A stretch of 64,000 bases of DNA from Hyphomicrobiales bacterium (GTDB taxonomy: Bacteria; Pseudomonadota; Alphaproteobacteria; Rhizobiales; Xanthobacteraceae). Below are positions 1 through 64,000 of the stretch, piece after piece. The notes beneath the pieces were generated by a model. That model ran no database searches. It saw nothing but the letters and a program-made list of their open reading frames with translations, and had not been told where the DNA came from. Location: positions 37,473-101,472 of the forward strand of contig WHTP01000002.1 in NCBI GenBank assembly GCA_009377695.1. The letters are read 5' to 3'. A program made the translations under genes and the position numbers. How positions within the stretch are numbered: the first letter of the stretch is position 1; every line of letters begins with the position of its first letter.

Positions 1-1
1 G

Positions 2-178
2 CCAAATGCCCCGACATACGCGCCGACTGAGTTTGCCAAAGAAAGATCGGCGCGCGAGGCAGGACTCAAGAAGACCGATTTTGAAGCGGCCATGCGGCGC
101 CTGCTGGCATCCGGTAAAATCCGCGTCGACAGCTACGGACCGCCCTCCCGAGGATGGACAAGGCTGGTGACGACATGA
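2..178 (+). CDS. 3' end of a replication/primase-like protein (partial, start outside the window)
   Basis: Frame 2 is open from the window edge to TGA 176-178. The tail ...FEAAMRRLLASGKIRVDSYGPPSRGWTRLVTT resembles C-terminal winged-helix tails of phage/plasmid primase-replicases (recognised from memory, weak). Confidence 0.3.
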   Translation, partial: PNAPTYAPTEFAKERSAREAGLKKTDFEAAMRRLLASGKIRVDSYGPPSRGWTRLVTT

Positions 179-180
179 CC

Positions 181-228
181 TGCACTACTCCCTGCACTAC
201 TCCCTGCACTACTGGTGCATTACTGGTG
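181..228. repeat. Short direct repeats: TGCACTACTCCC x2.75 (181-213), then TACTGGTG x2 (210-217, 221-228)
   Basis: Read directly. They lie immediately downstream of the rep-like stop codon. Confidence 0.9.
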
Positions 229-355
229 TGTGTCCGACCCCCCCCCTGCCTGGGGACAGGCAGTGCAGGCTTTTGAGAGCCTGCGCCTGTCCGCCAGTCT
301 CAGGGGGGTTCCGTGCAGGCCGGACAGCCGGATTTCAATCTTATCGGAGAGAACC

Positions 356-595
356 ATGACTGAACGTCCCTCACGACCGTCCCGGCCGTCGCGTCCGGGC
401 CGGATCGAAGACGGGAGCGACCCCATCGCCGTGATGGCGCCCAAACCCACGCCCGACCCGCCAGCGCCGGCCTGCTCGCACTGCCACCTGCCCGGCAAGC
501 TGGTCGCGTTCAGGACCCGATCCGGCGTGGTGCAGATCCACCAGCGCTGCGCAGTCGGCTTCGCGCTCGCGCTCATGAAACCCCATGCCCGCTGA
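356..595 (+). CDS. Hypothetical small protein with a CxxC...C motif and SRP repeats
   Basis: ATG 356 is preceded by GGAGA (346-350). Translation: MTERPSRPSRPSRPG...CSHCHLPGKL...IHQRC. Confidence 0.45.
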   Translation: MTERPSRPSRPSRPGRIEDGSDPIAVMAPKPTPDPPAPACSHCHLPGKLVAFRTRSGVVQIHQRCAVGFALALMKPHAR

Positions 596-665
596 CCACG
601 GCACCGGGCATGCGCACGTGAAACGCGTTTCGGCACGACATCTGGACAATGTGCATATTCGGACC

Positions 666-902
666 ATGCAGGTAGCCGCGACGACGACGACCGACCGAAC
701 GCGTATCAGCCGGCTGCGCCGTCACCGCGCCCGGACCCGCGTCGGGAAAATTGTCCTGCTGGTGGAGGTCGACGAGGTCGCACTGACGGAAGAATTTCTG
801 GCCTGCCGATTCCTGAAACCGAACGAAGCTTACGACCGTGACAAGCTGGCCGACGCGTGCTCGCGGTTTCTCAACATGCTGACCCCTGGAGATCCGAAAT
901 GA
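666..902 (+). CDS. Hypothetical phage-element protein
   Basis: ATG 666, same frame as track ORF 585..902. Its stop overlaps the capsid start (ATGA at 899-902). Confidence 0.45.
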   Translation: MQVAATTTTDRTRISRLRRHRARTRVGKIVLLVEVDEVALTEEFLACRFLKPNEAYDRDKLADACSRFLNMLTPGDPK

Positions 903-1942
903 ATAGACCCATGGCGGCTGCCGTGAGCATTGCCGAACGTTTTGCCGATCACCAGGCCTCGTTCGAGCTCGCGCATATCGCGAGAGCGCTCGTCATTGCC
1001 GGCGGCCGATGGGGTGATGCTGCGGTTGTCGCCGAGAAGCTGCACGCAGCGGATCGCGCTCAGCGCATTCTAAAATCTGCGGTCGCTGGCGGCACCAGTG
1101 ACATCACCGGACTGACCGGGGACTTTCGCTCGGCGAGCAGCGCGTTCTTGTCGGCGTTGAAAAACATCGGCGTGCTCGAGGCCGTGCTTTCGCAAGCTCG
1201 CGTCGTCCCGCCGCAGACGTTCGTCAGCGCGGTGACAATTGCGCTTGAAGGCAGCGAGACCGTCGAATCGAAAGGCAAGGTCTTGTCGCGACTCGAACTC
1301 ACGCCGGCCACCCTTGCGAAGCACAAGGCGATCGCGTTGGTCGTCATGACCGCCGATGCGCTTCGTGAAGCCGGTCCCGCAGGACTGAACTTCGTCAACA
1401 GCGAACTGAGAAACGCCGTTGTCGGCGCATCGGATGCGATATTTCTCGATTCGGTAACGAACGGCTTGACGCCATTGACCGGATCAGCGACGCCGTCGAC
1501 CGACATCATCGCGCTGCTGAATGCGACAAACCTTTCATCGACGTCGCGCATCATCCTTGTGACGCCGCCGGCCGGCGTCAACAGCCTGCTCATGACACAA
1601 GCCAGCTTGTCGCCTTCAAGCTTGAATACCAACGGCGGCACGTTCGCCGGGATCACGGTGCGGGTGACCGACGCATTGCCCGGCGGCACCGTCGTCATGA
1701 TCGACGCCAGCGGCATCATTGCTGCCGATGAAGGGCTGACTTTGGATACCGCACGTCATGCCAACCTGCAGTTCGACGACGCAACGTCGCAAGCCAGTGA
1801 CAGCCCACCGGCGCCAACGACGACAGTTGGACTTTGGCAGACCAACTCAGTCGCGCTGCGTGCCGAGCGGCATTGGCGACACGTCGCGCGCGCCAACTCT
1901 GTGGCGATCATGAGCGGCAGCACGTGGGCGACCGCAGCGTAA
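899..1942 (+). CDS. HK97-family major capsid protein
   Basis: Translation has the typical HK97 MCP layout, including the C-terminal ...TTTVGLWQTNSVALRAERHWRHVARANSVAIMSG. ATG 899 is coupled to the upstream stop. Confidence 0.85.
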   Translation: MNRPMAAAVSIAERFADHQASFELAHIARALVIAGGRWGDAAVVAEKLHAADRAQRILKSAVAGGTSDITGLTGDFRSASSAFLSALKNIGVLEAVLSQARVVPPQTFVSAVTIALEGSETVESKGKVLSRLELTPATLAKHKAIALVVMTADALREAGPAGLNFVNSELRNAVVGASDAIFLDSVTNGLTPLTGSATPSTDIIALLNATNLSSTSRIILVTPPAGVNSLLMTQASLSPSSLNTNGGTFAGITVRVTDALPGGTVVMIDASGIIAADEGLTLDTARHANLQFDDATSQASDSPPAPTTTVGLWQTNSVALRAERHWRHVARANSVAIMSGSTWATAA

Positions 1943-1979
1943 TGACCGACGGCCTGCCGCGTCCGGCACAGAGGAACCG

Positions 1980-2837
1980 ATGAACCATCGCGCGCATGCG
2001 ATCCTGACCGTCAAACGAATCGACGCCGACCAGCGCATCATCGAAGGCGTCGCCACAACTCCCACTCCCGATCGTCTTCAGGACGTCGTCGAACCACGCG
2101 GCGCCAGGTTCAAACTGCCGTTGCCGCTGCTGCTGCATCATCGCCATGACGAACCGGTCGGCAACGTCGTGTTTGCACAAGCGACCAAGGACGGCATTCC
2201 GTTTCGCGCCGTCATCGCCAAGGTCGCCGAACCCGGCAAGCTGAAAGATCGTGTCGACGAGGCTTGGCAAAGCGTCAAAGCGCAATTGATCCGCGGCGTA
2301 TCGATCGGGTTCAAGGCGCTCGAACATGAGCTCATGCCGTCCGGTGGCGTCCGGTTCAAATCCTGGGAATGGTTGGAGCTCAGTCTGGTTGTCGTGCCGG
2401 CCAACGTCGAGGCCACCATCTCGACCATCAAGTCGATCGACGCCGGGATCGCCACTGTGGACGACGACGAAAGCGATACGGTGCGCGCACAGAAGTTCGT
2501 CAAGGAGGCGATGGCCGATTTCCGTGGTAGCGGCGAGCGCAGCAACAAGCTGGTCCGCTATACCCAGGGCCAGGCCGACAGCGTCCGTGCGATGTTTGCG
2601 CTGCTGTATCTGCTGATCCAGAAGCAGGATCACAAAATCAAAGAGCTGCGGCAGTCCATGCCGGCGATGAAATACGTCGGCGTATGGGTGCCCGATGCCG
2701 ACTATCGTCAAGGCAACTTCGTCACCGATCACGGCGCACTCTGGCACGCGAACACCACGACGCGGTCAAGACCGGGAACCGATTCAAGTTGGACACTGGC
2801 CGTCAAGAAAGGGAAGGATGCACGCAATGACCGATGA
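1980..2837 (+). CDS. HK97-family prohead (head maturation) protease with an extra C-terminal region of about 130 aa
   Basis: N-terminal half: ...IEGVATTPTPDRLQDVVEP...LLLHHRHDEPVGNV...GVSIGF...ELSLVVVPAN, typical of S78 prohead proteases. The C-terminal half has a coiled-coil-like stretch and a YVGVWVPDADYRQGNFVTDHGALWHA motif. Confidence 0.85.
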   Translation: MNHRAHAILTVKRIDADQRIIEGVATTPTPDRLQDVVEPRGARFKLPLPLLLHHRHDEPVGNVVFAQATKDGIPFRAVIAKVAEPGKLKDRVDEAWQSVKAQLIRGVSIGFKALEHELMPSGGVRFKSWEWLELSLVVVPANVEATISTIKSIDAGIATVDDDESDTVRAQKFVKEAMADFRGSGERSNKLVRYTQGQADSVRAMFALLYLLIQKQDHKIKELRQSMPAMKYVGVWVPDADYRQGNFVTDHGALWHANTTTRSRPGTDSSWTLAVKKGKDARNDR

Positions 2838-3090
2838 CATGCGGGCCGAGGCATTGCACATGTACACGCAGTTCCGCGCCGAGATCAACGCGCTGCTGGA
2901 CGCCACCATCGCAGATGCCGTGAAGGATATGCACACTCGCGATGCCACCAACGACGAGATCGATGCGATGCTGCGAACGTACGCGCCGAGCCTCGTGCAA
3001 GCACGCGCCCGCGCATTGCAGAAGCTGAACGTGATCTTTGCGAACCACGTCGACATCGATGCGATGACCACACATACGACGGCACACTGA
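2827..3090 (+). CDS. Hypothetical protein
   Basis: ATG 2827 in the frame of track ORF 2695..3090. Overlaps the protease stop by 11 nt. Followed by a palindromic terminator. Confidence 0.45.
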   Translation: MTDDMRAEALHMYTQFRAEINALLDATIADAVKDMHTRDATNDEIDAMLRTYAPSLVQARARALQKLNVIFANHVDIDAMTTHTTAH

Positions 3091-3196
3091 TGGCCATGGT
3101 GGTACGGGCCCTGCATCGTCACCGAGATCGCGCCTGACCGCGGCCTGGCCGAGCGGCGCGGCGATTAATGACGATCGCCAATCATTCCATCATTTC

Positions 3197-3220
3197 AAAA
3201 CGGGCCCATGGGCCCGTTTT
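3197..3220. terminator. Perfectly palindromic, bidirectional terminator-like hairpin AAAACGGGCCCATGGGCCCGTTTT
   Basis: Read directly. A-run and T-run flank a GC stem. Confidence 0.7.
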
Positions 3221-3437
3221 GCCTCCATCGTGGAGGACACTTTACGAGATGACGAAGGTCCCCACCCGAACGAACGAACGCACGAGGCCCGCAATCGGAT
3301 TGGCGGGTGACTGAGACCGGGGGGGCATGCGAGACTCAAAACGCGTTCGTTCCCGGACCGGGGGGCCAGCGGTATTTTGTTAAATGTCCGGAATTTGCTC
3401 TTCGTGACGTTGTCACGGTGAAGGAGAAAAACTGACG

Positions 3438-3815
3438 ATGCGATCACGAGGACGGAAATCCGGTGCCGAACTGTCGACCCTGATGCCGGAGCTGACGCGG
3501 GTGGAGCGGGTGCGGGCGCCGTCGTGGCTGGACGAGGCGGCGGTTGCCGACTTCCGCGGTCTGGTGGCTGCCGCCTCGGCCGACCACTTCCGCACCACCG
3601 ACGTCGCGTTGCTGGCGCGCTACGCCGAGGTGTGTCTGCTGGCGCGGCGCGCGCTCGAGGCCGAGGACCTGGCAACCTATTTGCCGCTGGTGCGCCTGCA
3701 GGCTTCGCTGGCGGTCAAGCTGCGGCTGTGTCCGTCGACCCGCGGTGATCCCAAGACCATCGCGCGCTCCAAGGTGTTTGCGGGCCGCCACTGGGAGGCC
3801 GAGATCGATGACTAG
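3438..3815 (+). CDS. Phage terminase small subunit, P27-family-like
   Basis: MRSRGRKSG...RAPSWLDEAAVADFRGLV...TTDVALLARYAEVCLLARRA matches the P27-type TerS pattern (from memory). Confidence 0.6.
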   Translation: MRSRGRKSGAELSTLMPELTRVERVRAPSWLDEAAVADFRGLVAAASADHFRTTDVALLARYAEVCLLARRALEAEDLATYLPLVRLQASLAVKLRLCPSTRGDPKTIARSKVFAGRHWEAEIDD

Positions 3816-4020
3816 GCGCATCACCGACGCGATGATCGAGCGCTATTGCGCCGAGCGCGGCTACGCGTTCAAGCCGTGGGAGTATCCGCCGCCGTGGGCG
3901 ATTGCTGACGACGAGGTATGCCCGTGGTCGGACGGCGCCGGCGCGATGTGGTGGCCGAAAGCAAAGCGGCTGCGGGCGAAGATCGTCGCCGAGCTGAAGC
4001 GGGAGGCCGCCGGCCAGTGA
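3808..4020 (+). CDS. Hypothetical phage protein
   Basis: ATG 3808 overlaps the TerS-like stop. Translation: MTRRITDAMIERYCAERGYAFKPWEYPPPW... Confidence 0.5.
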   Translation: MTRRITDAMIERYCAERGYAFKPWEYPPPWAIADDEVCPWSDGAGAMWWPKAKRLRAKIVAELKREAAGQ

Positions 4021-4467
4021 GCGAAGGCGGTCAGGGCACTGCTGGCGTCGGAGAAGTGGCGCGGTCTCTCAGATAGTCAGATCGCGCAAGAGGCGGCTGT
4101 TGCTAAGTCGTTCGTTCAGAAACTCAGGAAAGTGTCGAATCAGCTGGCCTCGGAGGCCACCTCAATTGATGCAAAAGCGTCAAGCCGCCTTGGCAAAGAC
4201 GGCAAGCACTACCCCACCACACGCTCCAAGCCCAAGCCGCCGACCGCTTCGCCGGCCAAGCCGCCGCGGCTCATTGGATATGGAGGAAGAATCATCGCTG
4301 TTTTCGGGGGTCGGATTTTGCGTTTCGGCGGGTGTGCAGAGCACTGGCGCGGATTCGATGGGGGGAAGAGGCGTTTTACCCACGTGGGTAAAACGATCTG
4401 CCATTTCTTGTTCCCATATATGCCGCCAAGACAGGCGCTGCGTTTCCTCGAGCACTGCGCGCGCTAG
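4021..4467 (+). pseudogene. Possible remnant of an HTH (helix-turn-helix) protein, open in frame directly after TGA 4018-4020 but with no start codon before GTG 4132
   Basis: The in-frame translation starts AKAVRALLASEKWRGLSDSQIAQEAAVAKSFVQKLRK (HTH-like). The later part is low complexity. Confidence 0.3.
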
Positions 4468-4472
4468 GGATA

Positions 4473-4552
4473 GGTGTAGAAATTCCTACACCTGATGGTG
4501 TCAAAACTTTCTGACACCTCCGAAGAATTCTTCAGACGTAGCGGCGCGCCGC
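4473..4552. promoter_or_regulatory. Cluster of four palindromes at a GC drop
   Basis: Read directly: GGTGTAG-N6-CTACACC (4473-4492), GGTGTCA-N8-TGACACC (4497-4518), GAAGAATTCTTC (4522-4533), GCGGCGCGCCGC (4541-4552). Confidence 0.6.
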
Positions 4553-4776
4553 AAATAGTTTCAACTGCTACCGCGCCAGGATCGCCAGCGCGCTCAGGAA
4601 CGCCCAGACGACCCTCTAACACTCGGTCGTTGGCGTGAAGCGGTGACGCCTCCTGCTCATAGACCAACCGAAAGTAATCATAATATAATTACTTCGAGAC
4701 AGGGCACTAGCCGCGCGTATTTGATGCAGCGGCTAGAGGCAGAGCGACCACGGTCGCGGCAAGCTGCGGAATCCAT

Positions 4777-4968
4777 TCAGTCATCGGCGAGCGCCTTCTC
4801 GATCATCCGGCGGATAGCTCCCGACCGCGTTGTTTTCTCACGCTTGGCCTTGGAGTCGATTTTCTTCATGAGGTCGGGCTGCAGGCGCAGCCCAATGTAT
4901 TCATGCCCGGTCGGCGGACGGCCACGCGGTCTCTTCTTTTGATGTTTAACACCTATTGACATCGCCAT
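4777..4968 (-). CDS. Ribbon-helix-helix (CopG/MetJ-type) DNA-binding protein
   Basis: ...RPRGRPPTGHEYIGLRLQPDLMKKIDSKAKREKTTRSGAIRRMIEKALADD is the typical RHH beta-strand plus two-helix pattern. Confidence 0.7.
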   Translation of the reverse strand: MAMSIGVKHQKKRPRGRPPTGHEYIGLRLQPDLMKKIDSKAKREKTTRSGAIRRMIEKALADD

Positions 4969-4984
4969 GGTTTGATGTTTGACA
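4939..4984. promoter_or_regulatory. Direct 13-bp repeats, 33 bp apart, around the RHH gene start; candidate RHH operator
   Basis: Read directly: TTGATGTTTAACA (4939-4951) and TTGATGTTTGACA (4972-4984). TTGACA hexamers at 4956-4961 and 4979-4984. Confidence 0.45.
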
Positions 4985-5058
4985 TAAAAGCGGGCCGATG
5001 GGAAGCGCGAACTTCCCGCCCGGCCCTGACCATCAACGAACTAACCAGGAGTTCATCA

Positions 5059-5505
5059 ATGGCTGAGCCAAGAATACCAGACCCCACGCCCGAGCCATAT
5101 GGCGATGGGATGCTGCTCTGTGTGAGCTGCGCAATGATGGCGGCACTGATGGTCGCGATCGTGACGCTGTTGCTGTGGGCGACGACGGCACCGGCGCAGG
5201 CGCGGGATTTCGACTCCGCGAACCACGCGTTGCAGGCGTGCACCGACTACATCAATCCGGATGCCAATCGGAACATGTTCGCACAAGGCGACTGCGCCGG
5301 GGTCGTCCGGACCATCTTCTATTTCGGCCGTACACACTTCAACGCCTGTCCGCCGCGCGGCGTCACAATCTGGCAGGCCACACGCGTCATCGTCGCCTAC
5401 ATCCGCGCTCGGCCGAGTCGGCTGCACGAAGACTTCCGCAATCTCGCCGTCGAGGCGCTCAGGGCGGCATGGCCTTGCAGAAACACAACCGGAAACCCGG
5501 CATGA
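5059..5505 (+). CDS. Secreted Rap1a/Tai4-like protein (T6SS immunity-protein fold family)
   Basis: AGGAG lies 9 nt before ATG 5059 and a signal-like hydrophobic segment follows. ALQACTDY...GDCAGVV...ACPPRGVTIWQATRVIVAYIRARPSRLHEDFRNLAVEALRAAWPC matches the Rap1a/Tai4 Cys and helix pattern (from memory). Confidence 0.5.
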   Translation: MAEPRIPDPTPEPYGDGMLLCVSCAMMAALMVAIVTLLLWATTAPAQARDFDSANHALQACTDYINPDANRNMFAQGDCAGVVRTIFYFGRTHFNACPPRGVTIWQATRVIVAYIRARPSRLHEDFRNLAVEALRAAWPCRNTTGNPA

Positions 5506-5771
5506 AGTGGATCGCGATCGCCCTGGCGGTGCTGGTGAGCGCCTGCAGTCTTGAACAGCAGCAGTGGGCGATGGACAAGTTTGTCGCCAACAACAAATTC
5601 GGATCGAGCGCTGACGTCTGGCTCGTGAAGCGGAGCATGTTCGACGGGAGCCCTATCAAGGTTGCGCTCATCTTCGGCTTTGGCGACGACCACGAGTTCT
5701 GTCAGGAGATTGCCGAACTCTACATGAAGCGCTACCCGGCCAGCACTTACTCCTGCTCGTTCGCGAACTGA
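5502..5771 (+). CDS. Small lipoprotein
   Basis: MKWIAIALAVLVSAC has a lipobox (VSAC). ATGA overlap with the upstream stop at 5502-5505. Confidence 0.6.
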   Translation: MKWIAIALAVLVSACSLEQQQWAMDKFVANNKFGSSADVWLVKRSMFDGSPIKVALIFGFGDDHEFCQEIAELYMKRYPASTYSCSFAN

Positions 5772-5798
5772 CAACGTCCCGGCGCCGGGACCTTCTAG

Positions 5799-5827
5799 CC
5801 GCCCGGCGAACCGGGCGGTTTTGCTTT
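5799..5827 (+). terminator. Rho-independent terminator CCGCCCGG-CGAA-CCGGGCGG-TTTTGCTTTG
   Basis: Read directly. Preceded by a second hairpin GTCCCGGCGCCGGGAC (5776-5791). Confidence 0.75.
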
Positions 5828-5848
5828 GTCCATGTTCACTCGCGCGCC

Positions 5849-5882
5849 TTGACATTCTTGGTTGGACAGTCCAACCTATATC
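5849..5882 (+). promoter_or_regulatory. TTGACA hexamer plus a perfect 8-1-8 palindrome GGTTGGAC-A-GTCCAACC (5860-5876) and a TATAT stretch, upstream of the 5931 gene
   Basis: Read directly. The spacing from TTGACA to TATATC is 22 bp, too long for a canonical sigma-70 promoter. Confidence 0.4.
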
Positions 5883-5930
5883 TCTTGATATCGACCCAGA
5901 GGGGCCGATAACAGCGATAGGGAGGTTGCC

Positions 5931-6788
5931 ATGCGAAACGAAAGCGACCGCGACCGGATCACGCGCACCGGCCGAGCCGCATTGAAGCGGCTCGATAGCG
6001 ATCAGAACTGGCACGACTGGCTTGCCGTCGGCGAGGCCATCCTGATCGGGCGCCAGGAATGCAAAGAGGAATGTGGACTTGCCGATACGAATTTGCCGGC
6101 GGGGAGTTGGGGCGGCGCTTACAACCGCGCCTTTGGCGAATGGCTGGCGAAGGAGAAACTGGACTTCGACAAGGGCGACCGTTCCCGGCTGCTTGAGGTC
6201 ATGGACAACCTGCCGGCCATCGAGACGTGGCGCATGACGCTGACGCTACCGGAACGCCGCCGGCTCAATCATCCATCGACCGTCCTGCGCAAGTGGAAGG
6301 CGGCAACGCAGCCGAAGGAGCCGAGAGAGGCAAAGCCGACGCTGCGCGACTCGGTCGCCAATCTGTCGGAAGAGTCCACGGCCAAGGATCGGGAGATCGA
6401 AGCGCTGAAGGCCCACATCGCCGAACTCGAGGCGGCACCGACGGCCAACCAGGACCAGTATGCCGTGAAGCTGCTGGGTCAGATCAACGAGCTCACGGAG
6501 GCGCTGGCTGCGGCCAGGACCGCGGCGCCAGCCACGGACGATCCGAAGGACGCCGTCGGGATCCTGCGGCGCGCTGCTGGCGCGCTGAACCTCGTGGAGA
6601 CGTGGGGCGAGCAGTCGCCGTATACGCCCCGCATGAAAAAGGTCGCCAAGCACATTCGGGCTTTCCGATCGGTCCTGAGCGAGCTGGAGTCGGTGGCCGC
6701 ACCACCGAAGCCGCCGAAGCCGAAACGCGGGGCCAAGGTCATCGGGCATATGGCCGGCATTGGGCCGATTGTGATGGTTGACGATTGA
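5931..6788 (+). CDS. Hypothetical protein with a coiled-coil centre
   Basis: 285-aa ORF with GGGAGG upstream and a terminator downstream. No family recognised. Confidence 0.6.
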   Translation: MRNESDRDRITRTGRAALKRLDSDQNWHDWLAVGEAILIGRQECKEECGLADTNLPAGSWGGAYNRAFGEWLAKEKLDFDKGDRSRLLEVMDNLPAIETWRMTLTLPERRRLNHPSTVLRKWKAATQPKEPREAKPTLRDSVANLSEESTAKDREIEALKAHIAELEAAPTANQDQYAVKLLGQINELTEALAAARTAAPATDDPKDAVGILRRAAGALNLVETWGEQSPYTPRMKKVAKHIRAFRSVLSELESVAAPPKPPKPKRGAKVIGHMAGIGPIVMVDD

Positions 6789-6814
6789 CGGCGGCTCGAT
6801 TCCGTTTGCAGAGG

Positions 6815-6844
6815 CCGCCCGGTCCGCCGGGCGGTTTTGCTTTT
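6815..6844 (+). terminator. Rho-independent terminator CCGCCCGG-TCCG-CCGGGCGG-TTTTGCTTTT
   Basis: Read directly. Nearly identical to the terminator at 5799-5827. Confidence 0.75.
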
Positions 6845-6972
6845 GGTACCCCGGCGGTACCCAAAACGGCACCGGCAGGCCGTTCACCAGCAATAACTGT
6901 ATGAAATAGCGCAAGTTTTTACGGCGCCCCGGCGCGCCTAGGAAGTCGTTAAATATGGGTTTCGGGCAGCCC

Positions 6973-7740
6973 TCAAGCCCCGCTCGGGCTGGTCCGGCGT
7001 GCGTAGATATCGCCTGAATTCGCCGCCATCGGCAGCGCGGCGAGCCAATTGGCGATGCCCTGCGCATCCTGCCATTGCGAATGGACAAGCGCCTGGCTCT
7101 CGCCGAGTGCGGCGTTGAAGAACAGAAACCCAAGCGCCGCGCAACGCTCTATGCCTTCCTCGGCCAGTTCGCGCTGGATGGTCGTGAATTCGAACGACAG
7201 GGTGGGCACGGGCCGCGTCAGCCCGTTGAGCACCTCGACCTCAAATCCTTCGACGTCGAGCTTGATGAAGGAGGGCAGGCCCTGCCGATCGATCAGGTCA
7301 TCCAGCGTCGTGACCGGCACGGCCACGGTCTTGGTCCAGTGCTGGCCTTCCCATCCGGGTGCGCCGCGGGCGGCCTTGATGAAGGCATCGGACGCGCTCG
7401 AGACAGTCGGGTTATCGAGATTGACTTTGAGGTCGACCGATCCAGCAGCGCGTCCGACCGCCAGTGCTTCGACGACGACCAGGCGGTCGCGGCCGTAGAG
7501 GAGCTTCAGCGTGCGCGCCAGCGCCGGCTGCGGCTCGACGGCGACCACCCGTGCCCCGAGCCGCCGAAACGAGGCGATCCGGTCGCCGACATGGGCGCCG
7601 ATATCGAACACGAGATCGTTCGGCCGAACGAACTGCCGATAGAGGCGATCCATGTCGCCGCGCCGCGCGCCACGGCCGTAATAGATGCCGAGCGAGCGCA
7701 CGATGCCACGCCACCTCCGCCACGTCTCGATGAGCCTCAC
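6973..7740 (-). CDS. FkbM-family methyltransferase
   Basis: ...VFDIGAHVGDRIASFRRLGARVVAVEPQP...FIKLDVEGFEVEVLNG... GTG 7740 overlaps the opgH stop (GTGA). The rest of track ORF 6973..8718 is a shadow frame of opgH. Confidence 0.8.
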   Translation of the reverse strand: MRLIETWRRWRGIVRSLGIYYGRGARRGDMDRLYRQFVRPNDLVFDIGAHVGDRIASFRRLGARVVAVEPQPALARTLKLLYGRDRLVVVEALAVGRAAGSVDLKVNLDNPTVSSASDAFIKAARGAPGWEGQHWTKTVAVPVTTLDDLIDRQGLPSFIKLDVEGFEVEVLNGLTRPVPTLSFEFTTIQRELAEEGIERCAALGFLFFNAALGESQALVHSQWQDAQGIANWLAALPMAANSGDIYARRTSPSGA

Positions 7741-9524
7741 GCGCGCGGTCCGGCGGCGAGCTTGACCGCGGGCAGGCCGAGTGCCGCCATCTCCCGTGGA
7801 GGCGCGGTTTCCTCCGGCAAGCGTCCGAGCCCGATCCGGACCATGGCGGGGCCGAGCGCCCGCGACGCGGTGATGACCGCAAGGGGGATCGACAGCAACG
7901 GACCGCCAGCGACGAACAGCGCGTAGGGGATCGCGCTCGGCACCGTCAGCGCCAACAGGCCAAGCGTGGAGGCTCCAAGCAGCGTGTGCGGCCATAACTG
8001 CCGTGCCGCCAGCGACCACGGCACCCTGTGGTCGTCGCGTACCTGCACGCCCCAGGCGATCGAACGGCCTGATAACAGCCGCGCGAGAAAAATCGTATGC
8101 GCGAACCACATGATCGGCGCCAGCATCAGGAAGAAGATCGTCTCGGTGATCACGCTCGCGACGAAGCGGACACCGCCGCCGAAGCTCTTCCGCAGCGCTG
8201 GCCGCATGAGCACGTCGATGACGGTCGCGATCTTCGGCGCAAACCACATCAGGAGGACGAGACAGAACACGGTGAAGCCAGGGACGGGGCGGATGAACAC
8301 CTGGCCGGAGCCCGCAATCGCGACCGCGAGGGAGCCGAACACCAGCAACCCGATCCAGCCTGGCGAGCCGAGAAACATCAGCAGCGCAAACGCGAGTTGA
8401 TAGCGACTCACCGGTTTGAGCCCTGGCATCACCAGGAAATGCCAATACTGCATGTTGCCTTGGCACCAGCGAAGGTCGCGCTGGATGAACTCGGTCAGCG
8501 TCGGCGGGTTCTGCTCGAAGCTGGCGCCTTCCTCCGGCAGCACGCGCACCTCGTAACCGGCGCGCCGCATCAGCACGGCCTCGACCTGGTCGTGGCTGAG
8601 CACGAACCCCTCGATCAGCGCACCCTTGCCAAGCACCGGCAGGTGGCAATGCATCATGAAAGGAGCGATGCGGATGAGCGCGTTGTGGCCCCAATAGGGC
8701 CCGCAGTCGCCCTGCCACCAGGCGCTGCCGATGGTGTAGGAACGCATGCCGAGCCGCATGCCGAACTGGAAGACGCGCGCGAACGCGCTGGTCGACGGCA
8801 TGCCGACGACCAGGCTTTGCAGGATGCCGAGCCGCGGCGTCGCCTGCATCACGCGTACGAGGCGGAGCACGGCGTCGGCGGTCATGAGACTGTCGGCATC
8901 GAGTACCAAGGCGAAATCGTGCTGGTCGCCCCAGCGGTCGCAGAAGTCACGGATGTTGCCAGCCTTGAAACCGGTGTTGATCTCGCGCCGCCGATACGTG
9001 ATCGGGATATGGCGGCGCCAGATGTTGGCGAACTCGGCAAAGTGCCGGCTCTCGATCGCGGCATGCGCGAGATCGCCGGTGTCGCTCAGCACATAGATAT
9101 GAAACTGCTCCGCGACGCCGTGCTTCACCAGGCCGTCGATGATCGGTGCGATGTGGCGGATGACGCGTTCAGGTGGCTCGCTGCGGACGCAAACGAGGAC
9201 CGCGGTTGATGTCACGATCGGTTCGTGATCCGAGCCGCGGCCGGCCGCCGGTGTCACCGCCGCGACCGGATCGCGCGCAAAGCGCATGATGATCAGGCCG
9301 ATGGTCGCATTCCAGAATCCGATGACCAGCCATGGCAGTGTGAGGGCAAACAGCACGACCAGCAGCAAGTCGCCGGGGCTGAAGCCACCGACCGACAGCG
9401 CGTGCACCGACAGCCAGATCATTCCGGCCATGGTTAGTCCGACCAGCGTGAAAAAGAGAACACGCCGGCCGGTCGGCGGTGCGTCGATCACGAACTCGGG
9501 CGAGCGTTCCAGCATGGCTTTCAT
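7737..9524 (-). CDS. opgH: Glucans biosynthesis glucosyltransferase H (OpgH/MdoH)
   Basis: GT2 core: ...VLVCVRSEPPERV...YVLSDTGD...LVLDADSLM...QRDLRWCQGNMQ..., plus multiple TM segments. Start set at ATG 9524, because residues from 9596 are encoded by a palindromic repeat. 9515 or 9596 are also possible. Confidence 0.9.
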   Translation of the reverse strand: MKAMLERSPEFVIDAPPTGRRVLFFTLVGLTMAGMIWLSVHALSVGGFSPGDLLLVVLFALTLPWLVIGFWNATIGLIIMRFARDPVAAVTPAAGRGSDHEPIVTSTAVLVCVRSEPPERVIRHIAPIIDGLVKHGVAEQFHIYVLSDTGDLAHAAIESRHFAEFANIWRRHIPITYRRREINTGFKAGNIRDFCDRWGDQHDFALVLDADSLMTADAVLRLVRVMQATPRLGILQSLVVGMPSTSAFARVFQFGMRLGMRSYTIGSAWWQGDCGPYWGHNALIRIAPFMMHCHLPVLGKGALIEGFVLSHDQVEAVLMRRAGYEVRVLPEEGASFEQNPPTLTEFIQRDLRWCQGNMQYWHFLVMPGLKPVSRYQLAFALLMFLGSPGWIGLLVFGSLAVAIAGSGQVFIRPVPGFTVFCLVLLMWFAPKIATVIDVLMRPALRKSFGGGVRFVASVITETIFFLMLAPIMWFAHTIFLARLLSGRSIAWGVQVRDDHRVPWSLAARQLWPHTLLGASTLGLLALTVPSAIPYALFVAGGPLLSIPLAVITASRALGPAMVRIGLGRLPEETAPPREMAALGLPAVKLAAGPRA

Positions 9525-9556
9525 TTCCAGCGCATATGGATATAGCTCATTTTCGT

Positions 9557-9613
9557 AGTGTCCCGATCCGAAGTTCGCAAACTCCTCGCGGCACATTCTG
9601 CTGCGAACTTCGG
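9557..9613. repeat. Palindromic repeat, family E (arms CCGAAGTTCGCA / TGCGAACTTCGG)
   Basis: Read directly. The left flank TAGTGTCCCGATCCGAAGTTCGCA resembles the element at 15128. Confidence 0.8.
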
Positions 9614-9643
9614 AAGCAAAAAGATGCTACCAACGTATTGATT

Positions 9644-9720
9644 CTAGTGCCCCTTTTGAACCCAAAGTTCGCAGACGAATGAGCAGCACGGGCTTGCAAA
9701 CTTTGGGTTCGGGGCACTAG
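9644..9720. repeat. Palindromic repeat, family E: CTAGTGCCCC..GAACCCAAAGTTCGCA-loop-TGCAAACTTTGGGTTC..GGGGCACTAG
   Basis: Read directly; 77-bp imperfect palindrome. Confidence 0.85.
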
Positions 9721-9740
9721 TTGCCGTTCGAGCGTAAAGC

Positions 9741-10706
9741 ATGACGTCGAAAGCACTCTGGTACGTCGCAAAGAAGCGAGCCGAACTGCGCGAGGAGCCG
9801 CCGCTCGCTGCGCCGGCTGCCGGAGAGCTGCGCGTGCGCGCGCGCTTCGGCGGCGTCAGTCGCGGGACCGAGCGGCTTGTTTTTGAGGGACGCGTGCCGG
9901 AAAGCGAATACAAGCGCATGCGCGCGCCGTTCATGGACGGAGCGTTCCCTCATCCCGTGAAATACGGCTATTCGGTCGTCGGAACGGTGCAGGATGGCCC
10001 CCGCGTCGGGCAAACCGTTTTTGTGCTGCACCCGCACCAGAGCGAGTTTGTCGTGCCCGATGCGGTAGCCGCAATCGTGCCCGACACCGTGCCGGCGCAG
10101 CGCGCGGTGCTCGCCGCCAATATGGAGACGGCGCTGAATGCGGTCTGGGACGGCGCACCCGCACCGGCCGACCGGGTCGCGATTGTGGGCGGCGGCGTGG
10201 TCGGGCTGCTGGTCGCGCGACTGTGTGCACGCATGCCGGGCACAAGCGTCACCGTGGTCGACGTGTCGCCTGGCCGGGCAGAGCTGGCGCGGGCGCTCGG
10301 CGCAGGCTTCGCGACGCCCGACGATGCGCCCGAGAACTGCGATGTGGTGTTCCACGCCAGCGCTAGCGGCGCCGGGCTCGCAACGGCGCTCCGAATTGCC
10401 GGCGAGGAAGCCGTCGTCATCGAATTGAGTTGGTACGGCAGCGGTGACGTCGCCGCACCGCTCGGGCAGGCGTTCCATAGCCAGCGGCTGCGGCTCATCT
10501 CTAGCCAGGTCGGCAAGGTCGCTGCATCCCACCGGCCGCGCTGGACGCATCAGCAACGGATGGCCGCCGCGCTGGCGCTGCTCGGCGATCCCGCGCTCGA
10601 TGCGCTCATCGCGCCGTCCTTTGAATTCGCGGAGCTGCCGGAACGGTTGCCGGGGCTCCTCGCAGTCGATGCAGACGCGCGTTGTCCGCTCATCCGCTAT
10701 CCTTAA
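9741..10706 (+). CDS. MDR-superfamily (zinc-type alcohol dehydrogenase-like) oxidoreductase
   Basis: GroES-like N-terminus (ELRVRARFGGVSRGTERLV) and Rossmann motif VAIVGGGVVGLLVARL. Confidence 0.8.
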   Translation: MTSKALWYVAKKRAELREEPPLAAPAAGELRVRARFGGVSRGTERLVFEGRVPESEYKRMRAPFMDGAFPHPVKYGYSVVGTVQDGPRVGQTVFVLHPHQSEFVVPDAVAAIVPDTVPAQRAVLAANMETALNAVWDGAPAPADRVAIVGGGVVGLLVARLCARMPGTSVTVVDVSPGRAELARALGAGFATPDDAPENCDVVFHASASGAGLATALRIAGEEAVVIELSWYGSGDVAAPLGQAFHSQRLRLISSQVGKVAASHRPRWTHQQRMAAALALLGDPALDALIAPSFEFAELPERLPGLLAVDADARCPLIRYP

Positions 10707-10727
10707 TTTGGCCAACGGAGGTGTTCC

Positions 10728-11129
10728 TTGTACGCGGTCGAAGTCTCGGACCAGATCATGATTGCCCATTCGTTCCGTGGCGCTGTGTTCGGTCCCGCGC
10801 AGGAGTTGCACGGCGCGACCTTTGTGGTGCGTGCCGCCTTCTTCTCCGACCGGCTCGACGAGAACGGCATTGTCGTCGATATCGGACGCGCGCATGACGT
10901 TCTTAAGGCAGCGCTGAAACCGCTCAACTACCGCAATCTCGACGACCTGCCGGAGTTCAAGGGCGTGAACACGACGACCGAATTCCTCACCAGATACGTC
11001 TACGACCTCTTGGCGGATGCAGCGCGCTCCGACGGCTTGGGCCGTCCGGGCAGCGAATTATCCTCGATCCGGGTCACGGTGGCGGAATCGCCAAATGCGC
11101 GAGCCTGGTACGAGGCCCCCCTGCGATGA
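10728..11129 (+). CDS. 6-pyruvoyl-tetrahydropterin synthase / QueD-like T-fold protein with a non-canonical active site
   Basis: IMIAHSFRG...ELHGATFVV aligns to the QueD segment AAHRL...C..LHGHSF. The catalytic Cys and one Zn-binding His are absent. Confidence 0.75.
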   Translation: MYAVEVSDQIMIAHSFRGAVFGPAQELHGATFVVRAAFFSDRLDENGIVVDIGRAHDVLKAALKPLNYRNLDDLPEFKGVNTTTEFLTRYVYDLLADAARSDGLGRPGSELSSIRVTVAESPNARAWYEAPLR

Positions 11130-12163
11130 AGCGGGTGGCGTTTGCGGTGCCTGGCGACCTCGCGACGCCGACCGGGGGCTATGTTTATGACCGGCGGATC
11201 GTCGCCGAACTGCCGAAATCCGGATGGCAGGTCGATGTCGTCGATATCGGCGCGAGCTTTCCGCGTGCCTCGGTCGCAGAGCGGGCGACCGCGCATCTGC
11301 AACTCGCCGCGCTGCCTCATGGCCGCTTGATCGTCGTCGACGGGCTTGCCTTCGGCGTGATGCCGCAGAGCGCCGAAGCGCTCAATCAGACGCACAGGCT
11401 GGTGGCGCTGGTTCATCATCCGCTCGCGCTTGAAACCGGCGTGCCGGAGTGGGAGGCGGCGCAATTCAGGGCCAGCGAGCGTCTCGCATTGTCATTCGTG
11501 CATCGCGTCATCACGACCAGCGCGACGACCGCGCGATTGCTGGTGCAGAATTTTGCGGTTCCGGAGGATAGGATCAGCATCGTGCGGCCGGGCAACGACC
11601 GCGTCCCGATCCCGGAGCGGTTCATCAGGAAGTCCGTCAATCTCCTGGCTGTGGGATCAATCGTGCCGCGCAAGGGCTATGACCTCTTGATTGCGGCGCT
11701 CGGCCAGATCCCGGACCTGCCGTGGCGGCTGGTGATTGCCGCCGATCCCGGCGCAGCGCGGGCGCTACAGGCGCAGATCGCCTCGCTGCGCCTCACGGGT
11801 CGCGTGGAACTGGCCGGCGTTGTGTCGGACGAGCGGCTGGCGGAGTTCTATGCGGACGCCGACCTGTTCGTACTGCCGTCGCGCTACGAAGGCTACGGCA
11901 TGGCCTATACCGAAGCGATTGCGCATGGATTGCCAGTCGTAGGCACAACCGCCGGTGCTATACCGGAAGCGGTCCCGCGTGACGCGGGCGTGCTCGTGCC
12001 GCCAGATAATGTCAGCGAGCTGACATTGACCTTGATGCGGCTGATCGGAAGTCCGGCCGATCGTACGCGCCTCAACGCCGGCGCCCGTGCCGCGGCAGCG
12101 GCGCTGCCCACCTGGGATGACGCCGGGCGGCAGTTCTCGCAAGCACTGGATCTGGTAGCATGA
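11126..12163 (+). CDS. GT4-type (GT-B) glycosyltransferase
   Basis: ...GGYVYDRRIV...LLAVGSIVPRKGYDLLI...DLFVLPSRYEGYGMAYTEAIAHGLPVVGT... ATGA overlap with the PTPS-like stop. Confidence 0.8.
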   Translation: MKRVAFAVPGDLATPTGGYVYDRRIVAELPKSGWQVDVVDIGASFPRASVAERATAHLQLAALPHGRLIVVDGLAFGVMPQSAEALNQTHRLVALVHHPLALETGVPEWEAAQFRASERLALSFVHRVITTSATTARLLVQNFAVPEDRISIVRPGNDRVPIPERFIRKSVNLLAVGSIVPRKGYDLLIAALGQIPDLPWRLVIAADPGAARALQAQIASLRLTGRVELAGVVSDERLAEFYADADLFVLPSRYEGYGMAYTEAIAHGLPVVGTTAGAIPEAVPRDAGVLVPPDNVSELTLTLMRLIGSPADRTRLNAGARAAAAALPTWDDAGRQFSQALDLVA

Positions 12164-12969
12164 GTGTTTTTTCGGCTGGTTGGCTAGCGCTGCGCGAACC
12201 GTATGATCTTGCGGCGCGCAATACGACCGTCCTCGACGCCGTGCTTGCGGCCTTCCGCGGGCAAGCGTCGATCTCGATCGTGGATCTTGCCTGCGGCACC
12301 GGCTCGACGTTGCGGGCCATCAGCGGACGATTGCCGGCGCGACAGACCTGGCGCCTGGTCGACAACGATCTCGGACTGCTGACCGTGGCAGGGACGCTTG
12401 GGCAGCCGCCGGATATCACTGTTACCGCGCGTGCGGTCGATCTCGTTCGCGATCTCGAATTGGCGCTCGATGGACCGATCGATCTGATCACGATGTCGGC
12501 GATGCTCGATCTCGTGTCGGAGGATTGGCTGGAGCGCCTCATGATCGAAGCAGCGGCGCGTAGGCTGCCGATCTATGCGGCGCTCAGCTATGACGGCCGC
12601 GTGTCGTTCGATCCGCCCGCTGCATTCGACGCCGATATCGTCGATGCGGTCAATCGCCATCAGCAGACCGACAAGGGATTTGGTCTCGCACTCGGACCCG
12701 ATGCGGTTCGATACGCTGCGGAGATCGCCGAACGCGTCGGCTACTCGTTCGTCGACGGGCCATCCGACTGGGTCTTCGGCAAGGCCGACTCGGCGATCCA
12801 GCAGGATGTCCTGCGCGGCTTCGCCCGTGCCGCCGGCGACCTTCGCGAGCTCGCGGACGTACGCACCGCGGATTGGCTGACGCGCCGCCTGGACATGGTC
12901 GAGGCCGGCGCATCAAGCATGCGCATCGGTCACATTGATTTTTTTGCGATGCCGATGGCGATCCGCTGA
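12160..12969 (+). CDS. Class I SAM-dependent methyltransferase
   Basis: Motif I IVDLACGTGS. ATGA overlap with the glycosyltransferase stop. Confidence 0.7.
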   Translation: MSVFSAGWLALREPYDLAARNTTVLDAVLAAFRGQASISIVDLACGTGSTLRAISGRLPARQTWRLVDNDLGLLTVAGTLGQPPDITVTARAVDLVRDLELALDGPIDLITMSAMLDLVSEDWLERLMIEAAARRLPIYAALSYDGRVSFDPPAAFDADIVDAVNRHQQTDKGFGLALGPDAVRYAAEIAERVGYSFVDGPSDWVFGKADSAIQQDVLRGFARAAGDLRELADVRTADWLTRRLDMVEAGASSMRIGHIDFFAMPMAIR

Positions 12970-13763
12970 GCGGACAGATCGCAATCGAGCAGCACCTCGT
13001 CGCCGAGATGGTGGACGCGCATCGGCGCCCTGACCGCCTCGTCGACCCGCTCGATCGGCGCCAGGTTCACGCTCGCCGGGCCGGCGCCGATGATCATCGG
13101 CGCGATCACGACATGCAGCCGGTCGAGGCAGCCGGCCGCCAAAAATCGCGAGACCGTGTTCGAACCGCCTTCGATCAGGATGCGGCGAAAGCCGCGCTGC
13201 GCAAGCGCCGCGAGAACGGCGTCTGGCGCAAGCTGCCCATCTGCGGCGGCAAGGCGGACCACCTCGATACTGGCAGGGAGATCGAGCATCGTGTCCATTT
13301 TGGTAACGACCAGCCGGCGCACTCCGTCGTCCGCCAGGAGGAGCGCGGTTGGTGCCAGCCGGCCGCTCGGATCGAGCACGACACGGGCGGGGCTCGGGCC
13401 CGCAACGCGGCGAACGGTCAGTTGCGGATCGTCGGCGAGCGCAGTGCCGACGCCCACCACGACAGCATCGACCAGCGCACGCAGGCGATGCAGATGCGCG
13501 AGACCTTCGGTCCCGTTGATGTAGTGCGAATGTCCGCTTGCGGTCGCGATGCGGGCGTCGATCGATTGTCCGCATTGCGCGACGACCACCATGTCGTCGA
13601 CCGTGCCACGGCGCAACGGACCGAATACGTCTTCCCACGGTGCAGGCAACAAAAAATCCGTCTCCCGAAGCATCCGAGGAACTAGGTGCCACGTACTAGG
13701 GTTATCTTCTTTGGCCGTGTCGAAGGCCTCCTGGATCCGAGTTGGTGTTGAGCCGGTCGCCAT
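12930..13763 (-). CDS. RibD C-terminal-domain-type pyrimidine reductase (no deaminase domain)
   Basis: ...VVVAQCGQSIDARIATASGHSHYINGTEGLAHLHRLRALVDAVVVGVGTALADDPQLTVR...ILIEGGSNT... Start set at ATG 13763 (MATGSTP...). Its 3' end overlaps the methyltransferase 3' end by 40 nt (convergent). Confidence 0.75.
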   Translation of the reverse strand: MATGSTPTRIQEAFDTAKEDNPSTWHLVPRMLRETDFLLPAPWEDVFGPLRRGTVDDMVVVAQCGQSIDARIATASGHSHYINGTEGLAHLHRLRALVDAVVVGVGTALADDPQLTVRRVAGPSPARVVLDPSGRLAPTALLLADDGVRRLVVTKMDTMLDLPASIEVVRLAAADGQLAPDAVLAALAQRGFRRILIEGGSNTVSRFLAAGCLDRLHVVIAPMIIGAGPASVNLAPIERVDEAVRAPMRVHHLGDEVLLDCDLSAQRIAIGIAKKSM

Positions 13764-13868
13764 GATGTCGTGATATTTGGAGAACGAGATCGTGAAAACG
13801 CCCGTTTTGGCGTCGATTATTGCGAATATCCGCTTAGCCGCGGACACAGTCGGGGCTGGAGATCGTCC

Positions 13869-15008
13869 GTGATCGAGGGTACCAGTGCTGCATCTGCCGC
13901 TCCCTTTGGACCGGCGGATCATATCGCCGTTGAGCGCGCCTTGGCGGAATTTCGCTCAGGGCGGCCGGTTGTCATCGAGTCCCATTCCGGTTCGGTCGCC
14001 GCCTTGCCCATCGACGGGATAACCGATGCGCGGCTGGCGGCGTTCCGGCAGCTTTGCGCGCCAGCCGAGTTACACGTGGTCATCACGGCAAGCCGTGCGC
14101 GAGCGCTTGGACGCGATGCCAGGGAGCCGGTCGGTCTTGCTTTCGCGGACGGCGGTAGCGCAGCGGCGCTCCTGTCGCTGGTTGTCGATGTTCATGTCGG
14201 GCCGTCCGTCGATGTCGTGAACGCCGGCGCCAATGCGTTGGCGGCGATCGAACTCGCGAAGCTCGCGCATCGATTGCCCGCGCTGCTGGTCGCCGAGGTG
14301 ACGATGAATGCGCCCGATGTCGGTGCGCTCATGCGCGTCGGCGCCGATTCGGTCCTGCAGTTCCGGCGGATGGCCGTCGATTCGCTTGCAGTCGCGGCGG
14401 AAGCCGAGATTCCGCTTAATGGCGCACTGTCAACCCGCTTCGTAATTTTTCGCGATGCGATTGGCGGCAGCTCAACGGCGGTGATCGTAGGCGAGCCGGA
14501 TTGTTCAGGTCCGGTGCCGTTGCGCCTGCACTCGGCCTGCCTGACCGGCGACGTGTTCGGCTCGCGGCGTTGCGATTGCGGCGATCAGCTTCGCATGTCC
14601 TTGCGCAGGCTGGATGACGAAGGCGGCGGCATCATCCTCTATCTCGAGCAGGAGGGCCGCGGCCTCGGGCTCGCAAACAAGATGCGGGCCTATAGGTTGC
14701 AGGATGACGGGCTTGACACGCTCGACGCGAACACCATGCTCGGCTTCGACGACGACGAGCGTGATTACGGTGTCGCGGTGAGAATGCTGCAGATCCTCGG
14801 GTGCACGCGCGTGACGTTAATGACCAACAACCCGGCCAAGCTCGATTGGCTGACCAGGGCGGGAATCGAGGTGTGCGGACGCATTCCGCTGCACGGTCCG
14901 GTCAATGCCGACAATCGCCGCTATCTGACAGCCAAGGCGATGCGCGCCGGGCACAAACTTGATAATTTGATGATGGAGCCGGTCAACAGCAGGACACCTG
15001 CTGAATGA
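13869..15008 (+). CDS. ribA: GTP cyclohydrolase II with an extra N-terminal domain of about 170 aa
   Basis: C-terminal half: LRLHSACLTGDVFGSRRCDCGDQL...ILYLEQEGRGLGLANKMRAYRLQD...MTNNPAK (canonical GCH II). Start is tentative: GTG 13869 after GGAGA. The track ORF starts at 13770. Confidence 0.8.
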   Translation: MIEGTSAASAAPFGPADHIAVERALAEFRSGRPVVIESHSGSVAALPIDGITDARLAAFRQLCAPAELHVVITASRARALGRDAREPVGLAFADGGSAAALLSLVVDVHVGPSVDVVNAGANALAAIELAKLAHRLPALLVAEVTMNAPDVGALMRVGADSVLQFRRMAVDSLAVAAEAEIPLNGALSTRFVIFRDAIGGSSTAVIVGEPDCSGPVPLRLHSACLTGDVFGSRRCDCGDQLRMSLRRLDDEGGGIILYLEQEGRGLGLANKMRAYRLQDDGLDTLDANTMLGFDDDERDYGVAVRMLQILGCTRVTLMTNNPAKLDWLTRAGIEVCGRIPLHGPVNADNRRYLTAKAMRAGHKLDNLMMEPVNSRTPAE

Positions 15009-15036
15009 TTTTGCGGAGTGATTTTGAGAGCGGGCG

Positions 15037-15114
15037 CTCGTGTGGCGGTTCAGAAGTCCGCACTATTTTCGCGGCGAGTGCGAATTGCGGACTTCTGAAC
15101 CTAAGCCACACGAG
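15037..15114. repeat. Palindromic repeat, family E (CTCGTGTGGC GGTTCAGAAGTCCGCA-loop-TGCGGACTTCTGAACC..GCCACACGAG)
   Basis: Read directly. Confidence 0.85.
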
Positions 15115-15127
15115 ACTCAATGAGTTG

Positions 15128-15202
15128 CTAGTGTCCTTCGATTCCGAAGTTCGTATAAGAGGCCGCCGCGCAATGGTACGAACTTCGGAATCGAGACACT
15201 AG
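15128..15202. repeat. Palindromic repeat, family E (CTAGTGTCC..GATTCCGAAGTTCGTA-loop-TACGAACTTCGGAATC..CACTAG)
   Basis: Read directly. Confidence 0.85.
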
Positions 15203-15217
15203 GCGGAGGGGGCATCA

Positions 15218-15763
15218 ATGAACGACATGACGGCGGCCGCGCCGGGTTACACGCCGACCGCGCGGGTGCTGCATTGGATCGTTGCCGCATTGGTGCTGCT
15301 GATGGTGCCGCTGGGCATCGTGATTGCCAATGAATGGGGCGGGCCGGCGCAGCAATTTCTCTACAACCTGCACAAATCGATCGGCGTGACGCTGATCCCG
15401 ATCGTCATCGTTCGGCTGCTCTATCGCCTGAGCCATCCAGCGCCGCCGCTGCCGAGCGACATCCCGGCGATCCAGCAATTTGCCGCGCATGCGTCGCACT
15501 GGTCGCTCTATGCGCTGATCCTGATACAGCCGATCGTCGGTTACATTATGACGTCGGCCTATCCGGCGCCGGTCCCATTCTTCGGCTTGTTCAACCTGCC
15601 GGCGATCTGGCCGGAAAACCGCGCGCTCTCGGAGCAGCTTTCGGTCGTCCACTTGTATATTGGTCTTGCCATCGCGGTGATCGCGACCATCCACATTAGT
15701 GCAGCGCTGTTCCATCATTTCGTGCGCAAGGATCGTGTCCTCATGCGCATGATCACCGGTTAA
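15218..15763 (+). CDS. Cytochrome b561-family membrane protein
   Basis: RVLHWIVA...LHKSIG...HWSLYALI...HISAALFHHF: four TM segments with conserved His. Confidence 0.85.
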   Translation: MNDMTAAAPGYTPTARVLHWIVAALVLLMVPLGIVIANEWGGPAQQFLYNLHKSIGVTLIPIVIVRLLYRLSHPAPPLPSDIPAIQQFAAHASHWSLYALILIQPIVGYIMTSAYPAPVPFFGLFNLPAIWPENRALSEQLSVVHLYIGLAIAVIATIHISAALFHHFVRKDRVLMRMITG

Positions 15764-15774
15764 CGGCCCCCGCG

Positions 15775-16572
15775 ATGGCCGGTGCTCCGATGAGCCGCGT
15801 GCTGGGCGAACTGACGTTTCATGACGCGGCGCGCGCGATCAAGGAGACGTCGATCTTCTGCCTGCCACTCGGCGCCATCGAGCAGCACGGTCCGCATCTG
15901 CCGCTCAACACCGATGTCGTCGTTGCCGAAGGGCTGACCGGTCGCCTGCTTGCTCGCTGGGGCGATGCGTTTGACCTGTGGCAGCTTCCGACGCTCTCGA
16001 TCGGTCTCTCGCGCGAGCATGATTGGGCTGCCGGGACGCTGAGCCTGTCGATCGATGGCTTCACCCGTCACATGCGCGACCTTGCTGGCACGCTCGTGCG
16101 TTCATTGCCGGCGCGCAACCTTGCGATCGTCAACGGTCATGGCGGCAACCGCGGCATCCTCGAAAATCTGCTGCATGAATTGCGTGGTGACTTCGGGCTG
16201 AACGCCGTGGTGCTGCATCCCTTCGATCTGGCCGGTGCCGATCCGGCCATCGCCGATGTTCACGCCGCGAAGGGCGAGACCTCGGTCATGCTCGCGCTCG
16301 CGCCCGGTCTGGTGCGGCGGGATTGCATCGGTTCGGGTCGGCCGCCCGACCTGAAGGCGGTGCAGGCATTGATTTTCGAGCGCGGCACCACCTGGGGATG
16401 GCGCAGCGACGATGCGCGGCTCGCCCGCGACGGCATCATCGGCGACGCGAGCGGTGCGACAGCGGAGTACGGCTCGGCGCTGCTCGATCGCATGGTGGCA
16501 GCGGCGGGCGGTGTCTTTGCGCAACTTCTGGAAAACCAGACGATCATGCAGGCGCACGATCGCGCGCGCTAA
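15775..16572 (+). CDS. Creatininase-family amidohydrolase
   Basis: LPLGAIEQHGPHLPLNTD...VNGHGGN motifs. Confidence 0.8.
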   Translation: MAGAPMSRVLGELTFHDAARAIKETSIFCLPLGAIEQHGPHLPLNTDVVVAEGLTGRLLARWGDAFDLWQLPTLSIGLSREHDWAAGTLSLSIDGFTRHMRDLAGTLVRSLPARNLAIVNGHGGNRGILENLLHELRGDFGLNAVVLHPFDLAGADPAIADVHAAKGETSVMLALAPGLVRRDCIGSGRPPDLKAVQALIFERGTTWGWRSDDARLARDGIIGDASGATAEYGSALLDRMVAAAGGVFAQLLENQTIMQAHDRAR

Positions 16573-17912
16573 TACTTTGCCTGGTGGCGGCCTGCCAGGA
16601 CGACGACAGCGCCGGTCAGGCTCGCCAGCACGCACCAGTAGCCGTAGCGGAAATCGGCGGCCACGCCGAACGGGAAGAACGTCAGAACGTAAACAATGCC
16701 CGAGCCGCTGACTCCGAGGACGAAGGCGCCTGACGGTGTCGTGCGCAAGGGCCAGGCGAGCGCGCAGATGACGATTGCAATGGCGAGCCAGACGCCGAGG
16801 CTGAGCAGCCAGAGCGGCTGCAGCACGTTCTGCACCGCGACCATCGCCATGAAGAGCGGATTCTGTGCGTGAATCTGTCGTGACGGCTCGTCGAGGTCGA
16901 GCACCGGGATCAGCAGGACATCCCGACTGAGGAACGCCCGCATGACGCTCGCGCGATGCTTCAGATAGGCGAGGGGATTCGACAGAACGGCATTGCGCCA
17001 GGCTTCAACGAGGCGGGGGGTGCCGAAGATCGTGTCGTCTTTTCGTTCAAGCCGCTGCATCACGAAATCGCACGGCGCGATATGCCAGTAATAGTCCCAG
17101 CGGTCCGGGTTATAGCACTGGCTGGTGAACATCATCGCGGTCTGCTCAGGCGTGAACGTCACCGGAAACTCGTTCACGCCCGAATAATAAGAGATGCCGC
17201 CGAGGTCGAAGACGAACACCGAGTGCAGCGGGTTCGATCGCTCGGCGTTGAGCACGGTGTAATAGACCGCATGGACCAGTGCGTAGCCGGCAAAAATACC
17301 GGGAATGAGAATGGCTGCGACCCGCTTCCAGTAGAACGCCGTGGGCCACATCACATAGGTAGCCAGCAGCGGCGCGGCGATGATGGCGTTCGGCCGCAAC
17401 AGCACGCCAAGGGCGACGAGGAGCATCGCCGTCGTCTGCGCCGGCCATCGAACGGCCGCCGGCCGGGACGCGGCCGCATAGGTCAGCGCTGCCGCGAACA
17501 GCCAGACGTCGGCGAACAGGATGTCGCGCCAGATCAGTCCGACGAAAAAGAACGCCGGCGGCGTGAACGCGAGCAGCATGGTGACAACGCCAAGCCATCC
17601 CGCCGTGCGCGCGACGGTGAAGGCGACAAGAGCGAAGGCGCCCCAGTAGAGCAGCAGCATCAGGAGGAACATGCTCATCGAGCCAGGTGCGATCGGATCG
17701 ATGACGTGCCAGAGCACCGACATGACCGGCGATTGCCAGTCGCCTAATGCGCCCAGGGTCGCCTTGTAGACCCACTGGGCGTCGACGCTCATGTAGCCGG
17801 GGTAGAACGCCGCGAGGCTGAGCGCGAGTCCGGCCGCGAGCAGCGCGACAATGGCGATCGACACGCCCCAAGAAGCGCTTCGGCAGGGGGCTGCTGGGTC
17901 CACTCGGTCCAT
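16569..17912 (-). CDS. Polytopic membrane protein, GT-C / PMT_2-like glycosyltransferase candidate
   Basis: About 10 hydrophobic segments. N-terminal loop motif YMSVDAQW...WQSP. Family call is tentative. Confidence 0.5.
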   Translation of the reverse strand: MDRVDPAAPCRSASWGVSIAIVALLAAGLALSLAAFYPGYMSVDAQWVYKATLGALGDWQSPVMSVLWHVIDPIAPGSMSMFLLMLLLYWGAFALVAFTVARTAGWLGVVTMLLAFTPPAFFFVGLIWRDILFADVWLFAAALTYAAASRPAAVRWPAQTTAMLLVALGVLLRPNAIIAAPLLATYVMWPTAFYWKRVAAILIPGIFAGYALVHAVYYTVLNAERSNPLHSVFVFDLGGISYYSGVNEFPVTFTPEQTAMMFTSQCYNPDRWDYYWHIAPCDFVMQRLERKDDTIFGTPRLVEAWRNAVLSNPLAYLKHRASVMRAFLSRDVLLIPVLDLDEPSRQIHAQNPLFMAMVAVQNVLQPLWLLSLGVWLAIAIVICALAWPLRTTPSGAFVLGVSGSGIVYVLTFFPFGVAADFRYGYWCVLASLTGAVVVLAGRHQAKY

Positions 17913-18602
17913 TTAGTGTGCGGGGCCGCCGTTGAGCGCGCTCAGGCTGATCTTCTGTTTGCCCCGTGCGTCAAAATTGCCCGGTGCGAGCCAGCGTTCG
18001 AAGGCGGCCTTGCGGGCCGGCCATTCGCTGTCGAGCATGGAGAAATAGGCGGTGTCGCGATTGCGGCCTTTGGCGATCATGTGCTGGCGCAGCATGCCTT
18101 CGAAGATGAAGCCATAGCGCAGCGCTGCCCGCCGCGACGGCGCGTTGAGCGCATCGCACTTCCATTCGTAGCGACGGTTGCCGAGCACCTCGAAGGCGTA
18201 GCGCGCGAGCAGGTATTGCGCTTCGGTGCCGAGCGACGTGCGCTGCAGGGCCGGCGAATAGACGATGTGCCCGACCTCGACCGAGCGCGCCGCTGGCCGG
18301 ATCTCCATGAGCGTCGCAATGCCGACAACCTCGCCGGAGGGGTTGATCACCGCGTAGGAGTACGGGTCCTCGAGCGGCACGCGGCCTGCAACCCAATCGG
18401 CAAACGCCTTGCCATCGACGAACGGGCCGTAGGCGGACATGTAGGTCCAAATGTGATCGTGGCCCTTCACCGCGCGCCACAGCGCCTCGGCGTGGTGCGT
18501 TGCGAGCTTCTCCAGGCGGCCATAGCAGCCTTGCAGCACGACAGGTCCGGGCCGGCGGGCGGGCGTGGTGTCAACCGGTGGACCGATCGGCAGGTCGGTC
18601 AT
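17913..18602 (-). CDS. GNAT-family N-acetyltransferase (RimJ/RimL-like)
   Basis: ...VEVGHIVYSPALQRTSLGTEAQYLLARYAFEVLGNRRYEWKCDALNAPSRRAALRYGF... Confidence 0.8.
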   Translation of the reverse strand: MTDLPIGPPVDTTPARRPGPVVLQGCYGRLEKLATHHAEALWRAVKGHDHIWTYMSAYGPFVDGKAFADWVAGRVPLEDPYSYAVINPSGEVVGIATLMEIRPAARSVEVGHIVYSPALQRTSLGTEAQYLLARYAFEVLGNRRYEWKCDALNAPSRRAALRYGFIFEGMLRQHMIAKGRNRDTAYFSMLDSEWPARKAAFERWLAPGNFDARGKQKISLSALNGGPAH

Positions 18603-19444
18603 GAGAGGCGCTTCTTAAGGTCATCGCGGAACAGGGCATTGAGCTCCGCACCGGATGCGCTGTCGTTCAGCCCGTCAAAGCGGCCCTCGGTGGCGATCTG
18701 CTTGGCCACGCGCATGACCGCGCCCCAGCCGACGCGCGCGAGCGCACCGCCGACGCTGATGCGGCGCACGCCCAGCGCCGCGAGGTCGGCCACGGTCAAG
18801 GGATCGGCGCCCGACGACATCAGAAGGTTGACCGGCTTCGGCGCCACCGCGGTCACGATGGCCGTAATCTGCTCGCGGGTCTTGATGCCGGGCGCGTAAA
18901 GCCAGTCGGCGCCGGCATTCGCGTAGGCCTTGAGCCGCGCGATCGTCTCGTCGAGATCGGGGCGGCCGAGCAGGAAACACTCGGCGCGGCCGACCAGCAG
19001 CACATCGTCGCCGGCCCGATCGATCGCCGCCCGCGCGGCCCGCACACGCGCCACGGCGTCCTCGATGGAATAAAGTTTGCGGTCGGCGCCGTCCTCGATC
19101 GACAGGCCGGATACGCCGGCGTCGATCGCGAGCCGCACGCTTTCCATGACGCCCGCGAGGTCGTCGGCATAGCCGGCCTCGAAATCGGCATTGAGCGGCA
19201 GGTCGGAGGCGTGGGCAAGCTCATGCAGATGGGCCAGCTTCATGTCGCGCGTGACCGCACCGTCGGGACGGCCCTGCGAGAAGGCAAAGCCGGCGCTGGT
19301 CGATGCGAGCGCCTTGAAGCCGAGGTGCTGCAGATAGCGTGCGCTGCCCACGTCCCAGGGATTGGGGATCACAAAGCATCCGGATTGGTGCAACGCACGA
19401 AATGTCTTGCGCTTGTCGGCGATGGTCGGCATGGCGGAGCTCAA
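18599..19444 (-). CDS. Isocitrate lyase / PEP mutase superfamily enzyme
   Basis: [15 protein letters not shown]...[11 protein letters not shown]...GLSIEDG motifs. 4-nt overlaps with both neighbouring genes. Confidence 0.8.
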
Positions 19445-21252
19445 TGGCTGTGGCGCGGTTGGCTGACCTGCGCCACGCGCTGGAATTTCACCGCCGGCTT
19501 GAGCACCATGCCTTCGGCGAGCTGGTCGACGATGCCGCGCTGGATCTCCTGCCAGGGGGTCTGGCTTTCCGGATACGGGTAGCCGCCGTTCTTTTGCAGC
19601 TCGGCGCGGCGCTCCGCCAGCTCCGATGTCGAGATCAGGATGTCTGCGGTGCCCTTGCGTAGATCGATGCGGACGCGGTCGCCGGTCTTGAGCAACGCGA
19701 GCCCACCATTGGCCGCTGCCTCTGGCGATGCATTGAGGATCGAAGGCGATCCCGACGTTCCGGACTGGCGGCCGTCGCCGATGCAGGGGAGGGAATCGAT
19801 GCCTTTCTTGATCAGCGCCGTCGGCGGCCGCATGTTCACGACCTCGGCCGAGCCTGGGTAGCCGATCGCACCGACGCCACGCATGAACAGGATCGTGCGC
19901 TCGTCGATCTTCAGCGCGGGATCGTCGATGCGACGGTGATAGTCCTCCGGTCCGTCGAACACCACGGCGCGGCCTTCGAAGGCGTCCTCGTCCCTGGGAT
20001 CGGACAGGTAGCGCTCGCGGAACGTGTTGGAGATCACGCTGGTCTTCATGATCGCGGCGTCAAACAGGTTGCCCTTGAGCACCTTGAATCCGGCGCGCTG
20101 CATCAGCGGCTTGTCATAGGGGCGAATGACGTCGGTGTCGGCAATATCGGCGCGCCGCACGTTCTCACCGATGGTCTTGCCGTTTACGGTCATCGCATCG
20201 GCATGCAGGCGCTTGGCCTTGCGGAGCTCATTGAGCACCGCAGGCAGGCCGCCCGCGCGGTGATAGTCCTCGCCGAGATATTGCCCGGCGGGCTGCATGT
20301 TGACGAGGAGCGGCACGTCATAGCCAACCGTCTCCCAATCCTCGATAGTAAGCTTCACGCCGGCGTGGCGCGCAATGGCGTTGAGGTGGATTGGCGCATT
20401 GGTTGAGCCGCCGATCGCCGAGCAGGCGACAATGGCATTCTCGAACGCCTGGCGCGTGAGGAGGTCGAGCGGCTTCACATCGGCGAGCACGAGCTCGACC
20501 GCGCGGACGCCGGTGTCGTAGGCGATCTGCGCACGCTCCTTGTACGGCGCCGGGATCGCGGCGCAGCCGGGCAACGACAATCCAAGCGCCTCGGCGATCG
20601 CGTTCATGGTCGATGCGGTGCCCATGGAATTGCAGTGGCCGATCGAGGGCGCGGCAGCCGCGATCGAATCGACGAATTCGTCGTAGCCGATCTCGCCGGC
20701 AGCGAGCCGCTTGCTCATCGCCCATTTGATCGTGCCGGAGCCGGCGCGCTTGCCCTTCCACCAGCCGTTCAGCATCGGACCACCCGAGAGCACGATGGCG
20801 GGAATGTTCACGGTCGCCGCCGCCATGATCGCGGCCGGCGTGGTCTTGTCGCAGCCGGTCGTGAGCACCACGCCGTCAATCGGATAGCCGTGCAGCACTT
20901 CGACCAGGCCGAGGTAGGCGAGATTGCGGTCGAGGGCCGCGGTCGGCCGCTTGCCGGTCTCCTGGATCGGATGCACGGGGAATTCGAAGGCGATGCCGCC
21001 AGCCGAGCGGATGCCGTCGCGCACGCGCTTCGCCAGCTCGAGGTGGTGCCGGTTGCACGGAGAGAGGTCGGAGCCGGTCTGTGCGATGGCGATGATCGGC
21101 TTGCCGCCCATGATCTCGCGGCGGGTGAGGCCGTAATTGAGATAACGTTCGAAATAGAGCGCGGTGGCGCCGGGATCGTCTGGATTGTCGAACCACAATT
21201 GCGACCGGAAGCGCGGTTTGGGGGTTTTGGGCTTTGCGTTGTTCTTGGCCAT
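19441..21252 (-). CDS. IlvD/Edd-family dehydratase (sugar-acid dehydratase-like)
   Basis: ...TGCDKTTPA...[15 protein letters not shown]...[19 protein letters not shown]... Start set at ATG 21252 (MAKNNAKPK). The upstream part of the track ORF is encoded by a palindromic repeat. Confidence 0.85.
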
Positions 21253-21330
21253 GGGCGTCCTCACGTCGCGAACACGGCCGGTGCCGGTCGCAGAGCAGTA
21301 GCATTCAGGGCTGGCTCTCTCCTCCCTCAT

Positions 21331-21387
21331 TCCCGCGCAAGCGGAAATCCAGGAAAGGGTCAATTCTGGGTTCCCGCTTCCGCGGGA
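21331..21387. repeat. Palindromic REP-like element TCCCGCGCAAGCGGAAATCCAG-N13-CTGGGTTCCCGCTTCCGCGGGA
   Basis: Read directly. Lies in the 5' leader region of the dehydratase operon. Confidence 0.8.
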
Positions 21388-21675
21388 CGAGCGGAAGACC
21401 GGCGTAGACATACGACCGAACCGCATCGCGATCCATGCCTGCTTAACCGAGCATCAGTCGCGGCTTCCTTCGCCGTCATACCGACTTTTGACCCCGAGCC
21501 TGGCGGCGCGTTGACGGCAATCGAGATGAACCCATAGGTCAGCCGTCCTGGTCATCGGTTTCATCCCCGCGCTGTTAAACGGGCGCTTATCGCGACATCG
21601 TAACGCTGCGCGATGCGCTGCAGAAGCCGCATCCGGTGCTATAGTTTGCAAAAAGGCGGACACCGGGAGGAACGA

Positions 21676-22653
21676 ATGACGTCATGGGTTCGGGCATTGA
21701 TCGTTGCTGCATGGCTCGCGCCGGGGTTCGTTACAGATCCAACGCTGGCTCAGGATTATCCCAACCGGCCGGTGACGTTGGTTGCGCCGGCGGCGCCTGG
21801 TGGCGTGATCGATCGCATCGGTCGCATCCTGGCTGCGCGCTTCTCGGACGCCTGGGGCCGGCAGGTCGTGGTCGAGCATCGTCCCGGCGCCAACAATCAA
21901 ATAGCGGCTGAATACATCACCAAGTCGGCGCCGGATGGCTACACCTTGATGGTCAGTCCGGAGGTGACATTCGCGGTCAATCCGAGCCTCTACAAGCGAT
22001 TGCCCTATGATCCCATCAACGGCTTCACGCCGATCGCCGGCTTGGTCATCATCAACCACGCGCTGATCCTGCATCCGTCGGTGCCGGCGGAGAACGTCAA
22101 GGAACTGGTGGAACTCGCGAAGAAGAAGCCTGGTGCGCTGAATTACGGGACCTTTGGCTCGGGATCGAGCGGTCACCTGAACATGGAGATGTTCCAGACC
22201 ATGTCCGGCACCAAACTCACCGCGGTCCACTACAAGGGCGCGACTCCCGCGCTGACCGACGTGATCGGCGGGCACATCCAGATGATGTTTTTGAGCGTCG
22301 GTACCGCGGTTCCGCAATGGCGTGAACGCAAGGTCAAGTTCATTGCGGTCGGTGCCGGCAAACGGATGGAATTACTGCCGAAGATGCCGACCGTCGCGGA
22401 AAGCGGGGTGCCGGGCTACGAGGCGGTGTCGTGGTTCGGGCTGTTCGGTCCGCCCGGCATGCCCAAAGACGTCGTCGCGAAGATCAATGCCGAGGTCCGG
22501 CGCATTTTCGCTGATCCCGGGCTTCGTAAGACGCTGGACCGCGAATACTTCACGCCGATCGTGGGCTCGCCGGAAGAGCTCACTGCGCGTATCAAGGCCG
22601 ATGAGCCCAAATGGCGCAAGGTGATCCAGAACGCCGGTCTGCCGCCGCAGTAG
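21676..22653 (+). CDS. Bug/TctC-family tripartite tricarboxylate transporter substrate-binding protein
   Basis: Signal peptide, then YPNRPVTLVAPAAPGG...NYGTFGSGSSGHL...VHYKGATPALTDVIGGHI. GGGAGG precedes ATG 21676. Confidence 0.85.
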   Translation: MTSWVRALIVAAWLAPGFVTDPTLAQDYPNRPVTLVAPAAPGGVIDRIGRILAARFSDAWGRQVVVEHRPGANNQIAAEYITKSAPDGYTLMVSPEVTFAVNPSLYKRLPYDPINGFTPIAGLVIINHALILHPSVPAENVKELVELAKKKPGALNYGTFGSGSSGHLNMEMFQTMSGTKLTAVHYKGATPALTDVIGGHIQMMFLSVGTAVPQWRERKVKFIAVGAGKRMELLPKMPTVAESGVPGYEAVSWFGLFGPPGMPKDVVAKINAEVRRIFADPGLRKTLDREYFTPIVGSPEELTARIKADEPKWRKVIQNAGLPPQ

Positions 22654-22756
22654 CATCATTGCGGTGGCGTGCCCGTGATAATCGGCGGCTGGCAGTGCTA
22701 TAGTGGATCACCGACGATTATCGTGTCATCCGGGCAACAACAAGGTACGGTCAGGA

Positions 22757-24142
22757 ATGAACGCGGACGGCAAGATGCGGCTTGGCGCCTTCTTCAATCC
22801 CACGGGCCATCACGTTGCCTCGTGGCGGCATCCGCGCTCGCAGGCTGACGCCGGCATCAACTTCCAGCACTATGTCGAGATCACGCGCACCGCCGAGCGT
22901 GCGAAGTTCGACATGGTGTTCTTCGCGGACAATGTCTGTGTGCGCGAAGCCAACATGGAGGCGCTGTCGCGCTCGGCGCAGTACATCGCAAATTTCGAGC
23001 CGCTGACGCTGCTCTCCGCCCTTGCGGCAGTGACGACCCATATCGGCCTCGTGGCGACTGCATCGACGAGCTACAACGAGCCCTTTCACGTCGCGCGAAA
23101 GTTCGCGTCGATCGATCACATCAGCGGCGGCCGGGCAGGGTGGAATCTCGTCACCTCCGGACAGGAGGCGGAGGCCAAAAATTTCGGCCGCGAGAAACAT
23201 TATGCCCATGGCGAGCGCTACGAGCGGGCGCGCGAGTTCGCAGAGGTCGTCACCGGACTGTGGGATAGCTGGGACGACGACGCCTTCGTGCGCGACAAGG
23301 TGAGCGGGCAGTTCTTCCATCCGGAAAAGCTGCATCCGCTCAACCACCAGGGCGATAACTTTTCCGTGCGCGGTCCGCTCAACGTGCCGCGCACGCCGCA
23401 GGGCAGGCCGGTGATCGTGCAGGCGGGCGGCTCCGAGGACATGATTGCGGTGGCGGCGGAATTTGCCGAGGTGATCTTCTGCGCGCCGCTCTCGCTCGAG
23501 CACGCCAAGACGTTCTATGCCAATCTCAAAGGCAGAGTTGCGAGCTATGGCCGCGATCCCGATCAGGTCAAGATCATGCCCGGCCTGTCCTGCATTGTCG
23601 GGCGCACCGCGGAGGACGCGCAGGAGCGTTACGAACACCTGCAATCGCTGATCCATCCGATGGTGGCGCGGGAAATCCTGGCGATGGTGCTCGGCTATGT
23701 CGATCTCTCGCCCTATTCGCTGGACGACCCGATGCCCCTGAACCTGCCGCAGTCGAACATGAGCCAGAGCACGTTCCAGAACGTGATGGACATGGCGCGC
23801 AAGGAAAAGCTGACCATGAAGGAGGTCGCGCTGCGCGTCGCGGGCGCACGCGGCAAGGCTGTGATCAAAGGCTCGCCGCAGGATATCGCTGATCAAATGG
23901 AAGAGTGGTTTCGCAACGACGGCTGCGACGGCTTCAACCTGATGCCGCCGTTTCTGCCTGGCGGCCTTGATGATTTCGTCGAGCTCGTTTTGCCGGAGCT
24001 GCACCGGCATGGGCTATTCCGCACCGATTATGAAGGCCGCACATTGCGCGAACATCTCGGCCTTAAGCGGCCGCCGAGCCGTTACGCAGTGGCTCGCAGT
24101 GAGACTCGTTCAGCCGCCAAGCGAACGCGCGCGCCGGCCTGA
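22757..24142 (+). CDS. LLM-class flavin-dependent monooxygenase (NtaA/SnaA/DszA family)
   Basis: MRLGAFFNPTGHHVASWRHP...ASIDHISGGRAGWNLVTS... Confidence 0.85.
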   Translation: MNADGKMRLGAFFNPTGHHVASWRHPRSQADAGINFQHYVEITRTAERAKFDMVFFADNVCVREANMEALSRSAQYIANFEPLTLLSALAAVTTHIGLVATASTSYNEPFHVARKFASIDHISGGRAGWNLVTSGQEAEAKNFGREKHYAHGERYERAREFAEVVTGLWDSWDDDAFVRDKVSGQFFHPEKLHPLNHQGDNFSVRGPLNVPRTPQGRPVIVQAGGSEDMIAVAAEFAEVIFCAPLSLEHAKTFYANLKGRVASYGRDPDQVKIMPGLSCIVGRTAEDAQERYEHLQSLIHPMVAREILAMVLGYVDLSPYSLDDPMPLNLPQSNMSQSTFQNVMDMARKEKLTMKEVALRVAGARGKAVIKGSPQDIADQMEEWFRNDGCDGFNLMPPFLPGGLDDFVELVLPELHRHGLFRTDYEGRTLREHLGLKRPPSRYAVARSETRSAAKRTRAPA

Positions 24143-24422
24143 CCGGCGCAAGCCGACGCCATGTCGTGTGCTTGAGGCCTCATACGCCTTTGGCAGTCTT
24201 GATCTTGGCCTGGGGCCAAGACGCATTGCGCTCGCCCTGGCTACGCTCCAGCAGGACATGGCGTTCCGGCGATTTGGATCGGTTTCCCATACATTTGGAT
24301 GCCATCACCCGTTCGTCTGGATGATGTCATCGTTGGCGGACTTCTTGCAACGTGGGCCGACGCGGTACCCCGGCGAGCAGGATCATCTGCATCGAGCCAC
24401 ACGCCGCGAGCAGGAGCACGGC

Positions 24423-24917
24423 ATGGCTCGACAGAGCATTCTCGCTACGGCGTGCGCCCTGGCGGCCACCGTCGGCACTCTCGGTGTGGCACCGGCACAA
24501 TCGGCTTCGCCGCAACCAGACGCCATCGAGCAATGGGCGCATGACTTCACCGTGCTCACGATAGCGCCCGACGGCGCATGGGGCACGGCCACCGACCCCC
24601 GGGTCAACCGGGCGATCTTCCTGGCGATCAGCAATTGCAAAACGATGTCCGGAAAGGACATTGGCTGCGGCGCCTATCAGACGGCCATTCGAGGTGGCTG
24701 GAGCCTGGCGATTCGGTGCGGCCACGTGAGCATCCTCGCGGCCGACAGGGATCTGGCCAAGGCCGAACGCCGGGCAATGGTGCGCGAGACCGAGCTGCGG
24801 GAACGCTACGTGACCGACATGCCGCCATGCGCACGCGTGGTCACGATCGATCCGAATGGCGTCGCGATCATTCCGCCGGCCGTGGGGTACTCGGCCAAGC
24901 TTCCCGCATCGCGCTGA
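24423..24917 (+). CDS. Secreted DUF4189-like protein
   Basis: Signal peptide, then GAWGTATDP...AISNCKTMSGKDIGCGAY...IRCG, a Cys pattern typical of DUF4189 (from memory). Confidence 0.55.
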   Translation: MARQSILATACALAATVGTLGVAPAQSASPQPDAIEQWAHDFTVLTIAPDGAWGTATDPRVNRAIFLAISNCKTMSGKDIGCGAYQTAIRGGWSLAIRCGHVSILAADRDLAKAERRAMVRETELRERYVTDMPPCARVVTIDPNGVAIIPPAVGYSAKLPASR

Positions 24918-25088
24918 AGGCTGCGGCCTTGCCGCAGTCCGGGCCCGAGGGTCCAGCCCAAGGTCTGGTACAAGGGACGGCACAAGCGTCCGGCAATTCC
25001 GGGGCGCGGTCCCGGGAACTTGCGGTCACGCATCAACGTTATCTTCTCCCGTGGATTACCGACCCAGGAGGCGGACCAGGAGATAACA

Positions 25089-25346
25089 ATGACGTATCCT
25101 CCGGATAATCATCGCGACTTGGTCCGCGGCATGCCGATCGAATACGACGCGCATATTGTGAACGGCTCGATCCTGGCGATTGCGGCCTTCGCCATCGTGG
25201 TCATCGGCATCGCTTGGCACGCGGTGACCGGCCACCGCACCGAATCGATCGGCACGTCTGCATTCGAGCGTGCCGCGCCGGACAGCACGACCGGCTATGG
25301 CGCCGCTCGGCCCAAGGTGCGGTCGCCCAGCCTTCCTCCGAAATAG
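25089..25346 (+). CDS. Small single-pass membrane protein
   Basis: GGAG-type RBS before ATG 25089. One TM segment (ILAIAAFAIVVIGIAW). Confidence 0.45.
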   Translation: MTYPPDNHRDLVRGMPIEYDAHIVNGSILAIAAFAIVVIGIAWHAVTGHRTESIGTSAFERAAPDSTTGYGAARPKVRSPSLPPK

Positions 25347-25374
25347 ACGCCGCGCGCGTTGCAGGAATACGACA

Positions 25375-25542
25375 ATGCCGGACTATGACGACCGAGCGAC
25401 TGCGCCCCCCAGCTCGGCGACCGTGGTGGTGATCGTCTTCTTGTCGATCATCATCCTGATCGCCAGCGGATACGTGATCTACAACTATTCAAACGTTCGC
25501 CCGAACCTGGCTGAGCAGTCGACGCCAACCAAGGCTCCGTAG
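25375..25542 (+). CDS. Small single-pass membrane protein
   Basis: ATG 25375. TM segment VVVIVFLSIIILIASGYVIY. Confidence 0.4.
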   Translation: MPDYDDRATAPPSSATVVVIVFLSIIILIASGYVIYNYSNVRPNLAEQSTPTKAP

Positions 25543-25569
25543 ATCATGATTCCGAAAGGTGGGAGGATT

Positions 25570-25824
25570 TCAGCGGACTTTCGTGCAGTAGAGATATTGG
25601 TCTCCGGCGATGACCACTTGCGGCGGGGCGTTCGATCCGCCGATGAAGAAAATCAGCGTGCCGTTCTCGGTGATTTCCAGGTGATCGGCATTGACCGCGA
25701 GCGCGGGTAATGGACCCGGCCGATAGACGGTCCAGCAGCCGGAAGCGCTCACGCCGGGATTCAGCTCATGCGCCTCTGATTCTTGCTTGCTGGCTTTCTT
25801 TGCCGCACTCGTTCGTTTAGCCAT
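25570..25824 (-). CDS. Hypothetical protein
   Basis: GGAGG lies 5 nt upstream of ATG 25824 (MAKRTSAAKK...). Confidence 0.5.
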   Translation of the reverse strand: MAKRTSAAKKASKQESEAHELNPGVSASGCWTVYRPGPLPALAVNADHLEITENGTLIFFIGGSNAPPQVVIAGDQYLYCTKVR

Positions 25825-26003
25825 TCTGCCTCCAGGAATTGAAGCGCCATAAACCACCAAATGGCTCCGGCTGCAAATCGACGTGTCATCGACGATGACC
25901 TCACGATGTTGCGCCCGAACGACTGATCAGGGCGCCGGCCGGGGTGATCGCCATCGAGGATCACGATGTGTCGCTGGCGAACGTGCAGGGATCGACCATC
26001 TAC

Positions 26004-26069
26004 CGGTTTCTCACCGGCGTCGGGCTATGACCTGCATTGGAATGTGAACGACACGGCGATCTACCTCGG
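26004..26069. repeat. Left copy of an imperfect direct repeat of about 65 bp flanking the HypX-like gene
   Basis: Hand alignment with 28222-28285, roughly 80 percent identical. Shared blocks include GGGCTA.GACCTGCATT, GTGAA and ACACGG. Confidence 0.7.
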
Positions 26070-26224
26070 TTGGCGGCAGGTGCGTAGCCGTTCCGGAGTA
26101 CGAACACCTTCGGCCGCGCCACGCACAAGCCATGCGCCGGACGAATTTCGTTCGTGCATCGACGGCCATGGAACGAATGCCCCACCGCGGATATAGAAGT
26201 GAGCGTTCCTGCCGTGGGGGATGA

Positions 26225-28147
26225 ATGCGAGTTTTGTTTGTTGCAAACGCGTACAACAGTCTTTGTCAGCGTATGCATGTTGAATTGCTCGATCGCGGTC
26301 ACGAGGTCTCCATCGAGCTCGCCACCAGCGAGCTTGCGATGGTCGAGGCGGTCGAGCTCTATCGGCCGGACCTCATCCTGGCGCCGATGCTGACCAGGCC
26401 GATCCCCGAACGGATCTGGCGCAATCACGTCTGCATCATCCTCCACCCCGGAATCCGGGGCGACCGCGGAGCCTCCTCGCTCGACTGGGCGATCGTCGAG
26501 GATCAGCGCGTGTGGGGGGTGACGGCGCTGCAGGCCGCCGCCGAGATGGATGCCGGCGACGTCTGGTCCGCGCACGAGTTTCTCATGCGGCCGGCCAGCA
26601 AGAGCAGCCTCTACCGCAACGAGATCATGGAGGCCGCCGTCAGGGCGCTGCTCGAAGCCGTCGAGCGGTTCGCGAGCGGGCGCAGCGAACCGGAGCCGCT
26701 CGACCACGGTCGATCCGACACGCGCGGTCGCTGGCACCCGCTGATGAAGCAGGCCGATCGCCGGATCGACTGGTCGGAATCGACGGCCACCATCGTCCGC
26801 AGGATCCGCGCGGGCGACAGTCGGCCGGGCACGCTCGATGCGATCGACGACACGCAATATTACCTCTACGGCGCCCATGCCGAGGACGCTCTGAAGGGCA
26901 GTCCGGGCGAGTTGCTCGCGCAGCGCGATGGCGCCATCTGTCGCGCGACCGGAGATGGCGCCGTATGGATCAGCCATCTGCGTCGGCAGGGCGGCGGCAT
27001 CAAGCTGCCGGCCGCATTGGCGCTCGGCGAGGCCGCGGCGGGCATTCCGGTCGCGGAGGCGGCCAGTGTGGCGGTTCAGAAGTTCGCCATCCCAAGCAGC
27101 CAGAGCGAGAGCGAACTTCGGATTCGGGACACTAGCGACGCTGCCGACCATCGGACGTTTCGGGAAATCTGGTACGAGGAGACCGACCATGTCGGCTATC
27201 TCCACTTCGATTTCTACAACGGCGCCATGAGCACCGATCAGTGCCGGAGACTGACCGATGCGGTGGGGACAGCGACGCAGCGCCCGACCCGCGTGCTGGT
27301 GCTGATGGGCGGCACTGATTTCTTCTCCAACGGCATCCACCTCAATGTGATTGAGGCAGCGCCCGATCCCGCCGATGAATCCTGGGCGAACATCAACGCG
27401 ATGAACGACCTGGTCCAATCGATCATCCTGACGAAGTCGCATCTCGTGGTTTCGGCCATGCAAGGCAACGCCGCCGCGGGCGGCGTGACGCTCGCCTTGG
27501 CGGCGGACGTCGTCTGGGCCCGCGAGGGCGTCGTGCTCAATCCGCACTACCGCCGGATGGGGCTCTACGGCTCCGAATACTGGACCTACCTGCTGCCGCG
27601 CCGCGTCGGCGCGAGGTGTGCACGTGAGCTGACCACCGCCTGCCTGCCTGTAGGGACGCGACGGGCCAAGAGGATCGGGCTCGTGGACGAGTATTTCGGC
27701 GCTCCCGTCACCGGTTTCGCACGCTGGGTTCGTATCCGGGCGGAGGAGCTTGCGCATGCACCCGATTGGCACGAGCGCCTCTCCGCCAAGGTGGCGGTGA
27801 GGATGGTGGAGCAGGCGATCAAGCCGCTCGAGCGCTACCGCCAGGAGGAATTGGCGCAGATGCGGACGAACTTCTACGGACCGGATCGCACCTATCACAT
27901 CATGCGACACAATTTCGTGCACAAGATCCAGCGCGGGCCGACGCCGTCCTACCTGGCGAAGCATCGCACCGTGTTCGCGGCCCCTGCCGGCCGCAAGAAC
28001 CCGATCGATCCCGCGGGCGTCCGCCTCTCCGCAAGCGATCGGGTCAACCCTCGCCTGTCGAAGCCGGCGGACGTGCCGATGGCCGATAATAGCAACAAAC
28101 CTCCGCCCCAGCGCCGCTCCCGCTTCCTCTCTCTGTTTCGCGGATGA
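26225..28147 (+). CDS. hypX: HypX/HoxX-like protein (N-terminal formyltransferase-like domain fused to a C-terminal crotonase/enoyl-CoA hydratase-like domain)
   Basis: N-terminus: MRVLFVANAYNSL...ILHPGIRGDRGASSLDWAI. C-terminus: ...VLVLMGGTDFFSNGIHLN...AMQGNAAAGGVTLALAADVVWA... This domain architecture is that of HoxX/HypX. Confidence 0.75.
   Translation: MRVLFVANAYNSLCQRMHVELLDRGHEVSIELATSELAMVEAVELYRPDLILAPMLTRPIPERIWRNHVCIILHPGIRGDRGASSLDWAIVEDQRVWGVTALQAAAEMDAGDVWSAHEFLMRPASKSSLYRNEIMEAAVRALLEAVERFASGRSEPEPLDHGRSDTRGRWHPLMKQADRRIDWSESTATIVRRIRAGDSRPGTLDAIDDTQYYLYGAHAEDALKGSPGELLAQRDGAICRATGDGAVWISHLRRQGGGIKLPAALALGEAAAGIPVAEAASVAVQKFAIPSSQSESELRIRDTSDAADHRTFREIWYEETDHVGYLHFDFYNGAMSTDQCRRLTDAVGTATQRPTRVLVLMGGTDFFSNGIHLNVIEAAPDPADESWANINAMNDLVQSIILTKSHLVVSAMQGNAAAGGVTLALAADVVWAREGVVLNPHYRRMGLYGSEYWTYLLPRRVGARCARELTTACLPVGTRRAKRIGLVDEYFGAPVTGFARWVRIRAEELAHAPDWHERLSAKVAVRMVEQAIKPLERYRQEELAQMRTNFYGPDRTYHIMRHNFVHKIQRGPTPSYLAKHRTVFAAPAGRKNPIDPAGVRLSASDRVNPRLSKPADVPMADNSNKPPPQRRSRFLSLFRG
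27065..27135. repeat. Family E palindromic repeat copy inside the HypX-like ORF
   Basis: GTGTGGCGGTTCAGAAGTTCGC matches the left arm at 15040-15061. GCGAACTTCGGATTCGGGACACTAG matches the right arm at 15178-15202. Confidence 0.8.
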
Positions 28148-28221
28148 GAACCTAACGTGTCGGAAGCGTTTGATTTGCTGGTGTGCGGCGCGTGCGACCG
28201 CGCGCTGCAAATAGCAAACGA

Positions 28222-28285
28222 CGGTTCTCACAGGCGTGGGCTACGACCTGCATTTGAAAGTGAATTACACGGAGATTTACGTCGC
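28222..28285. repeat. Right copy of the direct repeat flanking the HypX-like gene
   Basis: See 26004-26069. Confidence 0.7.
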
Positions 28286-28343
28286 CAGACGCTAGGAGCT
28301 AGAGTCCCTCAGGCCGCAAGGCGACCATCGAGGAGGAGATCAG

Positions 28344-28832
28344 ATGAAAGCGGCAGGCCGCTCCTTCGCATATCTGACGTCGTTGGTGATGCTGACCGTG
28401 GTGGCGACTGCCGCGCTTGCGGCCGACGCTGGCCTCGTGACCAAACCGAGCCGCTATTCGGCGGACGAGACGATCGCGCGGTTCGAGGCCGCGGTGAAAG
28501 GCAAGGCTGGCGCCGGGTTCAAGGTCTTCACCCGGATCGACCATGCTGCCGCTGCGAAAGAGGCCGGCCTCGCCATGCGGCCGCGCACGGTCATCGTGTT
28601 CGGCAATCCGAAACTGGGTACGCCGGTCATGATCAAGACGCCGCTCTTGGCGATCGACGTGCCGCCGAAGGCGCTGGTCTGGGAGGACGACCAAGGCAAG
28701 GTCTGGCTATCGTACAATTCGGCCGACTACCTCTATCGGACCATCTACCCGCGCCACGGCTTGTCGGATGTGACACCGCCTAAGGCGTTCGTGAATGTCA
28801 TGGAGGAAATGACCGATTACGCGACCAAGTAG
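28344..28832 (+). CDS. DUF302-domain protein with a signal peptide
   Basis: ...RIDHAAAAKEAGLAMRPRTVIVFGNPKLGTPVMIKTPLLAIDVPPKALVWEDDQGKVWLSYN is the typical DUF302 core. Confidence 0.8.
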   Translation: MKAAGRSFAYLTSLVMLTVVATAALAADAGLVTKPSRYSADETIARFEAAVKGKAGAGFKVFTRIDHAAAAKEAGLAMRPRTVIVFGNPKLGTPVMIKTPLLAIDVPPKALVWEDDQGKVWLSYNSADYLYRTIYPRHGLSDVTPPKAFVNVMEEMTDYATK

Positions 28833-28888
28833 CGCAGTAGTTTGTTCCCTCGGTACCCTTGGATTCGGCGTCGTGCCAAGGGCTTGAA

Positions 28889-28927
28889 TGGCGACCCCCG
28901 GGAAGGACTCGAATCTCCGACCAACAG
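28889..28927 (-). other. Degenerate tRNA 3'-end fragment (old att relic)
   Basis: The reverse complement reads ...CTGTTGGTCGGAGATTCGAGTCCTTCCCGGGGGTCGCCA. The T-stem no longer pairs and there is no matching 5' acceptor strand. Confidence 0.6.
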
Positions 28928-29207
28928 TCATGGTGGTGGTGCAAGAGCTATCCTGACAATCAGCACCCAACATACCATTGAAGCACAACAGCTATTTGGC
29001 CCTGTCAGAATGCTGCCAGGGCCAAATTAGCCCATGTACAGAACCCAACCGCCACTATGATTGGAAGGCCTCAGCCTAGCCCTTTAGGGCCAGGCGGCGT
29101 TCCCTCGTTGCGTTTGCGGTCTGCGCCGCCTTCGCCTGGAGCTGATCTGGGAAGGCGACTAGCGGCATGAGCCCCCGAAAAAGGTTCCCGGGGGCTCGCA
29201 GTCGCGC

Positions 29208-29405
29208 TTATCCGAGAAGGTCGTCGCCGAGACCGCCGAGACCGCCAAGGTCCGGGAGGAGGTCGCCGGTCAATCCTGAAACAAGGTCCCCCACTCCTCC
29301 GACAACTTCTCCCACTCCGTCGACCGCTCCATCGAGAACGGTGGTTACGCCGCCAAGTATAGCTCCCAGAGCATCGCCAAGATTGGTATCGTCGGTATCG
29401 TCCAC
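29208..29405 (-). CDS. Small acidic Gly/Asp/Leu-rich protein (65 aa)
   Basis: AGGAGA lies 5 nt before GTG 29405. Translation: VDDTDDTNLGDALGAILGGVTTVLDGAVDGVGEVVGGVGDLVSGLTGDLLPDLGGLGGLGDDLLG. Hairpin GAGCCCCCG...CGGGGGCTC lies just downstream (29169-29197). Confidence 0.35.
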   Translation of the reverse strand: MDDTDDTNLGDALGAILGGVTTVLDGAVDGVGEVVGGVGDLVSGLTGDLLPDLGGLGGLGDDLLG

Positions 29406-29570
29406 TGTGTTCTCCTGCTTCTTTTTCTTCGGTCGCGATTGCTGGTCCTGCCCGCAATCGCGTGGAGATCCTGCCACCAAGTGCGACCGGGCACACCTGT
29501 CGCATCCGCCAATTGCCACCGATCGAGCGGGCAAGGACACTCAAACGGTCGAACTGATGAAGCACACTGA

Positions 29571-29628
29571 GCCCGCCCGGGTTTTCTCAGCGATCACATC
29601 CTGTTCCTCGTGAGAAAGCCGGGCGGGC
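29571..29628. other. Long hairpin: about 17-bp stem (GCCCGCCCGG..TTTCTCA / TGAGAAA..CCGGGCGGGC) with a 21-nt loop
   Basis: Read directly. Confidence 0.7.
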
Positions 29629-29631
29629 TTC

Positions 29632-29663
29632 TATTTGCGTTTTCAGGTATTTGCGTTTTCAGG
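29632..29663. repeat. Perfect tandem duplication of TATTTGCGTTTTCAGG
   Basis: Read directly. Confidence 0.9.
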
Positions 29664-29943
29664 CGTGCTCGAGCGCGCGGGAGACTGCCGTCGGGCTCCT
29701 TATCGATCTCCACGAGGAGCACGCGCGCCGGTCCTACCGACTTTGCGCGCGAGCGCCTATCCTTACGACTCGCGCGGCTTGAAAATAGATCAGGTCATGT
29801 CGCATCCATGTTGCACGGACTCGCGGGGACAGCCCAAAACCACCCGGTACGCAATGGGAACACATGCAACATGTGCAACACGATCTAGATACTGAAAGTG
29901 CCGGTCCTGCTTGAGGAAAGGTCTGTTTTTGTTGGCTTTGTAG

Positions 29944-29990
29944 TGGCGACCCCGGGAGGACTCGAACCTCCGACCAACAGCTTAGAAGGC
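29944..29990 (-). other. tRNA 3' fragment forming the prophage attachment-site core next to the integrase
   Basis: The reverse complement reads ...CCAGCCTTCTAAGCTGTTGGTCGGAGGTTCGAGTCCTCCCGGGGTCGCCA, with an intact T-arm and CCA end. Loop CTTCTAA would imply Arg-UCU (tentative). No D-arm or 5' acceptor strand, so this is not a complete gene. Confidence 0.7.
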
Positions 29991-30013
29991 TGGTTGTCGC
30001 AACTCATTTTCTG

Positions 30014-31186
30014 TCAACCCTTCAACGGTTTGGCTTTGATTGGTTGAGCAGTTCGGGACTTTCTTCGGGACTCGAGGCCCTTCGCGGTGGCGTTTAGACC
30101 GTCGCGAATGTCTTCGATCAGCACGTCGGCATAGAGCTTCGCCGTGATGCCGATGTCCGAATGGCGTAGGAGCTGCTGCACCAATTTGAGATTGCCGGTG
30201 TTGCGCAGGACGCGCCGGCCGGTGGTGTGGCGCAGGTCGTGGACGTGCGAAGTAACGCCCGCCTTCTTCCAGTGCCGGACACGGTGCGACGTGAGGCCCC
30301 AATACGTGATCGGGTATCGCTTGCCCTTCTCGTACTCCTTGCCGGTCTTGCCGCATTTGCGGGTGCGCTCCGCGACGAAGGTGAACACCCACATCGGATC
30401 GTGGCCGCGGAGCGCCCACAGGATCGCGTAGGCGTCCTTGGGCAGCGGCAGCACGGCGGGCTTGTCGCCTTTGCCGACGATGCGGATCTCGCCGGCATCG
30501 AAATCGACCTGGGGCCAGGTCAGGAGCGCCTCCTGGGCGCGCAGCCCCATGATGGTTATGAACCGGCGCAGTGCGGCGTAGTCGGCCCGCTCGGTCTCGT
30601 CGATGGCGTCCTCGCCAGCGAGCGTCAATTCGTTGATCGGCCGCTTCACCTCCTTGAGCATGAGCGGCTTCCACTTCGGCATCTTGAAGATGACGACATT
30701 CCAGAGATCCCGGGCGCGCAACATGATCCGTCGCAGCAGCATGGGCACGGTTCTGTTGACCGTCCGGGCCTTGATGGGGCGGTAGAGCTGCACGCCCTTA
30801 TCCGTGCGGCCTGCCTTGACCATGTGCGTCCTGCGCTCCGCGATCGCCTTGGTGACGTCGTCGGCGGTGATGGCGTGCAGCATGGTCTTGGGGCCGAGCT
30901 GGTCGCGCAGCCAGTGCAGGGCGGTCTCGATGTCGGTCTCCGCGAGGTGCTGCCCGACCTCGTTCCACCAGCGGTCGCACGCGACCGCCACCGTCATCGG
31001 CCGGCGCCCCGATTCGTGGGCAGCCGCGACAAGTTGCTCGGCTTTCCGACGCTCCTCCTTCTCGACCGCTTCTGCCTCACGCTTGGGACGGTGCTGCGGG
31101 ACGTCCGTGGAGCCGGAAAAGCGATAACCTTTTCGTTGGAAGTCGAAGTGCCAGTAGGGAGAGTCCCGGTGTTTGTAGACCGACAT
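30014..31186 (-). CDS. int: Tyrosine-type phage integrase
   Basis: N-terminal arm-binding-type MSVYKHRDSPYWHFDFQRKGYRFSGST. C-terminal HDLRHTTG...LLRHSDIGITAKLYADV. Confidence 0.9.
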   Translation of the reverse strand: MSVYKHRDSPYWHFDFQRKGYRFSGSTDVPQHRPKREAEAVEKEERRKAEQLVAAAHESGRRPMTVAVACDRWWNEVGQHLAETDIETALHWLRDQLGPKTMLHAITADDVTKAIAERRTHMVKAGRTDKGVQLYRPIKARTVNRTVPMLLRRIMLRARDLWNVVIFKMPKWKPLMLKEVKRPINELTLAGEDAIDETERADYAALRRFITIMGLRAQEALLTWPQVDFDAGEIRIVGKGDKPAVLPLPKDAYAILWALRGHDPMWVFTFVAERTRKCGKTGKEYEKGKRYPITYWGLTSHRVRHWKKAGVTSHVHDLRHTTGRRVLRNTGNLKLVQQLLRHSDIGITAKLYADVLIEDIRDGLNATAKGLESRRKSRTAQPIKAKPLKG

Positions 31187-31425
31187 GCTGCTGCTCGCCT
31201 CCGATAGAACGCCGCCACCTGCTCAAGCGTGCACACCCGGTGCTCGTGCTTCGAGCCGGTCCCCTTGCGCAGCCACTCAAGATCACCCACGTCGCAATGG
31301 CGGCGGAGCGTTTTGACGTCCATCCCCATTGCCTTCGCCAACCGAGCCAAGGAGAGTTCGGCTTGCCCCTCAAAGGCAAGGCGGACATGCTCGGGGACCA
31401 CGCTTTCCACAGGCTGCGGATACAT
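30994..31425 (-). CDS. Excisionase/HTH-like protein; its frame stays open 193 nt into the integrase gene
   Basis: N-terminal 80 aa: ...ELSLARLAKAMGMDVKTLRRHCDVGDLEWLRKG... (HTH-like). The remainder overlaps int out of frame and looks non-protein-like. Confidence 0.45.
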   Translation of the reverse strand: MYPQPVESVVPEHVRLAFEGQAELSLARLAKAMGMDVKTLRRHCDVGDLEWLRKGTGSKHEHRVCTLEQVAAFYRRRAAACRSTNTGTLPTGTSTSNEKVIAFPAPRTSRSTVPSVRQKRSRRRSVGKPSNLSRLPTNRGAGR

Positions 31426-31435
31426 AAATCACTCC

Positions 31436-31762
31436 TCAGAAGGGGACTTCGTCGTCGATCGACGGCGGCTTGCGCCGGCGCCACGGCACGAAGATCGCGA
31501 CCAGCCGTTGCCACCGATCGCGCCAAAGCTCGCGCCGCATGGCGCGGTCGTACTCGCGCTGGTGCTGCGCATCGCGTGCGATCTGCTCTGAGGTGAGCGA
31601 AAATACTTCGCCGCAGCGGTCGCACTGCACGCGGCCGCAGAGGACATCGAATTCTGAATAGTCCTCGTGCGTGCAGTTCTCGTAGTCCGGCTCGGGGGGA
31701 TCGTCCCAATAGCCGTCGTCGTAGTCGTAGTCGCGATCAGGGTCCGACCAGCCGGGCATCAT
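31436..31762 (-). CDS. Hypothetical phage protein (acidic N-terminus, Cys pairs)
   Basis: Track ORF. 4-nt overlap with the upstream gene. Confidence 0.55.
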   Translation of the reverse strand: MMPGWSDPDRDYDYDDGYWDDPPEPDYENCTHEDYSEFDVLCGRVQCDRCGEVFSLTSEQIARDAQHQREYDRAMRRELWRDRWQRLVAIFVPWRRRKPPSIDDEVPF

Positions 31763-32022
31763 CCGAACTCCTCATCACGAATTTCGCAGCCCCAAGAGCA
31801 GCCGTTTCCCCGGCACCACTCAGCGTCGGGACAGCCGGGCGGGAAGCGCTGCCGCATGGCCGGGTTCTTGGCCGAGGCGTCCCACTTTGTCCCCGGCATC
31901 GGGATGCGGATCAGTGGGCCGTCCGACACCGGGCCGTGAAAGGGATCGCGGCACGGCACAATCGCCGTGTCCGCGTGGAGGTGTGGCTTCGGCGAGCCGC
32001 AGGTTGGGCAGGTCGCCATCAT
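31759..32022 (-). CDS. Hypothetical Cys-rich phage protein
   Basis: CPTCGS...CRD...CPDAEWCRGNGCSWGC. Overlaps both neighbours by 4 nt. Confidence 0.55.
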   Translation of the reverse strand: MMATCPTCGSPKPHLHADTAIVPCRDPFHGPVSDGPLIRIPMPGTKWDASAKNPAMRQRFPPGCPDAEWCRGNGCSWGCEIRDEEFG

Positions 32023-32621
32023 CCCGCGATCCTGGTGGAGAGCGCGGCCTTCTCAACGGCCGTGAGATCCCACGCGGCAACGACCACCCACAGGTCGGCC
32101 TTGCCTATGCGACGCAGCAGGAAGGGGTCGGTCGGCGGTAGAGGCGTCCATTCCGCTTCCCAAAGCACGTGATAGCTCTCGAGTCCGCGCTTCGGCCGAA
32201 GGTGGATGGGGATCAGCGGCAACACCGCCTCGCCGCTCGGCGTTCGGTACCAGACGATTTCCTTGCCTCGATAGACCGGCGTTTCTGGAAACGACAGACT
32301 ACCGGCCGGGAAAGAAATGAGGTTGCGATTGCGCCATTGCGACCTGCCGTCGCCCATCGTGAACGACCCATCGCGGCTTGTCCGCAGCACGCACGTCTTC
32401 TGCGTGGCCCGCGCGATGGCGAGCTTCGGCAAGCCTTTCTCGTCGACGCCAGCCTGCTTGATGCTCTCGATCGCCCGGATGACCATGCGCCCTTGCGCGA
32501 TCATCTGGTAGGCGCGCTGCACCTCCCAGTCGATCGGCTCCGAGTAGTGCGAGTGCTTCTTGTAAGTCCGGTACAATTCCCGCGCTTGCTTGCGGTCTAG
32601 CTTCACTTCCACCGTCTGCAT
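32019..32621 (-). CDS. Hypothetical phage protein
   Basis: 200-aa ORF in the operon. No family recognised. Confidence 0.6.
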   Translation of the reverse strand: MQTVEVKLDRKQARELYRTYKKHSHYSEPIDWEVQRAYQMIAQGRMVIRAIESIKQAGVDEKGLPKLAIARATQKTCVLRTSRDGSFTMGDGRSQWRNRNLISFPAGSLSFPETPVYRGKEIVWYRTPSGEAVLPLIPIHLRPKRGLESYHVLWEAEWTPLPPTDPFLLRRIGKADLWVVVAAWDLTAVEKAALSTRIAG

Positions 32622-32631
32622 GGTGTCCTCC

Positions 32632-32988
32632 TCAGTCTCGGACGTCTTGGGCGTTCGGATCGGCTGCGAGACTGACCAGCCGGTCGACGCTGAAATGCGG
32701 GCCGAAGATTGCGGCGCCCTGGTACTTGAAGGTCTCGCGTATCTCGTGCTCGAAGGCGGTCAGCACCGCCTTGAACGCGGTCTGCACCACCTCGCTCTTG
32801 GTCATGTGTTGCGAGAGCAGCCATTTGCGGCCGTGCCACTTCATCCGCTGGCCGGTGACGTTGCAGATGCCGTCGCATTGCACCTGCAGCCAGAACGGCG
32901 CGGCGCTGCCTTCGCCGACGATGAACGTCAGGCCGGGATAGGTGACGTTGCGCAGGATCGTGCGCGCCATGTCGGCGGTCAGGTGCAT
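32632..32988 (-). CDS. Hypothetical phage protein
   Basis: 118-aa ORF in the operon. Confidence 0.6.
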   Translation of the reverse strand: MHLTADMARTILRNVTYPGLTFIVGEGSAAPFWLQVQCDGICNVTGQRMKWHGRKWLLSQHMTKSEVVQTAFKAVLTAFEHEIRETFKYQGAAIFGPHFSVDRLVSLAADPNAQDVRD

Positions 32989-32992
32989 CGGC

Positions 32993-33730
32993 TCACCTCG
33001 GGAATTCCCGAACCATCAAGTCCGGCGGAATTGGCGCCTTGCCGACCATCTGCTTGAAGAAGAACGCAATCCCGACTGCCCTGCAGATGTCGCGCTGATA
33101 GCGAGCCCACGCCGGGACGTCGTCGGTGCAGCGTGCATTGGGCCCGCTCTCGCCCCCGGCGATGATCCAGTCCGGCAGCGGCATTCCCTCTGCGAGCCGA
33201 CACGGCGTCAGCAGCCCGAGCATGGGTTCGTTGCTGATAAACCGGACCACCGCCGGTATCTTCGCGAGCTTCGGGAAGTCCCGGCAGTATTCGTCCTGAT
33301 CGCCGCACGTGATGCCGAGCCACACGTTCGGCCATCCATGCGGCCCCCACGTATCAGGCAGCATGTGCGCGATGTTCTGCGGCCGCTTGGTCAACAACAG
33401 CCAGTCGAGATTGCGCGTGGCGTTGATGAGATCGAACAGGCCATAGCGCCATTCGACCGGCACCTGATTGTCGAACACGTCGGCGAGCGAGGCGCAGAAC
33501 ACACGCTTGCGGTCGTAAGGAGCAGCCGCCTTATTCCACCGCAACGGTAGCTTCCAGTTCGCCTCCGACGTCTTCTTGCGTTCGCCGTGCGGTCCCCATT
33601 GTACCTTGTGATACCGGCGGTCCATCAACGCCTCGGCATAGCAATTGTCGCAAGGCGGTCCGACCTTCGTGCATCCGATCCACGGATTGAACGTGTGATG
33701 CGCCCATTCGATTGCTGTGTTCTCGCCCAT
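32993..33730 (-). CDS. Phage Gp37/Gp68-family protein (DUF5131)
   Basis: TAIEWAHHTFNPWIGCTKVGPPCDNCYAE... is the hallmark N-terminus of this family. Confidence 0.85.
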   Translation of the reverse strand: MGENTAIEWAHHTFNPWIGCTKVGPPCDNCYAEALMDRRYHKVQWGPHGERKKTSEANWKLPLRWNKAAAPYDRKRVFCASLADVFDNQVPVEWRYGLFDLINATRNLDWLLLTKRPQNIAHMLPDTWGPHGWPNVWLGITCGDQDEYCRDFPKLAKIPAVVRFISNEPMLGLLTPCRLAEGMPLPDWIIAGGESGPNARCTDDVPAWARYQRDICRAVGIAFFFKQMVGKAPIPPDLMVREFPR

Positions 33731-33731
33731 G

Positions 33732-34478
33732 TCACCCTGCCTGTACGAGGTTTTCGGGCTCGGCCTTCGTGCGCGGGAGCGCAGCGAGGACGTCTGCCGG
33801 CGGTTTGAAGAAGCCGAGTTGGCCGCGGCACGGAATGAGGCCGGTCGGACACATGCGCACGCGCTCGATCACCAGGTGATTGCACCCCAAACACGCCCAC
33901 TTCGATGGGTGATTGGTGACAATGTCCACGACGCGCGCCGCGCCGAGGATGCCACCGCGCTCGAGTTTGCCGAACGGCGGGATGCGGTCGATCATGCCCT
34001 TTGGAACGTCAGGCGAGTACGTGCACAACTTCAGGAGCTCGTCGTAGTCGTGACGATCTTCCTTCGTCTTGCTCGCCGAGACGTGGATTAGGAAGTCGCC
34101 GCGGAAGCCGAGGTTCGGGTTGGTGTCCTTCCAGTCTCGGTTCTCGATGTCCTTGCCGAGATTGAAGATCGCCCACGCCCACGGCTGCCGGATCGACAGA
34201 GCGTACACGCCCTTCCATTTGTTCTCTTTCGGCTTGAGGACGTCCTCGATGCGTTTCTCTCCGTTGATGACGTCGAGCGCGGCGCGCAGGTCTACGACGG
34301 GCTGGCCGTCGACCGCCCATGTGACGGTGGTGGTGCGTTCCTTTTTGTTTGTGTACTTGGAGACCGTCAGGCGCGGCTCGCCTTCCACGCCGTGGCTGAT
34401 GAGCGAGAAGCCCTGCCCACGCATGTGCATGTAGTCGGTTGCCTTACGGTCCCTCAAATCCTCGACCTTGAGAATCAT
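33732..34478 (-). CDS. ASCH-domain protein with an extra N-terminal domain
   Basis: ALSIRQPWAWAIFNLGKDIENRDW...FLIHVSAS... is the typical ASCH core. Confidence 0.7.
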   Translation of the reverse strand: MILKVEDLRDRKATDYMHMRGQGFSLISHGVEGEPRLTVSKYTNKKERTTTVTWAVDGQPVVDLRAALDVINGEKRIEDVLKPKENKWKGVYALSIRQPWAWAIFNLGKDIENRDWKDTNPNLGFRGDFLIHVSASKTKEDRHDYDELLKLCTYSPDVPKGMIDRIPPFGKLERGGILGAARVVDIVTNHPSKWACLGCNHLVIERVRMCPTGLIPCRGQLGFFKPPADVLAALPRTKAEPENLVQAG

Positions 34479-34882
34479 CGCTGCCCCCGCTGTTGAGCGA
34501 ACGACCGGCTCGGGATCTTGCGCTTCGGCCGCTGCTTCTCATGGCGGCCGATGTCGCCGCGGAGCTTCGTGAGTAGCCGGCGCCGGAATTCCTCTTGGTC
34601 GGCGCGGATCCGGTCGCCCTTCGCGATTTGCGGCTGGTCGACCTTCGCCGTCTTTTCCCGGTGCTCTTGCCGGAATCGCGGCTCGCCGTTGGTCGGGTGC
34701 GTGGTGCCGCCATCCACGTACCGGATGGGGTAGTGGTCCCATTCGATCAGCGAGTTGATTTGCTCGGCCGACATCGCCTTGGCGTGCTCGTAGGGAATGC
34801 CCTGACCGATCGCGTGCAGCCACTTGAGCGTCATCGCGGCGAGCTTTTCGGTCAGGTTGAAGTCGCGACGCGGCTTGGTCAC
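34475..34882 (-). CDS. Hypothetical protein with a degenerate HNH-like motif
   Basis: GTG 34882 overlaps the upstream stop (GTGA). WDHYPIRYVDGGTTHPTNGEPRFRQEHREKTAKVDQPQIAKGDR resembles the HNH pattern DH.P...GG...N...H..KT..D (weak). Confidence 0.45.
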   Translation of the reverse strand: MTKPRRDFNLTEKLAAMTLKWLHAIGQGIPYEHAKAMSAEQINSLIEWDHYPIRYVDGGTTHPTNGEPRFRQEHREKTAKVDQPQIAKGDRIRADQEEFRRRLLTKLRGDIGRHEKQRPKRKIPSRSFAQQRGQR

Positions 34883-35268
34883 TTCGACATCCTGTCCTTC
34901 GCGATGCCGGCAGCCGTCATGAGGCTCTGGGCGCCCGTCTTGCTGTCCTGGGCGAAGATCTCCACGTCGACCACGCCAAGCACCAACGCCATTGCCGACG
35001 AGCAACCCATTCCAAAGAGGCGCGTCACCTCCTGTGGCGAACGCCCCACAATGAACGGACCGACAGCGTTGGCCATGTAGTTCGCTAGGGCCTGCGCGAC
35101 GTCGGTGCCGTCGGTGCCGCGATCACGCTCATCGTCCAGCCAGTCGCCCACAGGCGCTGGGTCGAGCTTGAGCATGAGGCGGCCGAAGGCACCTTCTGCG
35201 CCTGGCTGCGCCGCAGCGCGTTCAATGTCGCCTTGGCGTTCGGCCAGGAAATCGTCGCGGATGCTCAT
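34879..35268 (-). CDS. Hypothetical phage protein
   Basis: Track ORF, coupled to its neighbours. Confidence 0.55.
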   Translation of the reverse strand: MSIRDDFLAERQGDIERAAAQPGAEGAFGRLMLKLDPAPVGDWLDDERDRGTDGTDVAQALANYMANAVGPFIVGRSPQEVTRLFGMGCSSAMALVLGVVDVEIFAQDSKTGAQSLMTAAGIAKDRMSK

Positions 35269-35858
35269 GCCTTCTCCTTCTCGGTCTCGGTATCTTGCTC
35301 CGGTGCGATCGGCGGCGACGCGATGCGCTGGAACCCGACCTCCCGCGCGAACGTGTCCAGGTTCTCGGGCTCCACGCCGATGACGTGGCGCGCGATGAAA
35401 TCGAAGATCGCTTCCTTGCTCTGCTGGAAGCGGCGCGCGCCCATCGCCTTCATCTTCTGGCTTTCGGCCCGGAAGGTGGTGACGACCGTGTCGCTGATGG
35501 AAACGAGGACGTACTCATCGACTTGCTCGCGCATGAATGCGCACCAGCGCAGCGCTTCCGCATGGGAGTCGCAGACCACTTGTGATGTTGTGCAGAAACC
35601 GCGCCGGATCAGCGCGTACTTGCGCAGGCTGTCCGGCGACACCGCCCACGGCTCGCGCCCGGCCCACTCTGGCAGGTTCAGCCAAGCCTTGTTCACCCAG
35701 GCGAACTGGTGCCTGTGCGTCTTGCTCGATCGCTGCTTGTCCTCGACAAGCAGATAGGTTTCCCCGACCGCGAACCGATTGGCCGCCTCCTGCGCGCAGC
35801 GCGGGAGAGGCCTCATCGCCTCGCCGGTCCATCGGAACGCGATCGGGAAGTAGTCCAT
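35265..35858 (-). CDS. Hypothetical phage protein
   Basis: ATG 35858 (MDYFPIAFRW...) lies just after the stop of the exonuclease gene. Confidence 0.6.
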   Translation of the reverse strand: MDYFPIAFRWTGEAMRPLPRCAQEAANRFAVGETYLLVEDKQRSSKTHRHQFAWVNKAWLNLPEWAGREPWAVSPDSLRKYALIRRGFCTTSQVVCDSHAEALRWCAFMREQVDEYVLVSISDTVVTTFRAESQKMKAMGARRFQQSKEAIFDFIARHVIGVEPENLDTFAREVGFQRIASPPIAPEQDTETEKEKA

Positions 35859-35860
35859 GA

Positions 35861-36478
35861 TTAGGCGGCCTGACGTTGGCGCAGCCACGCGACCAATTCG
35901 TCGAGATCGTCGTTGAACTGGCGGATCGCTGCGTTGATCTTCGCGATGTAGGCTTCATCGCGATACGTGCGCTTCACGTACCGCGGCATCTTCGGCCAGT
36001 AGAGGACGCAATCGGTCCATTCCCGCTCCGAGACGAGAAGCTGGCCCTGGCATTGCGCCATGTGCTCGGGCGGGAAGTTGTCGAGCTTCATCCGCTGGAT
36101 CAGGATGTGTGGAGAGCACGACTTGAACTCGACGAGGCCATCGTTGCCGATGAGCCCATCCGGGGAAGCGCCCTTGCGGCCGTTCTTGAGAAACCCGACA
36201 CACTGCACCGTCAGGTCGTTCTCGAACTCATAGGCGGCGCGGATTTCGGCTTCCATCGCCTTACCGCGTTCCATGTCCGGATTGGTGTAGGCTTCGGCGA
36301 TCTCGCCGGTGATGATCTCGCCGGCGAGCTTGTACATGTAGGTGCGCCGGCCGACGGACTCGCCGCCGCCTTTGCCTTGCGCGATCACGCAAGCGAACTC
36401 CGACGCGGTCGGGATACCCAGCCGCGCCGCGAACCATTCGGGCGTTCCTTGTTCACACTCGATAACTTCCACGGGCAC
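35861..36478 (-). CDS. YqaJ-like (lambda Exo-type) recombination exonuclease
   Basis: QGTPEWFAARLGIPTASEF...ASPDGLI...GLVEFKSC...QCQGQL motifs. Confidence 0.85.
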   Translation of the reverse strand: MPVEVIECEQGTPEWFAARLGIPTASEFACVIAQGKGGGESVGRRTYMYKLAGEIITGEIAEAYTNPDMERGKAMEAEIRAAYEFENDLTVQCVGFLKNGRKGASPDGLIGNDGLVEFKSCSPHILIQRMKLDNFPPEHMAQCQGQLLVSEREWTDCVLYWPKMPRYVKRTYRDEAYIAKINAAIRQFNDDLDELVAWLRQRQAA

Positions 36479-36488
36479 GTGAGCCTCC

Positions 36489-37532
36489 TCAGTAGGTGAT
36501 GGTGACGTTGGGGACTTGCTTGAGCGCGATGGCGACGACTGCCGCCTTTGCTGCGTCCTCAGAGAGGCCGCCGTGCTTCACCAGCGCGGCGACGGCCGCG
36601 TTGTTGATCTTCTTCTTGTGCGCCTTGTTCTCCTCGCGCTTGCGGGCGGCCTCGGCTTCGGCCGCTTGGGCGTCTGCAATGCGCTGCCGCTCGGTTTCAG
36701 CTGCACGCTCCGCTCGTTCGTTGGCGAGACGGGTTGCCTCCTCGGCCGCGGCTGCACGGGCATCAGCATCCCTCTGCGCCTGGGCAAGTTGCTCGCGCTC
36801 GCGGGCTGCGGCTACCTCGGCCTCTCGGGTGGCGCGCTCGGCGGCTTCGGCGGCGACTCGCGCGTCATGCTGGCGTTGCGCCTCGGCTTCGGCCGCCTCG
36901 TCGGCGAGCCGTTGCCGCTCGGCCTGCTCGGCCCGTAGCTGGGCAAGCTCGGCCTTTTCGGCGTCGCGCCGCACCGTCGTGTCGCGTAGGGCGGTCAGCG
37001 TGATGCGGGCGCGCTCCTTCAATTGGGCCGCGCGCTCGGCGAAGTCCTCGTCCCAGGCAAGCTCGTAAATACCCTGCAAAGCGAGAATTGCCGCGTCGAT
37101 CTCGTCAAGGCTTGGTTCGGGTCCATCGAATTGGGCGATCTTGCTCAAGGCATCGAGCGCGGCAACGTGCCGGTCGATGCGCTCCTGCTCGGCGGCCTCC
37201 CAATCGTCGACCGGCTTGCGGACGTCATCCCGTAGCTTGTCGAGCGTATCGCGGAGCGTCTTGCGGTCGGCGTCGATCACGCCCGCCTTCCGCTTCAATT
37301 CGGCGACGTGCTCCTTACCCAGGTCGTCGAGGCCGGTCTTGGTGCGCGCGATCTTGTAGGCTAGCGACTTGATGGCCTCGCGGCCTTCCTTCGTCGCTGG
37401 GTCGAACGTGTTGAGCGCCGTCACGCGCTCCTTCACGTTGATCAGCACCTTGTCGACGCCGCCGGGCGCGAACAGGTCCTCGGCTTTGATGGTATCGAGC
37501 GTGATGAGTTCGCTTGCGGTCGGCGCGTTCAT
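36489..37532 (-). CDS. Coiled-coil phage protein between the exonuclease and the annealase
   Basis: 347 aa with a long A/E/R-rich coiled-coil centre. Function unknown. Confidence 0.6.
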   Translation of the reverse strand: MNAPTASELITLDTIKAEDLFAPGGVDKVLINVKERVTALNTFDPATKEGREAIKSLAYKIARTKTGLDDLGKEHVAELKRKAGVIDADRKTLRDTLDKLRDDVRKPVDDWEAAEQERIDRHVAALDALSKIAQFDGPEPSLDEIDAAILALQGIYELAWDEDFAERAAQLKERARITLTALRDTTVRRDAEKAELAQLRAEQAERQRLADEAAEAEAQRQHDARVAAEAAERATREAEVAAAREREQLAQAQRDADARAAAAEEATRLANERAERAAETERQRIADAQAAEAEAARKREENKAHKKKINNAAVAALVKHGGLSEDAAKAAVVAIALKQVPNVTITY

Positions 37533-38407
37533 ACGAGCCTCCCTTGATCTCCGGTCTTCTTGGCGGCCTCGGCCTTCGCCTTAACCTTGGCGTTTCGGCT
37601 CTCAAGAGTTCTTTTCGCCTCGTCGAAGTCCTTCGTGCGGATGTCGCTGACGCTCTCGGCCTTAAACATGGCGAGGAACGCGGCCATGTTCGGCGGCGTG
37701 TCAGTGGCCTTAACGAGATCCATGATCTCGTCGTACTGCTCCATGGACAGCCGATCTTGCTCGGCTGTTCCCGAACTCGCGCCGTCGTCATCCTCAGCTG
37801 CGGCAAGACCCAGCGAGGCCTTGAGCGTGTAGCGTTGCAGGTACGTCACCGCGGAGCCGATGGCCTGGATCGGGTTTTTGTTTCCGCTGGCGTCGTGCGG
37901 CGCGGTCATCGTCACATCCTCGGTATGCCCGAGGCGGTGGGCGATGATGCACGTGACCGTGATGGGCTGGCCGGGCTTGGCGTCCGTCTTGAAGCGGTAG
38001 GACAAGCCATGCTCGCTCAGGATCGGATCGACCGTTCGGGCGATTTCGCCCATGTCCTCGTGATCGTAAGACGTGTCCGCCTTGTTTGGGTCTTTCGACT
38101 TGAAACCAACGTGGCGGTTCTTCCTGATGACGGGAATTTTCGACTTAGCGGCGGCCATCGCATCGTCGTAGGCTTTGCGCGCCTCGTTCTTTTCCCACCG
38201 CTCTTGGAGGTCCATCAACTTCGCAATGGTTTCGAGACTGCCGCCACTCTCGACAGCGTGCTGCAGCATCATCATTGGCGTCGGCTGCGGCGCTGGCGCA
38301 ACCTCACGCGACTGGCGTTGCGAGCGTGTGGCAACGGGCTTGCGCGGCGCGTCAACAACTTCGCCTTCCAGAACTTCGGCGCCTTCTGTTTCTTTGGTCT
38401 TGGTCAC
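37529..38407 (-). CDS. erf: ERF-family single-strand annealing protein
   Basis: ...NPIQAIGSAVTYLQRYTLKASLGLAAAEDDDG... is the typical ERF core. Confidence 0.8.
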   Translation of the reverse strand: MTKTKETEGAEVLEGEVVDAPRKPVATRSQRQSREVAPAPQPTPMMMLQHAVESGGSLETIAKLMDLQERWEKNEARKAYDDAMAAAKSKIPVIRKNRHVGFKSKDPNKADTSYDHEDMGEIARTVDPILSEHGLSYRFKTDAKPGQPITVTCIIAHRLGHTEDVTMTAPHDASGNKNPIQAIGSAVTYLQRYTLKASLGLAAAEDDDGASSGTAEQDRLSMEQYDEIMDLVKATDTPPNMAAFLAMFKAESVSDIRTKDFDEAKRTLESRNAKVKAKAEAAKKTGDQGRLV

Positions 38408-38424
38408 GTGCTCGCTCCTCTACG

Positions 38425-38814
38425 TCAAACCGGCAGAGAGACACGACGCGCGACGTCTGCGACGATGCGTCGGTCTGCGTTGTGCGCGATGGCGACGTAG
38501 CTCTGCGCGAGCTCCATCGCGTAAGGCAGCGAGAAGAACTGCCCGATGATGTCGGCACCGTCGGCACCCTTGGTCGGGCCGGCGCCGGGTGCGCCTTCAA
38601 AGAAGAACGCGACCGGCACTTGCAGAATGCCCGCGATCTGCTGCAGGCGAGACGCGCCGATGCGGTTCACGCCCTTCTCGTACTTCTGCACCTGCTGGAA
38701 GGTCAGGCCGAGCCCGTAGCCGAGCTTCTCCTGACTGACTCCGAGCATCATGCGACGCATCCGCACGCGCGAGCCGACGTGCTGGTCGACGGGGTTAGGT
38801 GTCTTCGTTCCCAT
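38425..38814 (-). CDS. XRE-family HTH transcriptional regulator
   Basis: VGSRVRMRRMMLGVSQEKLGYGLGLTFQQVQKYEKGVNRIGASRLQQIA. Confidence 0.85.
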   Translation of the reverse strand: MGTKTPNPVDQHVGSRVRMRRMMLGVSQEKLGYGLGLTFQQVQKYEKGVNRIGASRLQQIAGILQVPVAFFFEGAPGAGPTKGADGADIIGQFFSLPYAMELAQSYVAIAHNADRRIVADVARRVSLPV

Positions 38815-38816
38815 GG

Positions 38817-39284
38817 TCAGACTTGCTCCTGTTGACGATTGTCGGCACCGAACTGCTGCGCGATGTGCGCGAGGCCCTCGTCGAGGTCGATGACGCCCTC
38901 GCGGTTGCGCGGTTCGTCGCGCGGTGTTTCAGCCCGCTCGCGCTCGCTCGCGCGCGCGTGTTCGTCCGCCTCCATCAGCATTTTGAGCGCGTATCTGTTG
39001 GCCGCTACGGCGTGCGCGCGATCGCGCTCGGCGTCGACGAACGCCGCGCGGTAGAACTCCGCGTCATGGACGAGCCGCGTCTTCTCGTGGTGCCAGTCAG
39101 CCGCATCAAGGCGGTGCTGCCTCTCAAGCTGTTCGATGAGGGCGTCCCGCTCTTGGAGCATTTGCACGACATGGTCGTAGTCGCGCTGCAGGCCGGTGAT
39201 CCTGGCAACCGCGCGCGCGGTCTCGACGTCGTCGGGTACGGTGGGAGGCGTGTCGACGGGCTGCTTCCATTGTAGCATTCTCAC
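38817..39284 (-). CDS. Hypothetical phage protein
   Basis: AAGGAG lies upstream of GTG 39284. Confidence 0.55.
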   Translation of the reverse strand: MRMLQWKQPVDTPPTVPDDVETARAVARITGLQRDYDHVVQMLQERDALIEQLERQHRLDAADWHHEKTRLVHDAEFYRAAFVDAERDRAHAVAANRYALKMLMEADEHARASERERAETPRDEPRNREGVIDLDEGLAHIAQQFGADNRQQEQV

Positions 39285-39299
39285 GTGTGTCTCCTTCGG

Positions 39300-39434
39300 T
39301 TAGCCCAAGAGGGCGGTGACGACGCGGTAGACGATGAAGCCGGCGACGTACCAAAGCCCGAGCGAGATCAGACCCAGTTCGAGCCAAGTCATCGGCCGGC
39401 GCAGGATGTTCATCGGCCGGCGCAGGATGTTCAT
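39300..39434 (-). CDS. Tiny membrane peptide whose start is tandemly duplicated (MNILRRP-MNILRRP-MTWLELGLISLGLWYVAGFIVYRVVTALLG)
   Basis: In-frame ATGs at 39434, 39413 and 39392. ATGA overlap with the upstream gene. Confidence 0.45.
   Translation of the reverse strand: MNILRRPMNILRRPMTWLELGLISLGLWYVAGFIVYRVVTALLG
39390..39434. repeat. 21-bp tandem duplication (CATCGGCCGGCGCAGGATGTT x2, plus CAT)
   Basis: Read directly. Confidence 0.9.
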
Positions 39435-39541
39435 GGCGTAAGCACCGCGATGAGACGCGGGCCGACTTGGTCCCACGCGATGATGAGTGCGAACGCGATG
39501 GCGATCGCGACGAGATCGGCGGCGACGGAGGAGGCGATCAT
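39431..39541 (-). CDS. Tiny membrane peptide (36 aa)
   Basis: MIASSVAADLVAIAIAFALIIAWDQVGPRLIAVLTP. ATGA overlaps at both ends. Confidence 0.4.
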   Translation of the reverse strand: MIASSVAADLVAIAIAFALIIAWDQVGPRLIAVLTP

Positions 39542-39801
39542 TCGGCGTGGCTCTCCCCACGCACGAATTGCTTTCCGTCGTTCGGCGGAAAGGTCACGCC
39601 CTGGCCGTACTTCCACTCGAAGCAGCAGCAGTCGCCGCCGTCGGTGATGATCACGCGCCGGATGATGCCGATCAGCGCTGCGGGGCGCGTTGTGTAGCTC
39701 TTGGCTGTCTCAACGGCCGTCTTGCCATCGACGAGCTGCGCGACGCACTCGTAGTCGCCGTTCGGGAAAAACTGGAACACGGAGAACTCGCCTGCGGCCA
39801 T
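39538..39801 (-). CDS. Hypothetical phage protein
   Basis: GGAGGA lies 6 nt before ATG 39801. The track uses GTG 39804. Confidence 0.55.
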   Translation of the reverse strand: MAAGEFSVFQFFPNGDYECVAQLVDGKTAVETAKSYTTRPAALIGIIRRVIITDGGDCCCFEWKYGQGVTFPPNDGKQFVRGESHAE

Positions 39802-39816
39802 CACCCATCCTCCGGT

Positions 39817-39948
39817 TCATCGAGCCGCTCGCGCCCGTACGGGCAGTCCGGGTCGATCGCGTTGATGTTGAGAACGGGCGCGCCGATGGTAGGGAAGCTC
39901 GAGCTCCGAGCCGTCATCGCAGTAGAGGGTGGGTGTCTTGGCTGACAT
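39817..39948 (-). CDS. First small ORF of the leftward early operon (frame uncertain)
   Basis: GCAGGAGA lies 4 nt before ATG 39948 (MSAKTPTLYCDDGSELELP...). Third-position GC favours a second frame for the distal half (...IGAPVLNINAIDPDCPYGRERLDEPEDG, stop 39801-39803). Confidence 0.3.
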   Translation of the reverse strand: MSAKTPTLYCDDGSELELPYHRRARSQHQRDRPGLPVRARAAR

Positions 39949-39976
39949 GATGTCTCCTGCTGGTTGCAGGAGGAAT

Positions 39977-40019
39977 GACTACATTACGTAGCCATACGTG
40001 TCAACTACGTAACGTAGCC
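39977..40019. promoter_or_regulatory. Two 17-bp operator-like inverted repeats: GACTAC-ATTAC-GTAGCC (39977-39993) and AACTAC-GTAAC-GTAGCC (40003-40019)
   Basis: Read directly. Located at the head of the leftward early operon. Confidence 0.65.
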
Positions 40020-40021
40020 AA

Positions 40022-40285
40022 TCAGTCGCGCACGTCCTCCGCGAGTGGACAGCGCGCGATAAGGGGTTGCAGCGTCCGGAGGATTTCGCTCACGCCAGCT
40101 TCGTGGTTGGCCTGCCGCAGGTAGTGCTCGCCGGCCCGCAGATTCCAGCAGGGGTCGTTCGATTCGGTCGCGGTACGGTGCCGTTCGCACTGGGCAAACG
40201 TGAGCGCAACGAAGGTCACGGTGACGAGATAGAGCCCCCAGCGGGTGGCGGTAAGCTTCTGTTTTACTTGAGCGATCTCGCTCAC
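40022..40285 (-). CDS. Small membrane protein co-transcribed with the repressor
   Basis: GTG 40285 overlaps the repressor stop (GTGA). One TM segment (WGLYLVTVTFVALTF), then a Cys-containing domain. Confidence 0.55.
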   Translation of the reverse strand: MSEIAQVKQKLTATRWGLYLVTVTFVALTFAQCERHRTATESNDPCWNLRAGEHYLRQANHEAGVSEILRTLQPLIARCPLAEDVRD

Positions 40286-40938
40286 CGCGGCTTCAGGCTC
40301 TTGACCCGGGCCGCCCATTCCACCTTCACGTTCTCGATAGGGTCGCCGAAGTCGCTGACAAGATTGAATAATCCATGCGCGCGGCTGCGCATGAGCTTCT
40401 TGACCAGGACCTGCCCGTTCTCGAGCCCGACCACGCAGAGCTTGCCGATCAGGTCGGGCGTCACCGGCCGGCGGACGTCATCGTAGAACACCAGCGCGCG
40501 GTCCCAGGTCGGGCCAAGGCTGTTGCCGCGAATCTCAACCGCAACGGTGCGCAGCGTGGCATCGGCGGGGGCGGGGGCCTCGTCGAGATCGCCTTGATTA
40601 ACCGCATAAAAATGGGCCTGAGCGCCGGCGCCAACATACCCTTTCACCCGCACCACTGGCGGCCGCGATTCGTCAGGGGCGTCCGGTTCAAAGGAGGACT
40701 CGTCGTCATGGTCGGGGCGAGGCCCGCGGCCGGTGAGCAGGTATTCCGGGGCGACCTTGAAACGCCGCGCGTAGATCCTCGCCTCGTCGGGCCCGTAGTC
40801 ACGGCCACCGGGATCCTCGGCGCGCTCATGGGCGCCGTAGGTGGACGCAGCCATGTCCAAGGCCCGCGCCGCCTGCCGCGCGGATTTGAAGAACTGTTCG
40901 CGCGCCAGGCGCAGCCGTTGTCCCCGGGTCGTAGTCAT
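40282..40938 (-). CDS. CI-like phage repressor (HTH plus LexA/S24 peptidase domain)
   Basis: N-terminal HTH (RLRLAREQFFKSARQAARALDMAASTYGAHE). C-terminal GNSLGP (Ser) and VKKL (Lys) dyad context. Confidence 0.85.
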   Translation of the reverse strand: MTTTRGQRLRLAREQFFKSARQAARALDMAASTYGAHERAEDPGGRDYGPDEARIYARRFKVAPEYLLTGRGPRPDHDDESSFEPDAPDESRPPVVRVKGYVGAGAQAHFYAVNQGDLDEAPAPADATLRTVAVEIRGNSLGPTWDRALVFYDDVRRPVTPDLIGKLCVVGLENGQVLVKKLMRSRAHGLFNLVSDFGDPIENVKVEWAARVKSLKPR

Positions 40939-40943
40939 GTCGG

Positions 40944-41014
40944 GGTTACGGTAGTGGACAACTGACTACGATGGGTGGTTGACCGCGATGGCTACGCAGT
41001 GTAGTCACGTAGTC
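40944..41014. promoter_or_regulatory. Divergent repressor/cro promoter region with the same operator motif
   Basis: Read directly: GGCTAC-GCAGT-GTAGTC (40990-41006); a weaker copy GACTAC-GATGG-GTGGTT (40965-40981); half-sites CGTAGTC at 40930 and 41008. Confidence 0.6.
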
Positions 41015-41017
41015 ATC

Positions 41018-41308
41018 ATGACCGAAGCAGCAGAACCCCGCACCGCGGCCGATGTGATGGCGAAGTGGCCGACCGACGCCGACTTCGCGCGCGACATCGG
41101 CGTGAAACCCACCCACGCGCAGACGATGAAGGTCCGCGATTCGATCCCGCCTGGATATTGGCCGGCGGTCGTGGTCGCGGCCGCCAAGCGCAATATCCAG
41201 GGCCTCACCCTTGAGGTGCTGGCGAAGATCGCCGCGCTCAAGCTGGGACGCGAGGCACCGCTCGCCCCCGAGGCCGGTCAAACCGACACCGCCAACGCTG
41301 ACAACTGA
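41018..41308 (+). CDS. Cro/YdaS-like small DNA-binding protein
   Basis: Divergent from the repressor. ...VMAKWPTDADFARDIGVKPTHAQTMKVRDSIPPGYW... Confidence 0.55.
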   Translation: MTEAAEPRTAADVMAKWPTDADFARDIGVKPTHAQTMKVRDSIPPGYWPAVVVAAAKRNIQGLTLEVLAKIAALKLGREAPLAPEAGQTDTANADN

Positions 41309-41328
41309 ACCACGAGGGGCGGGCGATG

Positions 41329-41637
41329 CTACGCCGGCAGTCGATTCATTGCGAAAGCCGGCTGCTGCAAGATGAGCCGCGGGCCGAAGGCGTCGATGAT
41401 CATTTCGACCATCGATCCAACCGCGTCGCGTCCCGCGACCATGTTGAGCACCACCTCGCGCTTGCGCTCGATGCGATGCTCGATCCGCGTCACACGCCAC
41501 GCCCAAAACGCAAGGTTGGCCTCGTTGCCGTAGATGTCGACGCGCGCCAAGCCACCAACCGGCATGACCAGCGCCGTCCCGTAGTCGACGTAATCGACTT
41601 GGTTGTCTCGAAAGAGATCTGCCGCATCCGCACGCAT
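41329..41637 (-). CDS. Hypothetical protein oriented against the rightward early operon
   Basis: GAGG lies 8 nt upstream of ATG 41637. High third-position GC. An AT-richer divergent region follows (41640-41786). Confidence 0.55.
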   Translation of the reverse strand: MRADAADLFRDNQVDYVDYGTALVMPVGGLARVDIYGNEANLAFWAWRVTRIEHRIERKREVVLNMVAGRDAVGSMVEMIIDAFGPRLILQQPAFAMNRLPA

Positions 41638-41786
41638 CCCACCGCCTCGTTTCTTGTTTTCTTGGAGGTATCAGCGTGCGCGAAACCAAATGTTGTTTCA
41701 AGCAGGATTCCACATGTCGACAGCGTGACGCAGGACGACGCGTCAATATGGTCAACAACGGTCGTTGATGGCGCGCGGGGCTTGGC

Positions 41787-42332
41787 ATGACCTGCCTCAC
41801 GTTCATGCAGCGCCGATCATTTGCCGCGCAGAAGGCGGCACGCACCCGCGCCAAGATGAAAAAAACGCGTGGTGAATTGCGCTGCGCGTGCGGCGCGCAG
41901 CGCCAACCAGGGCGCCATGAGTGCAAGGCGTGCCACGCCAAGTATGTGCGCGAGTGGCGCAAGACCCACAAGATGAGCGAGGCAGCGCGGGCGAGGGACG
42001 CCGCGCGTTCATACGCCAACGTCTACAAGCAGCGCGGCTTGATCGCTCCTCAACCGTGCACGCGCTGCGGTGCGCCCGGGACCGAAATGCACCATGCCGA
42101 CTATTCGCGTCCGTTGGACGTCGAGTGGCTGTGCCGGCCCTGTCATGTCGCAGAACACCACCCAGAAGCCACTGTCTGCACCAGTTGCGGCGGCCCGCTG
42201 GACACCAATCGCACGCGATGCCGTGCGTGTTGGGCGGGTTACATGCGCGCTTACCGTAAGCGTGACGTCGCACGTGGAACGTCCGAGGAAACATCGTTCG
42301 CGATCGTCGGCCAACTCTCGCAAGGCGCCTGA
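41787..42332 (+). CDS. Cys-rich zinc-finger/HNH-like phage protein
   Basis: CTRCGAPGTEMHHADYSRPLDVEWLCRPCHVAEHH, plus further CxxC pairs. Confidence 0.55.
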   Translation: MTCLTFMQRRSFAAQKAARTRAKMKKTRGELRCACGAQRQPGRHECKACHAKYVREWRKTHKMSEAARARDAARSYANVYKQRGLIAPQPCTRCGAPGTEMHHADYSRPLDVEWLCRPCHVAEHHPEATVCTSCGGPLDTNRTRCRACWAGYMRAYRKRDVARGTSEETSFAIVGQLSQGA

Positions 42333-42462
42333 CGATGCACACCCATCGCCGCACGCTTCCCCACCCACATGCACGTGCGGCGTTCACTGACGGCGTCGAG
42401 CAATCCGGATCGGCTACCTGCTCGACGCCGTCTTCTTCCTGGCGCGAGAAAGGGCGACGGCG

Positions 42463-42825
42463 ATGACCGACTTGGAGATTTTGGTTTCCGCGCGAGCGAT
42501 GATCGCGGACGTGAGCGATTGGTGGGACGGCCGGCATGTCGCCGGAGAAAGGCGCATCACCAATTGCGCGCTGTCGGCGCTCGTGGCACTCGCTCCAGCC
42601 GAGCGGTCGCTGAGTGCCGCGACAAAGCTCGCCAAGGCTATGGGGATCGCCAGCGCGTGCGACATCCCAACCTATAACGACACCCGCGGCCACAAGGCCG
42701 TCATCACCGCTTACGACCGCGCCATCGCGTTTGAGCGTGCCGAAGTAGCGGTGCGCGCCATCATGGCCGAAGCGTTGCAGGCTACGACGCTTGCCATCAC
42801 CGACGCGCCCGCGTTGGTCGACTGA
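42463..42825 (+). CDS. Hypothetical phage protein
   Basis: Track ORF followed by a strong terminator. Confidence 0.55.
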   Translation: MTDLEILVSARAMIADVSDWWDGRHVAGERRITNCALSALVALAPAERSLSAATKLAKAMGIASACDIPTYNDTRGHKAVITAYDRAIAFERAEVAVRAIMAEALQATTLAITDAPALVD

Positions 42826-42831
42826 GTTTCT

Positions 42832-42866
42832 CCCGCCGAGCGTTGTCGCGCCCGGCGGGTTTTTTT
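42832..42866 (+). terminator. Rho-independent terminator (CCCGCCG...CGGCGGG plus T7)
   Basis: Read directly. Confidence 0.8.
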
Positions 42867-42898
42867 GTGTGTGTGAGTAGCGTTCGAGTGAGGAAGAC

Positions 42899-43312
42899 AT
42901 GACGGCATTGACGGTAGCTAATGGTTCCGAAATCGCAATTTGTGCATCGGTCAGAACTGTCCTCGCGGACGGACAACCCCGTCCGCGAAAGTCGAACAGC
43001 GCCTTCTCGACAATGTGCATGGCGCTGTGGGGCGATACAGCGACAGGCGCGCTCTACGACCTCGTTGGCCAGCACCTCGGCTACAGCGATCCGGACACCG
43101 CGTTGCGTCAATGCCGGCGCTGGGCACGTGGCGAGACCGACCCGCCGTGGCTCGTCCTCTGGATGCTCATCCGATCACGCGAGGGCTATCGCGTGCTCCG
43201 CTACATCAACAAGCAAGGCGCGCCGCCAACCTATTGGACGGTCATCGGCGAGTGGCAGCAGAAGGCCGCGCTCGTCGACCGGCTTTGTAAGTGCGTGAGT
43301 GAACTCAACTAG
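42899..43312 (+). CDS. Hypothetical phage protein
   Basis: Track ORF. The start could be an internal ATG. Confidence 0.45.
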   Translation: MTALTVANGSEIAICASVRTVLADGQPRPRKSNSAFSTMCMALWGDTATGALYDLVGQHLGYSDPDTALRQCRRWARGETDPPWLVLWMLIRSREGYRVLRYINKQGAPPTYWTVIGEWQQKAALVDRLCKCVSELN

Positions 43313-43325
43313 CCAGGGAGAGACC

Positions 43326-43970
43326 ATGGCGAAGAAGGCAAAGACCGCGAAGCCCGCGAAACCCGCCAAGGCTGCAAAGCCGAAGGCGCGGAATGAGAAG
43401 CCGGCGAAGGCTGCAAAGCCCAAGCCGACGGCCGAGCAAATGAGCGACGATCAGCGGCGCGTGCTGCTGTTCAACCACAAGCGCAAGGTCAAGCCGCTGA
43501 TCGCGGCGAAGAAGCTTGCCGATGCCAACCTTCAAAAGCAGTACGAGCTCGCCAAGAAGGAAGGCATCACCAAGAAGCAGATCGAGACCGCCATCCTCCT
43601 CGAAACCGAGGAAGGTCACGAGAAGCTCAAGGCCCAGGTTCAGCACATCCTCGACATCGACCGCTGGATGGGCAAGGAGCTCGGCACGCAGCTCGAGTTA
43701 TTCACCAAAGACTCGGCTGCCGAACGCGACTTCGATGCCGGCAAGCGCGCCGCGCTCGACGACGAGATCCGCAAGCCGCCCGAGCATCTGTCGCAGGCAG
43801 GCCAACAGCGTTGGCTTGCCGGCTATGCCGAGGGCATCGAGCAGATCAACAAGACCCGGGAGACCGGGTTCAAGCCGCTTGGTGAGGTTGCGTTAGGCGT
43901 AATGGCAGACGCGGCGGGCGCCGAAGCGGTTGATAGTCTCGCCCAGCCTGACCACCAGGCGGCCGCGTGA
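43326..43970 (+). CDS. Phage protein with a Lys/Ala/Pro-rich histone-H1-like N-terminus
   Basis: GGGAGAG precedes ATG 43326. Translation: MAKKAKTAKPAKPAKAAKPKARNEKPAKAAKPKP... Confidence 0.6.
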   Translation: MAKKAKTAKPAKPAKAAKPKARNEKPAKAAKPKPTAEQMSDDQRRVLLFNHKRKVKPLIAAKKLADANLQKQYELAKKEGITKKQIETAILLETEEGHEKLKAQVQHILDIDRWMGKELGTQLELFTKDSAAERDFDAGKRAALDDEIRKPPEHLSQAGQQRWLAGYAEGIEQINKTRETGFKPLGEVALGVMADAAGAEAVDSLAQPDHQAAA

Positions 43971-43973
43971 GCC

Positions 43974-44516
43974 ATGGCGGACCGCCCCTACATCATCGCG
44001 CTTGATCCCGCCACCAACACCGGGATTTGCGAAGGGCAGGTCGGGCGAGCCCCGACGCTGCACGCGCAATATTTCGGCGGCGCGGGCGATCACGATGCTC
44101 TGTACGGGGCGGCCACCGCTTTCTTTGCGACGTTTCTACTCACTCGAAAGCCCGACCTGATCGCGATCGAAGCGCCGATCTATGACGGCAATGGCCGCAC
44201 CAGCCTGGACGCGATCGCCATCAGCCGCGGGCTCTACGCGATTTTCACCGGCATAGCGCGCGCCAAGGGCATCCAGACGATCCGCGCGCCGATCGGCACA
44301 TGGCGAAAGTTCTTCCTCGGCCGCGGCAACCTCAATGGCAAAGAGGCGAAGTCACAGTCCGTGAAGCTGTGCGCGCAGCTTGGTTGGAAAGCACCGACAC
44401 ACGACGCGGCGGAAGCCGCTGGGATCTGGATGTGGGCCGGATCGCAGATCGCCCCGCGCTGCGCGCAGCGTGTCGAACCTCTCTTCGTAGCAAATGGAGT
44501 GTGCAGCAATGGGTAG
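43974..44516 (+). CDS. RuvC-like Holliday junction resolvase
   Basis: IIALDPATNTG...LIAIEAP...HDAAEAAGIW: the catalytic acidic residue pattern. Confidence 0.75.
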   Translation: MADRPYIIALDPATNTGICEGQVGRAPTLHAQYFGGAGDHDALYGAATAFFATFLLTRKPDLIAIEAPIYDGNGRTSLDAIAISRGLYAIFTGIARAKGIQTIRAPIGTWRKFFLGRGNLNGKEAKSQSVKLCAQLGWKAPTHDAAEAAGIWMWAGSQIAPRCAQRVEPLFVANGVCSNG

Positions 44517-44763
44517 GAACCGCAACTACAAGAACGCGAAGGACATCCGCGAGCAGCCGAACTTCAACGCCACGAAGATCACGGACGGCATCGCCGTTCG
44601 GGCGCAATCAGAGGCGTTCGCGCGTGCGCTCCTGGCAACGCCGGAAGGCAACAAGGCACGCCGCGACTTCCTCAAGCGCGGCAACCAGCCCGGCAACGCC
44701 TATCCGCGCTACCGCTCGCCGGCGTCGGTCACTCCGTACATCCGATCGAACGCGGACTGGTGA
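44494..44763 (+). CDS. Hypothetical phage protein (start 44494 or 44509)
   Basis: Track ORF overlapping the RuvC-like 3' end. Confidence 0.45.
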   Translation: MECAAMGRNRNYKNAKDIREQPNFNATKITDGIAVRAQSEAFARALLATPEGNKARRDFLKRGNQPGNAYPRYRSPASVTPYIRSNADW

Positions 44764-44960
44764 CGGCAATGCGCGGGGAATCCTGGGCATCTGTGAAGAT
44801 CGACATGCCGCCATCGCTGGTCGACCGCATCGAGGAGGCAGCGCGAAAACGCGGCGTCAGGCGCGCGCCCCTCATACGCGAAATGCTCGAGAAGGCGCTC
44901 GACAGTGTCGAAGCGCCGCCGATTGCAACGGAGGCAATAGGTGAAACTGAGCGAGCCTGA
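44760..44960 (+). CDS. Ribbon-helix-helix (CopG/Arc-like) protein
   Basis: ASVKIDMPPSLVDRIEEAARKRGVRRAPLIREMLEKAL. Confidence 0.65.
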   Translation: MTAMRGESWASVKIDMPPSLVDRIEEAARKRGVRRAPLIREMLEKALDSVEAPPIATEAIGETERA

Positions 44961-45005
44961 TTTCACCGGGCAGCTGCGCCGGCCCGTGATCGTAGGAGCG
45001 CAGCC

Positions 45006-45914
45006 ATGAGCGAGCGCGGGGTTTTCGGCGTCGACCGAGGGATCTTCGAACACCATTGGCTGGCGGGCGAGCCGTACACGCGCATCCAGGCATGGCAGTG
45101 GCTTTGCGCCGAGGCCGCATGGAAGCCGCGGCGCTCCCTGGTCGCCGGCATGATGGTCGAGCTCGAACGCGCGCAACTCGCGCATTCGCTCAGTCACATG
45201 GCGAAGACCTGGCAGTGGTCGATCAAGCGGGTGCGCACCTTCATCCGCCGGCTCAAGCAAGACGACATGGTCGTCATCGGGCACAGAAAGGGCACAGCAA
45301 AGGGCACAGGGCTGACCCTTCTAACCATCTGTAATTACGACGAATATAACTTCGGCACATTGCCGAAGGGCACAGCAAAGGGCACGCCCGGGGCACAGCA
45401 GGGGCACAAACCAGAAGAAGATAGATTGATAGATGGGAGGGATACGGGCACGCAGCGCGCGAAAGCGTTCGAAGAAGCCCGCAACCCGAGCAAGTGCACG
45501 GTCTCGGAAGACGCCCACGACCTAGCGCGCGAATTCCTCATCGCGATCGGCGTCGAGCCCGAGCATCCTGAACTCTACGGCATGTCCGGAGTGCCTTACG
45601 CCGCGCAGATGTGGTTGTCGCGCGGCTACGAGCGCGCGCTGATCCTTGCGACCGCGGCTGAGAAGGCCGCGCGCTACGGACCGAACAAGCCGATCGGCTT
45701 CTACACGAAGTGCTTCGAGACAGCGCACCAAAGCCGGCCCGCACCGGGCCAGCGCAACTTCCCGCTTCTCCAAACCATCGAGGGAAACAATGGCCCAAGA
45801 GCCGATGCGAGCGACTTCATCCACCCCGCTGCCCGAAATCTCAGCTTCGCAGCCCTTGGTGCCAGCCTCAGGCGACAGGCTGCGGCGCGGCGTCGCGACG
45901 ATCCAGCAGCGTAG
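45006..45914 (+). CDS. Replication initiator (lambda O / DnaD-like winged-helix N-terminus) containing internal iterons
   Basis: ...AWQWLCAEAAWKPR...ELERAQLAHSLSHMAKTWQWSIKRVRTFIRRLKQDDMVV... The central GTAKGT peptide repeats are encoded by the iterons. Confidence 0.65.
   Translation: MSERGVFGVDRGIFEHHWLAGEPYTRIQAWQWLCAEAAWKPRRSLVAGMMVELERAQLAHSLSHMAKTWQWSIKRVRTFIRRLKQDDMVVIGHRKGTAKGTGLTLLTICNYDEYNFGTLPKGTAKGTPGAQQGHKPEEDRLIDGRDTGTQRAKAFEEARNPSKCTVSEDAHDLAREFLIAIGVEPEHPELYGMSGVPYAAQMWLSRGYERALILATAAEKAARYGPNKPIGFYTKCFETAHQSRPAPGQRNFPLLQTIEGNNGPRADASDFIHPAARNLSFAALGASLRRQAAARRRDDPAA
45279..45409. repeat. Origin-like iteron array
   Basis: GGGCACAG at 45279, 45290, 45302, 45368 and 45391. Variants GGGCACG at 45380 and GGGCACAA at 45402. 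Spacing is 11-12 bp. The two blocks are split by an AT-rich spacer (45325-45355). Confidence 0.75.
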
Positions 45915-46482
45915 CGGCCTGCCGCCGAGCTTCGACGCCGACGCTGACCAGATCGTGCCGAACCGCTGCTACAGCGCATGGATCCCGAAGACGGGACCGC
46001 GGCCGTTGCGCAAGCGTCTCAGCTACTACGAGCGCACGACCGTCGAGCAGCGCGTCGAGGCCCTGCGCCGCGCGGTAGAGCCATTCGGCCCTGGTGACAC
46101 AGACCTCTGCGCCGGCGCGATCTCGACGATGTTCGGGAAGTACCCGCAGCTTCGCCAGCAGGGCGCCGACGTCCTCACGATGGTCAACGAAATGCTCGGC
46201 ACGCTTCGCGACATGCCGCCGTGGGCCATCGTCGACGGGTGCGAGCTCGTCGGCGACGGCAGGGCCGGACTCAAGCCGAGCTTTCCGCCGACCAATGCCG
46301 AGGTGCGAGCGGTCGTCGAGCGCGTGCTGCAGCCCTATCGAGTGCGGCTTGCCGCTGCCGAGGCGCTGTTGCTCGCGCCCTTGGAAGGCGATGAGGGCCG
46401 GGCGCCTCCACGAGACAAGCCGAACATCGATCCTCTCGCCGCACAGCTTGGGCGTGATCCGCGGAGTACGAGCCGCGGGTAG
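45790..46482 (+). CDS. Hypothetical protein downstream of the initiator (possible replication partner)
   Basis: GAGG precedes ATG 45790. Overlaps the initiator ORF by 125 nt. Confidence 0.5.
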   Translation: MAQEPMRATSSTPLPEISASQPLVPASGDRLRRGVATIQQRSGLPPSFDADADQIVPNRCYSAWIPKTGPRPLRKRLSYYERTTVEQRVEALRRAVEPFGPGDTDLCAGAISTMFGKYPQLRQQGADVLTMVNEMLGTLRDMPPWAIVDGCELVGDGRAGLKPSFPPTNAEVRAVVERVLQPYRVRLAAAEALLLAPLEGDEGRAPPRDKPNIDPLAAQLGRDPRSTSRG

Positions 46483-46815
46483 GCGCCTCCCCGCGGGGGA
46501 GGTGCAGGTCGGGGGACCTATCATCGTGATAGGCTTAAGCCGCATTGCTTGGACTTCCAGCGGCCATGTGACCCCGAGACACTGGTGACCGTTCGGGCCT
46601 CCGGGACAAGGGGGCCCGTGCATCCGAACTTACGGCACCGCCTCAGGACGATGACGGGGCCGTCTTTCATTGGCCCGTCAGGAACATTGTACCGAGCTAC
46701 CCGTTTGGGTCATGGCAAGTCCAGGATCCCCCCGTCCCCCCCGACTAGCCTGGAGTTGCTAGGGCCCCGCGTGTTGGCGTTACATGCGGGGTCCTTCCGT
46801 TTTATGGAGGGGGAA
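46483..46815 (+). ncRNA. Candidate structured noncoding region (long leader or sRNA); no convincing ORF
   Basis: Several GC-rich hairpins read directly: GCGCCTCCCCGCGGGGGAGGTGC (46483-46505), CCTATCA-TCG-TGATAGG (46517-46533), GACGGGGCC...GGCCCGTC (46652-46679), CTAGC...GCTAG (46745-46762), GGCCCCGC...GCGGGGTCC (46763-46793). Confidence 0.35.
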
Positions 46816-46908
46816 ATGAGCTCAGGTACACTTTGGACTATTGGAGCGCTGGTCTTCACCATCGCCCTCTGGGCCTTCATTCTGTATGCATGCCACCGTC
46901 GCAGGTAG
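46816..46908 (+). CDS. 30-aa hydrophobic peptide MSSGTLWTIGALVFTIALWAFILYACHRRR
   Basis: GGAGG lies 5 nt before ATG 46816. One TM helix and a basic C-terminus. Confidence 0.45.
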   Translation: MSSGTLWTIGALVFTIALWAFILYACHRRR

Positions 46909-47004
46909 GGCGGGCTCGACCCAATACTCTGGCCCGCGCTCCATGTCCCAAAAATTGCTAATCCGTGCTAAGGGGCGATTCGTTAGAGCCGCGAGGAGGC
47001 AACC

Positions 47005-47304
47005 ATGATCAATCCCACCGTTGGGCGCATCGTCTATTACTGGCCGGGCGGCCGCGCCCATACCGAGGATCCCGGGCGGCAGCCGCTCGCGGCGACGATC
47101 GCCCACGTCCACAACGAGCGCATGATCAACATCGGCTATTTACAGATCGATGGCGTGGCGAGGGACGCCTCCTGCGTGCCGCTCGTCCAGGACGGCGACG
47201 AGCGCCCTGACGCCGCTTTCTGCGAGTGGATGCCCTATCAGAAGGGCCAAGCGGCCAAGACCGAGCAGCTCGAGGCAAAGGTCGAGACCCAGCCCGCCGG
47301 CTGA
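47005..47304 (+). CDS. Hypothetical phage protein
   Basis: GAGGAGG precedes ATG 47005. Confidence 0.6.
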   Translation: MINPTVGRIVYYWPGGRAHTEDPGRQPLAATIAHVHNERMINIGYLQIDGVARDASCVPLVQDGDERPDAAFCEWMPYQKGQAAKTEQLEAKVETQPAG

Positions 47305-47388
47305 GGCTCTGGCGCGACCGCCGCCGCCGTGGCATCTATCCGCCCGGGAGACTGACAAAGGACCATCGTTGGCCGGGGAACGCCAGGG

Positions 47389-48153
47389 ATGGGTCGCACG
47401 AAGGGGCGGCCGCCGTCACGGGCGCCGCGCACCGCATCGGGCCGGCCGATTGCCAAGGCCAACGGTGCTTACGTCCTATTTCATCGATTACGGAAGGCCG
47501 CGCTGGCGATCGGCACCGATCCGCGCATCCTGACCGAACTCACGCTTTTAGGCCTGCGGGGCGAACTGACCGACCGCCAGGTGTCGGCCGGGCTCAAGGT
47601 CGCCGAGATCTACCGGACATTCGAGCGATGGCACGGCAAGCGCAGAGCGACTGCCTCGCCCGACTTCGAGCGGACCTATGGGCGCGGCGGGGAGCGGGGC
47701 GACGACAGTGACGGGCGCGTCCTAAAGGCTGAGGAAGACTGGAAAAACCTCCAGGACATCATCGACGCGGACATCAGCGAGCGCCAGGGGCGCGAATTGA
47801 TTGAGAGCGTGTGTGTCGAGGACCGTCGGCCGCTCGACCAGGAGCTCGACGCCCTGCGCTCCTATCTCGATGTCATCGCGCGCGAGATCGTACGGGACAA
47901 GCGAGACCGCAAACGCAAGCGGGTGCAGCTACCGAGCATAGCGGTGACGGCGAAGGCGCCGCCACGCCCGGCGCCGAAGCGCGCCGACCTCGACAAGGCC
48001 GCCTGGATCGCCTGCGCGCGGCAGATGCGGCCCGACATCTCGCTAGAGCAGGCGGAAGCGGCCTGGCGCGACTATCTCGACCGGCGGGCGTTCGAGTTTG
48101 CCAAGGCCGACCGCGGCGCGTTCCGCCGCGACAAGGAGAGGAAGCGGGCATGA
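47389..48153 (+). CDS. Hypothetical phage protein (basic; possible regulator)
   Basis: Track ORF, coupled to the next two genes. Confidence 0.55.
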   Translation: MGRTKGRPPSRAPRTASGRPIAKANGAYVLFHRLRKAALAIGTDPRILTELTLLGLRGELTDRQVSAGLKVAEIYRTFERWHGKRRATASPDFERTYGRGGERGDDSDGRVLKAEEDWKNLQDIIDADISERQGRELIESVCVEDRRPLDQELDALRSYLDVIAREIVRDKRDRKRKRVQLPSIAVTAKAPPRPAPKRADLDKAAWIACARQMRPDISLEQAEAAWRDYLDRRAFEFAKADRGAFRRDKERKRA

Positions 48154-48455
48154 TCCGCAAGCACACCGAGGCGCTGCACAACTTCGTCGCGATGCTCGGC
48201 CCCAAGGCCCGCGTCTCCGATCCGGACAAGCTCCTAACTGGGCTTGCGGGCATGGGCATTTCGTTCGACGGAAGCGACGAGCCTATCGTCGGCTCCCTGC
48301 CGTCGGCCACCGCTGCGGATCTGCGGGACAACACGGTCTCGCTCAGGCTTAATCACGCGCGCATCCATGACTATGAGCGCCGTGCTTCATGGCCACTCCA
48401 CGATGTCGACGCAGAGCTGCGCGCCATCGGGTTCTGTGTCGCGAGGCTCAAATGA
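48150..48455 (+). CDS. Hypothetical phage protein
   Basis: ATGA overlap at 48150-48153. Confidence 0.5.
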   Translation: MIRKHTEALHNFVAMLGPKARVSDPDKLLTGLAGMGISFDGSDEPIVGSLPSATAADLRDNTVSLRLNHARIHDYERRASWPLHDVDAELRAIGFCVARLK

Positions 48456-48769
48456 TGATGAAGTCCATCACCACCAGCCGCCGGCGCTTCTTCGGGCTGA
48501 TGCCCGGCGGGGCGCTCGCTGTGAAGCAGGCCGCCGAGCAGACCATGCTCAAGCTCGCGAGTGGCGCACACGCGCCGCGCACGATCCTGCGCGATACGTT
48601 ACGGGAGACCGAGCATCCGAACACGACGGCGGGCCAGACGACCGAGATCATCCCCGGCTTCAACTGGGGCAAGCTGCGCGACGAGGCCATCACCAAGGCG
48701 TTGAACACACCTGCGCGCCCGCTGATCTCAGCATCAAGATCGCGACACGCGCTGGTTGCGCCCGCTTGA
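48452..48769 (+). CDS. Hypothetical protein with a twin-arginine-like N-terminus (TSRRRFFGLMPGGALAV)
   Basis: ATGA overlap at 48452-48455. Confidence 0.45.
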   Translation: MMMKSITTSRRRFFGLMPGGALAVKQAAEQTMLKLASGAHAPRTILRDTLRETEHPNTTAGQTTEIIPGFNWGKLRDEAITKALNTPARPLISASRSRHALVAPA

Positions 48770-48796
48770 CGCTGCGCCGTGGTGGCGCAATCATTG

Positions 48797-48858
48797 CTGG
48801 CGCCCGGCAAACTTCGACGGAGTGTTGTCGCGCTAGTTGTCGCACTTGCCGACCGGCA
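48797..48858 (+). pseudogene. C-terminal fragment of an XRE-family regulator (...PGKLRRSVVALVVALADRQG stop)
   Basis: Direct repeat of 49933-49990. Resembles the conserved C-terminal tail of alphaproteobacterial XRE regulators (from memory). Confidence 0.4.
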
Positions 48859-48961
48859 AGGTTAGGCGCGCGGCGCCTCAGTTTGAAATTTGGCGGCTTG
48901 ACGCGGGTGTCGCGCCTTCGGCTCCTATATGCTTAGCGGAAAGCAGGAGTAGCGGCGGCGA

Positions 48962-49690
48962 TCAGTACCGCGCCGCGACCGGTGCCGACCACGGGCCAAA
49001 GCGATAGTTGATACCGAACTTCACGACGTGGATCTCTTGATCGATGTCGAGCGGAAATGTGAAGTTGTTGTCTGGGAATGTGAGGTCCACGCTGTCGCTG
49101 CCGAAGTTCAAATATTGATACTCGCCCTTGGCCGACCAGTTGCCTCCCAGCGCCACCTCGATGCCGCCGCCGACAGTCCAGCCGGTGCGGGTAGTGTCAC
49201 CACTGGCGACGCGAGACGGATCAGATATGCGGGCGAAGTCGAATTTGTCATGTGCGAACGCGAAGCCGCCCTTGGCGTAGACGAGCACGCGGTCAAAGGC
49301 ATAGCCGAGGCGGCCAGTGACGGTGCCGAGCCACTCGACTTTGCTTGAGAACTTTTGGCCAAAGATGTCTGTATGATCGCCGGTCAGGTCTGCCCAGCTG
49401 ATATCAGCCTCAAGGCCGAGGACCCAATTGCTCGGGCTCTGCCAATTGAAGCCGATCTGACCACCGGCGATAAAGCCGTTCGTATCATGCGACCCCAACG
49501 GATCGCCATTATCAAACCAATCCTTGGTGCCGAATCCACCACCGACGTGCGCGCCGATGTAGAAGCCGGTCCAATTATAGACCATCGGAGGAGGCGGCGG
49601 CGGAGCCTTGTAAACCGGCATGTCGGCAGCCAATGCAGGACCGGCGATCAAGGCGCCAGTGGCGACGCCAGCCAGCAGGATTTTCCTCAT
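48962..49690 (-). CDS. Omp25/Omp31/RopB-like beta-barrel outer membrane protein
   Basis: Signal peptide MRKILLAGVATGALIAGPALA, then YNWTGFYIGAHVGGGFG...GINYRF-type strands. Confidence 0.85.
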   Translation of the reverse strand: MRKILLAGVATGALIAGPALAADMPVYKAPPPPPPMVYNWTGFYIGAHVGGGFGTKDWFDNGDPLGSHDTNGFIAGGQIGFNWQSPSNWVLGLEADISWADLTGDHTDIFGQKFSSKVEWLGTVTGRLGYAFDRVLVYAKGGFAFAHDKFDFARISDPSRVASGDTTRTGWTVGGGIEVALGGNWSAKGEYQYLNFGSDSVDLTFPDNNFTFPLDIDQEIHVVKFGINYRFGPWSAPVAARY

Positions 49691-49899
49691 GATAGCCCCC
49701 GAGTCTAAAAGCTGTAGGGCATTAATAGCACACGCAACCGGCAATCGTTGTTGCAGCGGGACCACAAGTCACAATTAATCGCAAGTGCGTTAGCGTCGTT
49801 TGGCGGTAGCTACTTGCCGCTCGCGCGGCCCCCTGCACGGTTGCCGGGATCAAGACCGAGGTCCTGTCCTAATTCCAGCCCCCGTTGTCGCAGTTCCCG

Positions 49900-50186
49900 G
49901 AACCGCTCCTAAGCGCCTTCCAGAAATTGCCGACCGGCAAACTCCGGCGACGTGTTGTCGCGCTCGTTGAGGAGCTTGCCGACCCTACGATCAGTTTCGC
50001 CACATCGGGCATGTCGACCCCGACATCGCCGTGCATCGCTCGTTCTCGCTGGCGGCGAAGCTGTGCTACCAGCGCCAGCGCATGGTGCAGGCCGAGATCC
50101 GCGAGGCGGTGCAGGAGAAGACGACATGGCAGAAGCTCCGAAGCTGGCGGGAAGGGGTCTTGAGCGTCCTCGACAAGCTCGGCTGA
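49900..50186 (+). pseudogene. Second XRE-regulator C-terminal fragment, followed by a frame-shifted start-less ORF
   Basis: ...LLSAFQKLPTGKLRRRVVALVEELADP, then in another frame ...YDQFRHIGHVDPDIAVHRSFSLAAKLCYQRQRMVQAEIREAVQEK...VLDKLG stop. No usable start codon. Confidence 0.4.
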
Positions 50187-50556
50187 CTTGACGCGCTGGC
50201 CTGCTTCGGCTACGCGATAAATCCACACTTGCCCATGAGTGTGACGCCCCTTCGCGAGCCCTGCGCCAGCACAGCGTGGGGCTTTTGCTTTATGCCCTGA
50301 CGCCTTGACCTCTGTGCACCAGCGCCTTGCCTTCGGGCCGCTGCTGGAGAAAGCCATGTCTCGGTGCCGCGACCGCGCCCCCTCGGTCGATCGGCTAGGG
50401 GCACCAGATCACGCAGTGTTTCCGTTAGGAAACACTCGTAAGTCACTAAAAAGTAAGAGAATACTTGCGTAAGCGATTTGCGCCGGCGATTCGCCTGCCG
50501 CGCGGCGCGCACCTCTGCGGTCCCGGTCGAAGGCATGGGTCTCCCCCCGGTCCTTT

Positions 50557-50830
50557 GTCTATCCATCCCACGGCCGGGACCGCGACCACCATCATCCAGG
50601 GAGACCCGTCACCCCAATCGCACTCGCGGGCTTCATCCACATGGTCGGGCTGCTCCCACCTGACCAACTCAACGTGGCGGGATACGCACTAACCGCCTAC
50701 AAGCGCGCAAGCGAGGACAATGACCTCAGCATCGCTTGGAACTTCAGCCAGATCGTCGGTGGCCGCCGCGCGACGATCACGTTCATCGGCGCGTGGGATA
50801 CGGTCGCGTCCGTGCTGGTGCCGCGGCGCG
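50557..50830 (+). pseudogene. Fragment of a DUF2235 (Tle1-like alpha/beta hydrolase) gene
   Basis: ...IALAGFIHMVGLL...TITFIGAWDTVASV matches the DUF2235 core. The GxSxG region and both termini are missing. Confidence 0.5.
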
Positions 50831-51123
50831 ATCGTATCGTTCCGACGCTGCTGCAGCACGGTGCTAACGTGCCGAGACCTTACGGTCGTCCGGGTTCGAG
50901 CCCCGGTCTCTCCGCCACTCACTTGCCGAGGAGAGCTCGCTCGTCCTCTTCGATTATCCGTAGCAGGTTATCGGCGCGCTCCTTCGACTCGGAGATGTAT
51001 CGTTGGGTAACATCCTTCCGCTCACCGCTCGGGGTGATTTCGAAAAACGTTTAAGTCATGGAAGCCGAGGTGGCCTTCGCGGTCAGCCGAAGGCCTGGAA
51101 GGAAACTCAGTTGTGGGGGGTCG

Positions 51124-51660
51124 CTATGGGCAGTGCGCCTCATCTTCCTTCTCGGTTAAATATTTGTGGCACAGGAGGCCGTCGACTCTGATCGCGGTGA
51201 TCTTCACATACCGCCACGACAGTTTTCCGCCTGCACCTGGGGTGTCAGGATCATTCCCGCACTTCAATGTTATTTCCACGGGAAGCCTCCTCTCTTCGAT
51301 AACGCCCTGCAATGGAAGCACGGCGTTGTCGAGCTGGTCCACGCCGCTAGGTGCAAGCCTGACTTGGTCAAAATCCAAAACGGCACGGGCCCAGCTAAGC
51401 TCACAGTTAACGGTTACGGGCGACGTCGTTTGCGTTTCGTCCTGATCGAGGCCCACTTTGGCAAATACCGCGTAGCGTCCTGGGGGAACATGTAGAGATA
51501 GAGGAGTTAAGGAATTCACATGGCCAGCTCTCTTCGTTAACGAAAAGACATCGCTCGCAGCGTGGCTGGATCGCATTGGGGAAAGGAGGGCTAGTAGGCA
51601 AGCCAAACTGATGGCTCCGGCCGAACGGATATATCGCGCTGTCGCCTTGCTGGTGATCAT
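51124..51660 (-). CDS. Secreted hypothetical protein
   Basis: GGAAGGGGG precedes ATG 51660. Signal peptide MITSKATARYIRSAGAISLACLLALLSPMRSSHA. Lies in a lower-GC stretch. Confidence 0.55.
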   Translation of the reverse strand: MITSKATARYIRSAGAISLACLLALLSPMRSSHAASDVFSLTKRAGHVNSLTPLSLHVPPGRYAVFAKVGLDQDETQTTSPVTVNCELSWARAVLDFDQVRLAPSGVDQLDNAVLPLQGVIEERRLPVEITLKCGNDPDTPGAGGKLSWRYVKITAIRVDGLLCHKYLTEKEDEAHCP

Positions 51661-51879
51661 AGCCCCCCCTTCCGGGAATGGCATCTCGCGGATCCTGCTC
51701 CTGCCCCCTCCGAGCAACGCCGCTCCGGCATATTTCGCAAACGTCATGTTTTGCTCCCGAGATTGTGTGCGCGGACTTTCGATCGCGGCCGGAATCGTTC
51801 AGGCGGTCTCGATACGTCTACAGGATTAAGTGCTGAATCGTATTGATGAATCGGAAATGGTATCGACCAAGTTTAGGCA

Positions 51880-52075
51880 AATACGACTGATTTACTTGCG
51901 GGGCAGGCGCGCCGCTATGGCAGGCCGCCGGCTATCTGGCATGTCGGAAAAGACATTGCGCGACACGTATGGCCACCATCACCCGGATTACATGGCCGCC
52001 GGCGGTGGCGGCGATCAGCGGCAAGCCAGTGCGCGGCGGACAAGTCGTTTCTATGATTGGCCGGCGCGAAGTGTC
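51880..52075 (+). pseudogene. C-terminal fragment of a tyrosine integrase with a frameshift
   Basis: ...SGMSEKTLRDTYGHHHPDYMAA (integrase C-terminal signature), continuing in the +1 frame as AVAAISGKPVRGGQ... There is no upstream integrase body. Confidence 0.55.
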
Positions 52076-52112
52076 GTGACACAGGTGCTATGTAGCTTAG
52101 TCGGGCCATGGA

Positions 52113-52328
52113 ATGGTTGCACCGGATCGCCGCTCGGCCGCCATCGTCTATCTCTGGGGCGGCGAGCACGAGCAGCGCATGCGCCGTCCGCACGAGGGAC
52201 CGCAGCGTCGCGCTGAGAAGGCGAGAGTGATCCGGCTGCCGAGCCTGCGTAAGTTCTCGCGCGACGAGGTGCGCGTGATGGCGCGCCGCGTCTTCCGCGC
52301 CGAGCGCGCCGCGATGCGCACGCGCTGA
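52113..52328 (+). CDS. Hypothetical small basic protein
   Basis: Track ORF. Weak support only. Confidence 0.3.
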   Translation: MVAPDRRSAAIVYLWGGEHEQRMRRPHEGPQRRAEKARVIRLPSLRKFSRDEVRVMARRVFRAERAAMRTR

Positions 52329-52417
52329 TCCGGCGCGTATCCTTGTTTCATTCGCATGAATGTGCGTAGACGTGAACGTCGCGCGACTCACGCGCGTCGT
52401 AACAACGGAGACGCCAC

Positions 52418-52528
52418 ATGGCGACAAAGGCCAAGAAGGCGAAGCGCACGTCCGGCAAGTCTGGATCAAGCGCGCGCCGCAAGCCCGCAGCGAAGCGCCG
52501 CGCAGGACCGCGCGCTCGCCGGGCGTAA
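52418..52528 (+). CDS. 36-aa highly basic peptide MATKAKKAKRTSGKSGSSARRKPAAKRRAGPRARRA
   Basis: GGAGA lies 7 nt before ATG 52418. A terminator follows. Confidence 0.4.
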   Translation: MATKAKKAKRTSGKSGSSARRKPAAKRRAGPRARRA

Positions 52529-52565
52529 CGCCATCCCACGATTCCTCTTCTGACCTGGACGACTT

Positions 52566-52590
52566 AGCCCCGCTTCGGCGGGGCTTTTTC
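52566..52590 (+). terminator. Rho-independent terminator AGCCCCGC-TTCG-GCGGGGCT-TTTTC
   Basis: Read directly. Confidence 0.8.
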
Positions 52591-52788
52591 ATGTGGGATA
52601 CCGATGCGGCGACATCCGAGTGGCCGACCGATCCGTCGGCGCATTGTGAAGCCACTGCCGATTACGCGCGAACCGCCGCGCGAACCACTCACGCCTGGCC
52701 TGCGCAAGCCAGAGGACGCTGGCGAGTGCATCGGTTTCCACGCTGATTTCATCCGGGACCTCGATGATGTTGAGAGCGACGAATAGCC

Positions 52789-52971
52789 GTGGCTAGGCCC
52801 ACGCTCTCCGATCTTCCGGCACGGCTGCATGATCTGGCCGACCGCGCGCGGCGCCTGCCACCACCGTCCCGCACCGACCCGGAAGCCTTCCACATCGCCC
52901 GCGACGAGCTCGGCGCCGACCTCGAGATCCTGGCCGAGAGCGTCGCGCAACTCGTTCCCAGGGCACGTTGA
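52789..52971 (+). CDS. Hypothetical small phage protein
   Basis: High third-position GC. ATGA overlap with the next gene. Confidence 0.5.
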   Translation: MARPTLSDLPARLHDLADRARRLPPPSRTDPEAFHIARDELGADLEILAESVAQLVPRAR

Positions 52972-53171
52972 TGACCCATACCAACTACGTGATCGCGCTG
53001 GCATCGGGTGCTGGCTACTACCTTGGCGAGGGTTGCTGGACCACCAACCCAGCCAATGCGCTGCGGTTTCGTGACGAAGATCACGCCCGCGCATATGCCG
53101 ACCGCCGACTAGCGGATGGATGCTTCTCCGTTGAACGCGAGCACACGCGACCGAATGTCTCCACTCGCTAA
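52968..53171 (+). CDS. Hypothetical small phage protein
   Basis: Track ORF, coupled to its neighbours. Confidence 0.5.
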   Translation: MMTHTNYVIALASGAGYYLGEGCWTTNPANALRFRDEDHARAYADRRLADGCFSVEREHTRPNVSTR

Positions 53172-53724
53172 CGCCAAACGCGAAGCCTTTGCCCGCGCGA
53201 TCGTCGAGGGCAAGTCGGGCCGGGAAGCCTATCGCTCCGCCGGCTACAAGCCGAAGAACGACGCCACCGCCGACGCCTGCGCCTCGCGGCTCCTGGCAGA
53301 GCCGGCCGTTGCGGCCCGTGTCACCGTGCTCAAGGAGGCGGCCGCCGACGATAGCGTGATGTCGGCGCGCGAGGTGCTCGAGGAACTTTCAAAGCTCGGG
53401 CGATCGTCGATCAAGAACTGCATCGTCAACGGCGACGACGCCGGCGAGGTTATTGCGTCGCTTAGCGACATGCCCGACGAGGTTGCTGCGACCATCCAGG
53501 AGATGACGGTCGAGACCTACACGGAGGGTCGCGGCGACAACGCGCGCGGGGTGAAGCGCGTGCGGCTCAAGCTGCACTCGAAAACCTCCGCGCTCGATCT
53601 CCTCGGCAAGCACTACAAGCTGTTCACCGAGAAGCACGAGCACGACCTGTCCGACCCGCTGAAACAGTTGCTCGCCGACATCAGCGGCACGGCGTTCCGG
53701 CCCAGCGATGGCGACGGCAAGTGA
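53155..53724 (+). CDS. Terminase small subunit
   Basis: MSPLANAKREAFARAIVEGKSGREAYRSAGYKPKNDATADACASRLL... is the typical Terminase_2-type N-terminus. Confidence 0.8.
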   Translation: MSPLANAKREAFARAIVEGKSGREAYRSAGYKPKNDATADACASRLLAEPAVAARVTVLKEAAADDSVMSAREVLEELSKLGRSSIKNCIVNGDDAGEVIASLSDMPDEVAATIQEMTVETYTEGRGDNARGVKRVRLKLHSKTSALDLLGKHYKLFTEKHEHDLSDPLKQLLADISGTAFRPSDGDGK

Positions 53725-55240
53725 CGGCCTGCCGGCCGAGCAAGCGGCGCTGAAGGAGCTGCTGCGCGAGCCGAACTGGCGGCTGCGCAATCTCTACTGG
53801 ATCACGGACAAGGACGGGCGCGAGCTTCTGTTCGCGCCATGGACGGAGCAGGAGAAGCTGCTCGGCAATCTGTGGTACCGCAACATCATCCTGAAGGCCC
53901 GGCAGCGCGGCTTCTCCACGCTAATCCAGGTCGTGATGTTGGACACCTGCCTGTTCAACAAGAACACCAACGCCTCCATCATCGCGCAGGACAAGGACGC
54001 GGCGACCGCGATCTTCCGGACCAAGATCAAGTTCGCCTACGACAAGCTGCCGGCGCCGATCCGGGCGATGAACCCGCTGGTGAAGGATTCCGAAAGCGAA
54101 TTGATCCTGGCGAACGGCTCGGCGCTCAAGGTCGCGACCTCGGCGCGCAGCGGCACGCTGCAATGGCTGCATGTGTCGGAGTTCGGCAAGATCTGCGCGA
54201 AGTACCCGGAGAAGGCCAGGGAGATACTCTCCGGCTCGATTCCGGCCGTCGACCAGAACGGCATCGTCTGCATCGAGTCGACCGCGGAGGGACGAGAGGG
54301 CGCCTTCTTCGAGATGACGCAGCGTGCGCGTGAGCACGCCGACGCGCAGCGCCCGCTTTCGAAGCTCGACTTCCGCTTCCACTTCGCGTCGTGGTGGGAT
54401 GCCGACGAATACGAGCTCGACCCGGCGAAGGTCGTGGTCTCACCGACCGACAATGCGTACTTCGCGCGGCTGGAGGCCGAGATCGGCCGCGAGATCAGCC
54501 CGGCCAAGCGTGCCTGGTACGTAGCGCAGCGCGACAACACGTTCTCCGGCGATCGCGAGATCATGTTTCGCGAGTATCCCTCGACGCCGGACGAGGCATT
54601 CGAGCAATCGACCGAGGGCGTCTATCTCGCCGACCAACTCGCGTTGGCGCGCCGGCAGGGCCGCATCGGCGCGGTGCCTTACGATCCGCGCGTCCCGGTC
54701 AACACGTTCTGGGATCTCGGCCTCGACGACTCGATGGTGATCTGGCTGCACCAGCGCATCGGGCTCAAAGACCACTTCATCGGCTTCATTGAAGGGTCCG
54801 GCGAGCCTTACGGCTACTACGTGCGCGAGTTGCAGAAGCTCGGCTACGTCTGGGGCAAGCACTACCTGCCGCACGACGGCGACCACCGCGCGCCGGGATC
54901 CGAGAGTCTCAAGACGCCGGTCGACATGCTGACCGAGTTGGGGCTGCGCAACATCGAGATCGTGCCGCGTACCTCCGACCTGGTGGCGGCGATCCAGATG
55001 TTGCGGGACGATTTCAATACGTACTGGTTCGACGAGACCGCCTGCGCCGAAGGGCTCAAGCACCTCGCGGGCTATCGCAAGGACTGGAACGAGCGGCTGG
55101 GCGTTTGGTCCGAACGGCCACGCAAGAACGGCCACCAGCATGCCGCCGACGCGCTGCGCCAGAAAGCGCAGGGCTACTCGCCGACAAGCGCGTCCAGCGG
55201 CAAGCGCCGCAACCGCAATCGGTCCGCGATGGCGGTGTGA
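53708..55240 (+). CDS. Terminase large subunit
   Basis: ...NIILKARQRGFSTLI... ATPase motif context, 510 aa, directly after TerS. Confidence 0.85.
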   Translation: MATASDGLPAEQAALKELLREPNWRLRNLYWITDKDGRELLFAPWTEQEKLLGNLWYRNIILKARQRGFSTLIQVVMLDTCLFNKNTNASIIAQDKDAATAIFRTKIKFAYDKLPAPIRAMNPLVKDSESELILANGSALKVATSARSGTLQWLHVSEFGKICAKYPEKAREILSGSIPAVDQNGIVCIESTAEGREGAFFEMTQRAREHADAQRPLSKLDFRFHFASWWDADEYELDPAKVVVSPTDNAYFARLEAEIGREISPAKRAWYVAQRDNTFSGDREIMFREYPSTPDEAFEQSTEGVYLADQLALARRQGRIGAVPYDPRVPVNTFWDLGLDDSMVIWLHQRIGLKDHFIGFIEGSGEPYGYYVRELQKLGYVWGKHYLPHDGDHRAPGSESLKTPVDMLTELGLRNIEIVPRTSDLVAAIQMLRDDFNTYWFDETACAEGLKHLAGYRKDWNERLGVWSERPRKNGHQHAADALRQKAQGYSPTSASSGKRRNRNRSAMAV

Positions 55241-55243
55241 GCG

Positions 55244-55438
55244 TCAATCGAGCGGTCGAAGGACGGTTCGCACCACCACCCTCGCGTCGGGATCCTGCTC
55301 AAGAGGCCAGGTCGGCCCGGGCTTGAGGACGAGCATCGGGCAGCCCGGCACGGTCACGTCCCACACTTCGCGCACGAGCACATGGCCCTCCTTCTCGCAG
55401 GGCAGGATCTCGCGCTTCACAAGGCCGGGCTCGCTCAT
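55244..55438 (-). CDS. Hypothetical 64-aa protein on the opposite strand, between terminase and portal
   Basis: Fills an otherwise empty 223-bp gap. High third-position GC. Weak RBS. Confidence 0.45.
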   Translation of the reverse strand: MSEPGLVKREILPCEKEGHVLVREVWDVTVPGCPMLVLKPGPTWPLEQDPDARVVVRTVLRPLD

Positions 55439-55463
55439 CCGCTCAACCTATCACAGGCAATTC

Positions 55464-55901
55464 ATGAAAGCCGCGATCGACCTCACGCGCTATCACGCGC
55501 GCGCGCAGCACGGCGACATCACCGCCTATCTGACGTGGTGGCTGGCCGACGACGGCGGCCCGCGCCCCTGCATCGTGCTGATCCCGACGCGCATGCACGA
55601 GAGGGTGCAGCCCTGCGTCGTCCATATCGAGCAGGCGTGGATGTGGTCCGAGGAGATCGGCGACCCCGAGCGGGCCTGCCGGCTGGCGTTCGCGTTTGCC
55701 GCCGCGCTGGGCCTCGACGTCAACAACCAGATGAACGTGTTCCGGGTGCGCTCGATCATCGTCGATCACCTGGGCGACCTGCTCACCATGCCGCCGATGC
55801 CAGACGACATGCGCGAGAGCGTGGTCATCGGCGAGGCCAAGGTGACGAACCGCGAGGCGGGCACGGTGGTCCGCCACGAAGAGATCACCGATCGTGTTTG
55901 A
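55464..55901 (+). CDS. Hypothetical phage protein
   Basis: ATG 55464 (MKAAIDLTRYH...). Its stop overlaps the portal start. Confidence 0.55.
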   Translation: MKAAIDLTRYHARAQHGDITAYLTWWLADDGGPRPCIVLIPTRMHERVQPCVVHIEQAWMWSEEIGDPERACRLAFAFAAALGLDVNNQMNVFRVRSIIVDHLGDLLTMPPMPDDMRESVVIGEAKVTNREAGTVVRHEEITDRV

Positions 55902-58176
55902 CCTGCGCGACGATGCCCTGACCGGACGCAAGCGCGCCGATAGTCCGATCCCGGAATCGGCAGACGCGGCTGCGCCGGCTGCGCCGGCGGAGCAACACAA
56001 GCTCGACAGCCCGGAGAGCATCGAAATCTGGCAGCGGATGCTCGACGCCTACACCCGCGAGCTCGACCGCCAGGAGGAGAACCGCCACGAGATGGCGGTC
56101 GACGAGGATTTCTACGACAACATCCAGTACCGCGAGGAAGACGCCCTTGCGCTCGAGGATCGCGGCCAGAAGCCCGTCGTCTACAACGTCATCGCAACCA
56201 CGGTCGATTGGGTGCTCGGCACCGAGAAGCGCGCCCGCGCCGACTTCAAGGTGCTGCCGCGGCGCAAGGACGATGCCAAGCCGGCGGAGCGCAAGTCGCA
56301 GATCCTCAAGTATCTGTCCGACGTCAACCGCACGCCGTTCGAGCGCTCGCGCGCCTTCGCCGATGCGGTCAAGGTCGGCATCGGCTGGATCGAGGATTGC
56401 GTTGAGGAGGACGGCGAGGGCGAGCCGATCGTGTCGCGCTACGAAAACTGGCGCAACATGCTGTGGGACTCGGCGGCGATCCGGCCCGACCTGCAGGACG
56501 GCCGCTACGTCTACCGCTCCAAGTGGGTCGACCTCGACATCATGCAGGCGATGTTCCGGGAGCGGGCAGGGCTCTTGGAGCGCGCCGCCCGTGACGCCGA
56601 GCCGCTGACGCATTCCGGCGAATACGGCGACGAGCCGATGGACCGCGCCGAATTGGAGATGGAGCGCGTCGGCTCGGCGGCGCGATTGCCCAACCGCTAC
56701 CAGCGCGAGCGGGTGCGCGTGATCGAGGGCTGGTTCCGCAAGCCGCAGAAGGTGCAGCGCATTTCCGGCGGACCATTCACCGGCGAACTGTACGACCCGC
56801 ATTCGCCCGGCCATCGCGAGGCGGTCGACAGCGGCGAGGCCGAGCTTGTCGAGCGCGTGACGCTGCGCGTGCATTGCGCGCTGTTCACCGTCACCGGCCT
56901 GCTCTGGCTCGGCCCGTCGCCCTACCGGCACAACCGCTTCCCGTTCACCCCGGTATGGGGCAATCGCCGCGGTCGCGACGGCATGCCCTACGGGATGGTC
57001 CGACGCCTCAAGGACATCAACGAGGACATCAACAAGCGCGTCTCGAAGGCGCTGTTCCTGCTCTCGACCAACCGCGTGATCGCGGACGAGGGCGCCGCCG
57101 ACGACATGGACGAGTTGTTCGACGAGGCGCGCCGCCCCGACGCCAACATCGTCAAGAAGCCGGGCAAGGAAGTCCGCATCGAGACCGAAATGCAACTCGC
57201 CGACGCCCACATCATGCTGATGCAGCAGTCGATCGCGATGATCCAGCGCGCCGGCGGCGTTACCGACGAGAACCAGGGGCTTCGGACCAACGCCACCTCC
57301 GGCATCGCGATCGAGCGCCGGCAAGACCAGGGTGCGGTCGCGACCACGCTCTACTTCGACAATCTGCGGCTGGCGGCCCAGGTGCAGGGCGAGAAGCAAC
57401 TGTCCTTGGTCGAGCAGTTCATGACCGAGCAGAAGCAGTTCCGCATCACCAACATGCGGGGCAAGCCCGAGTTCATTACGGTCAACGACGGGCTGCCTGA
57501 GAACGACATCGTTCGCTCCAAGGCCGACTACGCGATCTCGGAGTCCGACTGGCGTGCCTCGATGCGCGCCGCCGCCGCCGACGAGTTGCTCAATTTGCTG
57601 ATGAAGCTCGCCCCGGCCTCGCCGGAGGTTGCGCTCGCCATCCTCGACCTTGTGGTCGAGCAGATGGACGTGACCAACCGCGAGGAGATCGTCCGGCGCC
57701 TGCGCGACATCACCGGCATGCCGGATCCCGACGCCGACGAGCCGACGCCGGAGGAACAGCAGCGCGCCGCCGCGAAGCAGCAGCAGGCGCAGTTGCAGCA
57801 GGCGACCGTAGAGGCGCAGCTGCGCAAGCTCGTGGCCGAGGCGGTCAAGGCCGAGATGCTGGCGGAGAAGGCCGGGGCGGACACGGTACGCGCCAACATC
57901 TCGTCGATCGGCGGCCCCAAGCGCGGCGCCATCGACATCATTGCCGATGTGATGGGCGCACCTGCCATCGCACCCGCGGCCGACGAGGTGCTGCGCGAAG
58001 CGGGCTTCGTCGGTCGCGGAGAGAAAGAAGCGGCGCAGGTGCAGGCCCTCCAAGATGCGCAAGCCGCTGGGCAAGCGGCGGCGTCGGCGCAAGGAAATCC
58101 ACCCGCTGCCCCCGGCCTGGGCCTGGGCCAGGACGCGGGACAACCCCCACAAGGAGCACCCAATGGCGAAGCGTGA
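55894..58176 (+). CDS. Portal protein
   Basis: 760 aa, GTG start. ...MAVDEDFYDNIQYREEDALALEDRGQKPVVYNVIATTVDWVLG... is a typical podovirus-like portal N-terminus. Position between terminase and scaffold fits. Confidence 0.8.
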   Translation: MFDLRDDALTGRKRADSPIPESADAAAPAAPAEQHKLDSPESIEIWQRMLDAYTRELDRQEENRHEMAVDEDFYDNIQYREEDALALEDRGQKPVVYNVIATTVDWVLGTEKRARADFKVLPRRKDDAKPAERKSQILKYLSDVNRTPFERSRAFADAVKVGIGWIEDCVEEDGEGEPIVSRYENWRNMLWDSAAIRPDLQDGRYVYRSKWVDLDIMQAMFRERAGLLERAARDAEPLTHSGEYGDEPMDRAELEMERVGSAARLPNRYQRERVRVIEGWFRKPQKVQRISGGPFTGELYDPHSPGHREAVDSGEAELVERVTLRVHCALFTVTGLLWLGPSPYRHNRFPFTPVWGNRRGRDGMPYGMVRRLKDINEDINKRVSKALFLLSTNRVIADEGAADDMDELFDEARRPDANIVKKPGKEVRIETEMQLADAHIMLMQQSIAMIQRAGGVTDENQGLRTNATSGIAIERRQDQGAVATTLYFDNLRLAAQVQGEKQLSLVEQFMTEQKQFRITNMRGKPEFITVNDGLPENDIVRSKADYAISESDWRASMRAAAADELLNLLMKLAPASPEVALAILDLVVEQMDVTNREEIVRRLRDITGMPDPDADEPTPEEQQRAAAKQQQAQLQQATVEAQLRKLVAEAVKAEMLAEKAGADTVRANISSIGGPKRGAIDIIADVMGAPAIAPAADEVLREAGFVGRGEKEAAQVQALQDAQAAGQAAASAQGNPPAAPGLGLGQDAGQPPQGAPNGEA

Positions 58177-59182
58177 CGACCTCAACGAGGATCTGGGCCT
58201 GACCGAGGACGAGCGCGCGGCGCTCGAGGAAGGCGAGGCCGAGGACGCCGCCACAGCCAAGGCCGAAGGCGACGCCACCGCGTTCGACTTCAACGAGGCG
58301 AAGGGCGCGGTGAAGGACGACGCCAAGGCTGATGACAAGGCCGACGCCAAGCCCGAGCCGGCCGCGGATGCCAAGGCTGATGACAAGAAGGCTGACGACA
58401 AGCCGGCGGAGGCGAAGGGCGACGACGCGGCCAAGACCGACGCGGCCAACGCGGATGACGGCGCCGAGAAGGGCGACGGCAAAGGCGCCGACGCCAAGAC
58501 CGACACCAAGCCCGACACCGAGGCCCGCGCCCCGCGCCAGGCGGTGCCGGCATGGACCGCGCCCGCGGACGCCGAGGCGCAGCTCACGCAACTCGCGACC
58601 GAGCGCGATCAACTCGCCGAACGCTTCGACAACGGCGAGATCACCGCCAAGGAACTGCTCTCCAAGCAGGCGGAGATCGCCTCGCGCGAGCGCAAGATCG
58701 AGCGCGACCGCGACCGCGCCGAAATGGCAAGCGAGATGGCGACGGCCGTGTGGACGCAGACCACGGTGCCGACCTTCCTCGACGCTCACCCGCACTACCG
58801 CAACAACCAGACGCTAAACGGCATGCTCGACGCCGAGGTGCGCCGGTTGCAGGTCGCTGCGATGGAGGCCGGCAAGGATCAGCTGGACCCGTCGATCCTG
58901 ATTGACGCCGACGCGAACATCGCCGCCGCGCTGGCGCCGTTCGGCGTGAAGCCCAAGGTGGCAGCCTCGGCCGCAGCCGACGCCGGCAAGACCGCCGCGC
59001 CTGCAGGCAAGCCCGAGATCCCGCCGACGCTCGGCACGCTGCCGGCGACCGAGATCACCGGCACCGGCGACGGCAAGTACGCCAGCCTCGACCGCCTCGC
59101 CGAAGCCAACCCCATCGCCTTCGAGGACGCGCTGGCGAAGCTGCCAGAGGCGGAGCGCGAGGCGTATCTGCGCGCGCACTAA
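58163..59182 (+). CDS. Scaffolding protein
   Basis: AAGGAG precedes ATG 58163. Acidic, Ala/Asp/Lys-rich, coiled coil. Position between portal and capsid fits. Confidence 0.7.
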   Translation: MAKRDDLNEDLGLTEDERAALEEGEAEDAATAKAEGDATAFDFNEAKGAVKDDAKADDKADAKPEPAADAKADDKKADDKPAEAKGDDAAKTDAANADDGAEKGDGKGADAKTDTKPDTEARAPRQAVPAWTAPADAEAQLTQLATERDQLAERFDNGEITAKELLSKQAEIASRERKIERDRDRAEMASEMATAVWTQTTVPTFLDAHPHYRNNQTLNGMLDAEVRRLQVAAMEAGKDQLDPSILIDADANIAAALAPFGVKPKVAASAAADAGKTAAPAGKPEIPPTLGTLPATEITGTGDGKYASLDRLAEANPIAFEDALAKLPEAEREAYLRAH

Positions 59183-59413
59183 ATGCCGCTCAAACTGTCC
59201 GTCCGCGTCGGCCAATCCATCGCGATCGGCGGACCCACGACACTGCGGGTTGAGAGCAAATCCGGGCAGGAAATCGGCCTCGTCTTCGATGCCGACCGCT
59301 CGGTGCCGATCCGCATCATCGACGACGCGCCCGCGAAAGCCGCGACGGGCGCGACGGGCCTTGGCCTCGAAGGGCGGGACACCCCGCCATCGCCCGGCCT
59401 CGGCCGCAAATAG
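59183..59413 (+). CDS. CsrA-like small protein (carbon storage regulator fold candidate)
   Basis: MPLKLSVRVGQSIAIGGPTTLRVESKSGQEIGLVFDADRSVPIRIIDD aligns by eye to CsrA [47 protein letters not shown]. Confidence 0.4.
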   Translation: MPLKLSVRVGQSIAIGGPTTLRVESKSGQEIGLVFDADRSVPIRIIDDAPAKAATGATGLGLEGRDTPPSPGLGRK

Positions 59414-59466
59414 CGGCATCACCCACTGGCGCATGACGGGCCGGTTCTGAAAAGGAGTCAGTCTCA

Positions 59467-60567
59467 ATGAAGACGACTGTTCCCGTCGGCGACCCGAAGG
59501 CAATCAAGCGTTGGTCCGCCGAGCTATTCCTCGACACCGCGAAGAAGAGCTACTTCGAGCGCAAGTTCATCGGCACCACCGACAACGCGATCATCCAGCG
59601 CCTTACGGATCTGGAGTCGGCGGCCGGCGACACCATCACCTACGATCTCTCGCTGCAGCTGCGCAAGAAGCCGGTCTACGGCGACGATCGCGCACAAGGC
59701 AAGTCGGAGGAACTGAAGTTCGCTACCGACGAGGTCAAGATCGACCAGATGCGCGCTCCGGTCTCGGCCGGCGGCCGCATGACCCGCAAGCGCACGCTGC
59801 ACGACCTGCGGCGCGTTGCCCGCGATCGCCTCGGCGACTACTGGTCGCGCTTCCTCGACGAGATGATGTTCATCTATCTCTCGGGCGCGCGCGGCATCAA
59901 CGAGGACTACATCGAGGACGTGACCTGGGTTGGCCACGCCGGCAACCCGATCCAGGCGCCGGACGCCACCCACCTCATCTTCGGCGGCACCGCGACCAGC
60001 AAAGCCACGATCGTCGCCGCCGACAAGATGGCGCGTGCGGTGATCGAGAAGGCGGCGGTCAAGGCCCAGATGATCCGCTCCACCGACCCCGAGAACCCGA
60101 ACATGCTGCCGTCCAACATCATGGGCGAGGGGCATTTCGTGATGGTCATGACCCCGTTCCAGGAGCACGACCTGCGACTGGAGTCGGGTGCGCAAGGCTG
60201 GCTCGAGATCCAGAAGGCGGCGGCGGCGGCGGAAGGCCGCAACAACCCGATCTTCAAGGGCTCGCTCGGCATGATCAACAAGGTCGTGCTGCACAGCCAC
60301 GAGTCGATCATCCGCTTCAACGACTACGGCGCCGGCACGGATCTGCCGGCCGCACGTGCGCTGTTCCTCGGCCGCCAGGCCGGCGTCTGCGCCTACGGCA
60401 CCGCCGGCGGCACGCGCTTCCAGTGGGAAGAGGAGCTCACCGACTTCAAGAACCAGGTCGACATCGCCGCCGGCACCATCCTCGGCGTCAAGAAGACCCG
60501 GTTCAAGAACCGCGACTTCGGCGTCATCGCGATCGACACCTACGCCAAGGACCCGAACGCGGCGTAA
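59467..60567 (+). CDS. Major capsid protein, N4-gp56 family
   Basis: MKTTVPVGDPKAIKRWSAELFLDTAKKSYFERKFIGTTDNAIIQ...GDTITYDL... is the hallmark N-terminus of this family (from memory). Confidence 0.8.
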   Translation: MKTTVPVGDPKAIKRWSAELFLDTAKKSYFERKFIGTTDNAIIQRLTDLESAAGDTITYDLSLQLRKKPVYGDDRAQGKSEELKFATDEVKIDQMRAPVSAGGRMTRKRTLHDLRRVARDRLGDYWSRFLDEMMFIYLSGARGINEDYIEDVTWVGHAGNPIQAPDATHLIFGGTATSKATIVAADKMARAVIEKAAVKAQMIRSTDPENPNMLPSNIMGEGHFVMVMTPFQEHDLRLESGAQGWLEIQKAAAAAEGRNNPIFKGSLGMINKVVLHSHESIIRFNDYGAGTDLPAARALFLGRQAGVCAYGTAGGTRFQWEEELTDFKNQVDIAAGTILGVKKTRFKNRDFGVIAIDTYAKDPNAA

Positions 60568-60579
60568 CGCTGATTGGCT

Positions 60580-60607
60580 GAGGCGGGACATCCCGCCTCG
60601 GCTTTCA
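60580..60607 (+). terminator. Hairpin GAGGCGGGA-CA-TCCCGCCTC after the capsid gene (attenuator/terminator-like)
   Basis: Read directly. The T-tract is weak (GGCTTTC). Confidence 0.45.
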
Positions 60608-60644
60608 CCCCTTCACCCAACCCTGAACTGAAAGGAGACCAGCA

Positions 60645-61109
60645 ATGGCTCTCTTCCATTCCAGCTACGTGCGCGGCGGCGAGCGTGTCCCGGCGCCGCA
60701 GTGGGCCGGCGACGTCGTCGCCGTGCGCTTTGAGTACACCCTGCCGACGGCGGAGCAGATCACGGGCAACATCATCGAGCTCGGCGTGCTGCCCGCTTAT
60801 GCACGTCCCATCGATGCCGTGCTCGACAGCGACGCCCTCGCTGCCTCGGCGCTCGTCCTCGACGTCGGCATCATGTCCGGCGACGTCGGCGAGGCGCTCG
60901 ACGAAGTGGGCGCCGCACGCACCAGCGGCGATGAGCTGTTCGACGGCATCACCACCGGCGTCGCCGGCGGCGTGGTCCGCCCGACGCTCGCCAAGGCGTT
61001 CCGCGTCGCGCCGGCCGCGAAGGACCGCTCGATCGGCCTCAAGATCGCCACCCAAGGCGTCACCCCGGCCGAGGGCAAGATCGGGCTGACCGTCTTCTAC
61101 GGCACCTGA
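60645..61109 (+). CDS. Hypothetical virion-module protein
   Basis: AAGGAGA precedes ATG 60645. Confidence 0.6.
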   Translation: MALFHSSYVRGGERVPAPQWAGDVVAVRFEYTLPTAEQITGNIIELGVLPAYARPIDAVLDSDALAASALVLDVGIMSGDVGEALDEVGAARTSGDELFDGITTGVAGGVVRPTLAKAFRVAPAAKDRSIGLKIATQGVTPAEGKIGLTVFYGT

Positions 61110-61175
61110 TCGACATCACGACAACGACCGCGGCGGCCTTTCACCGCCGCGGCACCTCTTCAAGGGCGGTGAACC

Positions 61176-61421
61176 ATGCTGATCGAATGCACCCTCAAAC
61201 GCAAAGAGCCGATCGTGGTGCCGATCGGCAACGAGAAGTACGAGTTTCTGCCCGACGCCAACGGCCGCCGCGTTGCGGAGGTCTGGATCGACAGCCACGT
61301 CGAGTCGTTCCTGGCGGTGCCGCACCTCTACCGCAAGCTCGAGGACGAGGGCGCTGCGCCGCCGGCGCCAAAGCCCAAGGCTGCCAAGTCCAAGTCTGTG
61401 AAGGCTAATCCAGTCGCATGA
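61176..61421 (+). CDS. Small protein, paralog of 62116..62349
   Basis: MLIECTLKRKEPIVVPIGNEKYEF...VESFLAVPHLYRKL compared with VMIECHGAPNIDPVVVTLGSESYRF...IACFLARPEMYRAT. Confidence 0.55.
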   Translation: MLIECTLKRKEPIVVPIGNEKYEFLPDANGRRVAEVWIDSHVESFLAVPHLYRKLEDEGAAPPAPKPKAAKSKSVKANPVA

Positions 61422-62113
61422 CCGGCGAAGAGCTTCTCACCCGCGCGGCCACCGTGCTGCAGGACATCGAGCATGTTCGCTGGCCGCTGCCCGAGCTCGT
61501 GCGCTGGGTGAACGACGGCATGCGCGCGACCGTGCTCGCAAAGCCGTCCGCCAATTCCGCGACCGTCGCGCTCACGCTGGTCGAGGGCACGCTGCAATCG
61601 CTCGTCGACGACGCGCACCTCTTGCTGCTGCGGATGCCGCGCAATCTCAAGCAGGCGTCCCCGCCAATCGGCGGCCGCGCCATCCGACCCACCAATCGCG
61701 AAGTGCTCGATGCTTCCGAGCCGTCATGGCACGACCGCTCGGTGGTGCCGTTCAAGAAGGAAGTGCGGCAGTACGTCTATGACGAGGCCAACCCGCGCGG
61801 GTTTTATTGCTACCCGGGCAACGACGGCACCGGCATCGTCGAGGCCGTGGTCTCGCTGCTGCCGACGCTGCTCACCGCGTCCGGCGACCCCGACGTGCTC
61901 GCCTCCTACAGCGCCGAGCTTGGACTGCCCGAGACCTACGGCGTGATCGTTCTCGATTACGTGCTCTACCGCTCCTACTCGAAGGACGACGTCGGCGCCG
62001 ATCCCGGCCGCGCGCAGATGCACTACCAGGCGTTCGCCTCGGCGCTCGGCATCAAGCTGCAGGTCGAGGGCGCATCGTCGCCCAACAGCCGCGCCAAGAT
62101 CGCGAGCACCTGA
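61418..62113 (+). CDS. Head-tail adaptor-like structural protein (copy A)
   Basis: 231 aa. ATGA overlap with the upstream gene. Distant resemblance to 62419..63045. Confidence 0.5.
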   Translation: MTGEELLTRAATVLQDIEHVRWPLPELVRWVNDGMRATVLAKPSANSATVALTLVEGTLQSLVDDAHLLLLRMPRNLKQASPPIGGRAIRPTNREVLDASEPSWHDRSVVPFKKEVRQYVYDEANPRGFYCYPGNDGTGIVEAVVSLLPTLLTASGDPDVLASYSAELGLPETYGVIVLDYVLYRSYSKDDVGADPGRAQMHYQAFASALGIKLQVEGASSPNSRAKIAST

Positions 62114-62115
62114 CC

Positions 62116-62349
62116 ATGCGCCGCCGACGCTACTGGCAGCGCGCAAAACCGAAGCTGATCCGCCGCGAGCGCCCGGTCATGATCGAATGCCACGGCGCCC
62201 CGAACATCGATCCCGTCGTCGTTACGCTCGGCAGCGAGTCCTACAGGTTCCACAGCGGCCCGCGCGGCAAGAAGGTTGCGCCGGTCTACGTCGAGGATCA
62301 CATCGCCTGCTTCCTAGCGCGCCCGGAAATGTACCGGGCGACCCACTGA
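62116..62349 (+). CDS. Small protein, paralog of 61176..61421 (start 62116 or 62179)
   Basis: See 61176. Confidence 0.5.
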   Translation: MRRRRYWQRAKPKLIRRERPVMIECHGAPNIDPVVVTLGSESYRFHSGPRGKKVAPVYVEDHIACFLARPEMYRATH

Positions 62350-62418
62350 ACGGAGCAACCCATGGCACGCAAGCCAAAGCCACCGCGTCCACGTCCGCCA
62401 CGCCCGGGATACTGATCG

Positions 62419-63045
62419 ATGAAGGACCTCGAGCTGATCCTGCCGCGCGTCATGGAGAAGGCCGCGGCGTGTCCGGAGCCAACGGCGCTCCGCCACATCC
62501 GCGACGCCGCCATCGAGTTCTGCCGGCGCACCCGCGTCTGGCGCGAGCAGGACACGTTCGAGATCACCACCGAAGGCTGCGAGGGCCTGGCGCCCTTCCT
62601 GGGCACGCAGATCTACGAGATCAGCCACGCCGCCTTCACCAACGACGACTGCGGCGACCGTCCGCTCGATCCAGTGACCATGGACTGGCTCGACAAGGAA
62701 CGCCCGCGCTGGCGCGACCAGGAAGGCACGCCGCGCTACATCACGCAGAGCAATCCGAACACGGTGCGCATCACGCCCAAGGCGGAGGGTTCGCTGCGGC
62801 TTGAATTGATCCTGCTGCCCGCGATCGACACCGACCAGCTGCCCGACATCCTGATCGACACCTACGCCTGCGAGATCGCCGATGGCGCGATCGCCAAGGT
62901 GCTCATGCTGCCGGCGGACTGGGGCAACCCCGGCTTGGCCGCCGCGCATGCTGCGATGTTCGATGGTCACCTGGGCCGCTTCGGCAACCGCGTCTCGCGC
63001 GGCCAGCAGCGCGCACTCCGGCGCCCGCGTGCCCAATTCATCTAG
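62419..63045 (+). CDS. Head-tail adaptor-like structural protein (copy B)
   Basis: 208-aa track ORF. Confidence 0.5.
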   Translation: MKDLELILPRVMEKAAACPEPTALRHIRDAAIEFCRRTRVWREQDTFEITTEGCEGLAPFLGTQIYEISHAAFTNDDCGDRPLDPVTMDWLDKERPRWRDQEGTPRYITQSNPNTVRITPKAEGSLRLELILLPAIDTDQLPDILIDTYACEIADGAIAKVLMLPADWGNPGLAAAHAAMFDGHLGRFGNRVSRGQQRALRRPRAQFI

Positions 63046-63120
63046 CGTTGTCTTAGAAGCGCTGCCCATCCTTTTGATGGCGTTAGCGATTTGCCTTATT
63101 CCGCTGGCAGGTGATCGGCC

Positions 63121-63573
63121 ATGACCGCGCTTTCCAAGCGCCACCGCATTGCCCGGCAGCTACGGGAAATCGACCCGACCCGACGCCCTGGCCGCAAGAC
63201 CAACCGCACCCGATCACGGGCCGGCGTCGGCGCGACCATTGAAACGCCGACCCTGCGCCTCGTCTTCCGCATGCCGCCGAGCTTCATGGTCCCCCAGGGC
63301 CAGCACGGCGTCGGCATCGTCGTCACCTCCCTCGGCACCGCCGAGATCGAAATGACGACATGGTCGCGCGATCGCCTGTTCGAAAAGGCCATCGCTTTCC
63401 TGCGCAAGCACGCGCCGCGCGGCATGCCGCCGATGAGCTTCGCGGCCAGCTACACGTCATCGAGCGAGAACCACGGATCCCCGATGAAGTGGTGGCTCGC
63501 CATGGTCGACGGCCACGGCTTTGCGACCGTGTCGCCGATCGGCCCGCTGATCTTTCCGGCGCCGGCCAAGTGA
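63121..63573 (+). CDS. Hypothetical virion-module protein
   Basis: Track ORF. Confidence 0.5.
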   Translation: MTALSKRHRIARQLREIDPTRRPGRKTNRTRSRAGVGATIETPTLRLVFRMPPSFMVPQGQHGVGIVVTSLGTAEIEMTTWSRDRLFEKAIAFLRKHAPRGMPPMSFAASYTSSSENHGSPMKWWLAMVDGHGFATVSPIGPLIFPAPAK

Positions 63574-63587
63574 ACTGAGAACTCTTC

Positions 63588-63803
63588 ATGAAAGACCTCG
63601 ACCACGCGCGGCAAGTCGCCGACGCGATCCGCCCGCAATGGCCGCTCAAGGCCGCCGAGATCGACCGCGCCATCGCCGAGGCCGAGGCCGGCAAGCGCGA
63701 CAGCATCAATCTGAACGTCGGCATCCGCTTCAAGCTGGAAAAATTCGCTGCCGACGCCCCGCCGGGCACGCCGCCCTACGAAGTGATCGAGGGCGAAGGA
63801 TAG
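63588..63803 (+). CDS. Hypothetical small phage protein
   Basis: Track ORF. Confidence 0.5.
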   Translation: MKDLDHARQVADAIRPQWPLKAAEIDRAIAEAEAGKRDSINLNVGIRFKLEKFAADAPPGTPPYEVIEGEG

Positions 63804-63812
63804 GAGCCTGCC

Positions 63813-64000
63813 ATGCCGCTGACGAATGCCGGGCGCGATTATCTCGCGCAAGCCGCCATCAACGACTCGCCCACGTTCTTCGACAACGCCAATGCGCGCA
63901 TCGCGGTCGGCGACTCGAACGCCGCCTTCGCGGTCGGCCAGATCGATCTGCAGGCCGTGGCCAACAAGATCCGCAAGGGCATGGAGGCGAGCTATCCGCA
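63813..64000 (+). CDS. Phage structural protein (partial, continues beyond the window)
   Basis: GGAG precedes ATG 63813. MPLTNAGRDYLAQAAINDSPTFFDN... stays open to the window edge. Confidence 0.5.
   Translation, partial: MPLTNAGRDYLAQAAINDSPTFFDNANARIAVGDSNAAFAVGQIDLQAVANKIRKGMEASYP

Follow-up and report, generated by a model that had tools for sequence, protein, structure and literature searches.

CsrA, a global bacterial regulator, recognizes RNA sites with the SELEX consensus CA-R-GGA-UG. The canonical protein needs the GGA, and Arg44 is the residue most critical to RNA binding in E. coli CsrA. Regulation can proceed by more than one route: CsrA activates E. coli ymdA by opening a hairpin that sequesters the Shine-Dalgarno (SD) sequence, and it represses through two sites in the glgC leader.

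Phage homologs of CsrA have been on record since 2011, mostly written off as host-directed 'morons'. The closest described set is the Bcep22-like family PHROG 8397, with members in BcepIL02, BcepMigl, DC1, Ralstonia phage GP4, Erwinia phages Pavtok and PEp14, Klebsiella phage SopranoGao, Serratia phage Parlo and Pseudomonas phage Itty13. A published list of homologs names Bcep22, BcepIL02, BcepMigl, DC1, GP4, PEp14, Parlo and SopranoGao, and describes the Burkholderia hosts of such phages as having no chromosomal csrA (Sobrero & Valverde 2020; PMC7366521). The sole phage CsrA homolog with a loss-of-function phenotype is gp28 of E. coli phage PTXU04, for which CRISPRi-ART knockdown resulted in smaller plaques (PMC11879866). 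This protein was not retrieved by tblastn with two members of the CsrA-like family; therefore, it probably represents a separate, more canonical lineage, and the knockdown result cannot simply be transferred.

The gene studied here is a further member of the family already annotated at the same spot in Bcep22-like phages. It lies in a window of 64,000 nucleotides (the whole stretch of DNA that was analysed) from an alphaproteobacterial host, for which a Xanthobacteraceae MAG was the nearest genome match. The ORF, delimited from the sequence, profile matches and a codon comparison, encodes 76 amino acids on the plus strand (59183-59413). A CsrA-like beta domain (residues 1-46, 59183-59320) is followed by a Pro/Gly/Ala-rich tail with two GLG motifs (residues 47-76, 59321-59410) and a TAG stop codon (59411-59413). 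Upstream on the same strand are genes for a portal protein (55894-58176; Pfam P22_portal, E=1.3e-177; phrog_156) and a scaffold-position protein (58160-59182; phrog_8246, E=1.2e-55, a PHROG without assigned function). The major capsid protein gene follows, also on the plus strand (59467-60567; PF13252 Phage_capsid_3, E=1.2e-67; phrog_334, E=1e-124), so that the ORF sits between scaffold and major capsid genes, where the first-pass annotation had placed it. The scaffold-position gene has no certain start (its longest ORF would begin at 58055), and a scaffold role for its product is presumed from its place between portal and capsid. No other recognizable RNA-binding protein was seen in the head module with Pfam and PHROG profiles. 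Further upstream, a 510-aa ORF (53708-55240) occupies the large-terminase position after a Terminase_2 small subunit (53116-53724), and is without a Pfam match at E<0.001. Immediately before the packaging genes, the minus strand carries a gene for an OMP_b-brl/OmpA-like outer-membrane beta-barrel (48962-49765), likely an accessory gene of the prophage region.

As read in the first-pass annotation, the CsrA-like ORF begins at the ATG directly after the stop codon of the scaffold-position gene (TAAATG, 59180-59185; TAA 59180-59182, ATG from 59183). No SD sequence occurs within 15 nt 5' of this ATG. Since the ORF lacks such a sequence and abuts the scaffold stop codon, translational coupling to the scaffold gene is probable. 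A helix masking the start was not evident, the scaffold/CsrA-like junction folding at -30.2 kcal/mol as compared with -33.0 kcal/mol for shuffles. Codons 1-46 differ from those of four relatives by 22/6, 21/13, 26/4 and 17/12 synonymous/non-synonymous changes, and the ORF is a real coding gene under purifying selection. A mirror ORF of equal length on the minus strand (59179-59409) was rejected as the usual artefact of GC-rich DNA, the protein-family matches being in the plus frame.

The resemblance to E. coli CsrA, originally noticed by eye, is weak in a pairwise comparison (27% identity, E=0.012) and becomes significant when profiles are used. The window protein matches PHROG 8397 ('CsrA-like regulator') at E=1.4e-9 over residues 1-46. 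The match to Pfam PF02599 (CsrA) over residues 3-43 has E=7.2e-5 and 23.1 bits, under the gathering score of 27, so that the profile comparison suggested earlier is positive for the PHROG family and falls short of the Pfam threshold. PF02599 is matched by 27 of the 28 close metagenomic homologs (best E=3.8e-7), and PHROG 8397 by 21 of the 28 members of a broad alignment (best E=6.7e-32). A profile made from 28 diverse phage homologs, searched against the PDB, identified RsmE (2jpp, E=1.5e-10) and, at E-values from 1e-7 to 2e-5, eight further CsrA-family proteins of solved structure, which include E. coli CsrA (1y00, E=1.2e-7), 2bti, 5z38, 1vpz, 7yr6, 5dmb and 1t3o. When the single sequence was searched against the PDB, the match to RsmE reached only E=0.14, and NCBIfam had no match for the protein. 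The earlier suggestion that a small beta fold might be all that is shared is overturned by the PHROG 8397 match, the PF02599 matches of the homologs and the profile matches to RsmE and CsrA, which together establish homology.

The alignment to CsrA spans beta1 to beta5 and stops at beta5. Retained in the window protein are the motifs L-x-L-x-x-R-V-G, I-G-G/D, K-S-G-Q and D-A-D-R-S-V. Residues L3, L5, R8, K26 and G28 show little or no variation in the 28 close homologs, conservation across the broad family is 90% or more at G10, G16, K26 and G28, and the CsrA beta1 pattern Leu2/Leu4/Arg7 and the Lys26-Gly27 turn are both present in the CsrA-like family. From these sequence comparisons we consider the window protein to be a true, very diverged CsrA-family homolog with a beta1-beta5 core and no C-terminal helix. 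At the positions that correspond to His43 and Arg44 of CsrA, hmmalign places Arg and Ile, respectively (VPIRI); an Arg aligned with Arg44 is kept by 17 of 42 distinct relatives. The monomer as modelled by AF2 (pLDDT 69) has three short strands and no Foldseek match in the PDB. A domain-swapped monomer is not expected to fold alone, and because CsrA is an intertwined (domain-swapped) dimer, this result is uninformative either way.

The C-terminal alpha-helix that follows beta5 in CsrA is not predicted. Instead, the tail is Pro/Gly/Ala-rich and has a pLDDT of about 50, in keeping with the first reading of a Gly/Pro/Ala-rich C-terminus; the last 30 residues have this composition, vary among homologs and are predicted to be disordered. 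The motif G-[ILVM]-[TSGP]-[GAE] (e.g. GITG and GLTG) occurs in the tails of 23 of 51 unique members, with 1.9 expected from shuffles, and in the window clade the tail contains GLGL and ends in PGLGRK. We take the G-I/L-T-G motif to recall encapsulin cargo-loading peptides.

The gene has a consistent genomic context across the family. Matches by tblastn were found in Ralstonia phages, where the RefSeq name is 'CsrA-like regulator', and the order portal, scaffold-position, CsrA-like and major head gene is common to Gervaise, UAM5, Bcep22, Itty13, Pavtok and SopranoGao, with one extra small ORF inside the portal-to-head run in Gervaise and Bcep22. The family includes Bcep22 gp54, Pavtok gp9, SopranoGao gp25, Gervaise gp09, JC1 gp47 and CSP3 orf23. 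The phage is Bcep22-like, and the N4-type framing used for it at first is abandoned. Eighty IMG/VR loci were retrieved by capsid protein (capsid identity 62-88%), and a CsrA-like ORF lies upstream of the capsid gene on the same strand in 47 of them, including all 20 of the nearest. Together with the named phages, these loci bear out the conservation of position that had been proposed as a check. Elsewhere among the 80 loci, divergent genes precede the capsid gene. The CsrA-like gene is found elsewhere in all nine relocated-capsid records that are at least 90% complete, and in Agrobacterium phage Atu_ph08, where it directly follows portal and scaffold genes and the capsid gene is 27 kb away. 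In two outgroups that share the capsid family, Vibrio phage D56 and an Stx2 phage (capsid identity 30-33%), the capsid gene directly follows the scaffold gene and no CsrA-like gene occurs anywhere. Phages with the gene in this operon place infect alpha-, beta- and gammaproteobacteria. Given its constant place in the late morphogenesis operon and its presence in all complete relatives examined, the CsrA-like gene behaves as a core gene of Bcep22-like podophages and is not an accessory 'moron'. In one clade (L037, as well as L038 and the L036-type phages), genes of 100 and 134 aa (L037:33-335 and 349-753) split the CsrA-like gene from the capsid promoter and leader box; by size and arrangement, this two-gene cassette may be an antitoxin-toxin-like pair.

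The fixed late-operon place and the presence in every complete genome checked speak against the proposal that the protein is a host-directed moron, one that mimics or replaces CsrA/RsmA and reprograms translation or carbon metabolism, or that disturbs Csr control. The literature leans this way, in that the JC1 and CSP3 papers label the gene a moron or carbon storage regulator (PMC9144972, PMC10269572), and plasmid and ICE homologs of CsrA do affect host networks (PMC7366521). However, the only match to PF02599 at E<0.01 in the host genome (5.85 Mb, 95%-complete) is the CsrA-like phage ORF, and PF02599 is absent from 40 related genomes (24 of the same genus and 16 of the same order); the controls E. 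coli, B. subtilis and T. maritima were all matched. No Rfam family reached its gathering score in the 64-kb window, leader included, hence there is no Csr/Rsm sponge RNA there. Since neither the host nor its 40 relatives have csrA, there is no visible target for Csr interference. The first-pass annotation was right to suspect an alphaproteobacterial host without canonical csrA, whereas the interference with host Csr/Rsm control that it envisaged is unlikely, the host having no such target system. Late-operon genes are also not expected to be expressed in lysogens, and we regard a host-directed role as improbable. A phage copy in a csrA-free host is less singular than was initially thought, as the Burkholderia phages provide a precedent (Sobrero & Valverde 2020; PMC7366521).

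Alternatively, the CsrA fold may have been reused for a head-assembly or virion-associated protein that would not regulate the leader box. Its tail would bind scaffold, portal or capsid interior, and the protein might be packaged and delivered on infection. Retention of the gene with portal and scaffold genes even when the capsid gene is 27 kb away would suit such a role, as would the translational coupling to the scaffold gene, the loss of the canonical Arg44 and C-terminal helix, and the recurrent tail motif (23 of 51 versus 1.9 expected). In addition, JC1 gp47 was detected in purified virions by mass spectrometry, although by a single peptide, evidence that its own authors call unconfirmed (PMC9144972). 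The tail motif, however, is missing in many members (those of the Pavtok, Itty13 and Atu_ph08 type), and conservation lies in the RNA-binding beta core, with its beta1 Leu/Leu/Arg residues and Lys26-Gly27. An Arg at the Arg44 position is also retained among relatives (17 of 42 distinct sequences). We therefore consider an assembly role doubtful.

The GGA in the ribosome binding sites of the capsid and scaffold genes had been offered as a clue to an RNA target, which is uninformative because every SD sequence contains GGA. A better candidate, brought out by comparison of the intergenic DNA that separates the CsrA-like and capsid genes, is a conserved box of 13 nt in the capsid leader. In the family its consensus is GCGCA[U/G/A]GA[C/U/-]G[U/G]GC (12-13 nt), and it is located 35-55 nt before the capsid start in nearly all of the 80 related loci and in the named phages. 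The box is conserved although the capsids are only 62-88% identical, and it is also present where the CsrA-like gene lies elsewhere. Neither D56 nor the Stx2 phage has the box.

A hairpin of -17 to -29 kcal/mol is formed in most relatives between the box, as 5' arm, and the SD-to-AUG region of the capsid gene, as 3' arm. The 5' arm pairs more strongly with its own start than with the starts of other phages (-14.0 versus -10.9 kcal/mol, permutation p=1e-4, the related phages not being independent), and in several clades the variable position of the box and its pairing partner change together: GACGUGC/GCACGUC, GAUGUGC/GCACAUC, GAGUGC/GCACUC and GGAUGGGC/GCCCAUCC. G-U pairs occur and the loops span 10-35 nt, both in favour of a box-TIR helix that acts in RNA rather than as a DNA operator. 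RNAalifold on a MAFFT alignment of the leaders, which returned an invariant 4-bp local stem as its only structure, with no covariation, was discarded; since loop lengths vary, the 3' arms were misaligned, and the own-versus-other duplex test was used instead. Beyond GCGC/GUGC, the outer positions of a local hairpin pair in 20-27 of 43 leaders, a weak excess over the 12-24 found in slid registers.

Box copies are not confined to capsid leaders. Complete relatives have 2-5 copies per genome, versus 0-1 for a reversed-pattern control. The box precedes the endolysin/lysis cassette in Pavtok (L115:1148-1160) and SopranoGao (minus strand of L117; record 2886-2898), a further late-gene copy occurs at L096:7932-7943, and in Atu_ph08 copies lie ahead of a DarB-like giant gene, a DUF847 lysozyme-like gene and a structural gene (extra boxes on the minus strand of L118, record 31605-31616, and at record 40450-40461). 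These extra boxes are 25-35 nt upstream of late genes, and each is just downstream of a -10-like element; a GCAC...CAUG partner follows most of them close to the start codon. Likewise, the distance between the capsid-leader box of relatives and promoter-like -10 elements varies from 10 to 20 nt. Within the 100 nt that precede the capsid start, many of the loci L021-L090 carry promoter elements close to consensus ahead of the box: TTGCAA and, after 17 nt, TATTTA/TAGAAT, or else GGTAAT(T)A.

The window has the box GCGCAUGACGGGC (= GCGCATGACGGGC; 13 nt, plus strand, 59429-59441), 26 nt upstream of the capsid ATG. There is one exact copy of GCGCATGACGGGC in the window, and searches of the prophage, the rest of the contig and the rest of the genome for further boxes gave chance-level matches only. 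RNAfold tentatively predicts a local hairpin on the plus strand, ACUGGC-G-C-[AUGAC]-G-G-GCCGGU (59425-59445), that would present the box loop. The capsid SD sequence, GGAG (59454-59457, plus strand), is about 19 nt downstream of this loop, a spacing that suits two-site bridging by a CsrA dimer. The box reads UGA, not GGA. The window leader as a whole has no extra stability (-17.0 kcal/mol versus -16.9 kcal/mol for shuffles). Pairing of the box with its own capsid start region is only -6.3 kcal/mol (rank 39 of 47), and the occluding helix is absent. The box is kept in the window clade without a pairing partner, which suggests that pairing is not all that constrains its sequence and that, for example, a protein may recognize it. 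A scan for sigma-70 promoters found no site in the 52.5-62 kb interval. The window clade has a GC-rich promoter remnant, GCGGCATCACCCA (59414-59426), and transcription of the capsid gene in this clade may depend on read-through from upstream.

We infer the link between protein and box from sequence comparison only, and with it dimerisation, RNA binding, the box as target and the direction of regulation. The CsrA-like gene and the box co-occur in all complete genomes checked, and both are absent from the two outgroups. This co-occurrence is lineage-wide and may go back to one ancestral event; thus, it cannot separate gene from box. A GGA is present in the box in 12 of 17 cases with an Arg at the CsrA-Arg44 position versus 2 of 25 without (Fisher p=3.6e-5 on raw counts). 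This association was rejected as evidence, since the five contrasts that control for phylogeny comprise two concordant, one discordant and two unchanged cases and are not significant. One concordant switch falls in the strongly supported window clade, with VPIVR and AUGGAU in L008/L009 as opposed to VPIRI and AUGAC in the window clade; the same loop base of the box is also constrained through pairing with the start codon.

As the box of relatives is just downstream of -10-like elements, it could serve another factor or the stability of the mRNA 5' end. One can therefore envisage an RNA-binding regulator with a different target, for instance in feedback on the portal-scaffold operon (cf. autoregulation by the P22 scaffold), the box then belonging to another factor or acting as a 5' stabilizer or start-occluder. 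The CsrA-like gene closes the portal-scaffold operon, the box of relatives lies at presumed transcript 5' ends, and box-TIR pairing alone can explain much of the box conservation in relatives, all of which would fit this arrangement. Yet the box in the window clade is conserved without a partner, the head module has no second recognizable RNA-binding protein, and the scaffold/CsrA-like junction is not unusually stable relative to its shuffles. Taken together, a target other than the box seems unlikely.

We favour the reading that the protein is a small, phage-private RNA-binding regulator of the phage's own late mRNA leaders, to which we assign a probability of about 0.45. Timing of late translation by the CsrA-like protein is plausible on this reading. 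The protein would be the last product of the portal-scaffold operon, made here by coupling to the scaffold gene, and would bind late leaders as a small dimer. The candidate site is GCGCA-N-GA-(C)-GUGC at the 5' end of the capsid leader, and the leaders of lysis and other late genes, which have the box in relatives, would be further sites. In relatives, binding could open or lock the helix between the box and the SD/AUG, which would make capsid synthesis depend on portal and scaffold having been made first. In the window, a CsrA-style two-site clamp on the box and the SD GGA 19 nt downstream would be more likely, with the protein acting as a repressor or tuner. More tentatively, protein and box could together constitute a phage-private switch that gates capsid, lysis and late operons, built on a CsrA fold that reads NGA, often lacks Arg44 and works without a host Csr system; this is possible and short of an even chance. 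As a less likely extension of this reading, the tail, which resembles the peptides that direct cargo proteins into encapsulin shells, might carry some of the regulator into the capsid.

The data favour a core late gene in a widespread podophage lineage, in which some host species have no Csr system, and a concrete candidate RNA target is now available for the CsrA-like family. If the proposal is true, the fold of a global bacterial regulator has been turned into a dedicated viral translation timer, and late protein synthesis depends on completed portal-scaffold expression even in Csr-free hosts. The window itself adds one more member, without the clearest RNA feature, the start-occluding helix.

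In comparison with CsrA, RsmA and RsmE (1y00, 2jpp, 1vpz), the phage protein has a homologous beta1-beta5 core, a similar net charge and the shared motifs L-x-L-x-x-R-V-G-E/Q, I-G-D/G, K-x-G-Q and D/N-A-P/D-K/R-x-V. It differs in being encoded by a phage within a morphogenesis operon and in lacking the C-terminal helix, and in the window Arg44 is replaced. The candidate box resembles a CsrA site in presenting CA-N-GA in a short GC stem, but has UGA or AGA as often as GGA. The host genes ymdA and glgC have canonical GGA sites, whereas the role of the phage protein here is a proposal; nevertheless, they are precedents for both directions of control, by competition with a TIR-occluding helix or by bridging of an upstream site and the SD sequence. 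Like its Bcep22-like relatives in PHROG 8397, the window protein belongs to a length class of 56-86 aa, is encoded in the portal-scaffold position, usually followed by a PF13252 capsid gene, and has a leader box upstream of that gene. It is distinguished from these relatives by a csrA-free alphaproteobacterial host, by Ile in place of Arg44, by a longer tail that contains two GLG motifs and ends in PGLGRK, and by a capsid leader without the start-occluding helix that most of them have.
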